A DNA stretch of 64,000 bases, counting the filler, from Basidiobolus ranarum (taxonomy: Eukaryota), in the NCBI GenBank assembly GCA_040143965.1. It is 13 parts of 13 records of this genome, joined end to end, with 100 filler letters (N's around TTAATTAATTAA, not from the genome) between each part and the next. Parts side by side here need not be neighbours in the genome. Positions count along the whole stretch, not along the records: positions 54,401 to 59,227 come from JASJQH010008691.1; 12 more parts are not named here. One strand, written 5' to 3'. The position numbers and the translations under genes were made by a program. Of the stretch, positions 1 through 64,000 are shown piece after piece (within the stretch, counting starts at the first letter, position 1; every line of letters starts with the position of its first letter). The notes under the pieces were generated by a model that ran no database searches, was not told the origin of the DNA, and saw only the letters and a program-made list of their open reading frames with translations.

Positions 1-529
1 CCTTGATGGTTTTATGATGGTAAGTAAATAGTCAATCCCAAATGGATTAAAATTGTGATGGTTTTCCTACAATAACCATCCTCAAATTTCTGTTAGGGTA
101 TCACATATAAGTTAGTTTACATTATTTAGTCAAATCTCACAAAGCTATTGACAACTCCACTTTTCTAAAGTTCCTCCAAACAGCCCATATTTTCCCAATA
201 TTGTTTGATTCTCATTATGGCTGGAATACAAAGCCTAAAATATGTAAATCAAGGCATGCATATTAATTTGAATTCTTAGAGCAGTTACCCAGTCACTTGC
301 CATTTAAAAATTAGATTTTGTAAAAATTGCTGGAAATTAAATAACACATGCCAAATGTTAGGATCAATATTTTAACATGTATGAATACCATCAAAATACT
401 CTCAAGAAACCACCATCATACCATCAAAATCCCTGGCACAATCCAAGCCACCAATATTGTGACAGTTCTCTGACAGTTTTGCTCTTTCAGAGGGTGGATT
501 CAATCCAGATCAAATCAATTTTATTTTTG

Positions 530-1100
530 TTAAGGTTAACTGCTATGATTTGATGAGCTCCATCATGTAGAAGATATTGGAACATAACTTCTACAAAGTA
601 TGCAATATCTGGCCTTGTTCTCATATGAATTCCACAATGTCTTTTTAACGCCACCATTGGTCAGGTAAAGGTTTGTCTTCATTGGGACAGATACTGGATC
701 ACATTGATCCATTTTAAGATGCTTGATATATCTAGGATGTACTTTAGCTGGTTCACAATTATTTTTTTTGCAGTTCTGTCTATCTTAAATTGTGTTTCCG
801 GATAGCATATTGGTGCACCAAGATCAGTCATTTTGAATATGGCTAATTAGCAGGATTTGGCTGGTTCAGAAGTCTTGAAGTCATTGGTTGCCATAAGAAG
901 GGCATGTTCATACAACATTACTGAACAAGCTTTGTTGTATCTGGGATGAAGAAGATGCTGTAGACAGCTTTACTCTTTTGGAGTTTGAGTGTTTCCAAAA
1001 AAGTGTCTATAAGGCTATTTTGAGCTTTAGAAGATTTATTTAAGCTATTGAGTGTTTTGTGGAGTCTGCAAGTTTATTAGCAGTTTCTGAATCTACAGAT
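530..1100 (-). mobile_element. Degenerate Ty1/copia reverse transcriptase fragment
   Basis: The minus strand gives copia RT motifs FKMTDLG (~820-840) and TRPDIAY (~600-620) among stops and frameshifts. Confidence 0.6.
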
Positions 1101-1699
1101 CCATATTTCCCATCTAGTAAACTCAGTTGTTTACTGTATAGTTTTCATGAATATAACTTTTTCCACTCAAAGATAAAATTGGCATAGGTCTACAAAAACA
1201 GGAATTAATCTGAACCAACTTCCTGAGAGGTACACTTGAGCTAGGGCACTTGAAAAGTAGCCTTGCTTGTTTTCCAAAATAATATAGCAGAACTATTTTG
1301 GGCTTACTTTGTTAAACATTTTTGTAGCCTCTTAAGAATGGTTTGGAAAACTAATGAATTTGGTGGCCTCCATATATTGAATTTGTGCATTGAAAGTTGA
1401 CATTCAAGGCCCTATTGCAAGGCAATGAAGCCACATATTCAATGTGATCAGCAAGGTCCCAGCAGGATTTGTACCAATCATGATATCATAGTAACAGTCC
1501 TGAATAGCCTGCTACACCAGTATCAGAGTCTAGTAATTGATCTAGAATTAGGAACTTATGAATTGACCTTAAATTCTGTGTTGGGCAGACTTCCAGATGA
1601 ATATTTACAAAATTGGGATCCAACCAAAAGAATGAAGAAAATGCTTTAATAGACTCTGGAAGCCTTCCTATAGTGGTCAAAAGCACTATTCCTATCAAG

Positions 1700-4600
1700 A
1701 AACTATTCACTGATGGCACAATAGATTTGCACATATTGGATTTGATTATTTGGGCAAAATGATCAGAAATTGTCTAATTTCAAGAATTCTAATTAATTTG
1801 TAACCAAAATGAAAATTTGTGAGGGTTGTAAGTATGGAAAACAACCCAGGCAACCATTCAAGAGCTCTGGTTTAGTAAAATCTGTCAAAAACAGGATCTA
1901 ACTGAATCAGATTTGTGTGGTCCTTTGCAAAATTAATCTTTAAATGAAAAAAGATAATTATTCACATTTATTGATGATTATACCGGTTATACATGGGTCT
2001 ACTTTATCAAGAGAAAAGAAGAAGCCCTCTCTATCTTTAGAAATTTTAAAACACTTGTGGAGACTTAGACTGGAACTAAAAACAAGAAAATACATACTGA
2101 TAATACTGGAATATAAAATTCAACACTAATTAAGTATTTTTGAAATGTTCATGGTGTGAAGCAAGAAACCACTGCCCCCTATTCACCTCAAAAACATGGA
2201 GTTGCCAAAAGAGCCAACAGGACTATAATAGATATAGCTAGATCTATGATAAATACACAGTTCATCCCATAACTTATGGGAACAATCTGTTCCTACAGCT
2301 GAGTAGTTGAAGAATAGGAGTTTCACAAGAAGGCTGTCTAACTCTATACCATGTTAAGCTTGGTTTGGAGATAAACTGGATGTAAAATATTAGAGGATCT
2401 TTTGCCACACTGCTTATTTTAGAATTATGACCAAAAATTGGTCTAATTTGATCCAAAAAAATAAGAAATGCATTTATCTAGGTTATTGTACCCAAACTAA
2501 GGCCTACAGACAATGTAATACCAACATCTCTTAGCCGATCAAGTCCAGGAATGTTTTGTTTAATGAATATGACAATATTTCTATTGGGAAAATATGGGCT
2601 GTTTGGAGGAACTATAGAAAAGTGGAGTTGTGAATAGCTTTGTGAAATAATTGTTCATTGTCCAGAAATAAAGCATTTATACTTTTTGGTGGAAATACAG
2701 AAAACTAACACTAGGGTTGTGTTCAGAACATCTGTTGGAGAGAAATGAGCTATCTTTGGGGCAATTTGGACAAGTTTGAAATTTCTAATATGCAATTTCT
2801 AATTCTCACATTATTTGCATATATGTATATTACATATTCCAATTTTCAGCTAAGTGATATTTGACTAAGTAATGTTAACAAACTTATATGTGATATATGA
2901 AATAGTTTGGTATATAAAGCTAGAGATAACAACTATGAAGAAGACAATAAACTTCAACAATTTCATCCAAAATGATTGCAGATAATGAAAAAAATCTATT
3001 TTCTCCTGATCCAATCATCCAAATTGATTGAACCAGAACAATGGAGAAAGTAGCATTCTGGTGGACCCTTCAACCTAAATTCTGCCAACTGAAGGGCCAA
3101 TTACAATGCTAGAAGTAGTAGTACCTATATCCTAAACCAGGAGATCAAATAAGGTCAGAAATAGCTCTGATTACTATATCAATGGGTCACTAAGTTGGGC
3201 CTATGCCTGCACAGCTCAAATATATGAGCCCAGAGTGTAAAGCATGCTTTGAATGGCCTACACAGGAATTTTTGGAGATACACAATGGGTGATCAGTACC
3301 AGGTTTTGATTGAAAATCAAACTTGGACTTCAACCAACTTAACTGATGATAAAAATTAATTGGCTGCCAATGGGTATTTAATGTTAAATACAACTCTGAT
3401 GGCAATATAGAGAGGTACAAGACTAGATAAGTAGCCAAAGGCTACTCCCAAACACCATGAATTGATTATACAGAAACTGTAGCTCCTATAGCAAAGTTTG
3501 ATTTAATTTGGCAATATCAGATAAATGGCAGTTTATAATACATCAAATGGATGTTAACATTGCTTTTTTGAATAATGAGCTTGCTGAGGAGAGCAAATGG
3601 ACCAGCCAGATGCATTTGTGGACCTGGAAAACCCTAAAAAAGCTTGTTGCCTCTGGAAAACACTCCATGGCTTAAAAAAATCTCCAGCAGCTTGTAACAA
3701 CAACTAGATGCTTTTTTGGAAACACTCAAGTTCCAAAAGAGTAAAGCTGACTATAGTATCCATTTCAGACCAGATAAGACAAACCCAGTTTTATTAGCCT
3801 TATAAGAAGATGATCTTATTATAGCAACCAATGACTTGAAGACTTAAGAGAAAACCACTTACTGCTTATCTGTCAAATTCAAAATGACTGATTTTGATGA
3901 ACTGACATACTATCTTGGAATCCAAATGCAGATGGATGGAACTACCATAAAAATGACTTTAAACCGGTCTTAGTATATCCTAGATATGCTAAAGTAGTTT
4001 TAAATGGAATAATATAATCAAGTATCTACCTCAATGGAGACAAATCTTAACTTTACCAAATATAGCTCAAATCAGATGTTTTTGTATTCAAATGAAGGCA
4101 AGAAATGTTCTTATCAATCTATGGTGTGTTATTTGATGTATATCATGGTTGGAACATGGCCAGATATTGTGTATTCAATGGGAGTTATGTGACAATATCT
4201 TCAAAATTACAGATTTGATCAAATTATAGTAGTTAAGCAAATAATCAGATATTTGAAAGGTACTGTGGATCTATGCTTAAAATACACATATTCTAGATCA
4301 AACTTTGATCTGATTGGAGACTCAGATAGAAACGGGGGAATGGATATTGAAGGCAGGTGATCTACAGCAGGATACATATTTCTTTGCTGTAATGGAGCTA
4401 CTTCTTGGAATTCAAAGAAACAACCTAATGTAGCACTTTCAACAACTGAAGCAGAATATATGGCTGTCTGTGAATGAATTGAAGAAGCAATATGGTTAAT
4501 AAAACTCTTAACAGATTTAGGTCAATCTCAACATTTGCCAACTACAATATTTCAAGTAAAGCAAAGTTGTATCAAATGGGCTAAAAATCCCACATTTCAT

Positions 4601-4862
4601 AATAGAAGCCAACATATAGATATTCAGCATCACTTCATTAGACAGATTATAGAGAATATGTTTAATGACTCAACTTATTGTTCTACAGAAGATATGATTG
4701 CTGATATGTTAACCAAACCATTAGCTAGACAGAAATTTGCCAAATTTAGACCTTTATTAGGATTAGTTTATATGACAATTTAGTTGAGGGAGAGTGTTGA
4801 AATTAGCATTGCCTAAACACCAATATAGTCATATATAGCTTAGCACTTAGTTATCTTATAAC
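1700..4862 (+). mobile_element. Decayed Ty1/copia retrotransposon, family A (integrase-RT-RNaseH, PPT, start of 3' LTR)
   Basis: Integrase: CEGCKYGK, DLCGP, TAPYSPQKHGVAKRANRT. RT: YKTR, HQMDV. RNaseH: ALSTTEAEYMA and HIDIQHHFIR...DMIADMLTKPL (stop 4783). PPT GAGGGAGAG 4786-4794, then LTR TGTTGAAATTAG from 4795. INT-RT-RH order indicates copia. Confidence 0.92.
2582..2959 (-). mobile_element. Solo LTR, family C (378 bp), nested in the copia pol
   Basis: Reverse-complement homolog of 25605-25982. Flanked by the 5-bp target-site duplication ATTTC (2577-2581 and 2960-2964). Confidence 0.88.
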
Positions 4863-4962
4863 NNNNNNNNNNNNNNNNNNNNNNNNNNNNNNNNNNNNNN
4901 NNNNNNTTAATTAATTAANNNNNNNNNNNNNNNNNNNNNNNNNNNNNNNNNNNNNNNNNNNN
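4863..4962. other. Artificial contig linker (N44-TTAATTAATTAA-N44; stops in all six frames)
   Basis: The identical 100-nt spacer recurs at 9821, 14776, 19730, 24677, 29621, 34564, 39500, 44436, 49371, 54301 and 59228. The complete contigs between them fall from 4858 to 4827 nt without ever increasing, i.e. a size-sorted concatenation. Confidence 0.99.
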
Positions 4963-5298
4963 ATCCTAATGCTGTTTCCAGACATCAAATTTAAGCTTCG
5001 CATATTTTGTTTGTCTGTTTATTGGTGAGATAGGGCGCGAGATCTTGAATTATACACAAAACCTGGATTTACCTGGATTTGTCTTAATTACCTTCCATCC
5101 TCCATACATCTAAAACCTGCTTTTAGTGGCTGTGACGAAATCATTTAACTTCGCGGTTTTATTGGTAGACAAACTCTGACTCTAGATTCTAACGTGACTC
5201 AATTCTCTAACATACCTGAAAACCTTGTAATCCAACTCTACTTCAGTCTACCACCTTTTAATGCTCTTTATTTATTCTAAACTGTTTTTTCTTTCTAA

Positions 5299-8200
5299 AT
5301 GAATAAACCTCCAAACAATATAACTAGTAGAAGGACTTTTCGAAGACTCTCTATAATGTTTTCTCTACTTTTCTTGACATTGCTATTTTCGACCCCTGGA
5401 TTTACACAAGAAGTACCATCCAAAGAGGTCATTCGACAAAATGGATACTGCTCTATGTATGGCGAATGCGGGCCAAAAACTGATAGCTTCTTTTCAAAGT
5501 CGCTAAGCTGTCCTGCCAACATTCCAGCCGTTAAGGTATATATAAAGTTATAATATGTTCATGTGACTTCAATGTACTAAGCAACGTGACTTTAGCCTGA
5601 TAGTTCCCACTTAGAATTATTGGTGGAAGTGTGCGGGAAAGATTTCGAAAATTCAATGGTCTGCTGCGATGAAGACCAACTAAATTCTCTTCAGCAAAGC
5701 ACCAAAATTGCCTATACTATACTTAGTGCTTGTCCAGCCTGTTTGAATAACTTTTTTTCCTTCTATTGTCAATTCACTTGTTCTCCTAATCAATCTACTT
5801 TTGTTAACGTCACTTCCACTAGTATTTCCCCTAGAACCAAAAAGGAAATTGTTACTGGTGTAGATTTTTATGTGGACCCTGGTTTTGGCACTGGCTTCTT
5901 TAATTCGTGCAAAGATGTGAAATTCCCCTCAGACAATGTATTTGTCATGGATTTGATTGGAGGTGGTGCGAAGAACTATCATGATATGATGAGCTTCATG
6001 GGCCAAGAGAGAATTGGTGGTTCACCATATCCCATTAATTATCCACTTCACGATGACACTGGTCTCTTTACCGCTTTGAATTCGACGGCCAGACGTTGTG
6101 ATGGTGAAGATCTAGCTAGTAGATGTTCGTGTGTTGATTGTGCTTCAGTTTGCCCGATTTTAGATAGTCCATCATCCAACCAAGATAGATGTATGATAGG
6201 TTCGTGGAGTTGTTTGTCTGTTGGATTGTTGACGGGTTATCTAGTTCTACTGCTCTTAGTCGCCTTTGGGGGATATTTAAAACGCCACTTTGGTGATAAA
6301 AGAGACCGCCAAGGATTCGAGCCTGTTCCTCTTAGCGAAGAGGAAGATGCACTTCTCTCTCCTGAGCTGGATGCCAGTCCTCGACCTTATTGGGTTAATA
6401 CCAAATTACAAAACTGGTTTTACAAACAGGGTTACATTTGCTCCGCATATCCTTGGCACGTTATCATTTTGACTCTGCTTTTTGTTGCTTTTTGCTCTCT
6501 TGGCTGGTCTTATTTCCAAGTGGAAACTAGTCCAGAGCGACTATGGGTAGGCCCTGATTCCGATAGTTCAGTGCATAAACGGTATTTCGACGAAAACTTT
6601 GGGCCTTTCTATCGCACACAACAGCTCATTTTCACCCACAAAGAGAACCAGACTGTCATTGAAGAGAAGTACTTGAGACAGTTATTCAAGGTTCAAAACA
6701 AGATTAGTAATTTGAAATCGTCCAACGGGTATACTTTGAATGATTTGTGTTTCAAACCAGTTGGTGATGCTTGTGTGGTTCAGTCGGTCACTGGTTACTG
6801 GCAAGATGACCTTTCGAAGTTCAAGCATAATTCATGGAAGAATGAGTTCAATTCTTGTACTTATCAGCCAAGTAACTGTCTCCCAGAATTCCAACAACCC
6901 ATTAAACCAGACTTGATCCTTGGTGGGTTCGATGAACAACACTACAACGAATCACGCGCCTTGATTGTTACGTACGTTTTGAAGAACTATAACGACAAGC
7001 GTCTAGTATCCAAAGCGCATGAGTGGGAGGAATCTTTACTCACCCTCTTGAATAACATCCACACAGATCCAGAGTTCGATTTGGAGGATATCAATGTCCA
7101 TTATTCAACCGAGGTCAGTAGTTATATTTATTGGCTGTGCATTGGTTTACTTACTGATCTTTATATATACGTGCACAGAGCTCCATCGAATCCGAACTGA
7201 ATCGTTCGTCTAATGCCGATCTCAGCACTGTAGCTCTTAGCTATCTGGTCATGTTTTTATATGCCTCTGTTGCCTTGGGAAAACTGTCCAAAGCATCATC
7301 AATCCGAAGACTTCTGATTGATTCCAAATTTTCATTGGCTATTTGTGGAATTTCCATAGTCGTTGCCTCAGTCTCCGTTTCGGTTGGAGTCTTTTCATTC
7401 GCTGGAGTGAAGATCACGTTGATCATTGCCGAAGTGATTCCATTCCTTGTACTGGCAGTAGGAGTTGACAATATTTTTATCCTCAGTCATGAATTTGAAC
7501 GACAAAGCAGCGATACCAATTTCACTGTTCAGGAGCGTGCAGCTAGGACTCTTGGCAAGATGGGTCCCAGTATTTTCTTGTCGGCGTTATCAGAGACGTT
7601 TGCTTTTGGCTTGGGAAGTTTCGTTACCATGCCAGCTGTAAGCTCCTTTGCTCTCTATGCTTCGTTAGCGATATGGATAGATTTCGTTCTACAAGTTACT
7701 TGCTTCATCTCCTTTATGACTCTGGATGCTCAACGTGAAGAGGTAAGATGTTTAACATTGATGTTTTTCCTTTTCTAAGCATCACTAACTGTCTCGATGT
7801 AGGATAATCTGGTTGATTGCATACCTTGTTTGAGGCTTAGTGCCCCTCAAAAATCTCACGAAGAGGGATTTCTGCAGAAGGTTTTCCGAGTTTACTATGC
7901 TCCGTTTATTCTTAGTCCTCTCGTGAAATCCATCATTTTCATGGTATTCCTAGGCGCTTTTGGTTTCGGAATTTTGAATTCAACTAAAATTGAATTGGGA
8001 TTAGGTAGGATATCCATTGATCGTTGTCAGTGAGCAAACTATTAACATTATATCCTTTAGACCAAAGAATCGCACTCCCTCGAGACTCTTATCTTGTTCC
8101 ATACTTTGATGATTTGGATGCCTACTTCCGTACTGGGCCTCCAGTTTATTTTGTCACGAAAAATGTGAATGCCACATCATTGGAAGGACAGCAAGCAATA

Positions 8201-9358
8201 TGTGGAAGATTTTCTACCTGTCAACCTTACTCACTAGCGAACATTTTGGAGCAAGAGAGAAAGCGCCCTGAAGTTTCTTTCATTGCACAACCAGCGTCAA
8301 TTTGGCTTGATGACTTCTTACATTGGCTTAATCCTGCTGCAGATATGTGCTGCCGATTCCGTAGAGACACCTTAGATGCAAAGCAGCCAGAGATGTGTGG
8401 ACCATTTGATGATGAAGATGATTGCCAAATGTGTATGGATGATCACGATCCATCTTGGAACATTACCATGGCGGGGCTTCCTCAGGGAAGAGAATTCCTC
8501 TTTTATTTGAAATACTGGCTTTCTTCTACTCCTGATGAGGAATGTCCACTCGCTGGCTCCGCTGCTTATGGAGACGCCATTGTAATCGATGAGGAAGCAA
8601 CCACCATCAAAGCATCCCATATTCGAACCTATCATACTCCACTTCGTACTCAATCCGAGTTCATTGCTGGCTACAAAGCTGCTCATAGAATTGCCGCAGA
8701 GGTTTTCGAGGAAACTGGTGTTGAGGTGTTCCCTTATTCCATCTTCTATATATTTTTTGAGCAGTACACATATATAGTTAGCTTATCTTGGAAACTCTTG
8801 TCAATTGCGATCGTTGGAATCGCCGTTATCACCGGAATTTTGCTTGGGAACTTGCGCGCCTCAATTGGTGTATTGACGACGGTTGTGATGATTCTAGTCA
8901 ATGTCATTGGAGGCATGTATCTTTGGGGGATCAGTCTGAACGCAGTTAGCTTGGTGAATCTCATGATATGTGTGGGAATTAGCGTAGAATTTTGCAGTCA
9001 CATTGCTAGATCCTTTGTAATTGGAAATGGAGATGGAAATGAGCGAGCTTACATGGCATTGGTATCAGTGGGTAGCTCCGTATTCTCAGGCATTACATTA
9101 ACCAAGTTCGCTGGTATTATCGTGTTAGCATTCGCACGGTCTCGTATTTTTGAAATATATTACTACCGTATGTACTTGTTAATCGTAGTAATTGGTGCTC
9201 TACATGGCCTCGTTTTCCTCCCCGTTTTCCTTTCCTATCTGGAGCAAGGTAACAGTCCAATCAGCTGCATGCGTAGACCTGTCGTTGGGATGTTGATTGA
9301 TGAAGATGATAATGAGGAAGAATATGAAGAAGACGGTTCAAGACTTGTACAACGATAA
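5299..9358 (+). CDS. NCR1: Niemann-Pick C1 / Ncr1 sterol transporter, 1272 aa; join(5299..5535,5596..7113,7179..7742,7803..8004,8061..9358)
   Basis: Cys-rich NPC1 N-terminal domain (CSMYGECG, CPACLNNF...CSPNQS), FDENFGPFYRTQQLI, sterol-sensing domain (EVIPFLVLAVGVDNIF), GPPVYFV and GISVEFCSHI. Four GT-AG introns of 56-65 nt join the ORFs in frame. Confidence 0.96.
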
Positions 9359-9545
9359 TCCCCACGCGCTAAGCGATGCTCTTCGTATTTCCTTTCTCTC
9401 TCACCTTTACTTCACCTTGATATGTACAATTGTTGTTGAAATAAATAATGTGAATCATTTTGAAATCACCCCAATCCCTCCTCAACTCGTAAGTAATACC
9501 AAGTATTCTCTAGTTGAGATCTTGTTCTGAATAGTTATATGGTAG

Positions 9546-9584
9546 ATGTGGTGTTTATTCAACTTATGTGGTGTTTATTCAACT
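9546..9584. repeat. 20-bp tandem duplication
   Basis: ATGTGGTGTTTATTCAACT occurs twice head-to-tail downstream of NCR1. Confidence 0.9.
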
Positions 9585-10020
9585 CTTATTCCAAAAAAGA
9601 TCTACTGCTATTTAAAATCTAGGGTTGACCTGAGAGTGATAGGCAAGATCTTAGATTCTTTTACAAACAAATATAGCGGCTTTGCAACCCTGTTGAATGA
9701 CTTGAGTAAGGGCATTATATACGGGAGCCTATATCATACACAAATAAGACCATTTCGTTGTCATTAATAAAAAGTAAAAGTCCGTCCTAAACCACACAAA
9801 GTTTACCTTGTGAGCGTCATNNNNNNNNNNNNNNNNNNNNNNNNNNNNNNNNNNNNNNNNNNNNTTAATTAATTAANNNNNNNNNNNNNNNNNNNNNNNN
9901 NNNNNNNNNNNNNNNNNNNNATATGGAGAGCTAAACAAGAAATTTGCATTTTCAAAGTAAGAATTACTACTTTTCAAAGAATAAAACTCCTCACTTTGAC
10001 AATAAGCTAATGCTACTTAC

Positions 10021-10223
10021 AATCTTGGCTGAGGTCCACCAGCAGATCCACTCATATCAATATCACCATCTCGATCTGTACTCTCTTTTGAACCCCCCAC
10101 TCTTGCTAAAACATCGCTCTTATTCCCTAGAGGTCCTCTTGATCCACGAGAATTATTACTACTTCCTTGTGTGAGCGTTGATCTGTAAACACCTCGACTA
10201 CGACGGCCATCTCTACCGCTCAT
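10021..10223 (-). CDS. First exon of an RG-rich protein truncated by the contig end, possibly a Mex67/NXF1-like N-terminus
   Basis: MSGRDGRRSRG...DRDGDIDMSG followed by a GTAAGT donor at 10020. The RG-rich tract plus DxDGDxxM resembles fungal Mex67 N-termini, but this is weak recognition only. Confidence 0.45.
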
Positions 10224-10880
10224 TTTATTGTTCAAGTGCTGAAGGGATTATTAACGTAGTAGCTAAGCTTGTGTTCAAGGTGCGATTCTTACTAATATAT
10301 CCAAATTTTACAGAATAATAAGGGACAAATCGTATATAATGCTATAGATTGAATGAAAATACTGTAAATTTGCGGTAGTGAAATTTCACTCACATTTTGA
10401 TCCGATTTGTTTTCTTTTTTTTTTCGAACGCACTTTTACAATATTCATACAAGAATTGAAGACATAATTTTCTATATCAGACAAATTTCTGTTGTTTACC
10501 AGCGGTCCATATGTAGGTTAATGAAGATGTTACTCATGCCTTAGTTAATCATAGGTGCCAGTATATATATATATTGAGTTTAAATAAACAAAAGCATTTA
10601 TGCATACAATGATAAATCATGTCGACATAAATCTGATTATATATTTTAATAGGTTCATATAAGAATACATCATTTTTCAATTCTTAAAAGTAAACATCTA
10701 TGAATGCCTAATGTAATAACAATAAAATATCAACTGTGTTAATTTCTACCACTATTGAAACCTAGAATTTTTAAATTCTTCGGACGCGAAAAGGTTCTAT
10801 CAACATCACCTTACATATTTTCGACAACCGTGTAGAGTTTTGAATACTAAACCTGATAATTAACTAGGCGTAGATATATT

Positions 10881-13800
10881 ATGACTGAACCAACAACTCC
10901 CAGTGAGCGCCAAGTGCCACCTTCGCCGGAAAGTCGAAAGAATGCACAATTGCCGCTACTTTCTAAATCTCTAAAAACACCTAGTCCAGGATTTGTTTCA
11001 AAAATTCCCATTCCTGCTAGACTTGTCAAAGAAAGATCTCCCAAAACCTCACCCACCGCTATAATTGGTTCCAAAGCGTCTCCTACCGAGCAAAATGAGC
11101 ACTGGCGCCAATATCGTCCTCCATCTAATCCCACGACACCCGTTTCCACAGGAGAAGGTATCTCGGTAGATGATACACATATTTCTGATGGCGACAAGGT
11201 GGTGAAAGACAACTCCAATTATGTTACACCTGTTAAAGATATGAGAGAAGATTCCCTTGCTAAGAGTGACCATAAGTCGGAGCACCACTTGGAGGAGCCG
11301 GTCGCAGACCTCAGTAAAGCTGAGGACACTGTGTCTCCTGTTGATGAATCTTTACAGTCAAATGTTGAGGATAGCAGTCTGAAAGATAAAGCCGATTCAG
11401 ATATAAAGGGAAATCATAAAGTTCATTTCGATGAAAATTCACCCGAGAAAATAGTTAGTTATTGGGATTCTCTACAAACAGCCGCTCCTAATAGCAAAAT
11501 GCCCGATAATACTCCTTACTACAAAAGCCCATTGGCTAATACTGTCAATTTTGATGAAAGTACTACGGAGAATGAGGATAGCGCGTTTATGGGTGAATTA
11601 TCATATGGAAGTGATATCGATGATATTAGAACATATCGACCTTCTTTCTTGGATGAAACTAGCTTTATGTCCGAGATGGACGCTACTAATGCATCCACTA
11701 CTACTTTGGATAAAGAGGCAGTAGTTCAGCGCTTTTTCGCTGGGGCCTCTGAATCAGAATTCACAATTTACGAGGACTCTCGATATGCTGATTTTCCCGA
11801 AAGCTTTGCTAAGACTGATGATCACAGTACTCTCTTAGTAAATCCTGAGTCAAGTGTGACACTTCAGCATTCCATTACAGAAATCGACGCACATCCTAAT
11901 AAGAGTGCTGATGTAGAAGCCAAGGCACACGATTCTTCTGAATCTGATAAAACTGATATTACTGGCACTTCAGAGACAATAGAGACACATGTTGAAAATT
12001 CTAATACCGAAGATGTTGTTCATCAATCAGGCGGAGCTGAACTAGAAGCTTCCGAAAGTGATATTGAGAATAACGTGAAACTATACAGTGAAGTTGTCCA
12101 AGATATGAGCGAAAATACAGCACCTACCGACGCCCCTGTTGGTGCTTTAGAGACTGAACAGACTGTTCCTGTACAAGCCGAATCCCCTGAAGATTCCGAG
12201 CAAACCGTCCCGGAACAGGAGGCTAACACTGATTCTCTTACGCGTCCAAACATCTCATATGCTGATATCGTTTCTTATTCATCACAACATACTTCAGAGC
12301 AAGATGAACAAGATGATAATAAAACAATGGAATCCGAGCCATCCAATATGGAGGAGAGTTTGGATAATTCATGGCCATTGAAGTTCCCACTGCCCAGTAC
12401 TCCATTTGGTCAAGAGGCTTCTACTCAAATCGAAAACCTATCTCAAACTGATGCGGATTATCATTCAGAGATAACGTGGAACTACAATGAGGAGCTTGGT
12501 ACCGATAATAATGATGAGAAACTTTTGCATCAGGATGCTAGTATTGACGAGGTCACATTGGGTATAGATAGTAAAGAAGAGATTGACAACTCTACCTCAT
12601 ATGATCCTCATAGCACTGAGGAAGGCGATCAAGAAGATGCTGTTAATACTATCTCATATGGTGCACATAGTACCGAGGAAAATGCCCAAGAGGTTTATAG
12701 TTCTATATCAGATTATATACATAGCAATGGGGATAATGATCTTGATTACGACAAGAAAGAACCATCCGATGCAGAAATTGATAATAGTGATTTGCCCTCT
12801 TCCAACAGCTATAGTAGGGATAGTGAAACTCGGAGCTTTTCTAACGTTGAAACTCCTCACAAGATTCTTAAACAGTTATCCTCCAGACAGGTTTCCTCCG
12901 CACCACCACCAGCTAAACTTGATGAATATTACAGTTATGAATCAGAACTACCAAAAAGCGCCAAAACCGTCCGAGAATTGACACCCATGAGACTTCTTCA
13001 ATCACTTTCTAGAATGACAACTCCATCTGAGACTATCAAGAATCTCAACGATAGATTTAAGGACTCTGACATTTCTATGTCCGAACTTGACGATACATTC
13101 ATTCGCCCTGCATTAGAATCCGAACTAGTTTCGGATGAATCTATTCATAATTCTATCTCAACTGATGATAAAGAAATCTCCGACAATGAGAATAAATCCA
13201 AGGTAGACTTTGAACAATCTCGATTCTACTCGGATCAAGATGAAAGTTCACTCCTTGACCAGTACGATTCTCAATTTGAACGGAGTGAGTTGGAAGAATA
13301 TAGCCCTAATCAGGTTTAAAAACTTTCTTTATACATTGTTTAGAAATTGATGAGATATGCTAACTTCATTTAAGACATTTGAGGAGTCGCAGCTCGAAGA
13401 ACCTAGTCTTAATGCTGATGATTTCTTGTATGAAGATATGGTTCAGGCGATTAATAATTTGAAAGAGATCATGGGCGAACTGAAGGATGGTCAGGATATT
13501 CATAGGTACAACGTCAATTTATGCTTCTTCATATTAGATTAGTACTTGTTACTTATACCCTTTATTTATGCTAGAAACCTCGGCGATGCTCTCGAAGCCA
13601 ACCTAAATGAACTCAACGACAAAACTCATAAGCGTGACGGTTTACTTTTAGAAATGACCACGATGAAAGAGATCGTTGACCAAACAAACGTTAGTAGTCC
13701 TTAAAGTTCAATATTCTCTTGATACAGTTTTTCATCTATACAATTCCAAATTCTTAGAACGAAATGGGTGAACTTAAGTCTCAACTGGACAAACGAGTCC

Positions 13801-14288
13801 GTTCGGAGGAAGAAGTAGATGCTAAGCTTGCTGATGTGACAGAAGTCGTGGACACACTGAAACTGCGCATAAAGAATAAAGCCGAACAGGTTTGGTTTCT
13901 TTCTCTTTGAAATTGTATAGTCTTGTTAATAACAGAGCTCCCCTATTTAGCTCAACCATTCACGCGATACGAGGACGTTTGGTTCATTGTCATCTTTTAT
14001 TTTCAACGCGTTGATCTTATTGGGAGTATTTGTAGTTCTGGAATTACTTTTCGTAAGGGTTATGTTAAGGTATGTATCTCTCGATCTTCGAAATTTGATG
14101 ATTTGTGGTCTAACTTTCGTATGAATAGAAACTACGAGCAACCTGCTTTTGGTACCATGTCACATGGGACCTTATATCCTAGAGATCAGGTAGATCAACC
14201 TTGGTCTGTTCATTTTGCAAGAAATATATGGGAGCTTCTTGTAAGTGTATTCCATGGAAGTGCTAGTGGGATGTCCGTACCATCTTAG
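10881..14288 (+). CDS. Acidic low-complexity protein with C-terminal coiled coil, single TM helix and ...SVPS end, 1029 aa; join(10881..13313,13375..13505,13575..13689,13758..13889,13951..14069,14129..14288)
   Basis: An 811-codon first exon and five short introns splice in frame (3090 nt total). Heptad-like exons (LEANLNELNDK, MGELKSQLDKR) precede a hydrophobic FIFNALILLGVFVVLELLFV segment. Confidence 0.8.
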
Positions 14289-14876
14289 ATATACTATTCT
14301 TTAGTGTTATCCAATCTATTTGTACCATTATTTGCTTTATGTGAGCGATATCCATCCACTTTAATGATTTACTACCAATTTGTTTCGTTCACGGTTGACA
14401 TACATCGAATATATTCGTTGAATAGAATTTCCCTAATGGACGTTTTTTTTTATTGAATTAATGATATAAGCTCAGATTTATTTCAACTTGAATTTGCTAG
14501 GGAATTTTTTTCTTTTAAAATTATCGAATAGAATGATTTTGAAAGATAATGAGATTTACCGATTATATATTCAAGTTTAACCAGTCACAATCACCATTTG
14601 ACTAAGAGTTTTTCGAGAAAATCATATCGTTAGTTACTCTTTGTAAATACTAAGAAAGTCACTCTTGTTTTTTAGAAAGTGTGATGAAGCAAGAAAATAC
14701 TAACGTAACAGCCAATGTGCTTGCTTCCTTAGAACAACTTTCGTTAAAAGATTCTAAGGAGATATTTCATTGTCCNNNNNNNNNNNNNNNNNNNNNNNNN
14801 NNNNNNNNNNNNNNNNNNNTTAATTAATTAANNNNNNNNNNNNNNNNNNNNNNNNNNNNNNNNNNNNNNNNNNNNG

Positions 14877-15065
14877 TGCTGCTTTGTACGTGTTACCATT
14901 CAAGATCGCTTGTTCCCCGCTGTTCCAGGGCAAATAATTCGTTTTCGAGCATTTGGCAAGATCGTGCGCCTTGTCAAAGGAGAAAACGGGATGAGATTCG
15001 AAAAATGCAGCAAAGAACAGGAAGATGCCGAATGGACACAATTCTTGAATCAACGCTCTTCTTAA
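14877..15065 (+). CDS. Possible 3' end of an unidentified gene (CCFVRVTIQDRLFP...EWTQFLNQRSS*)
   Basis: Open frame from the contig edge to TAA with CpG retained, followed by an AT-rich 3' region. No recognised motif. Confidence 0.3.
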   Translation, partial: CCFVRVTIQDRLFPAVPGQIIRFRAFGKIVRLVKGENGMRFEKCSKEQEDAEWTQFLNQRSS

Positions 15066-15599
15066 AAACATAACTCTTGAACAATATGTATTTATCTTAG
15101 TTCTATTCAGCTTTACATTAGTCCTCTTTATTAACCACTAACTTAAGGATCATTTTCACATATCCTCTAGCTTTTTTGAGAATTTGATGCTAACAGAAAT
15201 ATGTGTTTCGTTTAGTTTTTTTGTCAAATCCAAAAAATAGAATAACGAGGGTAAGGTCAATGACACGAGAGCTCCTATACCTAAAAACAACTAAAAAGAG
15301 AGAAATACTGGTTCGAGTACGAGTTACTGTGCTGTTATATAATAAATCAAATTCCGTTCTAAACATCCACTGTTTGATCCACATTAAATCCGAGATTTTA
15401 GTCACGTCCTCGATTTCTATATCTAGACGGTTTTTTGTCATCCAGACAACCAATTATTCACAGTCAAGATATATTTTTATTCATTATGGAAAATAGAGAG
15501 AAGGTGGTAGAGACTTTTTTTATTACCTCTTGAAAGTAACTTTTTTAACCCTTATATACCTTAGTAAGGGTTAGAGTTGGGAATCCCATAAGTCTATTC

Positions 15600-17600
15600 C
15601 TTAGGGCTACGGTTAGAGATGTTGCTTGTTAAATATCTCAATATTGTCTAGCAGATAGTAGATTGCCACAACATCCTGCACACTGCCTTCATGTATAATA
15701 GTATATTCACACCAGTACAGATTGTCTGTTGTCGAGCATCAATTACAATTGCCGAATTCACTTTTTATAAGTATCTGGGGAAATTTTATTTACCTAAAGT
15801 TGCGGCGCAAATTTATTCTTTTAATCTATTCCTCCCAACCGATATTACTGGTCAAGATCACAACGAACTCTGGAAGTATTTGTCGAGAGATGGGATAAGT
15901 CATGCAATATTACCACCTGCTCTTTTGCAGAACGGGGATATTTTTCTAAGCTTAAGTAAGCCAAGACTATTGATATCAACTGGGGAGGCTCCTAATTCAA
16001 CATCGCTTCAAAACCTGTTACTTCAAAATATAGGTGTCATATTTAATAGGAAAGTATCCATCAGTCATACAATTGTGGATAATTGGATATCTTTACTTAC
16101 CCAGCAAGGACAACCGGTGCTACTTGGGGCTATAGGAGAACTATATATTAGGGGAGTTGGTGCATGGTTATCTTCGATTCCTCTAATCTCAGAGAGTTGG
16201 CTAGTGCTCTAGATAAACATTCTGAAGTAATTGTGTCCCAGAACCATATTGCACCTGCCACTACATCCTTAATACCTTATCTGTTACTACTTATACATCT
16301 CACACGAGCAGAGATAGATCGCATTGTGGAGCAGGCCCCAGGAGGTGTGAATAGTATTCAGAATGTCTATTCTCTGGCTCCATTACAGGATAGTATCCTA
16401 TTCAATCACCTTTTGGCTACGGAAGGAGACTCATATCTTTTGGTCATTCACCTTTTTTGACTTTCGATAACCATGAGCTTCTGGATCAATACCTGGCTGC
16501 TGTCCAACAAGTGGTAAATTATCATGACATCTTGCGAACTGCCCTACTCTGGGAGAATTTATTCAACTCAGCTCAAGTTGTTTGGCTTAATGCCGCGCTG
16601 TTCATCACTGAAATCTTTGTCAATAGATATAACATTGAGCAACTGAAAGAAAATTTTAATCCTAGCCATTATCGTATTGATTTAACTCAGGCACCATTGT
16701 TGCATTTTGTGATCGGACCACTAAGTAAATGGCTAATTATTCTGGCTAGTTATTCAATTGTTACACCATCTAATCGGTGATCTCTCAACCCAAGATGCAA
16801 TGAATGCTGAAATTAAGGCTATTCTCAATGGTCAGTGTAGCTCTCTACCATCTCCTCAGCCATTTCGTAACCTTGTGTCCCAAGCACGATTAGCAATGAG
16901 TTATCACGCTCATGATCAATTCTTTACTAGCATACTGGGCAAGGTGGATAAACCAACATTACCATTCGGTCTATCTGACAATCATGGGGATGGTGGCGAC
17001 GTCACTGAATCACACCAAATGCTGCCACAACAACTAAATGACAGGCTGCATGTTCAAGCACCACGTTTGGGTGTCAGTGTTGCCAGTCTATGTCATTTAG
17101 CATGGACTCAAGTATTGGCATGTACTAGTAGTCAATAATAAGTGGTGTTCGGTTTTGTATTGCTTGGACAAATGCATGCTGTCAAATGGGGACACCCCTG
17201 CTGCTGGTATTGAACTACCGGCGTGTAAAGAACGTACCAGCTACTCATGCACTCTATCTGTTTATGACTATAGCACAGCACTAGATTTGACAGCTGAAAC
17301 TGTACAACCATTCGATCTATCTAGTGTATGCTGCTATATGCACAAAGCACTTGAGAGCTTATCCAGTGCCCTTGAGATCTCCCCCAACTTACCAATTTGT
17401 CAATTGGATATTCTTTCTAATGTTGAACGTCAGCTCTTACTTACAACTGTTTGCGCTACTACATGGCATTATTGTGATGACTCAAATAAGTCCACTACTA
17501 CATGGCGGTATTCGGATGACTCAAGTAAGGAGATGATCGTTCCCATCGGCAAACCTATCGAAATGTGTAGATGTCGAACAACCAACTTATACCCGTGGAC
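15600..17600 (+). pseudogene. Fragmented non-ribosomal peptide synthetase relic (A-T-dual E/C-A remnants), bacterial type
   Basis: A domain: ISHAILPPALL, TGEAP, GELYIRGVG. C domain: IDRIVEQAPGGVNSIQNVYSLAPLQDSILFNHLL, HDILRT, IDLTQAPLL, HHLIGD, PFRNLV, TLPFGL, GVSVASLCHLAW, ERTSY. Next A domain: VPIGKPI. Many frameshifts and deletions, no introns seen. Confidence 0.9.
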
Positions 17601-19450
17601 TCAACGGTATTTCTCCATTTGTAAAAGCAATCGATGCTATGGCATCAGACTATATTAAGCATGTTTGCCAATTTCAGCATTACTATCTACTAAGCTGGGT
17701 GCAAAGTTGCTTTTACTAAGGCAACACAACTTGAGCAACGAGGCAAAGGATTTTCTCTCTTAGTTTTGCTAGATTGTACTCCAAATCACTCTCTGAAAAG
17801 CCATAAACTGGTGAATAGATAGGGTTTTCATCGATGATCTTGCTAGTTACAGTGATGAAAAATCACCAGATTCGAGAGAATATATACTAAAAATAACTTA
17901 ACAACAACAGCTGTATTGTAAAGCGTTTCTCCCCATTCATCCAAATAATTATATTCGTTTTCATATCGCCACTATTGCTAATACATTTGCTAAGACTTTT
18001 ATTTCTACTCGAAAAAGATGATGATATTTTCTAAAGTGGTAGCAGTTTAAGCAAAGTCTGTTCGAATGAGTCTTCCGAAACAGGACGGCGAAATAAAGAA
18101 ATAGGGCAGGGAAAGAAAAATGATGAAGTTCTCATAGGTCTCTATTTTTCGAGAAACAATGGACTCAAGGATAAGTTCAACTATGACTCTTTTGTTGTGA
18201 ACCATAGAAATGACGACTACCAGTGGTTTGTAAGTCTGCTCACTAGTCGCTATAACGTTCCAGGTGTTTACAATAAACTTGTCCAGGCCAATGTCTCACC
18301 ACTGACCAAGTTGCCCATGGTTATAACGGCCTCTTCTCAAGACATTAGAGTTTGTCTACCTCTGTCCTGATTGCTATATCGTATTTACGGAGCCCAATGA
18401 GCGCTTTGTTAACCAACTCAAAATCTCAACAAAACCATGAATCCCCGACGCCCCAAATCCCGCTGATCATACCTTTGATGACAAAAACCAAGGATAGTGG
18501 AATGATGCTGCTGCAAAAATACAAACTGTTTCTAAAAGTACAGTTATTAATCTTACTTTCTTAGTTAAATTTGGACCATATTGCTAATATGCCATTTCAT
18601 GAACAGAAATATCCCAACACAAATATATTAGATACGAACTTCTCTTCTATGGCGTCATTTCGTCATAGCATCTACTATTGGGATGAGTAAAATTCAAGGA
18701 TTGTCCAAAAATTGGCGGATTCTTGGAGACCTAAGCAAAAAATAAATGTAGGTAATCTTTCACATTTAGGGTTAATTATTTTTATCGAACTTGTGAAGGC
18801 CTCGTAGTTCAGTAGAAATTCACTAATGGTGTCAGAAACAGTATGCAAACACAAAATGCTTACGTGTTTAGCCACCATGGCATTGAGATTACCTAAACAT
18901 CGACAGACCAATACGATTGGTCCACTTAGGCCACTGCAGTCACTGATTAATACCAAGCAATAACCACAGTGAGCCTTCGTTTGATTTGATTGTTAGTACG
19001 TAGAGTGCAAACTGAAGCCTTCAAAAACACACCCCTATTGCGTTCTAATCAGTTTTTTTGTTATGATCAGCTATACTTCTTATCTAGCCTTTTATAGCTG
19101 TACCAGTATCAGTGGATTTTTTGGTCAATGTACAACGATTTATTGGATCACCGGATTACCGGATTATCCTTTGTGTAATCATAGAATTCCACTCTTGATT
19201 GGCTAAGCGGTATTATCAAATGATTACATGATGCTAGGAATCATGGAATAATTCGTATAGCCATGTTACTTCCTGAATCGATTTTCTTTTCAGACCAAAT
19301 TCAGATCGGCGTTTGTGATCGAAATATCCGACTTTCATTCATGTTGGAAATGAGTATTGACAAACCGACTTCATATTAGGAACGTGTGTGCAAGGTTTGT
19401 CGTCATATATGAGAAATAGGTTAAGGAGAATACTAACAACCAGTAGTTTA

Positions 19451-19729
19451 TTATAGGTTTTCCTTATAGAAGGCTTCTAACTGTTTAACAGCTTCACTAA
19501 CGGGTTCCGGTTTATCGTATAGATCATAGTGGCTGGCGCCCTTTACGACAAATAGATCCTTCTTCTTGGATGCTGCTCGGTTATATAATTCATGGCCATC
19601 TCTGTAAGAGCCAAAGATGCCTTGAACCTCACCAACAATGATTTGTAGCGGTTGTGTCAATAATTTATCTACCAAGTTGAACGCGTCAAAAGCCAAGACG
19701 GAGCCTAAACTCGTATATTTCAGGAGATT
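19451..19729 (-). CDS. C-terminal part of an alpha/beta hydrolase of bacterial YcjY/COG1073 type (5' truncated)
   Basis: NLLKYTSLGSVLAFDAF...LLTQPLQIIVG...GSYRDGHELYNRAASKKKDLFVVKGASHYDLYDKPEPVSEAVKQLEAFY. The catalytic His lies in GASHYDLYD. Confidence 0.8.
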   Translation of the reverse strand, partial: NLLKYTSLGSVLAFDAFNLVDKLLTQPLQIIVGEVQGIFGSYRDGHELYNRAASKKKDLFVVKGASHYDLYDKPEPVSEAVKQLEAFYKENL

Positions 19730-19831
19730 NNNNNNNNNNNNNNNNNNNNNNNNNNNNNNNNNNNNNNNNNNNNTTAATTAATTAANNNNNNNNNNNNNNN
19801 NNNNNNNNNNNNNNNNNNNNNNNNNNNNNAG

Positions 19832-20005
19832 TATGTTCCCTATGGACCCATCCAGGAAGTTGTACCATATTTGATCCGTCGCGCTCAGGAGAATTCGAGT
19901 GTCCTTGGGGCCGCGCGTGAGGAATATGACTTGATTGCATCAGAAGTTAAACTTCGTCTACTAGGACAGGGACCCAAGATTCCGTTCGAAGTTAAGCCCG
20001 CCTAA
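19832..20005 (+). CDS. PUT1: Proline dehydrogenase C-terminus (5' truncated; absent from the ORF track)
   Basis: YVPYGPIQEVVPYLIRRAQENSSVLG is the PRODH signature (YVPYG...YLxRRxxEN). Stop TAA at 20003-20005. Confidence 0.92.
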   Translation, partial: YVPYGPIQEVVPYLIRRAQENSSVLGAAREEYDLIASEVKLRLLGQGPKIPFEVKPA

Positions 20006-23000
20006 AAGCACCCAAATCAAGCTTAGGAATAGTCATAGAGAAAGTATCGAGTCACTTTCCGAACAAACCATTTGTATTTGCCTTCCATCAATAAGTGAAC
20101 CCACCTCATGCACACTATACTATCCGTAACTTCGTAATCAACCATTTCACGCCCTCATTCAAATCGATCTATGTTGGCCACTTTTGCTACCTGTAAAATA
20201 TAATGTCCTCCTGTTTCTGTTTTCACTATTCTCTAAACAACAATAAATCTACCCAGAAAAGCTAGCACCTAAGCCTCATAATGAGTTCGCACCGAATAGT
20301 AATTCCATCCGAGTCACATGACAGTATTTCAATTCAGGTCAAGTGAGGAGTACAAAATCCCACCTATGCCATAAATAGGAACGTGATATTTCTTTATGTC
20401 TCTGGAACAAGGGAGTTAGTTCATCCAACGTGAATCCTATTCGCAGATAATCCATGCTCATCGTCAAAAATAGCCATCAAAACTATGGCATTCTAGTAGT
20501 ATACTGTGTTGAAAATCTCAGGCCCAAAGCCCAACAAGGAAAGAAGCAATGAGTATTAGAGAAAAAGTAGCGAATTGTCAATTCTATGATCTAAATGAAA
20601 GACACTTGTAATGTTAAAGTGGGCGCTCCTTGGAATCTCACAGGATTTTCTGTCAGAACTAGATATATCGCATATTGGCAACATATAGTTTCGCTTATAT
20701 TCAGTTCGCCACTCTATCTCGCTCTACCCAGATACTAACCTGATAGCTATACAAATCCAAGCAGCAGTCAAATAATCAAGAGCCTACAGCAATACTATGC
20801 TAGACTTGACCCTACATGAAAGAGTGCCAATCAATTTACGCTAGATTAGATTAGATTAAGCTGGCTTTGGGGTGGCAGATTATGACAAGTCAGAATTTGG
20901 ATGACCCATCATTTCTGAAACATGGTTTCTTGAGATTCGATTCGTTAGTAAGGTAAGTATATTTATATATGCACTTTTGGTGTCACCTACCGAAGATTTC
21001 CATTCCTAAATTTGGTTGACGATAACAATAATATGCGAGTAAGTTCCGTTCCATTGAGGCTCGATTTCTCCATTTGGCTAGAAGGGTCACCTGTCCAGGA
21101 ACAGATCTTGGATGGACGATTCGCCTTGGTTCCGTTGTTGAAGGGTCAAGGGGTGGCTGATCCTACATCCCGGAGTATATCCAAACAGAGTGGGCTGCGC
21201 TATTCGATGCATAAAAATATTCGCTCCCCAATGGATGCAGTGATACTTCGAACTCAAGGGTAACTGTCTCGTTTCGTTAGAGTGAACACGCATTGAAACA
21301 GTATTCACTTCCGTATTGTGCAGAAGTCATAATTGTAGGTTAAAGCAATGGGGCATATCTGCAAGACTAAATCCAACCCATAACTGGGGGAAAGTCAACA
21401 CCGGCCATTTCATATCACCTTGGAGATGGCTTGAAATGAATTTCCCATGGACTCAATGATCACTTGCCAACACTTGTAAACTACTCTGATAGTAGAGACG
21501 TTTACATTCCATTTCAATTACTTTCAGTGGGCTCTTTGGGAGAGTTATCAGTGGTGCTTGTATACCAAGCGGAGATCAGACTGGGCTGGTCAGTCAAGTA
21601 CTTTTATCCGCTAGTAAGTTTTACGACGGATAAATGTGGAGGAGCTAGAGATCAGATCCCATATTAGGCTTACTCACACACTAACCAGACAATCGAAACC
21701 ACCCCAACAAGAATTGACTCACAAGTCACCATGCCAGGATCCCAGATCTATGGCCCAAGTACTCTCATCTGGTAAATCCAGAATCAGCCATTTAAAGTTC
21801 CCATCTACTAGATTCAGAGATCTGATGACTGACTGATGAAAATCGTTTTCTGTGCCAAGAATTGTCCGCTCATTGATCGTACTCTAACTTGCCGCTCACT
21901 CAATCAAGAACTAATTGCTAGTACCATGCATTGAGCATAGGTAGAGATGATTGGGATTGAAATGAATTTACGAAACATCAATTCCAAATCGCCACTTTAA
22001 TCACCATAATCACGCACCATGCCTGTTGAATCATTGGCTTTCTCTAGAGGTATTAATATCCAGATTTCTATATCAACAATTCTATTCTAAATCATTATGC
22101 ATCAGACGACCATTTCAAATGGTGATCGACTCGATGAAATGTACCAAAATTAAGAATGAGCTGGATCCATCAAACTGATCTCATTTACTGGTGATGGTGA
22201 GTGCGTTTGCTTCCAACTACTCTCTGCGTTGTTTGAAACATTCCACATTCATGTTCCACGCTCAAAGTGGCGTCTGATTTTGACTTAAATACGTCTACAA
22301 GATTAATGGATATCGCTTTGAGTACGGCTGAAGTGTGCCACCTCTGCAATGAAGTTATTATTAGCAGTTTGCCTGTAAATTGTTATTTAAATTCCTGCAA
22401 TATAATTGCTTTTGACGTGTGCAACAAATACCCACGGAATATACTATAATAAACGAGCCTTATGGGAAACAGGCATATTTTGAATTTTCATGTATATTCT
22501 ACGGCTCTCAAGAAAATAGGCATAAGGAAAGTAAGTCCAACCAAAAAGAATTTCTCCCAATATTTCCAAGATATATATCTATTGAATATATCTGCAAGCT
22601 GTTTATAAAGCAATTAGCAATTAGTAATTAATTCAGCGTATGGTAGAGCTTGAAATTCTTAGTATTGGTTTTTTGTAACTATCAGAGCAGGCCGATATAT
22701 TGTATATATATTCGCACGTGCATTATATTTTTCATTTTGTGAAGTTTGGTTGTATACTTTAACAGCAAGTGTATGCATTAGATAAGCTGCTTGCAAGGCT
22801 ACTTCCGGGTTAAGTATAGAAAGTCCGGACGGAAGCATATTTATCCAAATAAATTACAGCACTTGATTCACAATTGGTAACTTTATTTGAATCGCTAATG
22901 ACTATGGTAATGAGAAAACTCCAACCACTCTTAGGTATATACATCTCAGGTCTGCTTATTTGTTTTGGTGCTACTCGTGACAACAAAGTTTTCTTGAAAT

Positions 23001-23699
23001 TAGTTCTCTCAGTCTCATCTGGAGATCTCCTAACGTAAATACTTGCCAAACTGAATGTATAAATATGTAAAGAAATACACCAGGACAATAGCATCTACAA
23101 TCATGAAAACACATTGTTCTCTACAGGACTGGGCTAATTCTGCTTATAAAATATTCACTCTCTGTATCAAATAATCACTGACTGACTAGCCGCTAAAAAT
23201 ATTACAAATAAACTCCGATAAGCTCTGGATGCCAAGGGTTAGTATGTAAACTATATCCTTAACTGATAATTATTGAATTTTACCACGCTTATCATATTTA
23301 CTTTCTCTATTTCTAGGCACCTAACTTTCTCATATTTGACATCCATCACGATAACAGAGTCAAATATCACCCAGTTTAAAAGCAAAACATGTTCGAGATA
23401 TACAAATTATCTCAGAATTAGCTGCTTCTGAAACCCTATTACAAAAGTATGACCTCCATTAAGCCCTCACCACACTGTAGAAAAAGAGATAGGAAGTAAT
23501 GTACTTAGATTTTAACATATAGCTCCATCTATGTGTCTGATCTGTTTAAGAACACACCATCGCAAGAATGCCTATATTGATATTATTGAAATACGTTATG
23601 GGTGCTATAGAAATCCTCACTAGAAACAATTCTAGATCCTGATGTCGTTCGGGTTTATGTTCCTAAATCAACTAGGATACTAACCGGATAGGGTAGTAA

Positions 23700-24028
23700 T
23701 GTTAAAGTGTTTTGGGAGTTTGTTTCAAGTGGTTTGGAGAACTAGAAGAATGAGTGATCTTCACTTATTGATCTATGAAGTAGGAAGTTGACATTGATAC
23801 TTTTGTCAAGCTACAAACAAAAAAATGTGTAGAATCTGCTAGAAGAAGTCCCAGGAACATGTGCGCAGAGTCTGGGGTTTCTAGCATAGTTTGAAAAATC
23901 TATATATTGGAGAACTTTAAAGTATATTACTCTTGAGAATAGTAGGTGATATCTTAGTTCAATATAGAATAGCCAAGTACTCAGCTATATATGACTATAT
24001 AGGTGTGTAGGCAATGCTAATTTGAACA
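23700..24028 (-). mobile_element. Solo LTR, copia family A
   Basis: TG...CA ends. The right end is the reverse complement of the LTR start at 4795, and it is homologous to 27236-27566 and 63333-63677. Confidence 0.8.
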
Positions 24029-24776
24029 CTTAAATGTCAAGATATTGACTATATTATATCCAGATCGCAGGTATAGTTTGAAATCCAAATGAAAGTCTAA
24101 CTTAATAAGCTTTATAGACACATATAAATCATTGTTATCACTATTTCTGATTGAGCAATAAAGATCTGTCCAACTCATAATATGTTCACTTCTTAGACAT
24201 TCCTTCTAAACATCTCAAATTCTGTTAACAGCAGGCAGGTTAACATACTTTCCTGGCTTACCTCAGAGAATATTGAGGGAATTCTATAGTGCTGGTATAG
24301 ACTTAACACTGCTGGATCAAATGGAAGATCTAAAGAAATACATTCAAACTAATAAAATATATCTGCCTAAAGATGATTGGTTTCACATATACTTATGAAT
24401 GGTTGATTTGACTTTTACCTTGTACATTTCAAGGCCAAATTTGTATTGGGAGGTCATTGTTTAGCTACATTTTAAGTAATAATATAAAGCAAGGCATCTA
24501 GTTTCTCTCAGTTGGAATAATTTGATTTCCCATTCAGATATTGCATATTCACTACTTAAATCATGGTTGGATAATTAATCTTTATTCAACATCATAGTTA
24601 ACTTTAGTTATGATACATATATCAGAAACAGAAAGCAATGTATCTATAGCCCCTATATTCTAAATAGGAATATCTCNNNNNNNNNNNNNNNNNNNNNNNN
24701 NNNNNNNNNNNNNNNNNNNNTTAATTAATTAANNNNNNNNNNNNNNNNNNNNNNNNNNNNNNNNNNNNNNNNNNNN

Positions 24777-25266
24777 CACAGGCAAGAAGGTGGAATTCTG
24801 CAGCATAAGTTGATGCAGGCTTTGACCCTTGTTTAAGTGCATGGAGCTTGGTGGCTGAAGTTCTTTCCTTATCTGCATTTCCAAATGTGGCTTCCAGTTC
24901 AGCAAGAAAGGCAAGGAAGTTTGAAAGAAGTGGAGATTGACTTTCCATCAAAGGAGCAAACCAAGATAGAGCTGTTCCTGATAATAGTGTTCCCACTAAG
25001 CCTACTTTTGTTTGGTCAGAGGGGTAGCAATGGGGATGTAACTGGATGATGAGCTTTACTTGGTTAATAAAACCACAATAGTTTTGGCAAGTGCCATCAA
25101 ACTTATTTGGTAAGGAGATTTTGGGTTCAGGAGTTGGATTTGCAGTATAGTTGGGTGGAGCTGGATTCTGTACTTGAGCAATAGAAGTACAAAGTTCTTG
25201 ATTTTCTTGCTGGAGCTGAGTAAGAGCTTGCATAATATCTTCCATTGTGGGGGCTGGTGTAGACAT
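24777..25266 (-). mobile_element. Ty3/gypsy (PEG10/chromovirus-like) Gag N-terminal part
   Basis: PEPKISLPNKFDG...FINQVKLII...LLSGTALSWFAPLME...ATKLHALKQGSKPASTYAAEF is a retrotransposon gag capsid pattern. It runs off the contig. Confidence 0.9.
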
Positions 25267-25604
25267 AATACTTACTATGTTGGGAGGGCAAAGTTTTAAA
25301 AACCACAAGTTTCTCTAGGAATGATGATCACCATGCAATGTCCAACTCTTGGTTGAAGAAATGATTTGCACCTTGACAAAAGAATATGCCGGTATCAACA
25401 ACTTTTGATCTTGATCAAGTACTAAAGCTCTTTGATCAAAAACAACTGTCAACCCAACCAGTAGTGTCTTGACAAGGATGCACTTAGAGAAATTATCTAA
25501 AGGTGGAAGGTACCTTTGCCTTAGCAGGGAAGCTTGGGAAAGATAGGGAATAAGAGGGAAGCCAACCTTGGGGGGTTTCAAGGTTGGAGAACAGGGATGG
25601 AGAG

Positions 25605-25982
25605 TGTTGAAGTTTGTTGTCTTTATCATATTTGTTATTTCTATCTTTATACACCTAACTATTTCATATATCACATATAAGTTAGTTAATATTACTTAGT
25701 CAAATATCACTTAGCTGAAAATTGGAACATATATTATATATATATGTGAATAATGTGAGAATTAGCAATTCCATATTGGAAATTTCAAACATGTCCAAAT
25801 TGCCCCAAAGATAGCTCATTTTACTCCTGCAGCTGTTCTGAACACAACCCCAGTGTTAGTTTTCTGTATTTCTACCAAAATGTGTAAATGCTTTATTTCT
25901 GGACAATAAATAATCATCTCACAAAGCTATTCACAACTCCACTTTTCTAAAGTTCCTCCAAACAGCCCATATTTTCCCAATA
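25605..25982 (+). mobile_element. Solo LTR, family C (378 bp)
   Basis: TGTTGAAG...TTCCCAATA flanked by the 5-bp TSD GAGAG (25600-25604 and 25983-25987). Same length as the 2582-2959 copy. Confidence 0.88.
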
Positions 25983-26983
25983 GAGAGAAGTCTGCAGGCA
26001 AGTATAAGTAGTCTGATCAAACTGTCACAATAAGGAACTGGAAACAACAACAAGAGGCTAGAAGGCAGGAGAGTACTTGGGTGTAGACCACAAGACAAGA
26101 CTGAACAAGGAAGATACTTTGGCAAGAATCTTTATTGATAACTGGTATTGATCAGACTGAGGTCTGATCAAAGAATACATGGTGCTTATATAGATATTGC
26201 AGGGTGAAACATAATATACTGAATAGGGAATATATTGTGGCAAGTTCAAGTGTTGGGGTGTTAGGGACTACAAGGACCAATAAAAAGAATGATGATGTAA
26301 GGATGGGGTAAGGATGATCAGGTGACCTTCCATGGAAGGCCTTGGTGGAAAAACACTATGTGTGGGTTGACATGATTGGTTATGCTTCATGGAATGTTCC
26401 AAAGAACATGACTTCTATATAAGGTAACCTGTATGAATCAACATGAGAATGCCAAGAAGGGATGGTACAGCATATATGATGTCATAATATAATAATAGAA
26501 GAGTTCTATTTGCAGTGGATTAGTATGCCAAGATCAGAATCATGACAAAAGGTATCTATCTGATAGGTATTGACAACATTGGGAGTTGTTTGTGGATATT
26601 GGTGGTATTTCTAGGAAAGCTGCAAGACAGACTTCTTGGTAAGATAGATCAAGATATGCAGTATGATTGTTTTAGCCATGGTGAAATCTATTCTAGCAAT
26701 GACACATCTACTTGTGGCAGGACATATGTTGACTGCAAGTTGGGCATATTTTGACTGAATTCCTTATGGAAATTTGCCAAAATCCATCTGCTTATTCTTG
26801 CTATCAATGGTACCAAGAGTTAGCTGCTTGCCAAGCATCAGTGCTACTCTAAATTTCAGATGTTTAGCAATTTTTCCACCATTAGTTTGCTGGTAAAGCA
26901 TATTGATGCTGTTGAGTTATGTCTGATCAGTCAAGTATGTGCATTTGTAGAAACTAAGCATAACAAGATTCTTGTATTTATAG

Positions 26984-27566
26984 ATTCTCATTATGGCTGA
27001 AAAACAAAGCCTAAAATATCTAAATAAAGGCATGCATATTGTTTTAAATTCCTATAGCAGTAAGCCCAGTAATTTGCCATATGAAAATTGATTTTTTCCA
27101 AACATTCTGGAAATTTAATAATGCATGCCTACTATGAAGATAAATATTTTACCATATATGATTACAGAGGAGGGAAAAGTTCCATAAATTTGAGAAGTAG
27201 GCATTACACAGAGTGCAAGCTTGGAGCTCATAACCTGTTAAAGTATGTAGGAGCCTGTTGGAAGTGGTATGGAGAATTAGAGAAATTGGTAGTTTTTCAG
27301 AAAGTTGACATTTGTAGTTTTGTCAGGATGTAGACAAACTAACATGTAGAATGTGCTAAGGAAGATCCCAAGAGCATGTTTGCAAAGTTTGAGGCTTCTA
27401 GCACAAGTTTGAAAAACCTACATATTTGTGAACTTCTAAGTTGGTGTGAATATTCTAAATAAATTCTAATTGAGAATAATGGGTAATTTCTTTAGTGAAG
27501 TGTAAGATAACTAAGTACTAAGCTATATATGACTATATAGGTGCTTAGGTAATGCTAATTTCAACA
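26984..27566 (-). mobile_element. Copia family A 5' LTR (27236-27566), PBS and leader fragment
   Basis: The LTR is followed on the minus strand by GGTTATGAGCTCC (PBS). 26984-27130 is homologous to 208-350. Confidence 0.8.
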
Positions 27567-29048
27567 ACTATATGGGTGCTTAGGCAATGCTGATTGATAT
27601 GGTCATCAAGCACTTGTTAATGAAAACAAAAGTTGCAGCACCATGTAGCATTCAAAGATCATGTGTTATGCATAATTGAATAGCAAACATTAGTTTGTGC
27701 TAGATTGGAGTTCAAAGTTAATGAGTTAATTTCACACCTTGATGGAATGGCATTTATTCAGTGTTTATCAGGGCAAACTAGATTTGGATTAGTAAGTATA
27801 TAAGATCTTACTTTGCATAAATATCAAGACATTACAAATATACTCATTTGCTGTATATCAAGGTGCGATACCAACCCGATTTCATATAAAAAAAGATTCG
27901 GAAAAGTACTACAGGTTACTATAGCAAATAGGTACCAATCATGACCAACTGTCTAAAAATTCTTTTAGCCTGTTGAGGAATTTTACCAACGATTTCAAGA
28001 AAGTTATCATCCTCTTGACCGAGCAAATCATTGTAAGTTGGGTATTGGAAAATTCAAATCGAAGGACTTCAACAACTCAAACGGCTAAGTATATCAACTT
28101 GACACTTCCCTCAATATATTGGCTATCATTAATTTAGCGCAGGACGGGAAACTAATAAAATAGTAGCAACACACTTCTGTCAAAGATATGCTACTCTGTT
28201 GAGTTAAAATCCGGTCAAAAACTAGTATTTTTGTAGTTGCTAGATGTCAAGTAAGACTCAGTGAGCCTTAAGGCACTTGGTTTTTAGTGTCACGTGTGTT
28301 CAAGTTACATGTGCAAGATGAGATGAGTATATTTTGGGAGACTATTTGTTGAGTATTTACGATCCTCACATTATAAGGACGTGATCAATTCCGACTATTG
28401 AGTTTGAGTTTTCATTTACCACAATTGGAATTCGAACATGCCATCCTTAGCTTAGATGTCTTTAAAGCATTTTTAGGCAACTACTCTACTTATAGGTTCG
28501 TAGCGACACACCAATTTAAGCAGTAGGGAAATACCATACACAAAATGCATACCACTTCTCTCACTAACGTTCACCAGCGTAACTATAAAGGATGATAACT
28601 TACATGACGCGAAAATCAAGGGTCTTGGATATTTGAGCAGCAAACATCCGTTTGACCAAGCACAACTGTTAAATCAGACTCTATATCAGCTGTCTCAGTC
28701 TTCATAGTATTCTAAGTCTCGACAAACATTTAATGGGGCAAAGCAGGATGATTCGGTCCCAGGAGACTTATAACATATTTTAATGCTGCTCTCAAACAAT
28801 GCAGTCATGTATTCTATCTTGATCAGAACTAGCAATAGAGTGAAAGACTATTATAGCAGTTGTTGTAATTTTGGCCAATTTTTGGAATAAAAATTATATT
28901 GCAATCATGAGGTTCAAGTAAGTATCAAAACAATAACGAAATATCTAAAAAGGCTGGATAAAGCTCCAAGACTGATGTTTACAATCTGCCGTAATGGCTC
29001 GGTTAAAACTGGGTAAGCAGTATATAAAATACTGTTCATTGCTCACAA

Positions 29049-29609
29049 TTATTGTACACCAGTTGCTTTGGGATTACGTGATGAGGTCTTTGATGTCGAC
29101 CAAGAGCTACTCCATGAAGTTGTCCAGGCGCCACCGGCATTTCCAGATGGTAATGTAGTAGGTGAACCCGTTACTTCACTTGGTGGAGGGCATTGTGACG
29201 ATGATATTGCGATACTATCTGATCCGGTTGCTGATTTGTCTGCATTGCTGGAAATAGATGAACTACCACCAGTGCATGAACCTGCTATTGAGCTTGCCTC
29301 CGACGAAATGGAAGATTCGGATACGGCTATCGATGAACTCACTGTGTTGGTTGGTTGTATTGCTGACGCGACGGTGCTAGAAGAACCAATGCTGCTAATT
29401 GAGCTAGATACTGGTGTGATTGTCTGTAGCGAAGATGTATCTGATGATAGAGTTAGCATAACTATCTGACTAGTTTGGGTGGCAGCAATCGACTCAATTC
29501 CGGCAGTACTTGTAGCAATTGTACTAGCGTTGGAAGAAGGAGGAACAGCCATACCATTGCTGACAATGACCATTGAGATCAAGGTAATTAGGAATGTTGA
29601 AGAAACCAT
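29049..29609 (-). CDS. Secreted Ser/Thr-rich (mucin-like / cell-surface) protein, 186 aa
   Basis: Hydrophobic signal-peptide-like N-terminus (MVSSTFLITLISMVIVSNGMA), S/T-dominated body, single exon from ATG to TAA. Confidence 0.7.
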   Translation of the reverse strand: MVSSTFLITLISMVIVSNGMAVPPSSNASTIATSTAGIESIAATQTSQIVMLTLSSDTSSLQTITPVSSSISSIGSSSTVASAIQPTNTVSSSIAVSESSISSEASSIAGSCTGGSSSISSNADKSATGSDSIAISSSQCPPPSEVTGSPTTLPSGNAGGAWTTSWSSSWSTSKTSSRNPKATGVQ

Positions 29610-30702
29610 GTTTTTGTTGGNNNNNNNNNNNNNNNNNNNNNNNNNNNNNNNNNNNNNNNNNNNNTTAATTAATTAANNNNNNNNNNNNNNNNNNNNNNNN
29701 NNNNNNNNNNNNNNNNNNNNAAGGTGTAGTGTGCTATCCGAGCGGGCCGATGGTTGTGGAGGCGGCCCCCTTTTTCGGTTTGGCTCACCACCCCGAACAC
29801 ATAGGCAATTTAGCTAAGCAGTAAGCCAACTTAAAGGGAATAAGGCTCTTTCCATTAACACTATCTCCGGATCAGTGCTTTTTTTGCTAACGTAAATATT
29901 GTATTTCATCTACGCCTGTACTATTAGCCATTACCGAAGCTGCACTGGCGATGCTTTGCACTTTTGAATGCAGTATTTGTTATCAGTCTTCGCTATCTCA
30001 TAAGGACAATTCCCTACGTGAAGTATACTTGAGTTAATAGTAGTACCTGGCTAAAGCTATTAAATTCCAAAATGAAATTCATTATTTTCAAAAATTATCT
30101 ATAATTCAAATGAATTTACTGCCAATCTTCATGTTGCTGGATATATTACTACTACATTCAAATAACTGGCCAACATCTGCATTTCACAATGGTTATTGTA
30201 ATTTTAGGCACTGATATGTACTCAATACTCAACTCCCAGAGGATTATTCTAGATCGGCTATTTAGCATTCGTAATCTCCATATTGGTAAAGGGGAGTGAT
30301 TCACAGAACCTCTTCAAATCTGAGTAAGCGGAGATTGCCGGGTCAGGGAGTAGATAAGATAAGGTGTGTTGAGTTAATCCATTGTGCAACTAAAGAGGAA
30401 AACTTACTATGTTCAATATATTCAATAAATCCCTGTATTAGTTGAGGTAGCTAGAACTTGATTTAATTGCTATTGGTAATGTTACAAAAAAGATATTACT
30501 TGTCCTAGGAGAGATTAAAATATCTTTGAAACCAATAGTGATAGACCTTGTGCTGATTTCTTGGTTTATTAGAGAACATTGATCTATAACGCACTGGAGA
30601 AATAGTAACCCACCTTTTCCTCTTTCCAACTATTTTTTCCTTGTCACCATTCTTCTGAACTCTCGAATTTCTACAGCATAAACACAGGCACAGTGTCAAA
30701 CA

Positions 30703-31960
30703 TATTGAAATTATTATAGCCTAAACATCTACATAGTGAACTACGGAATGACTAAATACTAAGCTATATATAATTAAGATATCACTCACTATTCTGAATC
30801 AGAGGTTATTGATAATATTTTGACCAACTTCGAAGTTCTCAGATATATATATATATTCAAACTTTTCCTAGAAGTCCCAAGCTCTGCATACATATTTCTG
30901 GGGCCTTCCTTAACATATTCAATATGTTTGTTTGTCTACCTTTTGCCAAAACTATAAATGCCAACTTTTGACTCAATAAATCAACAAGTGAAAAGCACCA
31001 ATTCTTCTAGTTCTCCAAACCACTTCCAAAAAACTCCCAAAATACTTCAACAATGCAATTGTATTATTTATATTAAGCCCTCATTTAGTAAATGTAATTG
31101 TATTTTTGCTATCCTGAATTAAGGAGGTAGCAAAGATGTCAAGTTAAATAATAGCAAGATAACATCAGTTACTATTGACATATTTCTGTCAAAGTATTTG
31201 GGAGCCTGTTGGAAGTGGTTTTTCAAGTGAAAGAAAATGGTGGTTTTCACTTATTGATTTATTGAGTAGAAAGTTGACATTTATACTTTTGTCAAGATAT
31301 AAGCAAACTAATGCAAAGAATATGCTAAGGAAGGCCCCAGGAACATGTGTGCAAAGTTTGGGACTTCTAGCACAAGTTCAAAAAATCTATATATCTGAGA
31401 AGCAATACCTTGCCTCTAAGACACCTTTGTTGATTCCCATTATTCCAGGTTTTTGTCCTGTTGTCAATCTAGTTTGCACTGAGTACCTTCCTTTCTGCTT
31501 ACCACCTCTGCCCCTTAACACAATATTTACATCCTCTGAACTTGAATACATTGGTCATCAAGTTAAGTATGGATATGATCCAGTATTGTCACAATATCTT
31601 AAAAGATTAATGTCATGATTGTCACTTTGTTTAGATTAGTATTTAAGCTTAATAAAGTCCACACCATATGGTGCTTTTCATCCCCCTAAGTGATTTGGAG
31701 AATTAGTGAAATTGGTTGTTTTCACTTCAAGATTTATTGTGTTGAAAGAAGATATTTATAGTTTTGTCTAGATGTAAACAAACTAACATTTAGAGTGTGT
31801 TTTGGAAGGTCCCAGGAACATTTGTGTCAAGTCTGGGGCTTCTAGCCCAAGTTTGAAAAATCTATATATCTGAGAACTTCTGAGTTGGTAAAAATATTTA
31901 AGTAAATTCCGATTGAGAATAATGGGTAATATCTTGGTGAAATATAAGACAAGTACTTTA
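30703..31960. mobile_element. Cluster of copia family A LTR copies (+ 30703-31052; - ~31186-31400; - ~31690-31960)
   Basis: Shared blocks (GAAAAATCTATATATCTGAGAA, CCCAGGAACAT...AGTTTGGG..TTCTAGC) match the other family A LTRs. Confidence 0.75.
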
Positions 31961-34663
31961 CTAACTATGAAGTATGTATTATTGTATTTTGATGTTGTGT
32001 CATTGAGCTCAAAAGTATACTACCAGGCATGCTAAACCACTTCAATGTTTGATTCAATATGTGTACAGCTTGGGCTTCAATTCAAAACTTGTTTAAGTAA
32101 ATAGATGTTGATCACTAGCTCCTTAATGAAGAAGGATTACCGGAGACATTTAGTTACAAAATAAATCTAGACTCGAGGGAAAATTTTCATTTCAGGATGA
32201 TATAAACTTTTTGCCTTTGAGCTATGTAATTCTTGTTACTTGCTTGAGTCATCACTGTAGAATCCCAACAGATTCAAGAATCTAGAACCTTTCTGATTGA
32301 TCAAACCTGTACAAATCCGAATCTTTTCATAATTAACAACCCCGCCACACTCTTTTGGGTGGGTTCTCATCTTACGTACACAAATATTATCTGCTATAGG
32401 GTTACCTATTGTGGTATAGGATACTCTTCCGCAACCCAAGCTTAGGGTTAGACCTCCAAAGGGCCATCAATAAATCACCACAAATTGACGTTTCAATGAA
32501 GAGCTCGTTATCTCAAAGTAAGATAACCTGAAGTGCAACCAGACAAATCTGATACGCGGATGTACATCTAATATATAATATTCTTAAAGAAAACCCAATT
32601 CTTTGTTGAATTCACGTGATTTTATAGACAGCATAGTCAATTACCCAATGGAAATATTATGAAGTTATCATGAGTAGTGTTGAGGTCATTTGGAAAGTGA
32701 TATCAGTAGAATCCAATAGCGTTGGGGGCTTGTTTACTATTCTTTGTGAATCCTTAATGGGACCAGTATTTTTATCCGTGTTGGTAATTTATATGGGTTT
32801 ATCTAAGGAGGTATCTAATATCACTCCTCGTGAAGCTTAACGCCAGGCAATGAAGATTTGGTGATTGCGTTACCAAAGTATCCCGAGTAAGTACCACTTA
32901 AGGGACAATACGTGGACGAGATAAAATATGGCGTAACCCATGTGAGCTCATTCTACTAATACGTAGTTGATTTATGGAATGTATTCGCAGTGTTGTAAGC
33001 ATCCCAAGTTACATACAACTCCCTTGAAATCGAATCTACCAAGGGTCCGGAAGAATCTTTGCCAAAGGGTGATTTGGCTGATGTCGAGGGAGAGGGGCTC
33101 GCTAGTTCATTGATCAAGAAAAGTGCACAGATATAGAAGGGCTAATTATGAGGAATACACTCGCTCAATAATGTGTGGACTATATTGGATCTAAGTTGAA
33201 TTGGTTGGCATATGTATCTACGACCAAAGGAACTTCATTGAAATTCAGTTTCTTTTCCAACACTTTGGCCCTCTACATACCCTCTTGATGATCCAAAGGA
33301 TTCGTCAAAACCCATATGGCAAGTGGGTACGTTACCAGGAATCAGTATAGAAATATACAAATCAGTAGGTGGAGCGCTCAACCAGTATCAAGAGGAATCA
33401 GGAAAGCTCAACCGGATTTCCGAACCTTTGACGTGATTGAAATTGGAGCCATTATATTGGGTTTAATTCTAATCCAGAAAGGATATAGCAAAAGAACAGA
33501 AATTTGAGGAGGAAGAGAAAATATCAATCCTCTATACCAACCATTAATTCTTGTTATGGTAGACGCTGGATGATTGGATGGGATGTACGTACAGAAGAGT
33601 GTCTTAAATTCATTTTGGCCTAACTCTTGTCTAACCTGTATATCCTATACCATCAAGAATCAATCACTAAAACAGACAAATAAAACCCAACTTTCACACC
33701 ATGCATATCTCACTCGATGGAGCATGATTGCCGCTTTGTAACCAATACATTCGCTAATTTCACCTCCGTAATTGTGCAAACCCCTCCAAGTAAAAAGAAT
33801 ATCGGGGAAATGATATTGTATGGCTGTACTGGATATTCCAATGTTTACGTGTGACTTGAGAAGACGGCGACACAGCATATTGGTGAGTTGAATGAAGCAT
33901 ATCAAAGTCACAACCCACAGAGGCGTATTGTTTTGAAAATCGGAACCTACAAGCTCTCCAAACAACCAGTAAAATTCACGTTGAAGGACAGGCTCACGAA
34001 AAGAGCCATTCCGCTGCACTCGATCCAATGAGAGTGAGTAAACCCTGGACTCGACCTTGACCTTCATTGCAGATACTGTTCTAATATCCAATATAAAACC
34101 AACTGTTTTCAGAAATTCCTACATCAGAACTTACTCGCCACACATCTCCTAATTTTAGCAGGTTTCGGTTGGACATGGTAGCTCAATCCAACAATCAAAC
34201 TAATTTGGTTGTTCATATAAATATATATGCTCATATTTATGTCAATATTATGTGGTGCCTTCTTAAAGCAGGATTGGTGAAAAAAACCATACTCATTTGA
34301 TCATTGATCGAAGTGGCGCTTGTAATCATTGCCAATTAACCGGGTGTTCGTTCAACAAATCTATTTTCGGTAGTAGCGTGACGTAACTTTGGGTGATCTG
34401 GATCTGTAGAAATTCGATTTTAATATTATATAATCATAAATGGTCAGTTGTATAGACGGTACCGAGCTGAAATAGGTGGGGTTTCGTAGGGATGTTCGAA
34501 GGTCATGGGATTGGAGCTCTAGTTAAATTAGATTGCTTCACCAGCAAATTGATGCGGGTGATGNNNNNNNNNNNNNNNNNNNNNNNNNNNNNNNNNNNNN
34601 NNNNNNNTTAATTAATTAANNNNNNNNNNNNNNNNNNNNNNNNNNNNNNNNNNNNNNNNNNNN

Positions 34664-37600
34664 GACTATTGGACATGCTTAGATCATAACAAACATGCCT
34701 GTTAAGCATGGGTGAAAATTTGAGGTGATTTGGAGAAGTTTTGAGAAAATAGTGAAAATTGGTAAAAGTGATCTGATTGATATTTCTATCAATTAGATGA
34801 TAAACACATGTTTTTGAATGACAGAATTATGTGCTAAATAATCAGAATATGAATAAACTTACTATTAAATAATGAGTTGCCATTTACCTAATTTCAACAT
34901 TCCCACTCCACTATTTATCTTGTATTTCTCTTAAGCCTAACTTATATCTTTATAATTCATATTTTGCTCTAGCTAAAGGTTTTGTTAACATATCAGCTAT
35001 CATTTCTTCAGTAGGGCAATAGACAAGTTGAATTATATCATTCTCTATTGCTGCTCTAACAAAATGATGCCTAATATCTATGTATTTTGTTCTAGCATGA
35101 AATGTAGGGTTTACAGCTAATGAAATACGACTTTGGCTATCTTCAAACACAGTAATAGCACATTTTTGCTTGTATCCTATGTCTGTAAATAGCTTCTTTA
35201 ACCACATAGCTTCTTGGGTAGTAGCAGGGGCAGCCATATACTCTGCTTCTGTAGTGGAAAGGGCTATGGCTGGTTGCTTCTTACTATTCCAAGTTATGGC
35301 TCCATTACCATAGAGAAAAGTGCACCCAGTTGTTGATCTTCTATCATCAAGGTTTCTTCCCCAGTCTGCATCATTGTGACCTTCAAAATTTTGTGAGTCA
35401 GGAGTGCAGAGTACTCCAGAACTAGATATACAGCTCCTCTCAAATACCTGAGTATTTGTTATACTGCAGTTTTGTGCTTGGATCCTGGATTTTTGAGATA
35501 TTGGCTGACAATTCCAACTGCCACAGCAATGTCTGGACATTTTCCAATTATTGTATACATTAAACAACCCTCCATGGATTGATAAGGGAACTCCTGGCTT
35601 TGATGTGAGTCATTTTGTGCCAAATTGGATGAAATTTTGATTAATATCACATTGGGATCCATTGGTGTTGATACAGGCTTGCTATTCTCCATGTTGAAGC
35701 ATTTTAGGATGTTTAGAATGTATCTAGACTGATTCAGCATGATTTTCTGATTTAGTTTATCTTTATATATATAGATTCCAAGAAGATAACTTAATTCACC
35801 CATATCTGTTGTCTGAATTTGGTGGGATTAGCAGCTTTTTGTCTGATCAAGTGCTTCTGGATTGATTGGGGCTATGATCAAGTCATTCATATATAGTGCC
35901 AAGATAACAATCCAATTTCCAGTTGTTTTGATGTAAATGCTGTGATCTGCTGTTCATTTTTGGAATTCTAGTGATTCCAAATTGGTTTCTATCTTGTTGT
36001 ACCATGCCCTGGGTCCTTGTGTGGGCCATATAGCATTTTTTGCAGCTTACAGACCTTGTCAGGATGTTTTGGATCAACAAATCCATCTGGTAGCTCCCTA
36101 TTGATCCCTTCTTCTTGATTTTGAATTCAAAAGGCTTTTTTACATCCAGTTGATATAAATCATGGTTATGGTGGCCTGAGAGTGCCAAGATTGATCTGAT
36201 GGAGCTAAACTTAGCTGCTGGAGCAAACATTGCATTAAAATCATCTCCTGGTTTCTGGATATAACCTTTTGCAACTAATCTTGCTTTGTACTTTTCTATG
36301 GTTGCATCAGCTTGTTTTTTCACTTTGTAGACCCATTTGCAACTTATTGGCTTTCTCCCTGATGAGAGAGGACTTATCACCCACATTTTATTGTCCTGAA
36401 TTTGTGTTTTCTGGATAAGGTACTGTGATTTGAGGTGAAAAATTTGTTTTTCCATCAGAAATTACATCTCCACACTTAATTAACTTCTGATTTTTGGTAT
36501 CAAACAGTCTGTAGGCCTAAGATACATCACAGTAACCAAGAAATTGGAACACTCTGATCTTGAGTTCCAGTTTAGAGCATTTTGAGCTGGAATTAGGCAA
36601 TATGCTGTGCAACCAAAGATCCTGAGTTGATCTGCACTAGGTTTTAATCCATATAGGGCTTCAAATGGAGTAGAATTTTGTAGCAATTTTGTTGGGTATC
36701 TGTTTTTGATATAGACTGCAGTGGAGACCGATTCAGCCCAATATTTGTTATCCAACTTTTGATCATCTAATATTGATCTTGCCATCTTCACTATGGTTCA
36801 ATTAGCATGTTCTGCAACTTCATTTTGCTGTGGAGTATAAGGTACAGTAGTTTGTTACTTAATTCCATGTTTAGAACAACAACTAGTAAAGCTACTAGAG
36901 CAGTATTCTTCATGATTATTACTCCGTAGTACCCTAATTTTTTTTGCTGAATCCTTCTCTACCATTGCTTAGTAGTGCCTGAATGTAGCCAAGGCCTCAG
37001 ATTTTGATTTGCAAAAGAATACCCAAATATAACTTGTTTTGTCATCAATAAAGGGCATAAAGTACCTTTTCCCACCTGGTGAGATGTTTTTCATGGGCCC
37101 ATATATTGGGCAGAATGAATCAGGGAAAATTTCTGTGTGGATATGATCACTCCAGAGCTTTAAAATGGCAGTATGTGATGTTTTTCACATATGTAACCTT
37201 AACACAGATGCAATCAAATAATATTTTCAATTGCTAAGATATGAAACAAGCCGATTTTAGATCATTTGAGCCAGTTTTGGCTCCCCACGGTGGCCTAATC
37301 CTCTTTGCCACATTTGACAGCTTATTTCACTGCTTTTGGCCAAGTTTGCATGTTCAGAATGCATTTTGTTGCCCTCTTGCTTATATAAGTATTAAGTTTT
37401 GATCCCAGTGGCCAATTAGGTATTATTCTGATCTGTGATGGTACATCTAGCCTTGCTCAGCACAAAATGTAGTCCCTGAGCTGTTGCTTGGCACGCTGAG
37501 AGTAGATTTGTGGCTATATTTGATATAGAGTATATCTTCTAATTCTGCAGATGGTGTAGCTGAATTTTGGTCTAAATTGAGCATAACTGTGCCCTTACCA

Positions 37601-38928
37601 ACAGCATCTAGTCCATAGCCAACATTTATATAGACTTTCTCTGTTTGATGGGTTTTAAGCTGAAAAACCAATCTTTCTTGTTTGACATAGGATGGGAAGC
37701 TCCTGAATGAATGTACCACATTTCTGGGTCTTCTTTAGTGGCTACTGATAGAGCAGACACAAAAAAATGGTCTCTATCAGTGCTTACTTGGTTTGCTTGG
37801 TCCAATTTAGCTATTGCAATAATCCTTTTTCTAAAATTTTTAATTAACTCTGTGGTTGCTTACAAACTTGCAGATGATTAGTTTCCTATTAAGGGCACCA
37901 TTATTGAAGCTTGTTGGACATTTTACCAATCCAAAAAATGCCTGTTCTGCACTATTTTGCTGAGAATTAGATCTCCTTAATTTCTGCTTCAAAAGCCTAG
38001 CACCAACATAGTCCATTGTTTATGGATCTGATCTTAATTCAAGCACAATTATGAGGTTCACAAACCTGTCTGACAGGCTCCCAGGGTAGTGTCATTAGTA
38101 AGGCTTCTTCCTTTTGAGATACTCTAATGGCTGAGAAGTGATCTGCCATAGTTTGTAACTGATTTGTATTATTCAGCAAAGAATCATCCAAATTTATCTG
38201 AATTGAGAATAACTATCACCCATGATATAGCCTATTAGGCAGACTTTTAGTCTCATATAGTCTCTCAAGTGTTTCCTAAGCATTTTGAATGATTTTGACT
38301 GATTGTATGTGCTTCAATTGAGAGCTCTGAGATGTAGACAAAGTGTAGAGAGTGCTTACCACTGCTTCTTGTGAAAGGCAAGGATAGCTTCTGGTGGTGC
38401 CTTTGGCTCTATTTCTTCTCCTGTCACAAATCCCCAGGGGTCCTTGTCATCCAGCATCTTTAGCATCTTGAACTTCCAAAGGCAAAAGTCTTCACCAGCA
38501 AGCTTCTTTGTGGATGTAAGAACATTGGGAATAGTACTGGTAGACATTACTTCAACAGCTAGCTTGGGGCTCATAACCTGATAAAAGTGTTTAGGGACCT
38601 GGAAGCATTTTGGACAAGATTTGAATTTGTCAATTAGACATTTAAGTTTTATTGAATTGAATATTTCCTATTTATAGTTTACTACAAAATAGAACTATTA
38701 GACATGCTTAGATCATAACAAGCATGTCTGTTAAGCATGAGTGAAAATTTCAGGTGATATGGAGAAGTTTTGAGAAATAGTGAAAATTTGTACAAGTGAT
38801 CTAATTGATGTTTCTATCAATTAGGGCAATAAACACACATTTTTGAATGGCAGAATTGACTGCCAAATGATCAGAATATGAATATACTAACTATTGAATT
38901 TTGAGTTACTATATATCTAATTTCAACA
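34664..38928 (-). mobile_element. Near full-length degenerate Ty1/copia element, family B (5' LTR 38579-38928, PBS 38566-38578, gag-PR-INT-RT-RH, PPT 34900-34910, 3' LTR 34664-34899 truncated)
   Basis: Gag KLAGEDFCLWKFKM. Integrase TVPYTPQQNEVAE and YWAESVSTAVYIKNR. RT CKWVYKVK...KYKARLVAKG. RNaseH DADWGRNLDDRRSTTG...ALSTTEAEYM...ADMLTKPL. Two homologous LTRs start TGTTGAAATTAG. Confidence 0.95.
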
Positions 38929-39364
38929 TTATCAGTGTCTTCAGTTATCAGTAATCAAGATCTCAATCAGCATTAGTGTACAGCTTTACAATATTCCAAT
39001 GGCTCTTTGTAGTAGGTCACAGGATAGTTGTATGATCATATTCTATGGAGGACTTCATGATTATATCCTTTCCCTTCTAGTAGGCCACATCATCATCACA
39101 ACAGTGCCATCCCTACATGGCTCAGATGATTGAAATGCCCACCCAGGATGTCCAATCTCACAAGTCTGCCATCCCTTCATGCTGTAGCCTCATTCTAGTA
39201 TAGCACTTAGATTAGTCATCAATGGATGAGCCATTACGCATCTAATCCAGCAGTTTAAGTATAGGGAAAGCATTTTACTTAATAAACTCTGCTCCAGTTT
39301 TGATGAACACAACACTAGCTTACTTGACCTCCCATGATTTGGAGCTACTGAAAAATTATAACAC

Positions 39365-39499
39365 TGGTGCCCCCACACACTCTGACCAAGGACCTCAGTT
39401 TGCTTCCAAATTCTGGAAAAGTCTCCTCCAAACCTTGGGTATCTCTGCCAATCTCTCCACTGCCTTCCATCCCCAATCTGATGGCCAAACAGAAAGAGT
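39365..39499 (+). mobile_element. Ty3/gypsy integrase core fragment
   Basis: [39 protein letters not shown] (DDE integrase motif). Confidence 0.88.
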
Positions 39500-40829
39500 N
39501 NNNNNNNNNNNNNNNNNNNNNNNNNNNNNNNNNNNNNNNNNNNTTAATTAATTAANNNNNNNNNNNNNNNNNNNNNNNNNNNNNNNNNNNNNNNNNNNNA
39601 TCACCCGAATCTAGAACTTGACTTATGCTACTGTCATTACATTCCCTAGTGTTGTGACCACGTGGTAAGAAGATGGCTTTCTGTCACAGGAGCCAGCCCA
39701 GCAAATACCCGAATTAGTGGTATAATCAACGTGGTTTAAATCTGATTTAGCATCATCGCTCTATCCATCGGGATGACATCGGGATTTCGTAAACCTCCTT
39801 CTCGCTATAGGCGATTTATGGTTCGATCGAAATATAGCTTAGCGATATAACCGGTTCTTCCAATCCACTATCTTAGATACAAGTGATGAGAAGCAAGGGG
39901 ATCACGATCTTGATACTACATTGAGTTTGGATGATCTTTCTTAATTCGAACGTGGTAGAAACCTCATATATCTCTATATCCAAATAAGACCCTTTTGTCT
40001 AACTAGATTCTTTGGAAATGTCCTATTGGAACTTCTTAGGAGCTTTTCGTGACTTGCACCACCATACAAACCGCATATTCTTTCATTCTATCTTACAATA
40101 ACTGTGCTATTGAAAGTCCCAGTTCAACCAGTTTATCCATCCATTCTCGGGAATTCCGTGGATATTAATACAATTGAGTAACAGTAACTGAGGCTGGGTG
40201 CTAATTGCCCATAATTGATTCAACTCATCTACTACTCTATTGAAGACAACACGTCGCTGACTAATTCCCATGCCTAAGCTACATCATAGTGATACAATTG
40301 GTCTGGGCATAGAGTTGAAAACGCGTGATATGGGTGCAAGAATGAACGAACCGGATTTAAGCCGGTAATTGAGTATGTAGTATAGTGGATAGAAAGGGTG
40401 TTTGGTATACATTATTTTATAAAAGATAGAAACAAGTTTGCAAGGCTTTACATCAAAGACCGTATTATTATACATATGTAATGAAGACAACATTCGGGAT
40501 AAAAAGATTAAATAAGAAAATAATGAGAAATAAAAAACTGTGATTCTATAAAAAAAAAACCAGGTGCTTTATAATTTTCGAGGTGATGGGACTACGTTAA
40601 AAAGGCATAACTACGTATTAAAGTAATAATTAAGAGGCAAGCACTACTGAAATAAAATAAAGGATTAACAAAACGCGAAAATCACAAAACCAGGACTGTT
40701 TAGGAAGTGGAAAGAACGAAGCTCCTGGACAGATATTTCTTCCAAAGTGAAAGATTTCAACTTGGTGCAACTCTAGATTACTATAGGATGTTGTTGGAAG
40801 ATAAAGAAATCGAGTTTCAAGTGATATCT

Positions 40830-41894
40830 TTAATTAGACCCTGAGGCGGCACCACTTCGTTCGGAATCTGAACTCGCCACGTCATGAAAATTGGCCGCTG
40901 TAATCAAATCAGCTACATTAGGCATGATCCTAGAGGCAATAGCTACTAACAGAAGAGTTTGTGCTCTCTGTCGCTCCACTCGTTCGCGCTCTCTACGCTC
41001 TCTACGTCGTTCTTGTCGTTCTCTACGGCGCTCATTTTCAAATCGACTTTGCTCCAACCTATCTTCCCACCGCCTCCGCTCTTGAATCTCCCTCCGTAGT
41101 AAGTCCACGATCTCTGTGAGTAGAACACTGGGCGGGCTTTCATCCTCTTCCGAATCTCTTCTACGCTTGTTACTACTGGTAGCAGTGCCAAAGTTCGATG
41201 CTACGGGTTCTCGTGCTATCGGTTTGAAAATCGGAGTAGGCATATGGAGGTTGTTAGAGTGTTGCGAGGAGTGGCTAATGGAATGTGCCAGTGGTGGTGA
41301 ATAAACGGACATGCCAGGAGAATAACCAACAGGCGGAGGTAGATTGACATGCTGAGTGGCTGGCATAACAGGGCCGTGGTCGTTAATAACTTTGCTAGCT
41401 GGGGTAGGTGAAGGAGGGTATGACGCGTTGATCGATTCTTCTCTTGACTGTATAGGAGAATCAGGAAGGGAACTTTGTTTTGAAACAACGTCTTTTAGTA
41501 TATCATAAAAAGGAAAGTTGCGTGGCTCTATGTCTTTTTGTGTTTCAGCTCTCTAATAAAAGAACCAACCGTTATTATCAGTGATGGAAGCGAGGTTGTT
41601 GTTTATAGTCACAAACGGGCCAAGAGATATATAGAACAAAAATATATACAAGAATACATTGACTGACGAAGGGTAAAGCACACGTACTTTGAATTCGGAA
41701 AGTAAATTTTTCCATTTCTCTTTACACTGTTTGTCTGTTCTGTGATAACCGCCAGTCTTCATTTGATCCGAAATCTTTTTCCAAAGTGGTGCATTTCGCT
41801 TCATACTCGCGAACTCCGTCTCCATAACTCTTCTAAGCTCAATTAGCAGCTTGGTTTCCGCGGTCTCCCAAGATCTTCCAATTGTGGTCATCAT
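40830..41894 (-). CDS. Trihelix / Myb-SANT-like DNA-binding protein, 309 aa; join(41688..41894,40830..41552)
   Basis: WETAETKLLIELR...LWKKISDQMKTGGYHRTDKQCKEKWKNLLSEFK, intron GTACGT..TTATTAG (41553-41687), then FPFYDIL. Basic KRRR motif and an R/E-rich coiled coil at the C-terminus. Confidence 0.88.
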
Positions 41895-44800
41895 GAGGGA
41901 AAAGCTCTCGACCAAGTGAATAGTGTCCGTTAAAGTGAGGGGTTGAGTTAACTAATAGAGTTGTGGTAGGTAGACAGAAGTAAATGTAAGAGTGGCGGAA
42001 TAAATTTAGGGATATAGTAGAGTTGAATTGATTCTTGAAACGAATAGCTTCCAACCCAGTAAACCGGGCCTGATAGTTTTAAAACGGGGACTCTGAGGAA
42101 ATGTCGAGATGTCCCGTTTTTAAGTAAATCCAATCTGGCCGCTCTCCCCACTACAAAATTCCACGCCCGATCATTCTTCTGTCACTCCGAACCAACCATT
42201 CCTGATTCTGCAATATATTTTGGGTACATTTTGCTGTTTCAATGAAAATTTCTAGATTTGGACCATTTAATCGTAGATGGCTCTAAAATACAAGTTGGCC
42301 CAATACTGGCCACCTATTAGGTACATCTCGAAGAATACCTGCACGCCTTAGCTACCCACTTGCTAATTTCATTACCCAAGCACTGGTGGGTGGTGATTCG
42401 CCGAGCACAAATCAGGAAATTTCTATATATGCGGGCCAATCCGTTTACTATAGTGGATGCCTCAACACTGGAAGATGACGTCGGTTGTTTATATGGCTGA
42501 AGTGGATATGGCCCTATGGGAGCAGTGATACATCCGCTGGCAGAGGGTTGACGCTAAGAGTAGCTCTGTGGTGAAGGAAGAGACATGAAGGGCAGCGAAA
42601 GAGATATCTTCTGCGGATCAAGTGACCATCGACTTGTACAAAGATGGCAAGTGAATCAATGGGCTAGTAGTGACAGTTCTGCCTATTGGCCATGGCTGAG
42701 TCTCCAACAACCGCTCTAACCTAACCTATTCAGTTGCTTAAGGTTACTTGATCAGCAATGGATGCCCAATGGTATCGCAAGCGAATGCAAGAAGGGTCGT
42801 ACCCTGATGGAAATTAAGCAAACCTCCATCTTTCGCAGCGTCGCTGGCCAATGGCGCATCTACGAATATTTAACAAGAAATCCAGAATTGATCCCAAAAT
42901 TCCCTTTCATTGACTCAGCTCAATCACCATACTTGGAACTCCGTAACACGAATTAAGGTTTAATGATTTTTCTTGGCAGAGAATCTTAAATGTCGCCCTT
43001 CCGATACCACATATTTCGAACACTCTTGAATCTCTGGCCTCGTCTGAATACCATTGGCGATAGTATCTCTTGCAAAGATAGCGGGCTTGAAGTACATCTT
43101 GAAATGGGCTGAGGACTCGGCCAATCACCGGTGGTACGAGTACATTGGTGATCCAAACCTAAAACTCTGATTTGGTTTGGATCATATCACCAATTTATCG
43201 TACTCTACGGTCTTTCCCATGATTTCCTCGATGAATATAGCCCTTTTGTCATTGAGCCACTATAATTGGAAAGATCAAGGAAGAAAGAAGTCGAAGATTT
43301 TCCGACCATTTCCCATATCTGAATACCCTCTGCTCTAGCCAGAAGATGTTGATGTTAAAGGCTAAATTATACTTCCTCGAGAACAATCTTACCAATTGCC
43401 TTCTCTCCCTCAGAACAGACCAGACTCGATATCCATTTGTTTAGAATTTAGGTGTCTGATTTACCGTCCAATTACAGAGACAAGCCTCTCAGGACCTTGC
43501 AATAGGTTGGAGATGACAAAGTTATACAACAACAAGCAAAGACTTACCCAAACTAATATTTAAAAATAGAATTGATATGACATCCCGCTAATTTGACATG
43601 ATTCAAAGTCAATCCAGTAGAATGGATATGATCAGTCTTTTTTTGATGTCGGAATCAAGCTGTACACCATTAAGTGAAGATGATTTGACCGAGGTGGACG
43701 CAAGCGTATGCTTTTGCCATATCTAACAAATAACGCTTCCTCCATCCAGTTCGTCCGAAATTATCCAACCGTCTCAAAAGAGCCTCAATTAGTTACGAAG
43801 ATGGCAAATGAAAGTGCGTGGTGAAATGACATAAGAATGGATCGGTGCAATCGAGCACTCGATATGTATACCAATGATTAATCATCTCACCAATCCCATA
43901 GGTAGTGGACATGTTGCCGGCGGTCTTGCTACGTTGACTTTCGGAATTCAATGGGGGAAGTGTAAATTAGGGGACATTGAGTATTACCTACATCAGCGAA
44001 TGCTGTTCATGCTACTGAGCTTGTTCCACCTTAGGGTTCGGAGATCAGCCTCTAGGATTGCACCGGCTCTCTATCTCCTAAGCTAAAGAGCGAACTATTC
44101 TGTCAATGAAATGGCTATTTAGTTAGTGCACTTGCTTCATTTTGTGGTGCCACCAAGTGCTGTATATTTGATATTGGATGAAGCAAGTTGTTGCAGAACC
44201 TTTCCCGATTATCCTATATTGGTATGTTCTCTTGTAGAAAAACAATGCAAGATCCAAATAGAGAACGAGTTGATGCAGTTTCGTACTCGATATCAGATAG
44301 AGTAATCTAACTAATCTAGCATCGCTGCTTCACCCATAGCTTGAGTCAAGGTATAGACGATACAGTCGCGTGCCAAGGATTATCATCTACGGTAGGTGTT
44401 TTTTAATTTTATTTAATTTTATGTTATGCTTCTTCNNNNNNNNNNNNNNNNNNNNNNNNNNNNNNNNNNNNNNNNNNNNTTAATTAATTAANNNNNNNNN
44501 NNNNNNNNNNNNNNNNNNNNNNNNNNNNNNNNNNNTAGGAGATGGATATATTAAATATCATACACCAAGTGTAGTTGGGAAATCCGTTATAAAATTGGCA
44601 AACGATGGCCAGAAAACAGTCCAAGAGATCTACAATGCTATGTGTCAACCATCGTCAGCCTTGTGAATATCTGAATGGGTACTGAATGTAGTGAAAACAA
44701 GTAAAACTTTATTCTTCTTATAGAGTGACAGCCAAAAGAGGTTAGAGAATATTAATTTCTCATGCATACGATAGTTTGTAAAATCTCATCAAATGACCAT

Positions 44801-46620
44801 GAACTTCGAGCTACAATTGTGTACCAGTTCAACCATCAATGGCTCTTTCCCACGGATTAGTCCAGTTGGTAAAACTGTTCAGTCAACAAAATTAATTTTA
44901 ATTTGTACTATATATTTTCTGCATAAGCAAATAGTTTTTTGTGCGATTATTACTTTTAATGATTCTATCACATTACCAGAAGTAGTTGGTACTCAGTTGC
45001 ACACAAATGGCATGCTGTAATAGTATCTCTGAAAATGAGGATTCTGCTAGTGAAAAATTGTTAAATGTTGCAAATAGTTCGAATTCTCAAAATTCAAACT
45101 AATAGCTCAATTTGGTAAATGCAATTCCACCGAAAAAAAAGATAGTGAATATTCCTCACGATGGATAGAATTTGATGTAGAGGATTCATTGGATGTGAAC
45201 AATAATACTCAATCCTTTTACTCGTCATTTCTTATCCAGAGTGTATATATGTCGAGGATGTAGACTCTTCAGGACTATCTGTTTTATGACATTACCTGTG
45301 TAATGATAAGGAGAGCTACCCAAAACGCTTTGCTAGTGTACTAATGGTTGAAAGTTGGCAAATAATGAAAGGGTGAAGAGAAGGGGAGAACTTATACATC
45401 TCATATAAGTATGCTTCTCTATATTTTTAGTCTATTGCTGCTTTGAATATTGTGCACATAAAAGAATGAGGCCATGTTATCATGACTTGCTCACCACACC
45501 ATCATCATTCACAAGTAAATATAAGGTGGTCATCACTTGGTTAATCCAATGTTGTTGATGTAAAGCATACATGTAACCCAAATCATCGAAATTTAATTAC
45601 TGACACGTAGGGAAAGGTTAAAAACTACGCACGGAATAACTACATTTCTATCAATCTTCTTGCTGATTAGTTGAAACAAGAGGACAAGTTAAAATACCCT
45701 TTTGTATATCTTACTAATCGCTATGCATGTCTATGCAGTTTAGACTGACGATACTTAAATACTGTATTTGTTCTTGCATTCATTGCTTGTTTATTTCAAT
45801 ATTATTGATAGAGTTGGGTGCGATAATAGCAATGCTACCAAAGGTTTGAAATATTTTTCCGCTAACGAGTAGACCATATTTGATAGGAAAATAAAGTTTG
45901 TTGCTAACACAAAGAAGGAAAACATTTACTTTATTGGGTTCACTTGCCTACTAGATAATGTTTTATTTGATTTACACTTGGCTTAACTACTGATATGAAA
46001 GCCTGTTATACAGTAGAATGATAACGAAATCGATCTTTATGTACAAGCAGAGATCTCAGGTATTTGTAAGCAAAGGAGTAAGGAAGAACAAGGCCTGAGA
46101 CATCGTTTCCGACTTGTTTTCCCTCAATAAGTTATTTAAGATTATGGAACCATCCAGACTTAATTTTAGGATCCTTACCAACAGTTTGTTTAATAATAGA
46201 ACTAGTGAATTATTATATGATAAGCCTAGTTACATATCATAACTCTCAATATATGACCAGTGGGTAAGCAAAATCAAACATATGAGAATGATAGTATTGA
46301 TAAGAAAATATAAAGAAGTGAATATGAAAATTGTAACTCCTACGATATTTGACTCTGGCTTAGGTAAGTGGGATTGATGGTTCAAAACCCGTTCAAGCAG
46401 CTACAAACAATAGTGCAGAAGCAGCTATATAATTCAGGCTAAGTATATCCCATGCTAGCCGAGTTAAGGTAGTATTGTGTTTCCCAAAACTGGTTAAAAA
46501 AGATTAGACAACATTAATTTCTCGTGCATAGATTAATTTATCAAAACAAAAACTCATTAAATGACCATGATAGGTTGCATTCATATTATTAGCAATTATA
46601 TTTGTAAAAGTTAGAACTTA

Positions 46621-47517
46621 TTAGCAAAAGTTTATATTACTACAAAACGTACAGGAGATATTAGTTTTGCCATCATTTTGAACTGAATATTGGCTTGCAT
46701 ACAGAGTATCCAAAGATTCATCAAAAGTTCCTATTTTCGAGAGTAGTGGAGTATTTACAAGTGATGAAGCATACGGGTAATTGTCAGGGTAAAGGATAGG
46801 ATCGTAATTAGAGGTCAAGCTCAGTGAAATATCAAGAAAGGGTGGGACGTCTGTAGATAACAGTAGAGAGCTATCTGAAAGCCCAATTTCTTGAAAATTT
46901 GGGGCAATAGGAGTTTGTAATGACAGTAAACTTTCATTTACTGGGGTATCCAATATTGCTAATCCGTTTACTAGAGATGTGCAATACTTAATCAGTTTAC
47001 TCATTAATTCTATCTCTTGTCTAAGTAAACTGCAATTCAAGCAATGCTCCACTGATGCTTCAGTTAATATCAGTCCAGCTCCATCTCGAGATATTGGTTG
47101 AGCATAGATAGTTGGACATAAAGATATTGCTGATGAGAGTGATGATGTAGGTGAAGCAGGAAGTGAGGTCGGCTCAGCGATTGTACTTGCCCCTACCTCT
47201 GGCCTCAGAGATGCTACCTTGGTTCGGGAATATGGATTCTTCACACGTTGAACAAGGTAATGCTCATTTGGCTGATCTCGTCTGAAATAACGATGCAGGT
47301 AGATTGTCATCAATGAATGACTACATTTTTTAGTTCTCCGATCGGAAACTCGGTAAAAGCCATATATCTATTCAAAGGACTAACAGTAGTTCATGAGAGA
47401 TAAGATGAAGGTTTATGCTACTACACCGCACATTTAGTTGACGTGTGAATGACGTAAGTTTATTAGTGTCATGGTACTGTGGAAGAACCTCAGAGGCAAG
47501 TTTAACTGGGTCTTTGA
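46621..47517 (-). pseudogene. 3' part of a heat-shock-factor (HSF) DNA-binding-domain gene
   Basis: KDPVKLASEVLPQYHDTNKLTSFTRQLN, intron 47368-47431, then IYGFYRVSDRR...HRYFRRDQPNEHYLVQRVK, open to a stop at 46621. An in-frame TGA lies just upstream and there is no start codon. Confidence 0.85.
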
Positions 47518-48700
47518 AGCGTACTCATGTGAGACGTATAAATTCTTCCCTTCTCTTCACCCTTTCAACACGCATTCTTTACCAACTCTCGATCATCAGT
47601 ACACTAGCAAAGCGTTTTTGGTAGCTTCCCCTATCATTACATAGGTAACATCATAAAACGAATAGTCCTGAAGAGTCTACATCCTCGACATATATACACT
47701 CTGGATAAGAAATGACGAGTAAAAGGATTGAATATTATTGTTCACATCTAATGAATTCTCTACATCAAATTCTATCCATTGTAAGGAACATTCACTATCC
47801 TTTTTTCGGTGGAATTGCATTTACCAAATTGAGCTATTAGTTTGAGTTTTGCGAATTCAAACTATTTACAACATTTGACAATAGCTGATTTACTGGTATT
47901 TTCAATTTCTCGCTAGTAGAATTCTCATTTTCACCTAGCAACACATAACCAATATTCTTGTTTGATATTTCACCTAGTTTGGATATTATTCTCGATCTCT
48001 CTTGACCCTATTAGTTGCTGTTCTACTTGTACAGGCTGAACAACTCATTAGAAAGAGCAGAAAATCAATAGAGTGCTCTGGACTGCCTTGGAATATGTAT
48101 CTTCTTAATGCCGATCTACACAAGTGCCATCTTTAACTTACTATATTTACGGGAAAAGTTAGTCAATGTTGTATTCGTATGCTTCTATGTAGAAACTTTC
48201 AATATTTTGTGAAACCACAGAAGCACTTTGACAAACAAGGATTCTCTCAAATGTTAAGTTTGTGGTTAAGAGATAAGTTACAGCATACCATTTATGTGCA
48301 ACTGAGTACCCACTACTTCTGGTAATGTGATAGAATCATTAAAAGTAATAATCGCACAAAAAACTATTTGCTTATGCAGAAAATATATAGTACAAATTGT
48401 AATTAATTTTTTTGACTGAACAGTTTTATCAACTGGACTAATCCGTGGGAAAGAGCCAATGATGGTTGAACTGGTACACAATTGTAGCTCGAAGTTATGG
48501 TTGATTATATCACCAACAAGTCTGGGTCGCTCCATCAAAGCCCCTTCTTTTTAGCACCTAAAATGAAAATACCTGCAAAATGATTCCGCTTTTCAATATG
48601 GGAGAGCCCATCGGTGAACTTCAAAACATTCAAACAGATGACTTGGTGAACTTCAACGAATACTAGTTCAGCAAACAGGAAGGGGCGAAGTAATATCGGA

Positions 48701-48916
48701 ATGAAAGGTACTCGCTTTTGTACCCGTACGACTGCCTTTGTGCGGAACCTTTCCAAGTAAACTGTATTGTGAACTTATTCTTATGTATCATGCTAAAGAA
48801 GATTTTTACCCTATTTAGAATACTCTCCAAATCAAAATTCTCTGCTATTTATCATCAAAGACCCAGTTAAATTTGCCTCTGAGGTTCTTCCACAGTACTA
48901 TGATACTAACAAACTT
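48701..48916 (+). pseudogene. 5' part of the same HSF-domain gene type, on the opposite strand
   Basis: MKGTRFCTRTTAFVRNLSK, intron 48757-48818, ILSKSKFSA, frameshift, FIIKDPVKFASEVLPQYYDTNKL. Confidence 0.72.
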
Positions 48917-49471
48917 TTTTCAATAATGATGGCAAAACTAATATTTCCTGTATGTTTGATGATTTTATAAACAATTACTAATAGCATGAGCATGAGCACA
49001 ATCTATCGTGGTCATTTGTTGAGATTTTATAAATTATTGTATGCACAAGAAATTAATATTCTCTAACCTCTTTTGACTTTTACACTATGAGAAGAAAAAG
49101 TTTTACTTGTTTTCACTACATTGATTTTTTCTGCTTTCACTACATTCAGTACCCATTCAGATAATCACAAGGCTAACGATGGTTTACACATGGCATTGTG
49201 GTACTCTTGGACTGTTTTCTGGCCATCGTTTGCCAACCTTATAATGGATTTCCAAACTACACTTGGTGCATGATATTTAATAGATTCCATCTCCTACAGC
49301 CCATGTTTACAAAATGATGAGCCGCTTTTTCCTTAATCCGAGCGCTGAATACGAGCCTTACCATACTGTGNNNNNNNNNNNNNNNNNNNNNNNNNNNNNN
49401 NNNNNNNNNNNNNNTTAATTAATTAANNNNNNNNNNNNNNNNNNNNNNNNNNNNNNNNNNNNNNNNNNNNT

Positions 49472-49939
49472 TCTCCTGCCCCACAATCTATGCATGGTTT
49501 GTCCCCTTACCCACAAGGACCCGTCTCTGCTCGTGCACATTCGCAATCAGTGGATCGCACTTCAAGAGCTCATTCAGTCGCTAGATCGGATTATAGAGAC
49601 TATTCCCGTAGTCGTAGTAACCATGCATTAGATGTTCCTGGTTATCATCACCGTGCCAGTAATGCTTCTAGCATTGCCCCTTCCATGATGGATGCTCATA
49701 TGGGTCCTGGCTATCATCCAATGCAACCTCTAGGTGGTCGACCTGGTAGTGTTGTAGGAATGGTATCAGATCACGAGATTATGGAAGAGGTTCGACACAT
49801 TCTTTCTTCGGCCAATCTCATGTCCATCACCAAGAAACAAGTTCGTGATGAACTGTCTCGCCATTTCGGAATGGACATGACCCCCAAGAAGGAGTACATC
49901 AACAATTGCATTGATATGATACTTCAAGGACATATGTAG
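49472..49939 (+). CDS. C-terminus of a class V/VII-type chitin synthase (DEK_C domain), 5' truncated
   Basis: SDHEIMEEVRHILSSANLMSITKKQVRDELSRHFGMDMTPKKEYINNCIDMILQG after a Ser/Arg-rich linker is typical of fungal DEK_C-bearing chitin synthases. Confidence 0.82.
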   Translation, partial: SPAPQSMHGLSPYPQGPVSARAHSQSVDRTSRAHSVARSDYRDYSRSRSNHALDVPGYHHRASNASSIAPSMMDAHMGPGYHPMQPLGGRPGSVVGMVSDHEIMEEVRHILSSANLMSITKKQVRDELSRHFGMDMTPKKEYINNCIDMILQGHM

Positions 49940-50434
49940 AAGTCAATGCCAAATGCAAAATCCCAACCTCATTTCTCATAATTCATCAGTTGTTGTATAC
50001 ACATACCTACCTACCTACCTTTATCAATGCGAATATTCCCTCTTTATATCCCCAACATTTCTTATTATCGACGAGACATAATCTTTTTGACTGAACCATT
50101 GTATGAATATGTAATTACATTTGCCAACATTCTCTTTACCTTTCCGAATACATTTCACGCTTCTATAATAAAATAGTATTGCATCTTTGGTTGAATATCT
50201 TACGCTTTTCCCTGCTCTCCTCCCTGCTCTCCCTGCTTCTCCATTTAATTGCGATGAATACTCCCTCATCGAATTACAGTCATGCGAGCACTCCAAATAA
50301 TGTGATCACCGGTGCGTAACTTATGAAGTCATTAATGGCGTGGAGAACAGATAGGGAGAGGTTATGTTTGAATGAATCAAAGCAGGTTTATTTGGGTTTA
50401 AATTACAAATTTTAGCATATATATTACAATAGGA

Positions 50435-52921
50435 TCAATTACGATGCCTGACAGGAGGAGGCATTGCTAGGGGCATTACCAAATCCATCTTCACTTCATT
50501 TTGAATGACCAGTGCAGGCAGGGTACTTTCTATTTCCTTGATTTCACACCCGGCTGCTTGTAATTCCTGCTTAATGCTTTCCAAATCCTTTTGATCAGAG
50601 GATATGGTGGATTTGGTATCTTCGGATTCTGGCTCTTCAAATGTTTCACTGGTAACCTGGATACCCATCTTTTTCATTAACCGTGGCATCTTTACTCGAT
50701 ATTGTAGATGTCCACTAATCGTATCAGTGAGGTCGATATTCTCAACATTGGGGACATTGGCAACCGGTCTTAAACCAGCGATGGGACGACCGGCGGCACT
50801 GGCACGATATAAGAACCCTGAAAAGGGAAATCACAAGGGAAATCATATTAATCCCATGAATGATGTACGATACACAAATTAATAAAGAGCCTTACCTAGT
50901 ACCCAATCACTTTGCACGTAACCATTTACAAATCTACCCGACACCACACTGGCACTTTGCTTCCATTGCTTTGTGCTAGCTGTGACGGGGGTTCCGAAAA
51001 GATACACATTTTCCACTATTCCATATGCATTGACCCTAGCCAATTCGAGTAAACAGTAGAAGATTACTCTCGCTCCAAGTGAGAATCCCACTAGACTTAC
51101 TGGCCTGTGTCCTTGTACATGATTAAGTAAAGTATCAGCCAAAACCTAGTCCCGAGAAATGGTTAAAAACTGTAGTGAAATTGAGTTGAATCTGAATATC
51201 ATACCAATCCTGCTTTCCGTGCTTTATCCAACCCAATAGACCAAGGGTTATCAATCAAATACCCAATCTTAGTAAGAGCTAATGGCCATGCTAAAGCGGC
51301 CAATAAAGCATGTAGCATGGTGTGTTGTAAGATTTGTTGGGTAGCAAAGCTGACCACCTGAAAGAAAACTCTATTTAATCTTCCAATTCTTCAAGAAAAT
51401 AGGAAATAAACGTCCGGGCATTACCTCACCAGCGATCATCTTCAATGCATTTCCCAACGTTCTTAAAACTTCAGTTTCCCAAGACAGACTGAAGTGATCT
51501 CCATTGTTAGGGTCAACCGTTGAGAACGGCAGTGTAGCATCCTCCTCAGTAGCCAGCCATCCACCGATAGTGATGAGCACATTTGCACGTTTAAAATCAT
51601 GCTGAGGTATGAATTCGAAGATGCTTATCCCTTTGGTTCTTTTCGCCATCTTGGATCCTAAGAATTCCTATTTAACACACCAACCAATGCTACGCTGATC
51701 AAACTAATACATACCAGCCATCCCTACAGAGCGAACTCATTAGTTTACATAGAGAAAATTCTATAATAATGTAACCATACCAGCTCCTGTCACTGCTCCA
51801 CCAGTAGTAATGAGTGCTATACCACCCGTACTTCCCAAGAATGCTGTTGTTCCGCCGACTCCCAACCCAGTAAAGGCTGCACCGATCCCTGCGCCGATTA
51901 AGGGAGCCAGTAGACCAGCAGAAAGTCCAAGTGCCAAACTACCACCTAACATAGTTCAGTTAGTTTTAGAATTGAAGAAAGTACCCTATCCATTAACGCT
52001 ACCTGTCACGGCTAGTCCCATTAAAATCAATCTTTTTGTTTTATTTCGTTTGTTACGACCATGAGATTCTTGATCGTGTTTCAACGTTTCAGCCACATCG
52101 TATAATTGTAATTGTTGTGCGACATTCCTCTCTAAATCCACTACTTCTGACCACGTTAAGCCCAGTAACTCTGACACTCGTTTAAGTAAGACACGTGCTC
52201 TAGGATCATATATATTGTCCGAAATACATAATAGAAACAAATCACAGATAATGGTCCATCGAATATCAATGGTGATTGTCTGTTGAATTTCCGCAAAATT
52301 CTTGGAATTGGGTGTAGTGGCTAGAGCCTCTACGGTTAGATTCTTTCCTCGTTCCACCAAGGATTTACACATATCTTCAGCCACCAGACCATGCTCCTTC
52401 AACTGAAGTATCATCTCTTTTTCTTGATACAAAAAAAGTGGAGTATTAAATGGGGGAGGGAACTTTAGTCAATATCTAAGAGAAACTTCACTCCTACCTT
52501 TAGGGTCTATCTCCATATGATGAAATAACTTTTGTAGTAATCTTTTGGAAAAATTCTTATAACTACCTCTAGCTGCACTTAATTCTTCATCTTCGGTGAG
52601 AGTGCACTCAAGTTCATTGAGTACCAACGTACACAAACCCACATAGCCGAACTTATGTTGGTCGTTAAATATATCTTTGGTGGTGTAAATACTTTGAATC
52701 TTCCCCGGAGTCTGAATGTTTGAGGGGGTATACGGTGGTGAAGCGTCTTCCACCTCATTTACTGAACTTGGAGAATATGCTTGCAGAATAGTATCGGTGA
52801 AAAATCCCTCTTGATTGTTCAGGTCGATAGGAAGTTTTTCAGAAGTGTATTGATCTTTCTCTGACCAAACAGGTAACTGGTCAGAAAGGTGATTCAATTC
52901 CTCTTCAGACATGAACTCCAT
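50435..52921 (-). CDS. DUF726 / Mil1-TMCO4-like membrane alpha/beta hydrolase, 678 aa; exons 52498-52921, 52003-52422, 51781-51945, 51715-51723, 51425-51657, 51205-51357, 50896-51145, 50435-50817
   Basis: YDPRARVLL, Gly-rich GLSAGLLAP, IDNPWS, RPVSLVGFSLGARVI (GxSxG), DWVLG and GHLQY. Seven GT-AG introns give a continuous 2037-nt frame. Confidence 0.9.
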
Positions 52922-53799
52922 TATGGGAACCTTTACGGATTGTCGAATTAAAAAGTAAAAGAAAAACTCCACTTAAGATGCGATATCAGGTACACCATTA
53001 AGGTGGTTTGGCTATTTATCAGTGACTTCAATCACCCAATGATGTACTTGAGGTATAATTTTAACATCTCTCATTCATTTTAACATCTCTCATTCCGTTC
53101 ATTTGATTTGCTAATTATCCTCGTCAAACATAGAAAGAAAATCCATCAGGTGATTGAAGTCTCACCACCAGTACTATACTTGCTTCCATTTATGCCAAGT
53201 CAATCAAATGGAAAATTCAATAAAATACCATATGCCAAGAAATATTCATTTATCAACATTCAATTTATGTTCTGTCGTGTTCCGTTCTTTTGCTCACTCT
53301 CTTGACCATATTTGGATTGGTCGGAAATCGATTCACTAGGTTAAAATCATTACTATATATATATTAGGTATGTAGTATAACGAATCTACTTAGTTTGTAC
53401 TCACTGATTACCCTAATTATTAATGTGTGTTGGGTAAATTCTTATCTATAATTCACTTCATTGTATCACTATCATTAAGCAGTCAGCAATCGAAGGACTA
53501 GTGGGGTGATTAGGGTTGGGGAGACTTGCATAGATTGCTAGTTATAGTTCTGCGAATTAGATAAACTTCATTTACCTAGAGTATGCCCTTAAACAACCTA
53601 TAGTGGGTTTTGTGGGTTTTTATACACTTGTGATATCCTTTGAGTTGATGATTTAATATAAAAATTGGATGAGAATTATATATATTCTCTTTTTTGAACA
53701 TAGTTTGCATTTCTTCATACTGCACTGATTTTCCATATATCATGTTAATTTGTAGCCTACTTATTTCTCTTTGTTCCTGATTTATATAGTCATTTTTGT

Positions 53800-54085
53800 T
53801 GAAGTACATGGGGAGTTTACTGGAAGTGGTTTGGAGAACTAGAAGAATTCATGGTTGCACTTATTGACTTGTGGAGTAGAAAGTTGAGATTTATGGTCTA
53901 TCAAGAGGTAAGTAAACAAAGGGGTAAGATGTGCTAAGGAAGGTCCCAAGAGCCTATATACAAAGTTTGGGGCTTTTAGCGTTAAAGTATTTGGGAGCCT
54001 ATTGGACATGGTTTGGAGAATTAGAGAAAATGGTGGTTTTTACTTATTGATTCAGTTAGTTAAAAGTTGACACTTAGAGTTGTTG
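53800..54085 (-). mobile_element. Two partial family A LTR copies
   Basis: GGAAGTGGTTTGGAGAACTAGAAG...AAGTTGA blocks repeat at ~53820 and ~54005. Confidence 0.65.
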
Positions 54086-54400
54086 GGGGATTGTGACAAA
54101 ATGGGGGTAGACTTAGTATATTAGAGGCAACTTATGATAGTGTTTTAGTTACTGTTGGAGGATCTTGACATAATGGGGGTAGACTTTGTGTATTAGAAGC
54201 AACTTATGATAGTGTGTTTTAGTTACTTGATTCTTAAGAGTATATGGTGACTTATATAGTAGAAAAGTAAATCAATTGTTTGAGATATTCAGGAGTTTGT
54301 NNNNNNNNNNNNNNNNNNNNNNNNNNNNNNNNNNNNNNNNNNNNTTAATTAATTAANNNNNNNNNNNNNNNNNNNNNNNNNNNNNNNNNNNNNNNNNNNN

Positions 54401-55149
54401 GCGGTAGTAATATTATCACGCACAGGTTGACCGGAGTGGATCATGAAACCGTCAGCGAATTTCATGGCCTTGGCACGAGCAGCACGAAGCTTGCCAGAGA
54501 TGACAACTTCGCAACCCTTGGCTCCAGATTCCATAGCGAAACGAAGAACCGAGTAGGCAGCACGACGAACAGCGAGACCAGCAATCAACTTGTAACGAAC
54601 AGATTCGCATTGAGCAATAGCGCATAGACCGCGGTTAGCAACACGCTCAGCATAGAGCTCAACAGTGTTTTCGGGGAAGTTGAAACGCTTTTGAACGACG
54701 GAAGTCAATTCACGAATACGACGACCCTTCTCACCAAGAACATCTTGTGTACGAGTGGCACGGATAATGATTTCGGTACGGGCAGGGGTCACGCGAACTT
54801 CAACGCCAGCGTAACCTTCCTCAGCGAGTTCGCGAGTGAAGAATTCATTAAGCTCGGCGTAGAAAACGCCATCGGCAACGAACTATAGCAAAAACAGAAT
54901 ATGGTTAAGACCGAACGCTTAAATGAGAACCCATTATTACAGTGGCTAAGTAGCCAAAAACCACATTTCGCTTGAATAGTTACTAGCTATCCATTGACAA
55001 GAATTATACATCCATCCTTAATTATATATACTACGCGAGTGTAAAATAGCCTCGCAACACCAACTAACGGCGTGTGGTATTGATGCCAAAGGCAAGAATG
55101 TAATTACAAAAATCGTTACCTTTCTCTTCTTGGAGATTTGAGCAGCCAT
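54401..55149 (-). CDS. RPS3: 40S ribosomal protein S3 (uS3), 3' truncated; exon 1 55120-55149, exon 2 54401-54882
   Basis: [10 protein letters not shown] / [19 protein letters not shown]...[13 protein letters not shown]...[19 protein letters not shown], with a 237-nt intron at 54883-55119. Confidence 0.98.
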
Positions 55150-57084
55150 GTTCGATGTAAGAGGAAGACCCCTAAAGATCATTTTTTACTATTATAGTCC
55201 CTCCAGAAAAAATGGGGACCCTTTGGATGGCACTCAAATAAATTTTGCGATCTTGGTAAATCACCGATTTCGGGAACTTCATATATCAAACTAAAATCAT
55301 GGATCAACTATTTGACGATATACTTACGCATCTTAAGGATACTTAAACAACTTGACTAGCCAGGGAATCGGATGGATGAAGCCCGTAAGTGTCCATGTCA
55401 TTAGTGTTAGGACACCCACACTCTGGAAGACTACGGGCTAGGCGCTCGTGTATAACCACCATTGCAGCACTCGTAATCACCAGAGTATCTGATATGCGGA
55501 CTCATAGGCAATGTTAATATTTGCTTAATCTAGAAAGCTCACAGACATAAAATGCAAGCACCTAGATCAAAGGTAGGTTTGACGAAATCAGATTCCGAAT
55601 ATTGGTACATCTCTCAATCAGTATAATAATAATACCTAATACTGGCATCCAGGTTTAGCGCACTCGTTCTGCCATGGCAATTAGCCATAAATCAGGACAA
55701 TCACTCTAGGAACTTAAACATATCTACAGAATCAAGCTAATGCTAGACTGATTTAGGGAGATGAGACTTGAGAAATTCACAGCATGATGCAAGATGAAGC
55801 ATCGAGCACATCCCCCAGGTGCCTTATTGTAGGCTATTGCTAATTAGGTCCATTGGCGACTGATCACAGCATACTGGTCAACATGGCTGCATAACCGGTG
55901 GCCACTATGCGCTGATACTTAGCCCCCTTATGCCCTTCCTGAAACCATGTAACCCTATACATCTCACCAGAAGAAATACCAACCTGTCGCGACAATACAA
56001 ATTTACAGTGTGCTACGTGCATTGGAAATAGCTCAAGTGACACAGAGAATCACATCAATCTCAAGGAGATCGGCCAATCTCTGGTTGCTTGGGCTGGCTC
56101 CTCATCCGTCGATGACCATTAATGGGTCAAGGAGATTGGAGCAGTTACTTCTACACAGCGCAATTCCCGGGTTAAGGTTTTTAACTCATCTGAACATTAA
56201 ATATAGTGCAGATAAGAATAGGCGCAAATGATACCCGCCCACCTGTCGGAGTATTTCCAATTAGAAAATCCCTCGGATAATCTGACATCCTGTGACAAAT
56301 GGAGCTTTCACGATCTATGGTCAGATATCTCGCCAATAAGTAGGCGGCACTCTCAGCTTCAAGTATCGCTACTTGAGAACCGTCGATGGTTTCCTCACTC
56401 TTCCATGATTTAGCCATAATTAGGTTTCATGCATGTAGCTCGGATCTGGTCCTTCAGTATTGCGACGTTAAAAAGTGAGAACAAAAGCCTCTACGGAGTT
56501 GTCGTCGTGCTGGGATGAGCAGGTGCGCAGGTATTGGGGTCTAAAAATAATCCACCCATATATAAATAGTGCTGAGCCGGATAATCATGGGATTGTTGTT
56601 TGAAGCACATTGAACAGTTTTGATGGTGCATTAGATGATGATGCATTAGGCTGAATTGAGGCCACAAACGCTGACTATTAATAGAATTTCTTGAACATCG
56701 TTAATGAGGTGGATCGGTCACTTCTTTAACGAGAAGCTACAATAAAACAAAGGAAATGCTATATGAATATGTTATAAGGGCACCCACATATTTTCAACCT
56801 CAACTACTCAATCTGTTGGGCTGGTTTTGGTAGCATCTATTTTTATCCGTAGCTCAACACCAGTTGTGCCTACTATTTAATCTTCGAGTGTTAGCCAGAT
56901 CTCCATAGCTTTGATTCTTTAACTGTTACTTACGCGACGAGCCCTTTGATCCTACATATCTCTAACTATATCTTTTGATATCTACCTCTTTCCGTTAATC
57001 CCATTAGTGAAATAGTAAATAGCGCGTGACATATCATTAGTTAACCAAAAGGGCATTTTATAGTTGTATTTACCCTTGAAAGGT

Positions 57085-57891
57085 ATGGCTGTAATGCTTC
57101 CTCAATCAATATCCCGTTCATTCTCGAAAGCTACAAGAAGTCCACTACGACTTGACATCAAAAAACGTCATTGTAAGCCTCTTTCCTTGGTGATACCTCA
57201 ACCTTCTTCGCCGTTATCGGCGCCCCCCCTTTCAAATAATTCACCTACTCTTATTACTCCAATAAGTGTTGCCTCACTTTTAACCCACACTCTAAATCCT
57301 CAAGAGCCCGCTAGCCCGCTTCAAGAAAGTACCTATCAAGCTGGCCCTATCTGTATACTACCAAACCTTTATTTGGGTTCTGAACAGAATGCTCAAGATA
57401 AAGATAAACTGGGGCAGAGTAACATTCACTTTATTTTGAATGTAGCCCAAGAAGTTGATTCCCCTTTTTTCACTGAGGGTGAGACGGAGGCAGAATCGAA
57501 CATCTCGCTGACACCTGGCTCCACACCACATGCTCTTAAATACAAGAAAGTTAACTGGTCACACAATCAAGAAAGACTAAGTAAAGATTTTTCCGAGCTG
57601 TTTGCTTTTATTGACCAGGCTCGTATAACAGGCTCTGGTGTTCTGGTACACTGTCAATGTGGAATATCACGTTCTGCTAGTCTAGTTATTGCATATGTTA
57701 TGCGCACCTTACACCTTTCTTTGAACCAAGCATACGCGTTTGTTAAGGTGCGTAGCCCTTCTATTTCGCCCAACCTGTCGTTGGTGTATCAGTTAATCGA
57801 GCTAGAATCTTCGCTCAATCTGGATGGGCCTTCCGACTTCTCTGATTCGGGTTCCTCAAGTTCTAGTGCAGTAAGTTCACCCTCCACTTGA
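57085..57891 (+). CDS. Dual-specificity (MAPK) protein phosphatase, Pmp1/Msg5-like, 268 aa
   Basis: GPICILPNLYLGS, VLVHCQCGISRSASLVIAYVM (HCxxGxSRS) and SPNL. N-terminal KKRHCKPLSLVIP resembles a MAPK docking motif. Confidence 0.92.
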   Translation: MAVMLPQSISRSFSKATRSPLRLDIKKRHCKPLSLVIPQPSSPLSAPPLSNNSPTLITPISVASLLTHTLNPQEPASPLQESTYQAGPICILPNLYLGSEQNAQDKDKLGQSNIHFILNVAQEVDSPFFTEGETEAESNISLTPGSTPHALKYKKVNWSHNQERLSKDFSELFAFIDQARITGSGVLVHCQCGISRSASLVIAYVMRTLHLSLNQAYAFVKVRSPSISPNLSLVYQLIELESSLNLDGPSDFSDSGSSSSSAVSSPST

Positions 57892-57976
57892 ACAGTAACG
57901 TAATTTTATTTCATTGAATATATTTTTTTTGGGGACGAGTGGGCTGTGTAATGGGTAATAACCCACTTTTCCAATG

Positions 57977-58140
57977 TACAGTATTTTAATCTAAGATGAG
58001 ACGAATTAAAAAATCAATTAGACATTTCATAAAATAAATGGGACGATCGCAAAATATTGGAGAGAAGTGAACAAAAAAAATTAGACGATGGCAATTCTTT
58101 TTGTAGACACATGGCAAAAGACAAAGTGGACGAAAACATT
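57977..58140 (-). mobile_element. Putative Tc1/mariner-type transposon end downstream of the Fanzor
   Basis: TA + CAGTATTTTAATC at 57977-57991, and five related TCGTC(Y)-type subterminal motifs on the minus strand at ~58004, 58025, 58046, 58087 and 58132. Confidence 0.55.
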
Positions 58141-58188
58141 TTATTGTTAAAAGATTTACTCTGTATCTAAAGTTTGGTGTTGCGATAA

Positions 58189-59227
58189 CTACACAGGATG
58201 GTTTGCTTTTTTCGTTGGTCAACTGCTGCTAACTGACGAGATACCCATTCTTTTATACCCGGTGGAGAGAGGTTCCTTCAATCTGCACAAACGCTCTAGC
58301 CTTTCCCCAGTTGAGCGCAAGTTAAAAAGGATATGTCTAAAGTTTAAAGTAGCAGCCAAGTCATGATTCCAAAGACGAGGAAGATAAACTTCAGTAGTTG
58401 CCTCAGTAGCATTGGTTACAACCTTTGAGCATTGTTGGTTTTTGCACCTGAGCAGAAATTATGCTTTAATCTGGAATTTTTTACCTAAATTTTTTACTTG
58501 CATCCAAAAAGCGTTTACCCTAAAGTGCCGTGACGATATACAATAGGATACTTTTCTCTTTTGTACGGTCTAGGTTTTTCTACTTTTCCGGTTCATCGTT
58601 CTGGCAAGTAGGGCACAGACTTGAAGTCTTAAACTCGTCAAGGAGGTATAGCTGGAGGCCTTCTTTGGCTAGCATTCTTCTCCTTCCGACGCCTTTATTG
58701 GACTCCTGATACTTTACATTTCCAGTCGACCAGTTACCAACTATTAGTATAGTATCCTTCCCAGACTTTTCTCGAAGATTCTTGGCAAGCCATTTCTGAA
58801 TGTAGTTGGTTAATGAAACTTGAGAGCTTCATTTTTCTAAAAGGTAACAAACTACTGGTGCGCCGATCTTCTCCTGTGGGGCGATCTTCATTTGAATAAT
58901 ATGCTCTCATGACCAGAGTGACTTTGGCTTTTCCTTAAAGATACTCGGCAAACTTGTCTTTGTTGGCAGTTGAAGATTTAAAATCTGATAGGGAAAGCTC
59001 AGTTGTGATGACTTGGTCTGTCTTTAAGTTCTCTCTGAATTTCTGCATTTTGTTTCAACCGCTTTTTGGTTGCTTGTATATCGGTAAACCATTTTGTTTT
59101 CAGCGGTACTTTCTTCGTGCATACAGTACAGCAACTCGCGACATCCAGGATCAATTAGCACACATTTGCCAACACCGGCCAACATCTCTTCTCTTCTCAG
59201 CTTCTCCACATACTTAAACTCCTCTTC
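58189..59227 (-). pseudogene. Fanzor (eukaryotic TnpB-like RuvC RNA-guided nuclease), C-terminal portion, frameshifted
   Basis: CVLIDPG (RuvC-I D, 59150-59152), LPFRKMKLSSFINQ, ILIVGNWS, YLLDEFKTSSLCPTC (E, 58634-58636), HGTLG/CKNQQC zinc finger split by an intron at 58448-58518, and LWNHDLAATLNFRHI (RuvC-III D, 58360-58362). Confidence 0.88.
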
Positions 59228-59429
59228 NNNNNNNNNNNNNNNNNNNNNNNNNNNNNNNNNNNNNNNNNNNNTTAATTAATTAANNNNNNNNNNNNNNNNN
59301 NNNNNNNNNNNNNNNNNNNNNNNNNNNGTCTTATTTTAAAACCTTAATTCGAATCTAACTTAGAACTCTCTCACAGACCCAATTTAAAACTTTCTAAATT
59401 TATTTCGCAAAATATTATCTAGCCGGCGT

Positions 59430-62400
59430 CCATATGAAAATCAATATTTTAACATGTATGAATACTATCAGAATACCATCAAGAAGCCACTGTCACACCA
59501 TCAAATTTCCTGGCAGAAGGCAAGCCACCAGTATTGTGATGGTTCTCTGATGGTTTTGCAAATTAGAAGGGCGGTGGATCCAATCCAGATCAAGTTGATT
59601 TTATTTTTGTGAGGGTTTTTGGAGCCTGAGGGACATTTCATAGCTGCAAAAACAGTCCAATCTGCATCATTGTGCTGAGTATTAGATCTCCTTACTTTGT
59701 CATTGAAAAGCTCAGTACAAACATATTCCATCATTAATGGCACTGATGTGGCTTCTAGGGCAATTATCAGGTTCCCAAACTTTTCTGACAGCCTCCCTAG
59801 TAGTATCTTAAGCAAGTGCGGTGGGGATTTGGATGAGGTTTTAACAAGATTTGGTTTTGCATATTAGACAGTTAAGTTTTATTGAATTGAAAATGGCCTC
59901 TTCAGAGTTTACTTTGAAATAGGAGCATTGGACATGCTTTGCTTATAACAAACTTACCTGTAGAGCATGGGTGGAGATTTGAGGTGATTTTGAGAAGTTT
60001 TGTGTAAATATTGAAAATTGGTAACACTGTTCTTGTTGATATTGCCATCAATTAGAGCAATAAACAAATGTTTTAGAATGGAAAATTGATTTCTAAATAA
60101 TCAGAAAGTGAATTAACATACTACTCAGTAATCAGTAGCTGTTTACCTAATTTCAGCATTAGTAAGTACTAAGAAAGACTCAGAAATGTCATATATTAAT
60201 TCAGTAGCTGCCCAGAAAATGTCAAACAAGACATGGAAGATTGTGCTGCATTGGGGAACAAAACCTGGCACAATTGATGCAATATCAGCATGTTTCAGGC
60301 TTAGAAACTGAAAAAACCACCAGGTTGAATTTGTGTTAAGATTTCATGTATGTAAAATATCAACAACAGCAGTTTACAAGCTTTGAAGCAATTAAATCCA
60401 CTCAGAATCTTGCCCTGATTCATTCTGAGCTCTGTGGGCTCATGAAAGACCTCTCACTAAGTGGCAATAGGTACTTTAAAGCCATGCTTGATGACAAAAC
60501 AAGACATGCTTGGGTATTCATTCTGAAATTAAATTGGGATCCTTTTCTAATTTCAAGCACTACTAAGCAATGTTAGAGACACAATCAGCAAAAATTATAT
60601 GGATACTAAAGAGTACTAATGGTGGAGATAACTGTGCTAAAGACTTTGCTAGTTCTTGTTCTCAACATGGAATTAAGAAACAAACTACTGCATCTTATGC
60701 TCCACAGCAAAATGGAGTTGTAGCATGTACTATTAAGACAATAGTTGAGATGGCTAGCTCAAGATTCTGGCTGTATGTGAGCATGATTCAATGGATGTCT
60801 TTGCCCCATTTTCATCTGAGGATGATTGAGGACCCAGAAGAGCATCCAGAAGGAGGAATAAGCCAGTAACTGGTAGAACACTTCCCTTGCTGATGTCCAT
60901 GCTCATGCCCCAGACTTTAGATCAAGCTTTGGAGTGTTGAGAGTCAAAATTATGGGTAAAAGCAAAGTCTGATAAGTCTTCTTTGGTTTGGAACACTAAA
61001 ATGTCAATTATAGTGTTCTCTACCATGAGGGAGAAAGCAAATAGGTTGCAAATTACTCTACAAAGTCATAAACCAAGCTGATGGAATCAAAGAAGCTTCA
61101 ATGCAAGACTAGTTACAAAAGCTTTATGAAATATTTGCTCCAGTAGCCAGGTTAGGCTCCATTGGATCAATCTTTGCATTCTTAGCCATCCATACCCTTG
61201 ATTTAGGGAAATCTAGGTCAGGTTTTGGAATACCCTAGCACTCCTGATGAACAAAATTTTGAAGGCTACAGTGATACAGACTGGGCAAGAAACCTTGATG
61301 ATAGAGTAGTAACAACTGTGTACACTTTTCCAATGGTAATGGGGCCATAACTTGGAATAGTAAGAAGCAACCAGCAGTAGCACTTTCCACTTCAGAGGCA
61401 GAGTAAATGGCTGCATCTGCTACTACACAAGAGGCTCTGTGATTAAGAAAGTTATTTACAGACTTAAGTTACATGCAAAAATGTGCTATTACTTTATTTG
61501 AGGATGATCAAAGCTGTATTTCATTATCTAAAGCCCTTCATTGTATGCTTGAACAAATCACATCAATATTATGAATCATTTTTTAGAGAAGCAACAGAGA
61601 ATGATGTAGTTGAACTTGTCTATTGAACTATGGAAGAAATAATTGCTGACATTTTAACCTCACCTTTTGCTAAAGCACCATTAAAATTATTAAGATACAA
61701 GTTAGTTTTAACAGAAATGCAAAATAAATAGTTGAGTGAGAATGTTGATATTAGGTGAATATCAGCTCATTATTCAGTAGTTTGCTATTCATATTTTTAT
61801 TATTTTTAACTTTTTTGTGCCATCAGAAATGTGTGTTTCTTGCTCCAATTGATAGAAATGGCAATAAGATCACTTTTACCATTTTTAGAACATCTCCAAC
61901 TCACCTGATATTTACACCCATGCTTAACAGGCATTTTGTTATTATATAAACACATCCAATAGTTCTATTTTATAGTAAACTAAAAGTAGAACCTATGCAA
62001 TTCAATACACTTAAGTGTACAATTCACAAATCCAAATCTTGTCTAATACACTTCCAATCCCCTAGACACTTTTATCCTATATATATGTCTCAATAGATAG
62101 TCTTTGTGATGCAGACAAAATGTAAAGGGTGCTTTTCTCTGCTTCTTGTGCAAGGCAAGGATAGTTGCTGGTGGTTCCTTTGGCTCTATTTCTTCTCATG
62201 TAGCCAATCCCCAAAGGTCCTTGTCTACTAGCACCATTGGCATCTTGAAATTCCAAAAGTCAAAGTCTTCACCATCAAACTTCTGTGTGGATGCAAAAAC
62301 ATTGGTAACAGTACTGGTAGACATTCCTTTAATAGCTAGCTTGGGGCTCATAACCCAAAAAAAGTGTTTAGGGGATTTGGAAGTGATTTGGACAAGATCA

Positions 62401-63677
62401 TGATTGCTATATCAGACACTTGAGTTTTATTGCATTAAAAGGTCCTATTTCTAGTCTACTATGTAATAGGACTATTAGGTGTGGTTAGATCATAATTAAC
62501 ATACATGTAAAGCATGGGTGTAAACTTGAAACAATATGGACAGGTTTTGAACAAAAAGAGAAAATTAGTAAAAATGATCTAATTGATATTTTGATTGATT
62601 AGAGCAATAAACACACATTTTTGAATGGCAGAATTAAGTGCGAAATAATCAAAATATGAATAAACTAGCTACTAAACAATGAGTTTCTATTTATCTAATT
62701 TTAATATTCCCACTGAACTAATTGTTATGTATTTCTCTTAGAACCAACTCTTTGTGTATTTCCCTTAAAGCTAACTTAGGATTTTCAGACTCTTGAAAAT
62801 TACTGTGGATCTGTGCTTAAAATAAACCTGTTCTGGATGAAAGTTTGATTTAATGATTTATTCAGAGGCAAATTGGGAGAGAGATATTGAAGATAGGAGA
62901 TCTGCAACAAGTAACTTATTTCTTTGCTGTAATGGAGCTATCTCTTAAAATTCCAAGTAAAAACCTACAATTGCATTTTGAAAAAAAGAAATAGAATACA
63001 TGACAGCATGTACAGCTACAAATAAGTAATAAAGCTAAGAGAACTCTCAATAGATTTGGTCTATTCTCAAAATTCACCAACACAATACTTGACAAAAATC
63101 AAAGTTGTTTCAATTTAGCTAGAAGTCACACATTTCATGGTAGAAGCAGACATATGGATATTAGGCATCATTTCATTAGAAAGACTATTTAGAATATGTT
63201 TATTGACAAAATGCATTGTTCTATTGAAGACATGATTTCCAATATATAAAACAAACTATTAGCTAGACAGAAATTTGAGAAATTTGGATCTTCCTTAGGA
63301 TTTGTTTATGTGACTGCTTAGTTAAGGAAGAGTGTTGGAATTAGCATTGCTTGAAATTCTATATAGCCTTATATAGCCTAACACTTGGTAATCTTATATT
63401 GCACCATGATATTACCCATTGTACCGAATTGAAATTTTCTTAGAATATTTGACCAACTCAGAGGTTCCCAGATACATAGATTTTTCAAACTTGTGCTAGA
63501 AGTCTCAAACTTTGCACATATGTTTCTGCAACCCTCCTTAACAAATTCTACATGTTGGTTTGTATATATCTTGACAAAACTGTAATATCAACTTTCATTC
63601 AATTAATCAATGAGTGAAAACTACCAATTTCTCTAATTCACCAAACCACTTCCAACAGGCCCACAAATACTTGAACT
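59430..63677. mobile_element. Nested cluster of decayed copia pieces (families A and B)
   Basis: Gag fragment (-) 59501-59815; LTR B (-) to ~60158; integrase, RT and RNaseH (+) ~60300-61730; PPT and LTR B 61743-62077; gag, PBS and LTR B (-) 62100-62706; family A RNaseH, PPT and LTR 62790-63677. Confidence 0.88.
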
Positions 63678-64000
63678 CATATCTCCTACCTAAGGCATCA
63701 TGAGTAAATTGAAGCTACTGAAGAAGAACCGCTGGAACATTCCATGGATTACTAATCTTATGATTTATGTTGATATCATAACCCCAGATCCCCACCCATA
63801 GAATACTCTGGAACTTTCCAGAAATTGTTATAGTGATCATTTTTACCTTCAGAAAAGTATATATAGGAGCCATATCTTTTCAAATAAAAATCACCCTGGT
63901 TTTCAACTTACAATTACTACTTGTGATCACCCTTTATTTTCATCACCACTTACAAGACCTTTGAAGAGGAAGCTCAAGAGAGACTACTAGAGGCAGTTAC

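Follow-up and report, generated by a model that had tools for sequence, protein, structure and literature searches.

A Fanzor1 pseudogene in a Basidiobolus contig marks one end of a dead inverted-repeat transposon, likely acquired from Mucorales

Introduction

Fanzor1 is an established family that counts thousands of relatives and several solved structures, and within it the copy described here is, as a gene, ordinary. As set out by Xu et al. (Cell 2024, PMC11423790), PpFz1 of Parasitella parasitica is an omegaRNA-guided DNA endonuclease of the Mucorales lineage with a 5′-ATN TAM. The Mg-coordinating residues of SpuFz1 are D383, E541 and D606 (Saito et al. 2023, PMC10432273). Fanzors carry a rearranged RuvC-II, in which the canonical glutamate has been replaced by G or P and an alternative glutamate lies immediately ahead of the TNB zinc finger; the rearranged glutamate also occurs in a TnpB2 subset (Jiang et al. 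2023). In working members, a protein comprising WED and REC domains, a split RuvC and the TNB zinc finger associates with an omegaRNA whose 3′ extension into the flanking DNA acts as the guide, and the complex cuts matching DNA beside a short TAM.

Here, we analysed a 64,000-nt stretch of Basidiobolus ranarum assembly GCA_040143965.1 (filler included; hereafter, the window), for which an earlier note had proposed a decayed Fanzor1-type gene on the minus strand at positions 58189-59227. By coordinate arithmetic, the window consists of 13 pieces of ~4.8 kb, arranged longest first and joined by linkers. What appears as a contig edge at 59227/59228 is one such linker (N44 + TTAATTAATTAA + N44), and the DNA past 59327 is therefore unrelated to the Fanzor1 copy. 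Within these boundaries, we compared the copy with its protein relatives, with an intact metagenomic locus and with the host gene beside it (Table 1).

Results

The minus-strand gene is a partial Fanzor1 copy

All peptide pieces quoted in the earlier note were located on the minus strand. In an alignment with P0004, a protein of Rhizopus delemar, that allows for frameshifts and introns, 58192-59224 proved to encode the last 330 residues of a Fanzor1 protein, with P0004 residues 215-544 corresponding to positions 59224-58192 and 216 of 316 aligned residues being identical (68.4%). This alignment recovered the three frameshifts and the single intron proposed earlier, the former near 59040, 58803 and 58588, the latter a 71-nt GT..AG intron in phase 2. 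In addition, two in-frame stops are present, a TAA and a TGA, which the previous stitching had not listed.

Fragments of the copy matched solved Fanzor1 chains far above chance level, namely 9cf0 of Parasitella (E=2.2e-20, 4.8e-12 and 7.4e-5) and 8gkh of Spizellomyces (E=4.3e-10 and 2.8e-4), the same chains that P0004, the nearest full-length relative, matched at E=1.3e-128 and 7e-52, respectively. A profile of the family, which counts 2575 representatives at E<=1e-3, retrieved the Parasitella (3.5e-252), Spizellomyces (7.3e-168) and Guillardia (2.8e-33) structures, and the only further row at E<=1 was one unrelated chain (E=0.95). No TnpB or Cas12 chain was matched among the solved structures, by the family profile or otherwise; significant matches were to Fanzor1 alone, and none of the best ones fell into a non-RuvC family. 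Pfam searches with six fragments of the copy gave a sole, sub-threshold signal for PF07282 (E=0.037; 14.6 bits versus a cut-off of 26.3), and PF07282 was likewise sub-threshold in five full-length relatives. A precomputed label on relatives, PF26935.1, is absent from the Pfam copy searched. Judged by its sequence, the gene at 58189-59227 is a partial Fanzor1 copy, ordinary in kind.

Table 1. Positions of the Fanzor1 copy, its lesions and its surroundings, counted along the window.
Feature	Position	Strand	Remarks
Host gene, dual-specificity phosphatase	57064..57891	+	Convergent with the element; Pfam DSPc, E=4.6e-33
TA at element boundary	57977..57978	.	Candidate target-site duplication; TA also after both L001 ends
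Right terminal inverted repeat	57977..58108	-	~132 nt; YGTCTM motifs ~20 nt apart; matches both L001 ends
3′ non-coding region	57977..58188	-	Homology to L001 and L002 to 57977, then stops
Exon 2	58189..58447	-	Second zinc-finger half, RuvC-III, basic C-terminal tail; 200/253 nt identical to L001
Terminal TAG of exon 2	58189-58191	-	
In-frame stop TGA	58219..58221	-	C-terminal tail; Q in P0004, R in P0072
RuvC-III aspartate codon (WNHD)	58360..58362	-	PpFz1 WNRD; via P0004, 8gkh position 1000 = SpuFz1 D606
Intron	58448..58518	-	71 nt, GT..AG, phase 2; 51/59 aligned nt identical to L001
Exon 1 remnant	58519..59224	-	RuvC-I, linker, RuvC-II, first half of TNB zinc finger; P0004 residues 215-457 equivalent
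Frame-breaking lesion 3	58574..58588	-	Net 10 nt shorter than L001 (58574/58575); P0004 alignment: 58587-58588
Relocated RuvC-II glutamate codon (LLDEF)	58634..58636	-	Just before CPTC; 8gkh chain position 935 = SpuFz1 E541
Frame-breaking lesion 2	58795..58805	-	Net 2 nt shorter than L001 (58795/58796); P0004 alignment: 58802-58805
In-frame stop TAA	58935..58937	-	Q in relatives
Frame-breaking lesion 1	59030..59043	-	Net 10 nt shorter than L001 (gaps 1+2+3+4 nt); P0004 alignment: frame change at 59040-59041
RuvC-I aspartate codon (LIDPG)	59150..59152	-	Aligns to 8gkh chain position 777 = SpuFz1 D383
Linker between concatenated contigs	59228..59327	.	N44 + 12 nt + N44; not genomic

Catalytic and zinc-finger residues are still encoded

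The earlier note held that all three acidic residues of the split RuvC are retained, and the D, E and D codons are indeed present and align to the Mg-coordinating residues of SpuFz1 (8gkh chain positions were converted to SpuFz1 numbering with a single constant tag offset of 394). The respective columns are conserved in the family, with D in 129/132 relatives for RuvC-I, E in 113/124 for the relocated glutamate and D in 80/91 for RuvC-III. The third motif, previously given as NRD, actually reads NHD, its aspartate being kept and the preceding residue being H in the copy and R in PpFz1. At the canonical RuvC-II position, the copy has the G of GNW (G in 125/132 relatives), and the displaced glutamate of LLDEF precedes CPTC as described; the spacing between the two positions is 34 residues, versus "approximately 45" in Jiang et al. 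2023. Between RuvC-II and RuvC-III lies the C4 zinc finger (TNB), formed by CPTC and CKNQQC with all four cysteine columns kept, which belong to the 26 columns retained out of 29 with >=85% conservation in the family. Retention of the D/E/D set and of all four cysteines of the zinc finger supports the interpretation of the gene as a Fanzor.

Deletions and in-frame stops mark a pseudogene

The intact Rhizopus-like metagenome locus L001 served as nucleotide-level reference: it is 76.6% identical to the copy over 1289 nt, reaching 212 nt beyond the stop codon. The exon 1 remnant, delimited by the frameshift-aware alignment, tblastn and PDB fragment matches, agrees with L001 at 576 of 706 aligned nucleotides (81.6%), and the L001 intron occupies the same position (exon end 4038, restart 4089) with a matching 3′ end. 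A full-length ORF with N-terminal WED/REC is absent: the frame is broken, and the contig stops short of everything that precedes P0004 residue 215, the N-terminal half having been reported lost there. Since three deletions disrupt the frame, two stops interrupt it and its 5′ part falls outside the contig, the copy cannot yield the protein, and we consider it, on sequence grounds, to be a dead pseudogene of the Fanzor1 family rather than a working member, in line with the decayed state proposed for it. Substitutions relative to L001 were symmetrical (C>T 36, G>A 31, T>C 45, A>G 30), and hence no RIP-like bias is apparent.

An intact, functional gene whose lesions merely reflect assembly or sequencing errors, or unrecognised introns, is extremely unlikely. 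Pieces of ~4.8 kb attest to a highly fragmented assembly, and the conservation of 26 of the 29 columns, together with the whole catalytic and zinc-finger set and a Ka/Ks of 0.24 against L001, would suit such a gene. Yet, the frame-breaking gaps relative to intact L001 (-10, -2 and -10 nt) are not single-base slips, the stops arose by two substitutions, and three related proteins resembling that of the copy are fragmentary as well. As to introns, L001 exon 1 runs uninterrupted across the lesion positions; the lesions are not introns because the protein alignment continues through each of them without extra sequence.

The copy adjoins the right end of an inverted-repeat transposon

Homology to L001 extends beyond the gene through a 3′ flank (60/77 nt identical) into a terminal inverted repeat (TIR; 104/131 nt identical). 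This repeat matches the two L001 ends in opposite orientations, once at 1721-1855 (78.5% over 135 nt) and once at the end at 4580, and apparently the Fanzor gene alone resides between them. In a four-way alignment, homology ended sharply at 57977-57979, beside a TA, as it did in all four ends compared. TA flanks both L001 ends and the right end of the copy, and the L002 end is ambiguous; this comparison covers one complete element, the copy contributing its right end only, and the TA is possibly a target-site duplication. The termini are CAGT-type and may resemble those of Tc1, and from its sequence the right end of the copy looks like a Tc1/mariner-type end. The right end is homologous to both inverted L001 ends, and the left end lies outside the contig; as expected from its absence, a repeat search within the contig did not detect an inverted repeat belonging to the element. 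We interpret positions 57977-59227 as the right-hand portion (~1.25 kb) of a dead DNA transposon copy with long TIRs, the sole gene of which encodes a Fanzor1 RNA-guided endonuclease; intact relatives measure ~2.9 kb. Searches of the remaining 12 pieces of the window by tblastn, blastn and terminal motif (<=3 mismatches) found no other copies.

The 3′ non-coding region may mark an omegaRNA scaffold

The 212-nt 3′ non-coding region is 78-79% conserved relative to L001, above synonymous sites (pS 0.42). RNAalifold analysis of three sequences of this region predicted a stem that joins distant stretches and contains one compensatory pair, and the last 16 nt of the element show complementarity to a stretch directly behind the stop codon. 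The single-sequence fold was no better than that of shuffles (z=0.29), and an Rfam search of the whole contig gave no match at E<=1. By analogy to the layout of the SpuFz1 locus, an omegaRNA scaffold would be encoded at 57977-58188; the region may mark a putative scaffold of ~200 nt, above the 75 nt of the PpFz1 omegaRNA.

The copy is nested among Mucorales elements

Read through its lesions, the copy was 67% identical to the R. arrhizus protein P0236, 56% to R. microsporus and 49% to Helicostylum, and among the matches listed, Coemansia copies were 40-46% identical to P0004. In a careful tree, from which the long-branched Phycomyces row was omitted, the copy grouped with the three fragmentary proteins resembling it (100/98). 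This group was the sister of the R. arrhizus/delemar clade (98/96) and fell inside Mucorales. A quick tree of 60 rows placed the copy with an SH-aLRT of 92, at an unresolved fork shared with the long-branched Phycomyces row. An AU test rejected a Mucorales-only clade (p=0.0011), the grouping having been picked after the tree was seen. The element tree is incongruent with that of the hosts, as Rhizopus (Mucoromycota) and Basidiobolus (Basidiobolomycota) belong to different phyla in the NCBI taxonomy.

At the nucleotide level, the coding part of the element is ~80% identical to L001 (Ks 0.63, Ka 0.15), and its intron, 3′ flank and TIR share 78-86% of nucleotides with that locus. As a rule, divergence between phyla saturates synonymous sites.

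The adjoining host gene is of Basidiobolus type

The stop codon of the neighbouring phosphatase gene lies 85 nt from the element end. Its protein is 79% identical to that of Basidiobolus meristosporus and 76% to that of B. ranarum; among the matches listed, those from outside Basidiobolus reached at most 63% identity, with those above 50% spanning 39% of the query or less, and Mucoromycota proteins reached at most 44-52% with partial coverage.

This arrangement bears on whether the contig is a chimera of host DNA and contaminating Mucorales DNA, which the fragmented draft and the position of the element at a contig end would allow. We regard a chimera as unlikely, given that the element ends 1.25 kb inside the contig, close to the host gene stop, and that no repeat is common to both sides of the junction; moreover, the copy is identical to no named Rhizopus sequence (67% at the amino acid level at best) and falls into a clade of its own with other decayed copies.

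Alternatively, an old Fanzor1 paralogue might have been inherited vertically and kept by Rhizopus as well as by the Basidiobolus-like lineage. Fanzor1 does comprise many paralogous lineages in these fungi, with four families in R. oryzae and ten in Mucor according to Bao and Jurka 2013; our tree contains two Rhizopus clades, and Zoopagomycota such as Coemansia carry the family, too. Vertical descent is nonetheless very improbable in light of the ~80% nucleotide identity to L001, which includes the intron, 3′ flank and TIR, and of an element Ks of 0.63. Furthermore, in the tree and among the matches listed, the R. arrhizus/delemar copies have a nearer relative in the present copy than in those of R. 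microsporus, the AU test (with its grouping chosen after the tree) rejects exclusion of the copy from Mucorales, and the adjoining host gene has the low similarity to Mucoromycota noted above. The best 120 of 190 matches listed included no Basidiobolus members of the Fanzor1 family, which is weak evidence.

Taken together, the tree, the sequence identities and the host gene argue for horizontal transposon transfer across phyla, probably out of Mucorales; this transfer is likely but unproven, because the claim is based on a single 4.8-kb contig and one host gene. Overall, we are highly confident that the locus represents a dead copy of a TIR transposon carrying Fanzor1 of the Rhizopus arrhizus/delemar subfamily, which entered the host lineage most likely by horizontal transfer from Mucorales. 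As for the fuller history, we lean slightly towards a scenario in which such a transposon, flanked by TA, crossed from Mucorales into a Basidiobolus-like fungus, where it would have proliferated and decayed, leaving the present copy as one of several relics, with its 3′ region perhaps specifying an omegaRNA scaffold of about 200 nt.

Discussion

The value of the copy is that of a marker: it flags a candidate case of an RNA-guided-nuclease transposon passing between phyla, with close kinship to Rhizopus elements that extends to the DNA level and into non-coding sequence. The literature searched contained no mention of Fanzor and Basidiobolus together. According to a recent preprint, Tc1/Mariner transfers are common in fungi, especially in Mucoromycotina, and the present case fits this pattern; Xu et al. 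2024 (PMC11423790) speculate that Fanzor1 may have a role in transposon-mediated gene transfer among such fungi. The comparison also defines the ends, the intron and the conserved 3′ region of a Rhizopus-type Fanzor1 element that lacks FRI, which could help to select intact natural members in studies of omegaRNA and TAM.

Among known systems, bacterial TnpB and Cas12f are represented by the below-threshold match of PF07282 (Cas12f1-like TNB) to the segment holding the relocated glutamate and CxxC; unlike TnpB, the present gene is eukaryotic and intron-bearing. SpuFz1 of Spizellomyces punctatus (PDB 8gkh; Saito et al., Nature 2023, PMC10432273) is homologous, albeit much more distantly related: its inverted repeats measure 30 nt compared with ~132 nt here, and its N385 corresponds to a G in the copy.

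PpFz1 (PDB 9cf0-9cf3) was the best solved match of all three fragments tested. It shares the motifs MDPG/IDPG, LIDEF/LLDEF and WNRD/WNHD (PpFz1/copy) as well as a CPxC...CKNxxC zinc finger, yet belongs to another subfamily, and the copy, in contrast to PpFz1, is a pseudogene without its N-terminal half. At the FRI site, the copy has 12 residues, Parasitella has 108 and the Rhizopus clade of FRI type has 36-57.

The nearest relatives are the R. arrhizus/delemar proteins annotated as 'hypothetical protein' or 'Transposase' (P0004, P0236) together with L001, at 65-67% amino acid identity over 330 residues. They have in common with the copy 80% coding nucleotide identity, the intron position, the 3′ non-coding region and the TIR, and the P0004/P0236 family is probably among the R. 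oryzae Fanzor1 families listed by Bao and Jurka 2013. While the genes of this Rhizopus family are open and reside in Mucorales, the copy described here is broken, sits beside a Basidiobolus-type gene and belongs to a separate sister clade.

Reconstruction of a decayed Fanzor1 gene

The 64-kb window contains 12 linkers, each composed of N44 + TTAATTAATTAA + N44 (4863-4962, 9821-9920 ... 59228-59327), which separate 13 pieces of ~4.8 kb that, by arithmetic on the coordinates, descend in length (4858, 4855, 4854 ... 4830, 4827). The window thus strings together short contigs of a fragmented assembly, so adjoining pieces are not genomic neighbors and features spanning a linker are artifacts. The contig edge that an earlier note on this DNA had placed at the Fanzor1 remnant is real, as a linker ends the piece in question, and the DNA past 59327 is unrelated to this contig. 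On the next contig, short frames at 60567-61500 (+) look by eye like pieces of a decayed retroelement, presumably the integrase and RNase H of a Ty1/copia-type element; the three pieces of this region tried against Pfam gave no match at E<=0.01.

The peptides quoted in the earlier note are all present in minus-strand stop-to-stop frames, 25-83 residues long. A protein search with the 82-residue fragment at 58580-58828 retained eight of 59 candidates at E<=0.01, all from Rhizopus. The best full-length match, the 544-aa R. delemar protein P0004, was aligned to the DNA using a frameshift- and intron-aware dynamic programme, which equated 59224-58192 with P0004 residues 215-544 at 68.4% identity (216/316 aligned residues). 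This alignment reproduced the three frameshifts (near 59040, 58803 and 58588) and the single intron proposed before, but also contained two in-frame stops absent from that proposal (TAA, 58935-58937; TGA, 58219-58221), and the third catalytic motif, given there as NRD, reads NHD.

An alignment of six members of the family (the 82-residue fragment plus five relatives) served to scan metagenome contigs, and five of 116 pattern matches were confirmed as loci. The gene in one of them, L001 (4815 nt), is open and 92-94% identical to P0004, and its intron lies in the same place. Relative to this intact locus, the frame-breaking gaps amount to net -10, -2 and -10 nt and are therefore not single-base slips. 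With three such gaps and two nonsense substitutions, the Fanzor1 copy in the window is dead. The substitution spectrum against L001 is symmetrical, with no RIP-like bias, and Ka/Ks is 0.24 (311 codons); most of the divergence therefore accrued while the lineage was under selection, the copy's own decay accounting for a smaller share. The 3′ end of the intron (4039-4088 in L001) reads LLR in the downstream frame, i.e. the same three residues that end the upstream exon, so that run-through translation yields a duplicated LLR at both loci. Another metagenome locus, L003 (1351 nt), holds a frameshifted fragment of a gene of this family; two of its frames are 74-82% identical to P0004, and its DNA is 78% identical to the window. 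It is a second pseudogene, nearer the Rhizopus type.

Features of the Fanzor1-bearing contig and corresponding sites in L001
Feature	Position	Strand	Basis or remark
Piece holding the Fanzor1 remnant	54401-59227
Ribosomal protein S3 fragment (KH_2 + Ribosomal_S3_C)	54403-54882	-	Pfam
Dual-specificity phosphatase gene (DSPc)	57064-57891	+	Pfam
Candidate omegaRNA region, 3′ of the Fanzor1 stop	58188-57977	-	By equivalence of position to the SpuFz1 locus
Terminal TAG	58189-58191	-
Intron, 71 nt	58448-58518	-	GT..AG, phase 2
L001 counterparts of paired/terminal sites	about 4385-4400, 4565-4580, 1722-1737

Family identity and catalytic residues

Pfam returned only a sub-threshold Cas12f1-like TNB match for the window fragments (E=0.037). 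In the Protein Data Bank, P0004 matched the Fanzor1 proteins of Parasitella parasitica (9cf0, E=1.3e-128) and Spizellomyces punctatus (8gkh, SpuFz1, 7e-52), and the window fragments matched the same chains (2.2e-20, 4.8e-12 and 7.4e-5 for 9cf0; 4.3e-10 and 2.8e-4 for 8gkh). A family profile built from 33 members and searched against this database matched the three solved Fanzor1 proteins (3.5e-252, 7.3e-168 and, for Guillardia, 2.8e-33); at E<=1 it retrieved, beyond Fanzor1, a single unrelated chain (E=0.95). These matches settle the Fanzor1 identity of the window copy and, together with the lesions, support the decayed Fanzor1-type copy of the earlier note. The feature is a Fanzor1 gene, decayed and truncated by the contig end, that lies at the right end of a transposon with terminal inverted repeats (TIRs). 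Its well-known family numbers 2575 representatives at E<=1e-3, 1387 at <=1e-10 and 280 at <=1e-30.

In SpuFz1, Mg is coordinated by E541, D383, N385 and D606 (Saito et al. 2023, PMC10432273), with D606 taken as the third catalytic residue (Xu et al. 2024, PMC11423790). HMMER aligned the D of LIDPG, the E of LLDEF and the D of WNHD in the window to 8gkh_P positions 777, 935 and 1000, which, given a constant tag offset of 394, are SpuFz1 383, 541 and 606; all three acidic residues are retained, as had been claimed. N385 is a G in the window copy. The canonical RuvC-II glutamate position is G (GNW), and the working glutamate sits just ahead of the CxxC, at the 'rearranged' site described for Fanzors (Jiang et al. 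2023). Across 157 aligned relatives, 29 columns reached a conservation of >=85% and were occupied in 60 relatives or more. Of these columns 26 are unchanged in the window, the three acidic residues and four cysteines among them; the remaining three have changed (D>E, L>T, F>L).

In the account of Xu et al. (2024, PMC11423790), the cyclophilin-binding RuvC insertion (FRI) is reported only from Parasitella and Rhizopus. The FRI site spans 0-14 residues in the window, P0004 and most relatives, as opposed to 108 in Parasitella and 36-57 in a separate Rhizopus clade, which assigns the window copy to an FRI-less subfamily.

The right end of the element and a candidate omegaRNA region

Window positions 57977-59225 align to L001 4580-3309 with 76.6% identity over 1289 nt when gaps are counted (995/1230 nt, 80.9%, at aligned positions only), homology extending 212 nt past the stop codon. 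The final 132 nt (57977-58108) have a second match in L001, at 1721-1855 and in opposite orientation (78.5%); the L001 element is therefore ~2.86 kb long, with ~135-nt TIRs. About 44% of such an element, its right-hand part, lies in the window, whose other 12 pieces contain no further copies or termini. An alignment of the right ends of the window, L001 and L002 (a further metagenome locus) with the left end of L001, reverse-complemented, showed that conservation halts sharply after ...AAAAYACTR and that the flanks beyond share nothing. The terminus is followed by TA in the window and at either end of L001, L002 being ambiguous. These dinucleotides suggest a TA duplication of Tc1/mariner type, as Bao and Jurka (2013) described for some carriers of Fanzor1; we count it as unproven. 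YGTCTM motifs occur ~20 nt apart in the terminal repeat. Upstream of the L001 element, an open frame at 1-906 (+) with a weak, sub-threshold Phage_integrase (tyrosine recombinase) match (E=6.4e-4) may represent a Crypton/DIRS-like element beside the Fanzor transposon.

Within the candidate omegaRNA region, 60/77 and 104/131 nt are identical to L001, and the intron (51/59 aligned nt, 86%) is better conserved than the exons. All these identities exceed that of synonymous sites (pS 0.42), which hints that the non-coding parts are constrained. RNAalifold, given three sequences of which two are nearly identical, paired the outermost 16 nt with a site shortly past the stop codon; the predicted stem (58153-58166 / 57977-57992, minus strand) comprises 13 pairs, one of them compensatory between window and L001 (C-G/U-A). 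As the internal site is similar to the left-end terminus, it could equally be one arm of a long-range stem in an omegaRNA or a third occurrence of the transposase-binding site of the termini. The single-sequence fold of the region was unremarkable (z=0.29), and Rfam gave no match for it.

Phylogenetic position and probable horizontal transfer

The phosphatase gene, whose stop lies 85 nt from the element end, is 79% identical to a Basidiobolus meristosporus protein (E=6e-131) and 76% to one of B. ranarum (E=1e-124); the non-Basidiobolus matches listed are all <=63% identical, and those >50% cover <=39% of the query. The 120 relatives of the Fanzor half listed of 190 at E<=1e-10 come from Mucorales and from Coemansia, Piptocephalis, Syncephalis and Umbelopsis, with Basidiobolus absent among them. 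Basidiobolus and Rhizopus belong to different phyla (NCBI taxonomy). A chimeric contig, which would make this juncture of element and host DNA an artifact, is in our judgment improbable.

The reconstructed protein shares 67% identity with P0236 of R. arrhizus, 56% with the closest R. microsporus copy and 49% with Helicostylum; among the matches listed, Coemansia copies are 40-46% identical to P0004. Three short, fragmentary predicted proteins are nearer to the window copy than to P0004: P0078 and P0136 (74-78% over best segments of 127 and 73 residues) and P0072 (63%, counting a 26-residue gap that deletes its RuvC-III motif). They probably represent further decayed copies of the window lineage. 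P0136 has the same unusual DPGCR as the window copy.

In a quick tree of 60 rows, the window adjoined the R. arrhizus/delemar clade at an unresolved fork that also took in a Phycomyces row with a long branch (SH-aLRT 92). R. microsporus followed as the nearest group outside this fork (87); Coemansia, Piptocephalis, Syncephalis and Umbelopsis lay on the opposite side of the tree. For a more careful tree (38 rows, 322 columns, Coemansia root), the three window-like proteins were added and 25 near-duplicate or long-branch rows left out (P0238, P0249, P0250, P0253, P0255, P0261, P0265, P0275, P0276, P0277, P0280, P0041, P0308, P0305, P0312, P0316, P0328, P0331, P0302, P0303, P0310, P0049, P0329, P0315, P0313). 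Here, the window, P0078, P0136 and P0072 formed one clade (100/98), sister to R. arrhizus/delemar (98/96) within an all-Mucorales assemblage. The AU test rejected the best tree that kept the window clade out of the 31 Mucorales rows (lnL difference 44.35, p=0.0011), for a group named only after the tree was seen.

Consistent with this position, window and L001 share ~80% nucleotide identity in coding and non-coding DNA alike, with a Ks of 0.63. Taken together, these observations make horizontal transfer from a Rhizopus-related Mucorales lineage to a Basidiobolus-like host the most economical reading, and a probable one. Descent from an old paralogue, with no transfer, appears slightly less likely even than a chimeric contig. 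Either alternative would leave the identification of a Fanzor1 pseudogene unaffected.

Our literature search found no paper containing both 'Fanzor' and 'Basidiobolus'. Transposon transfer among fungi has been reported as extensive, mostly involving Tc1/Mariner elements and frequent in Mucoromycotina, with 99 events between taxa >700 My apart (bioRxiv 10.1101/2025.06.16.659975); the word Fanzor does not occur in that preprint. The present case would therefore add one more example to a process already known. What it contributes is a probable transfer from Mucorales to a Basidiobolus-like fungus, and a 3′ region, defined and conserved, for the FRI-less subfamily.
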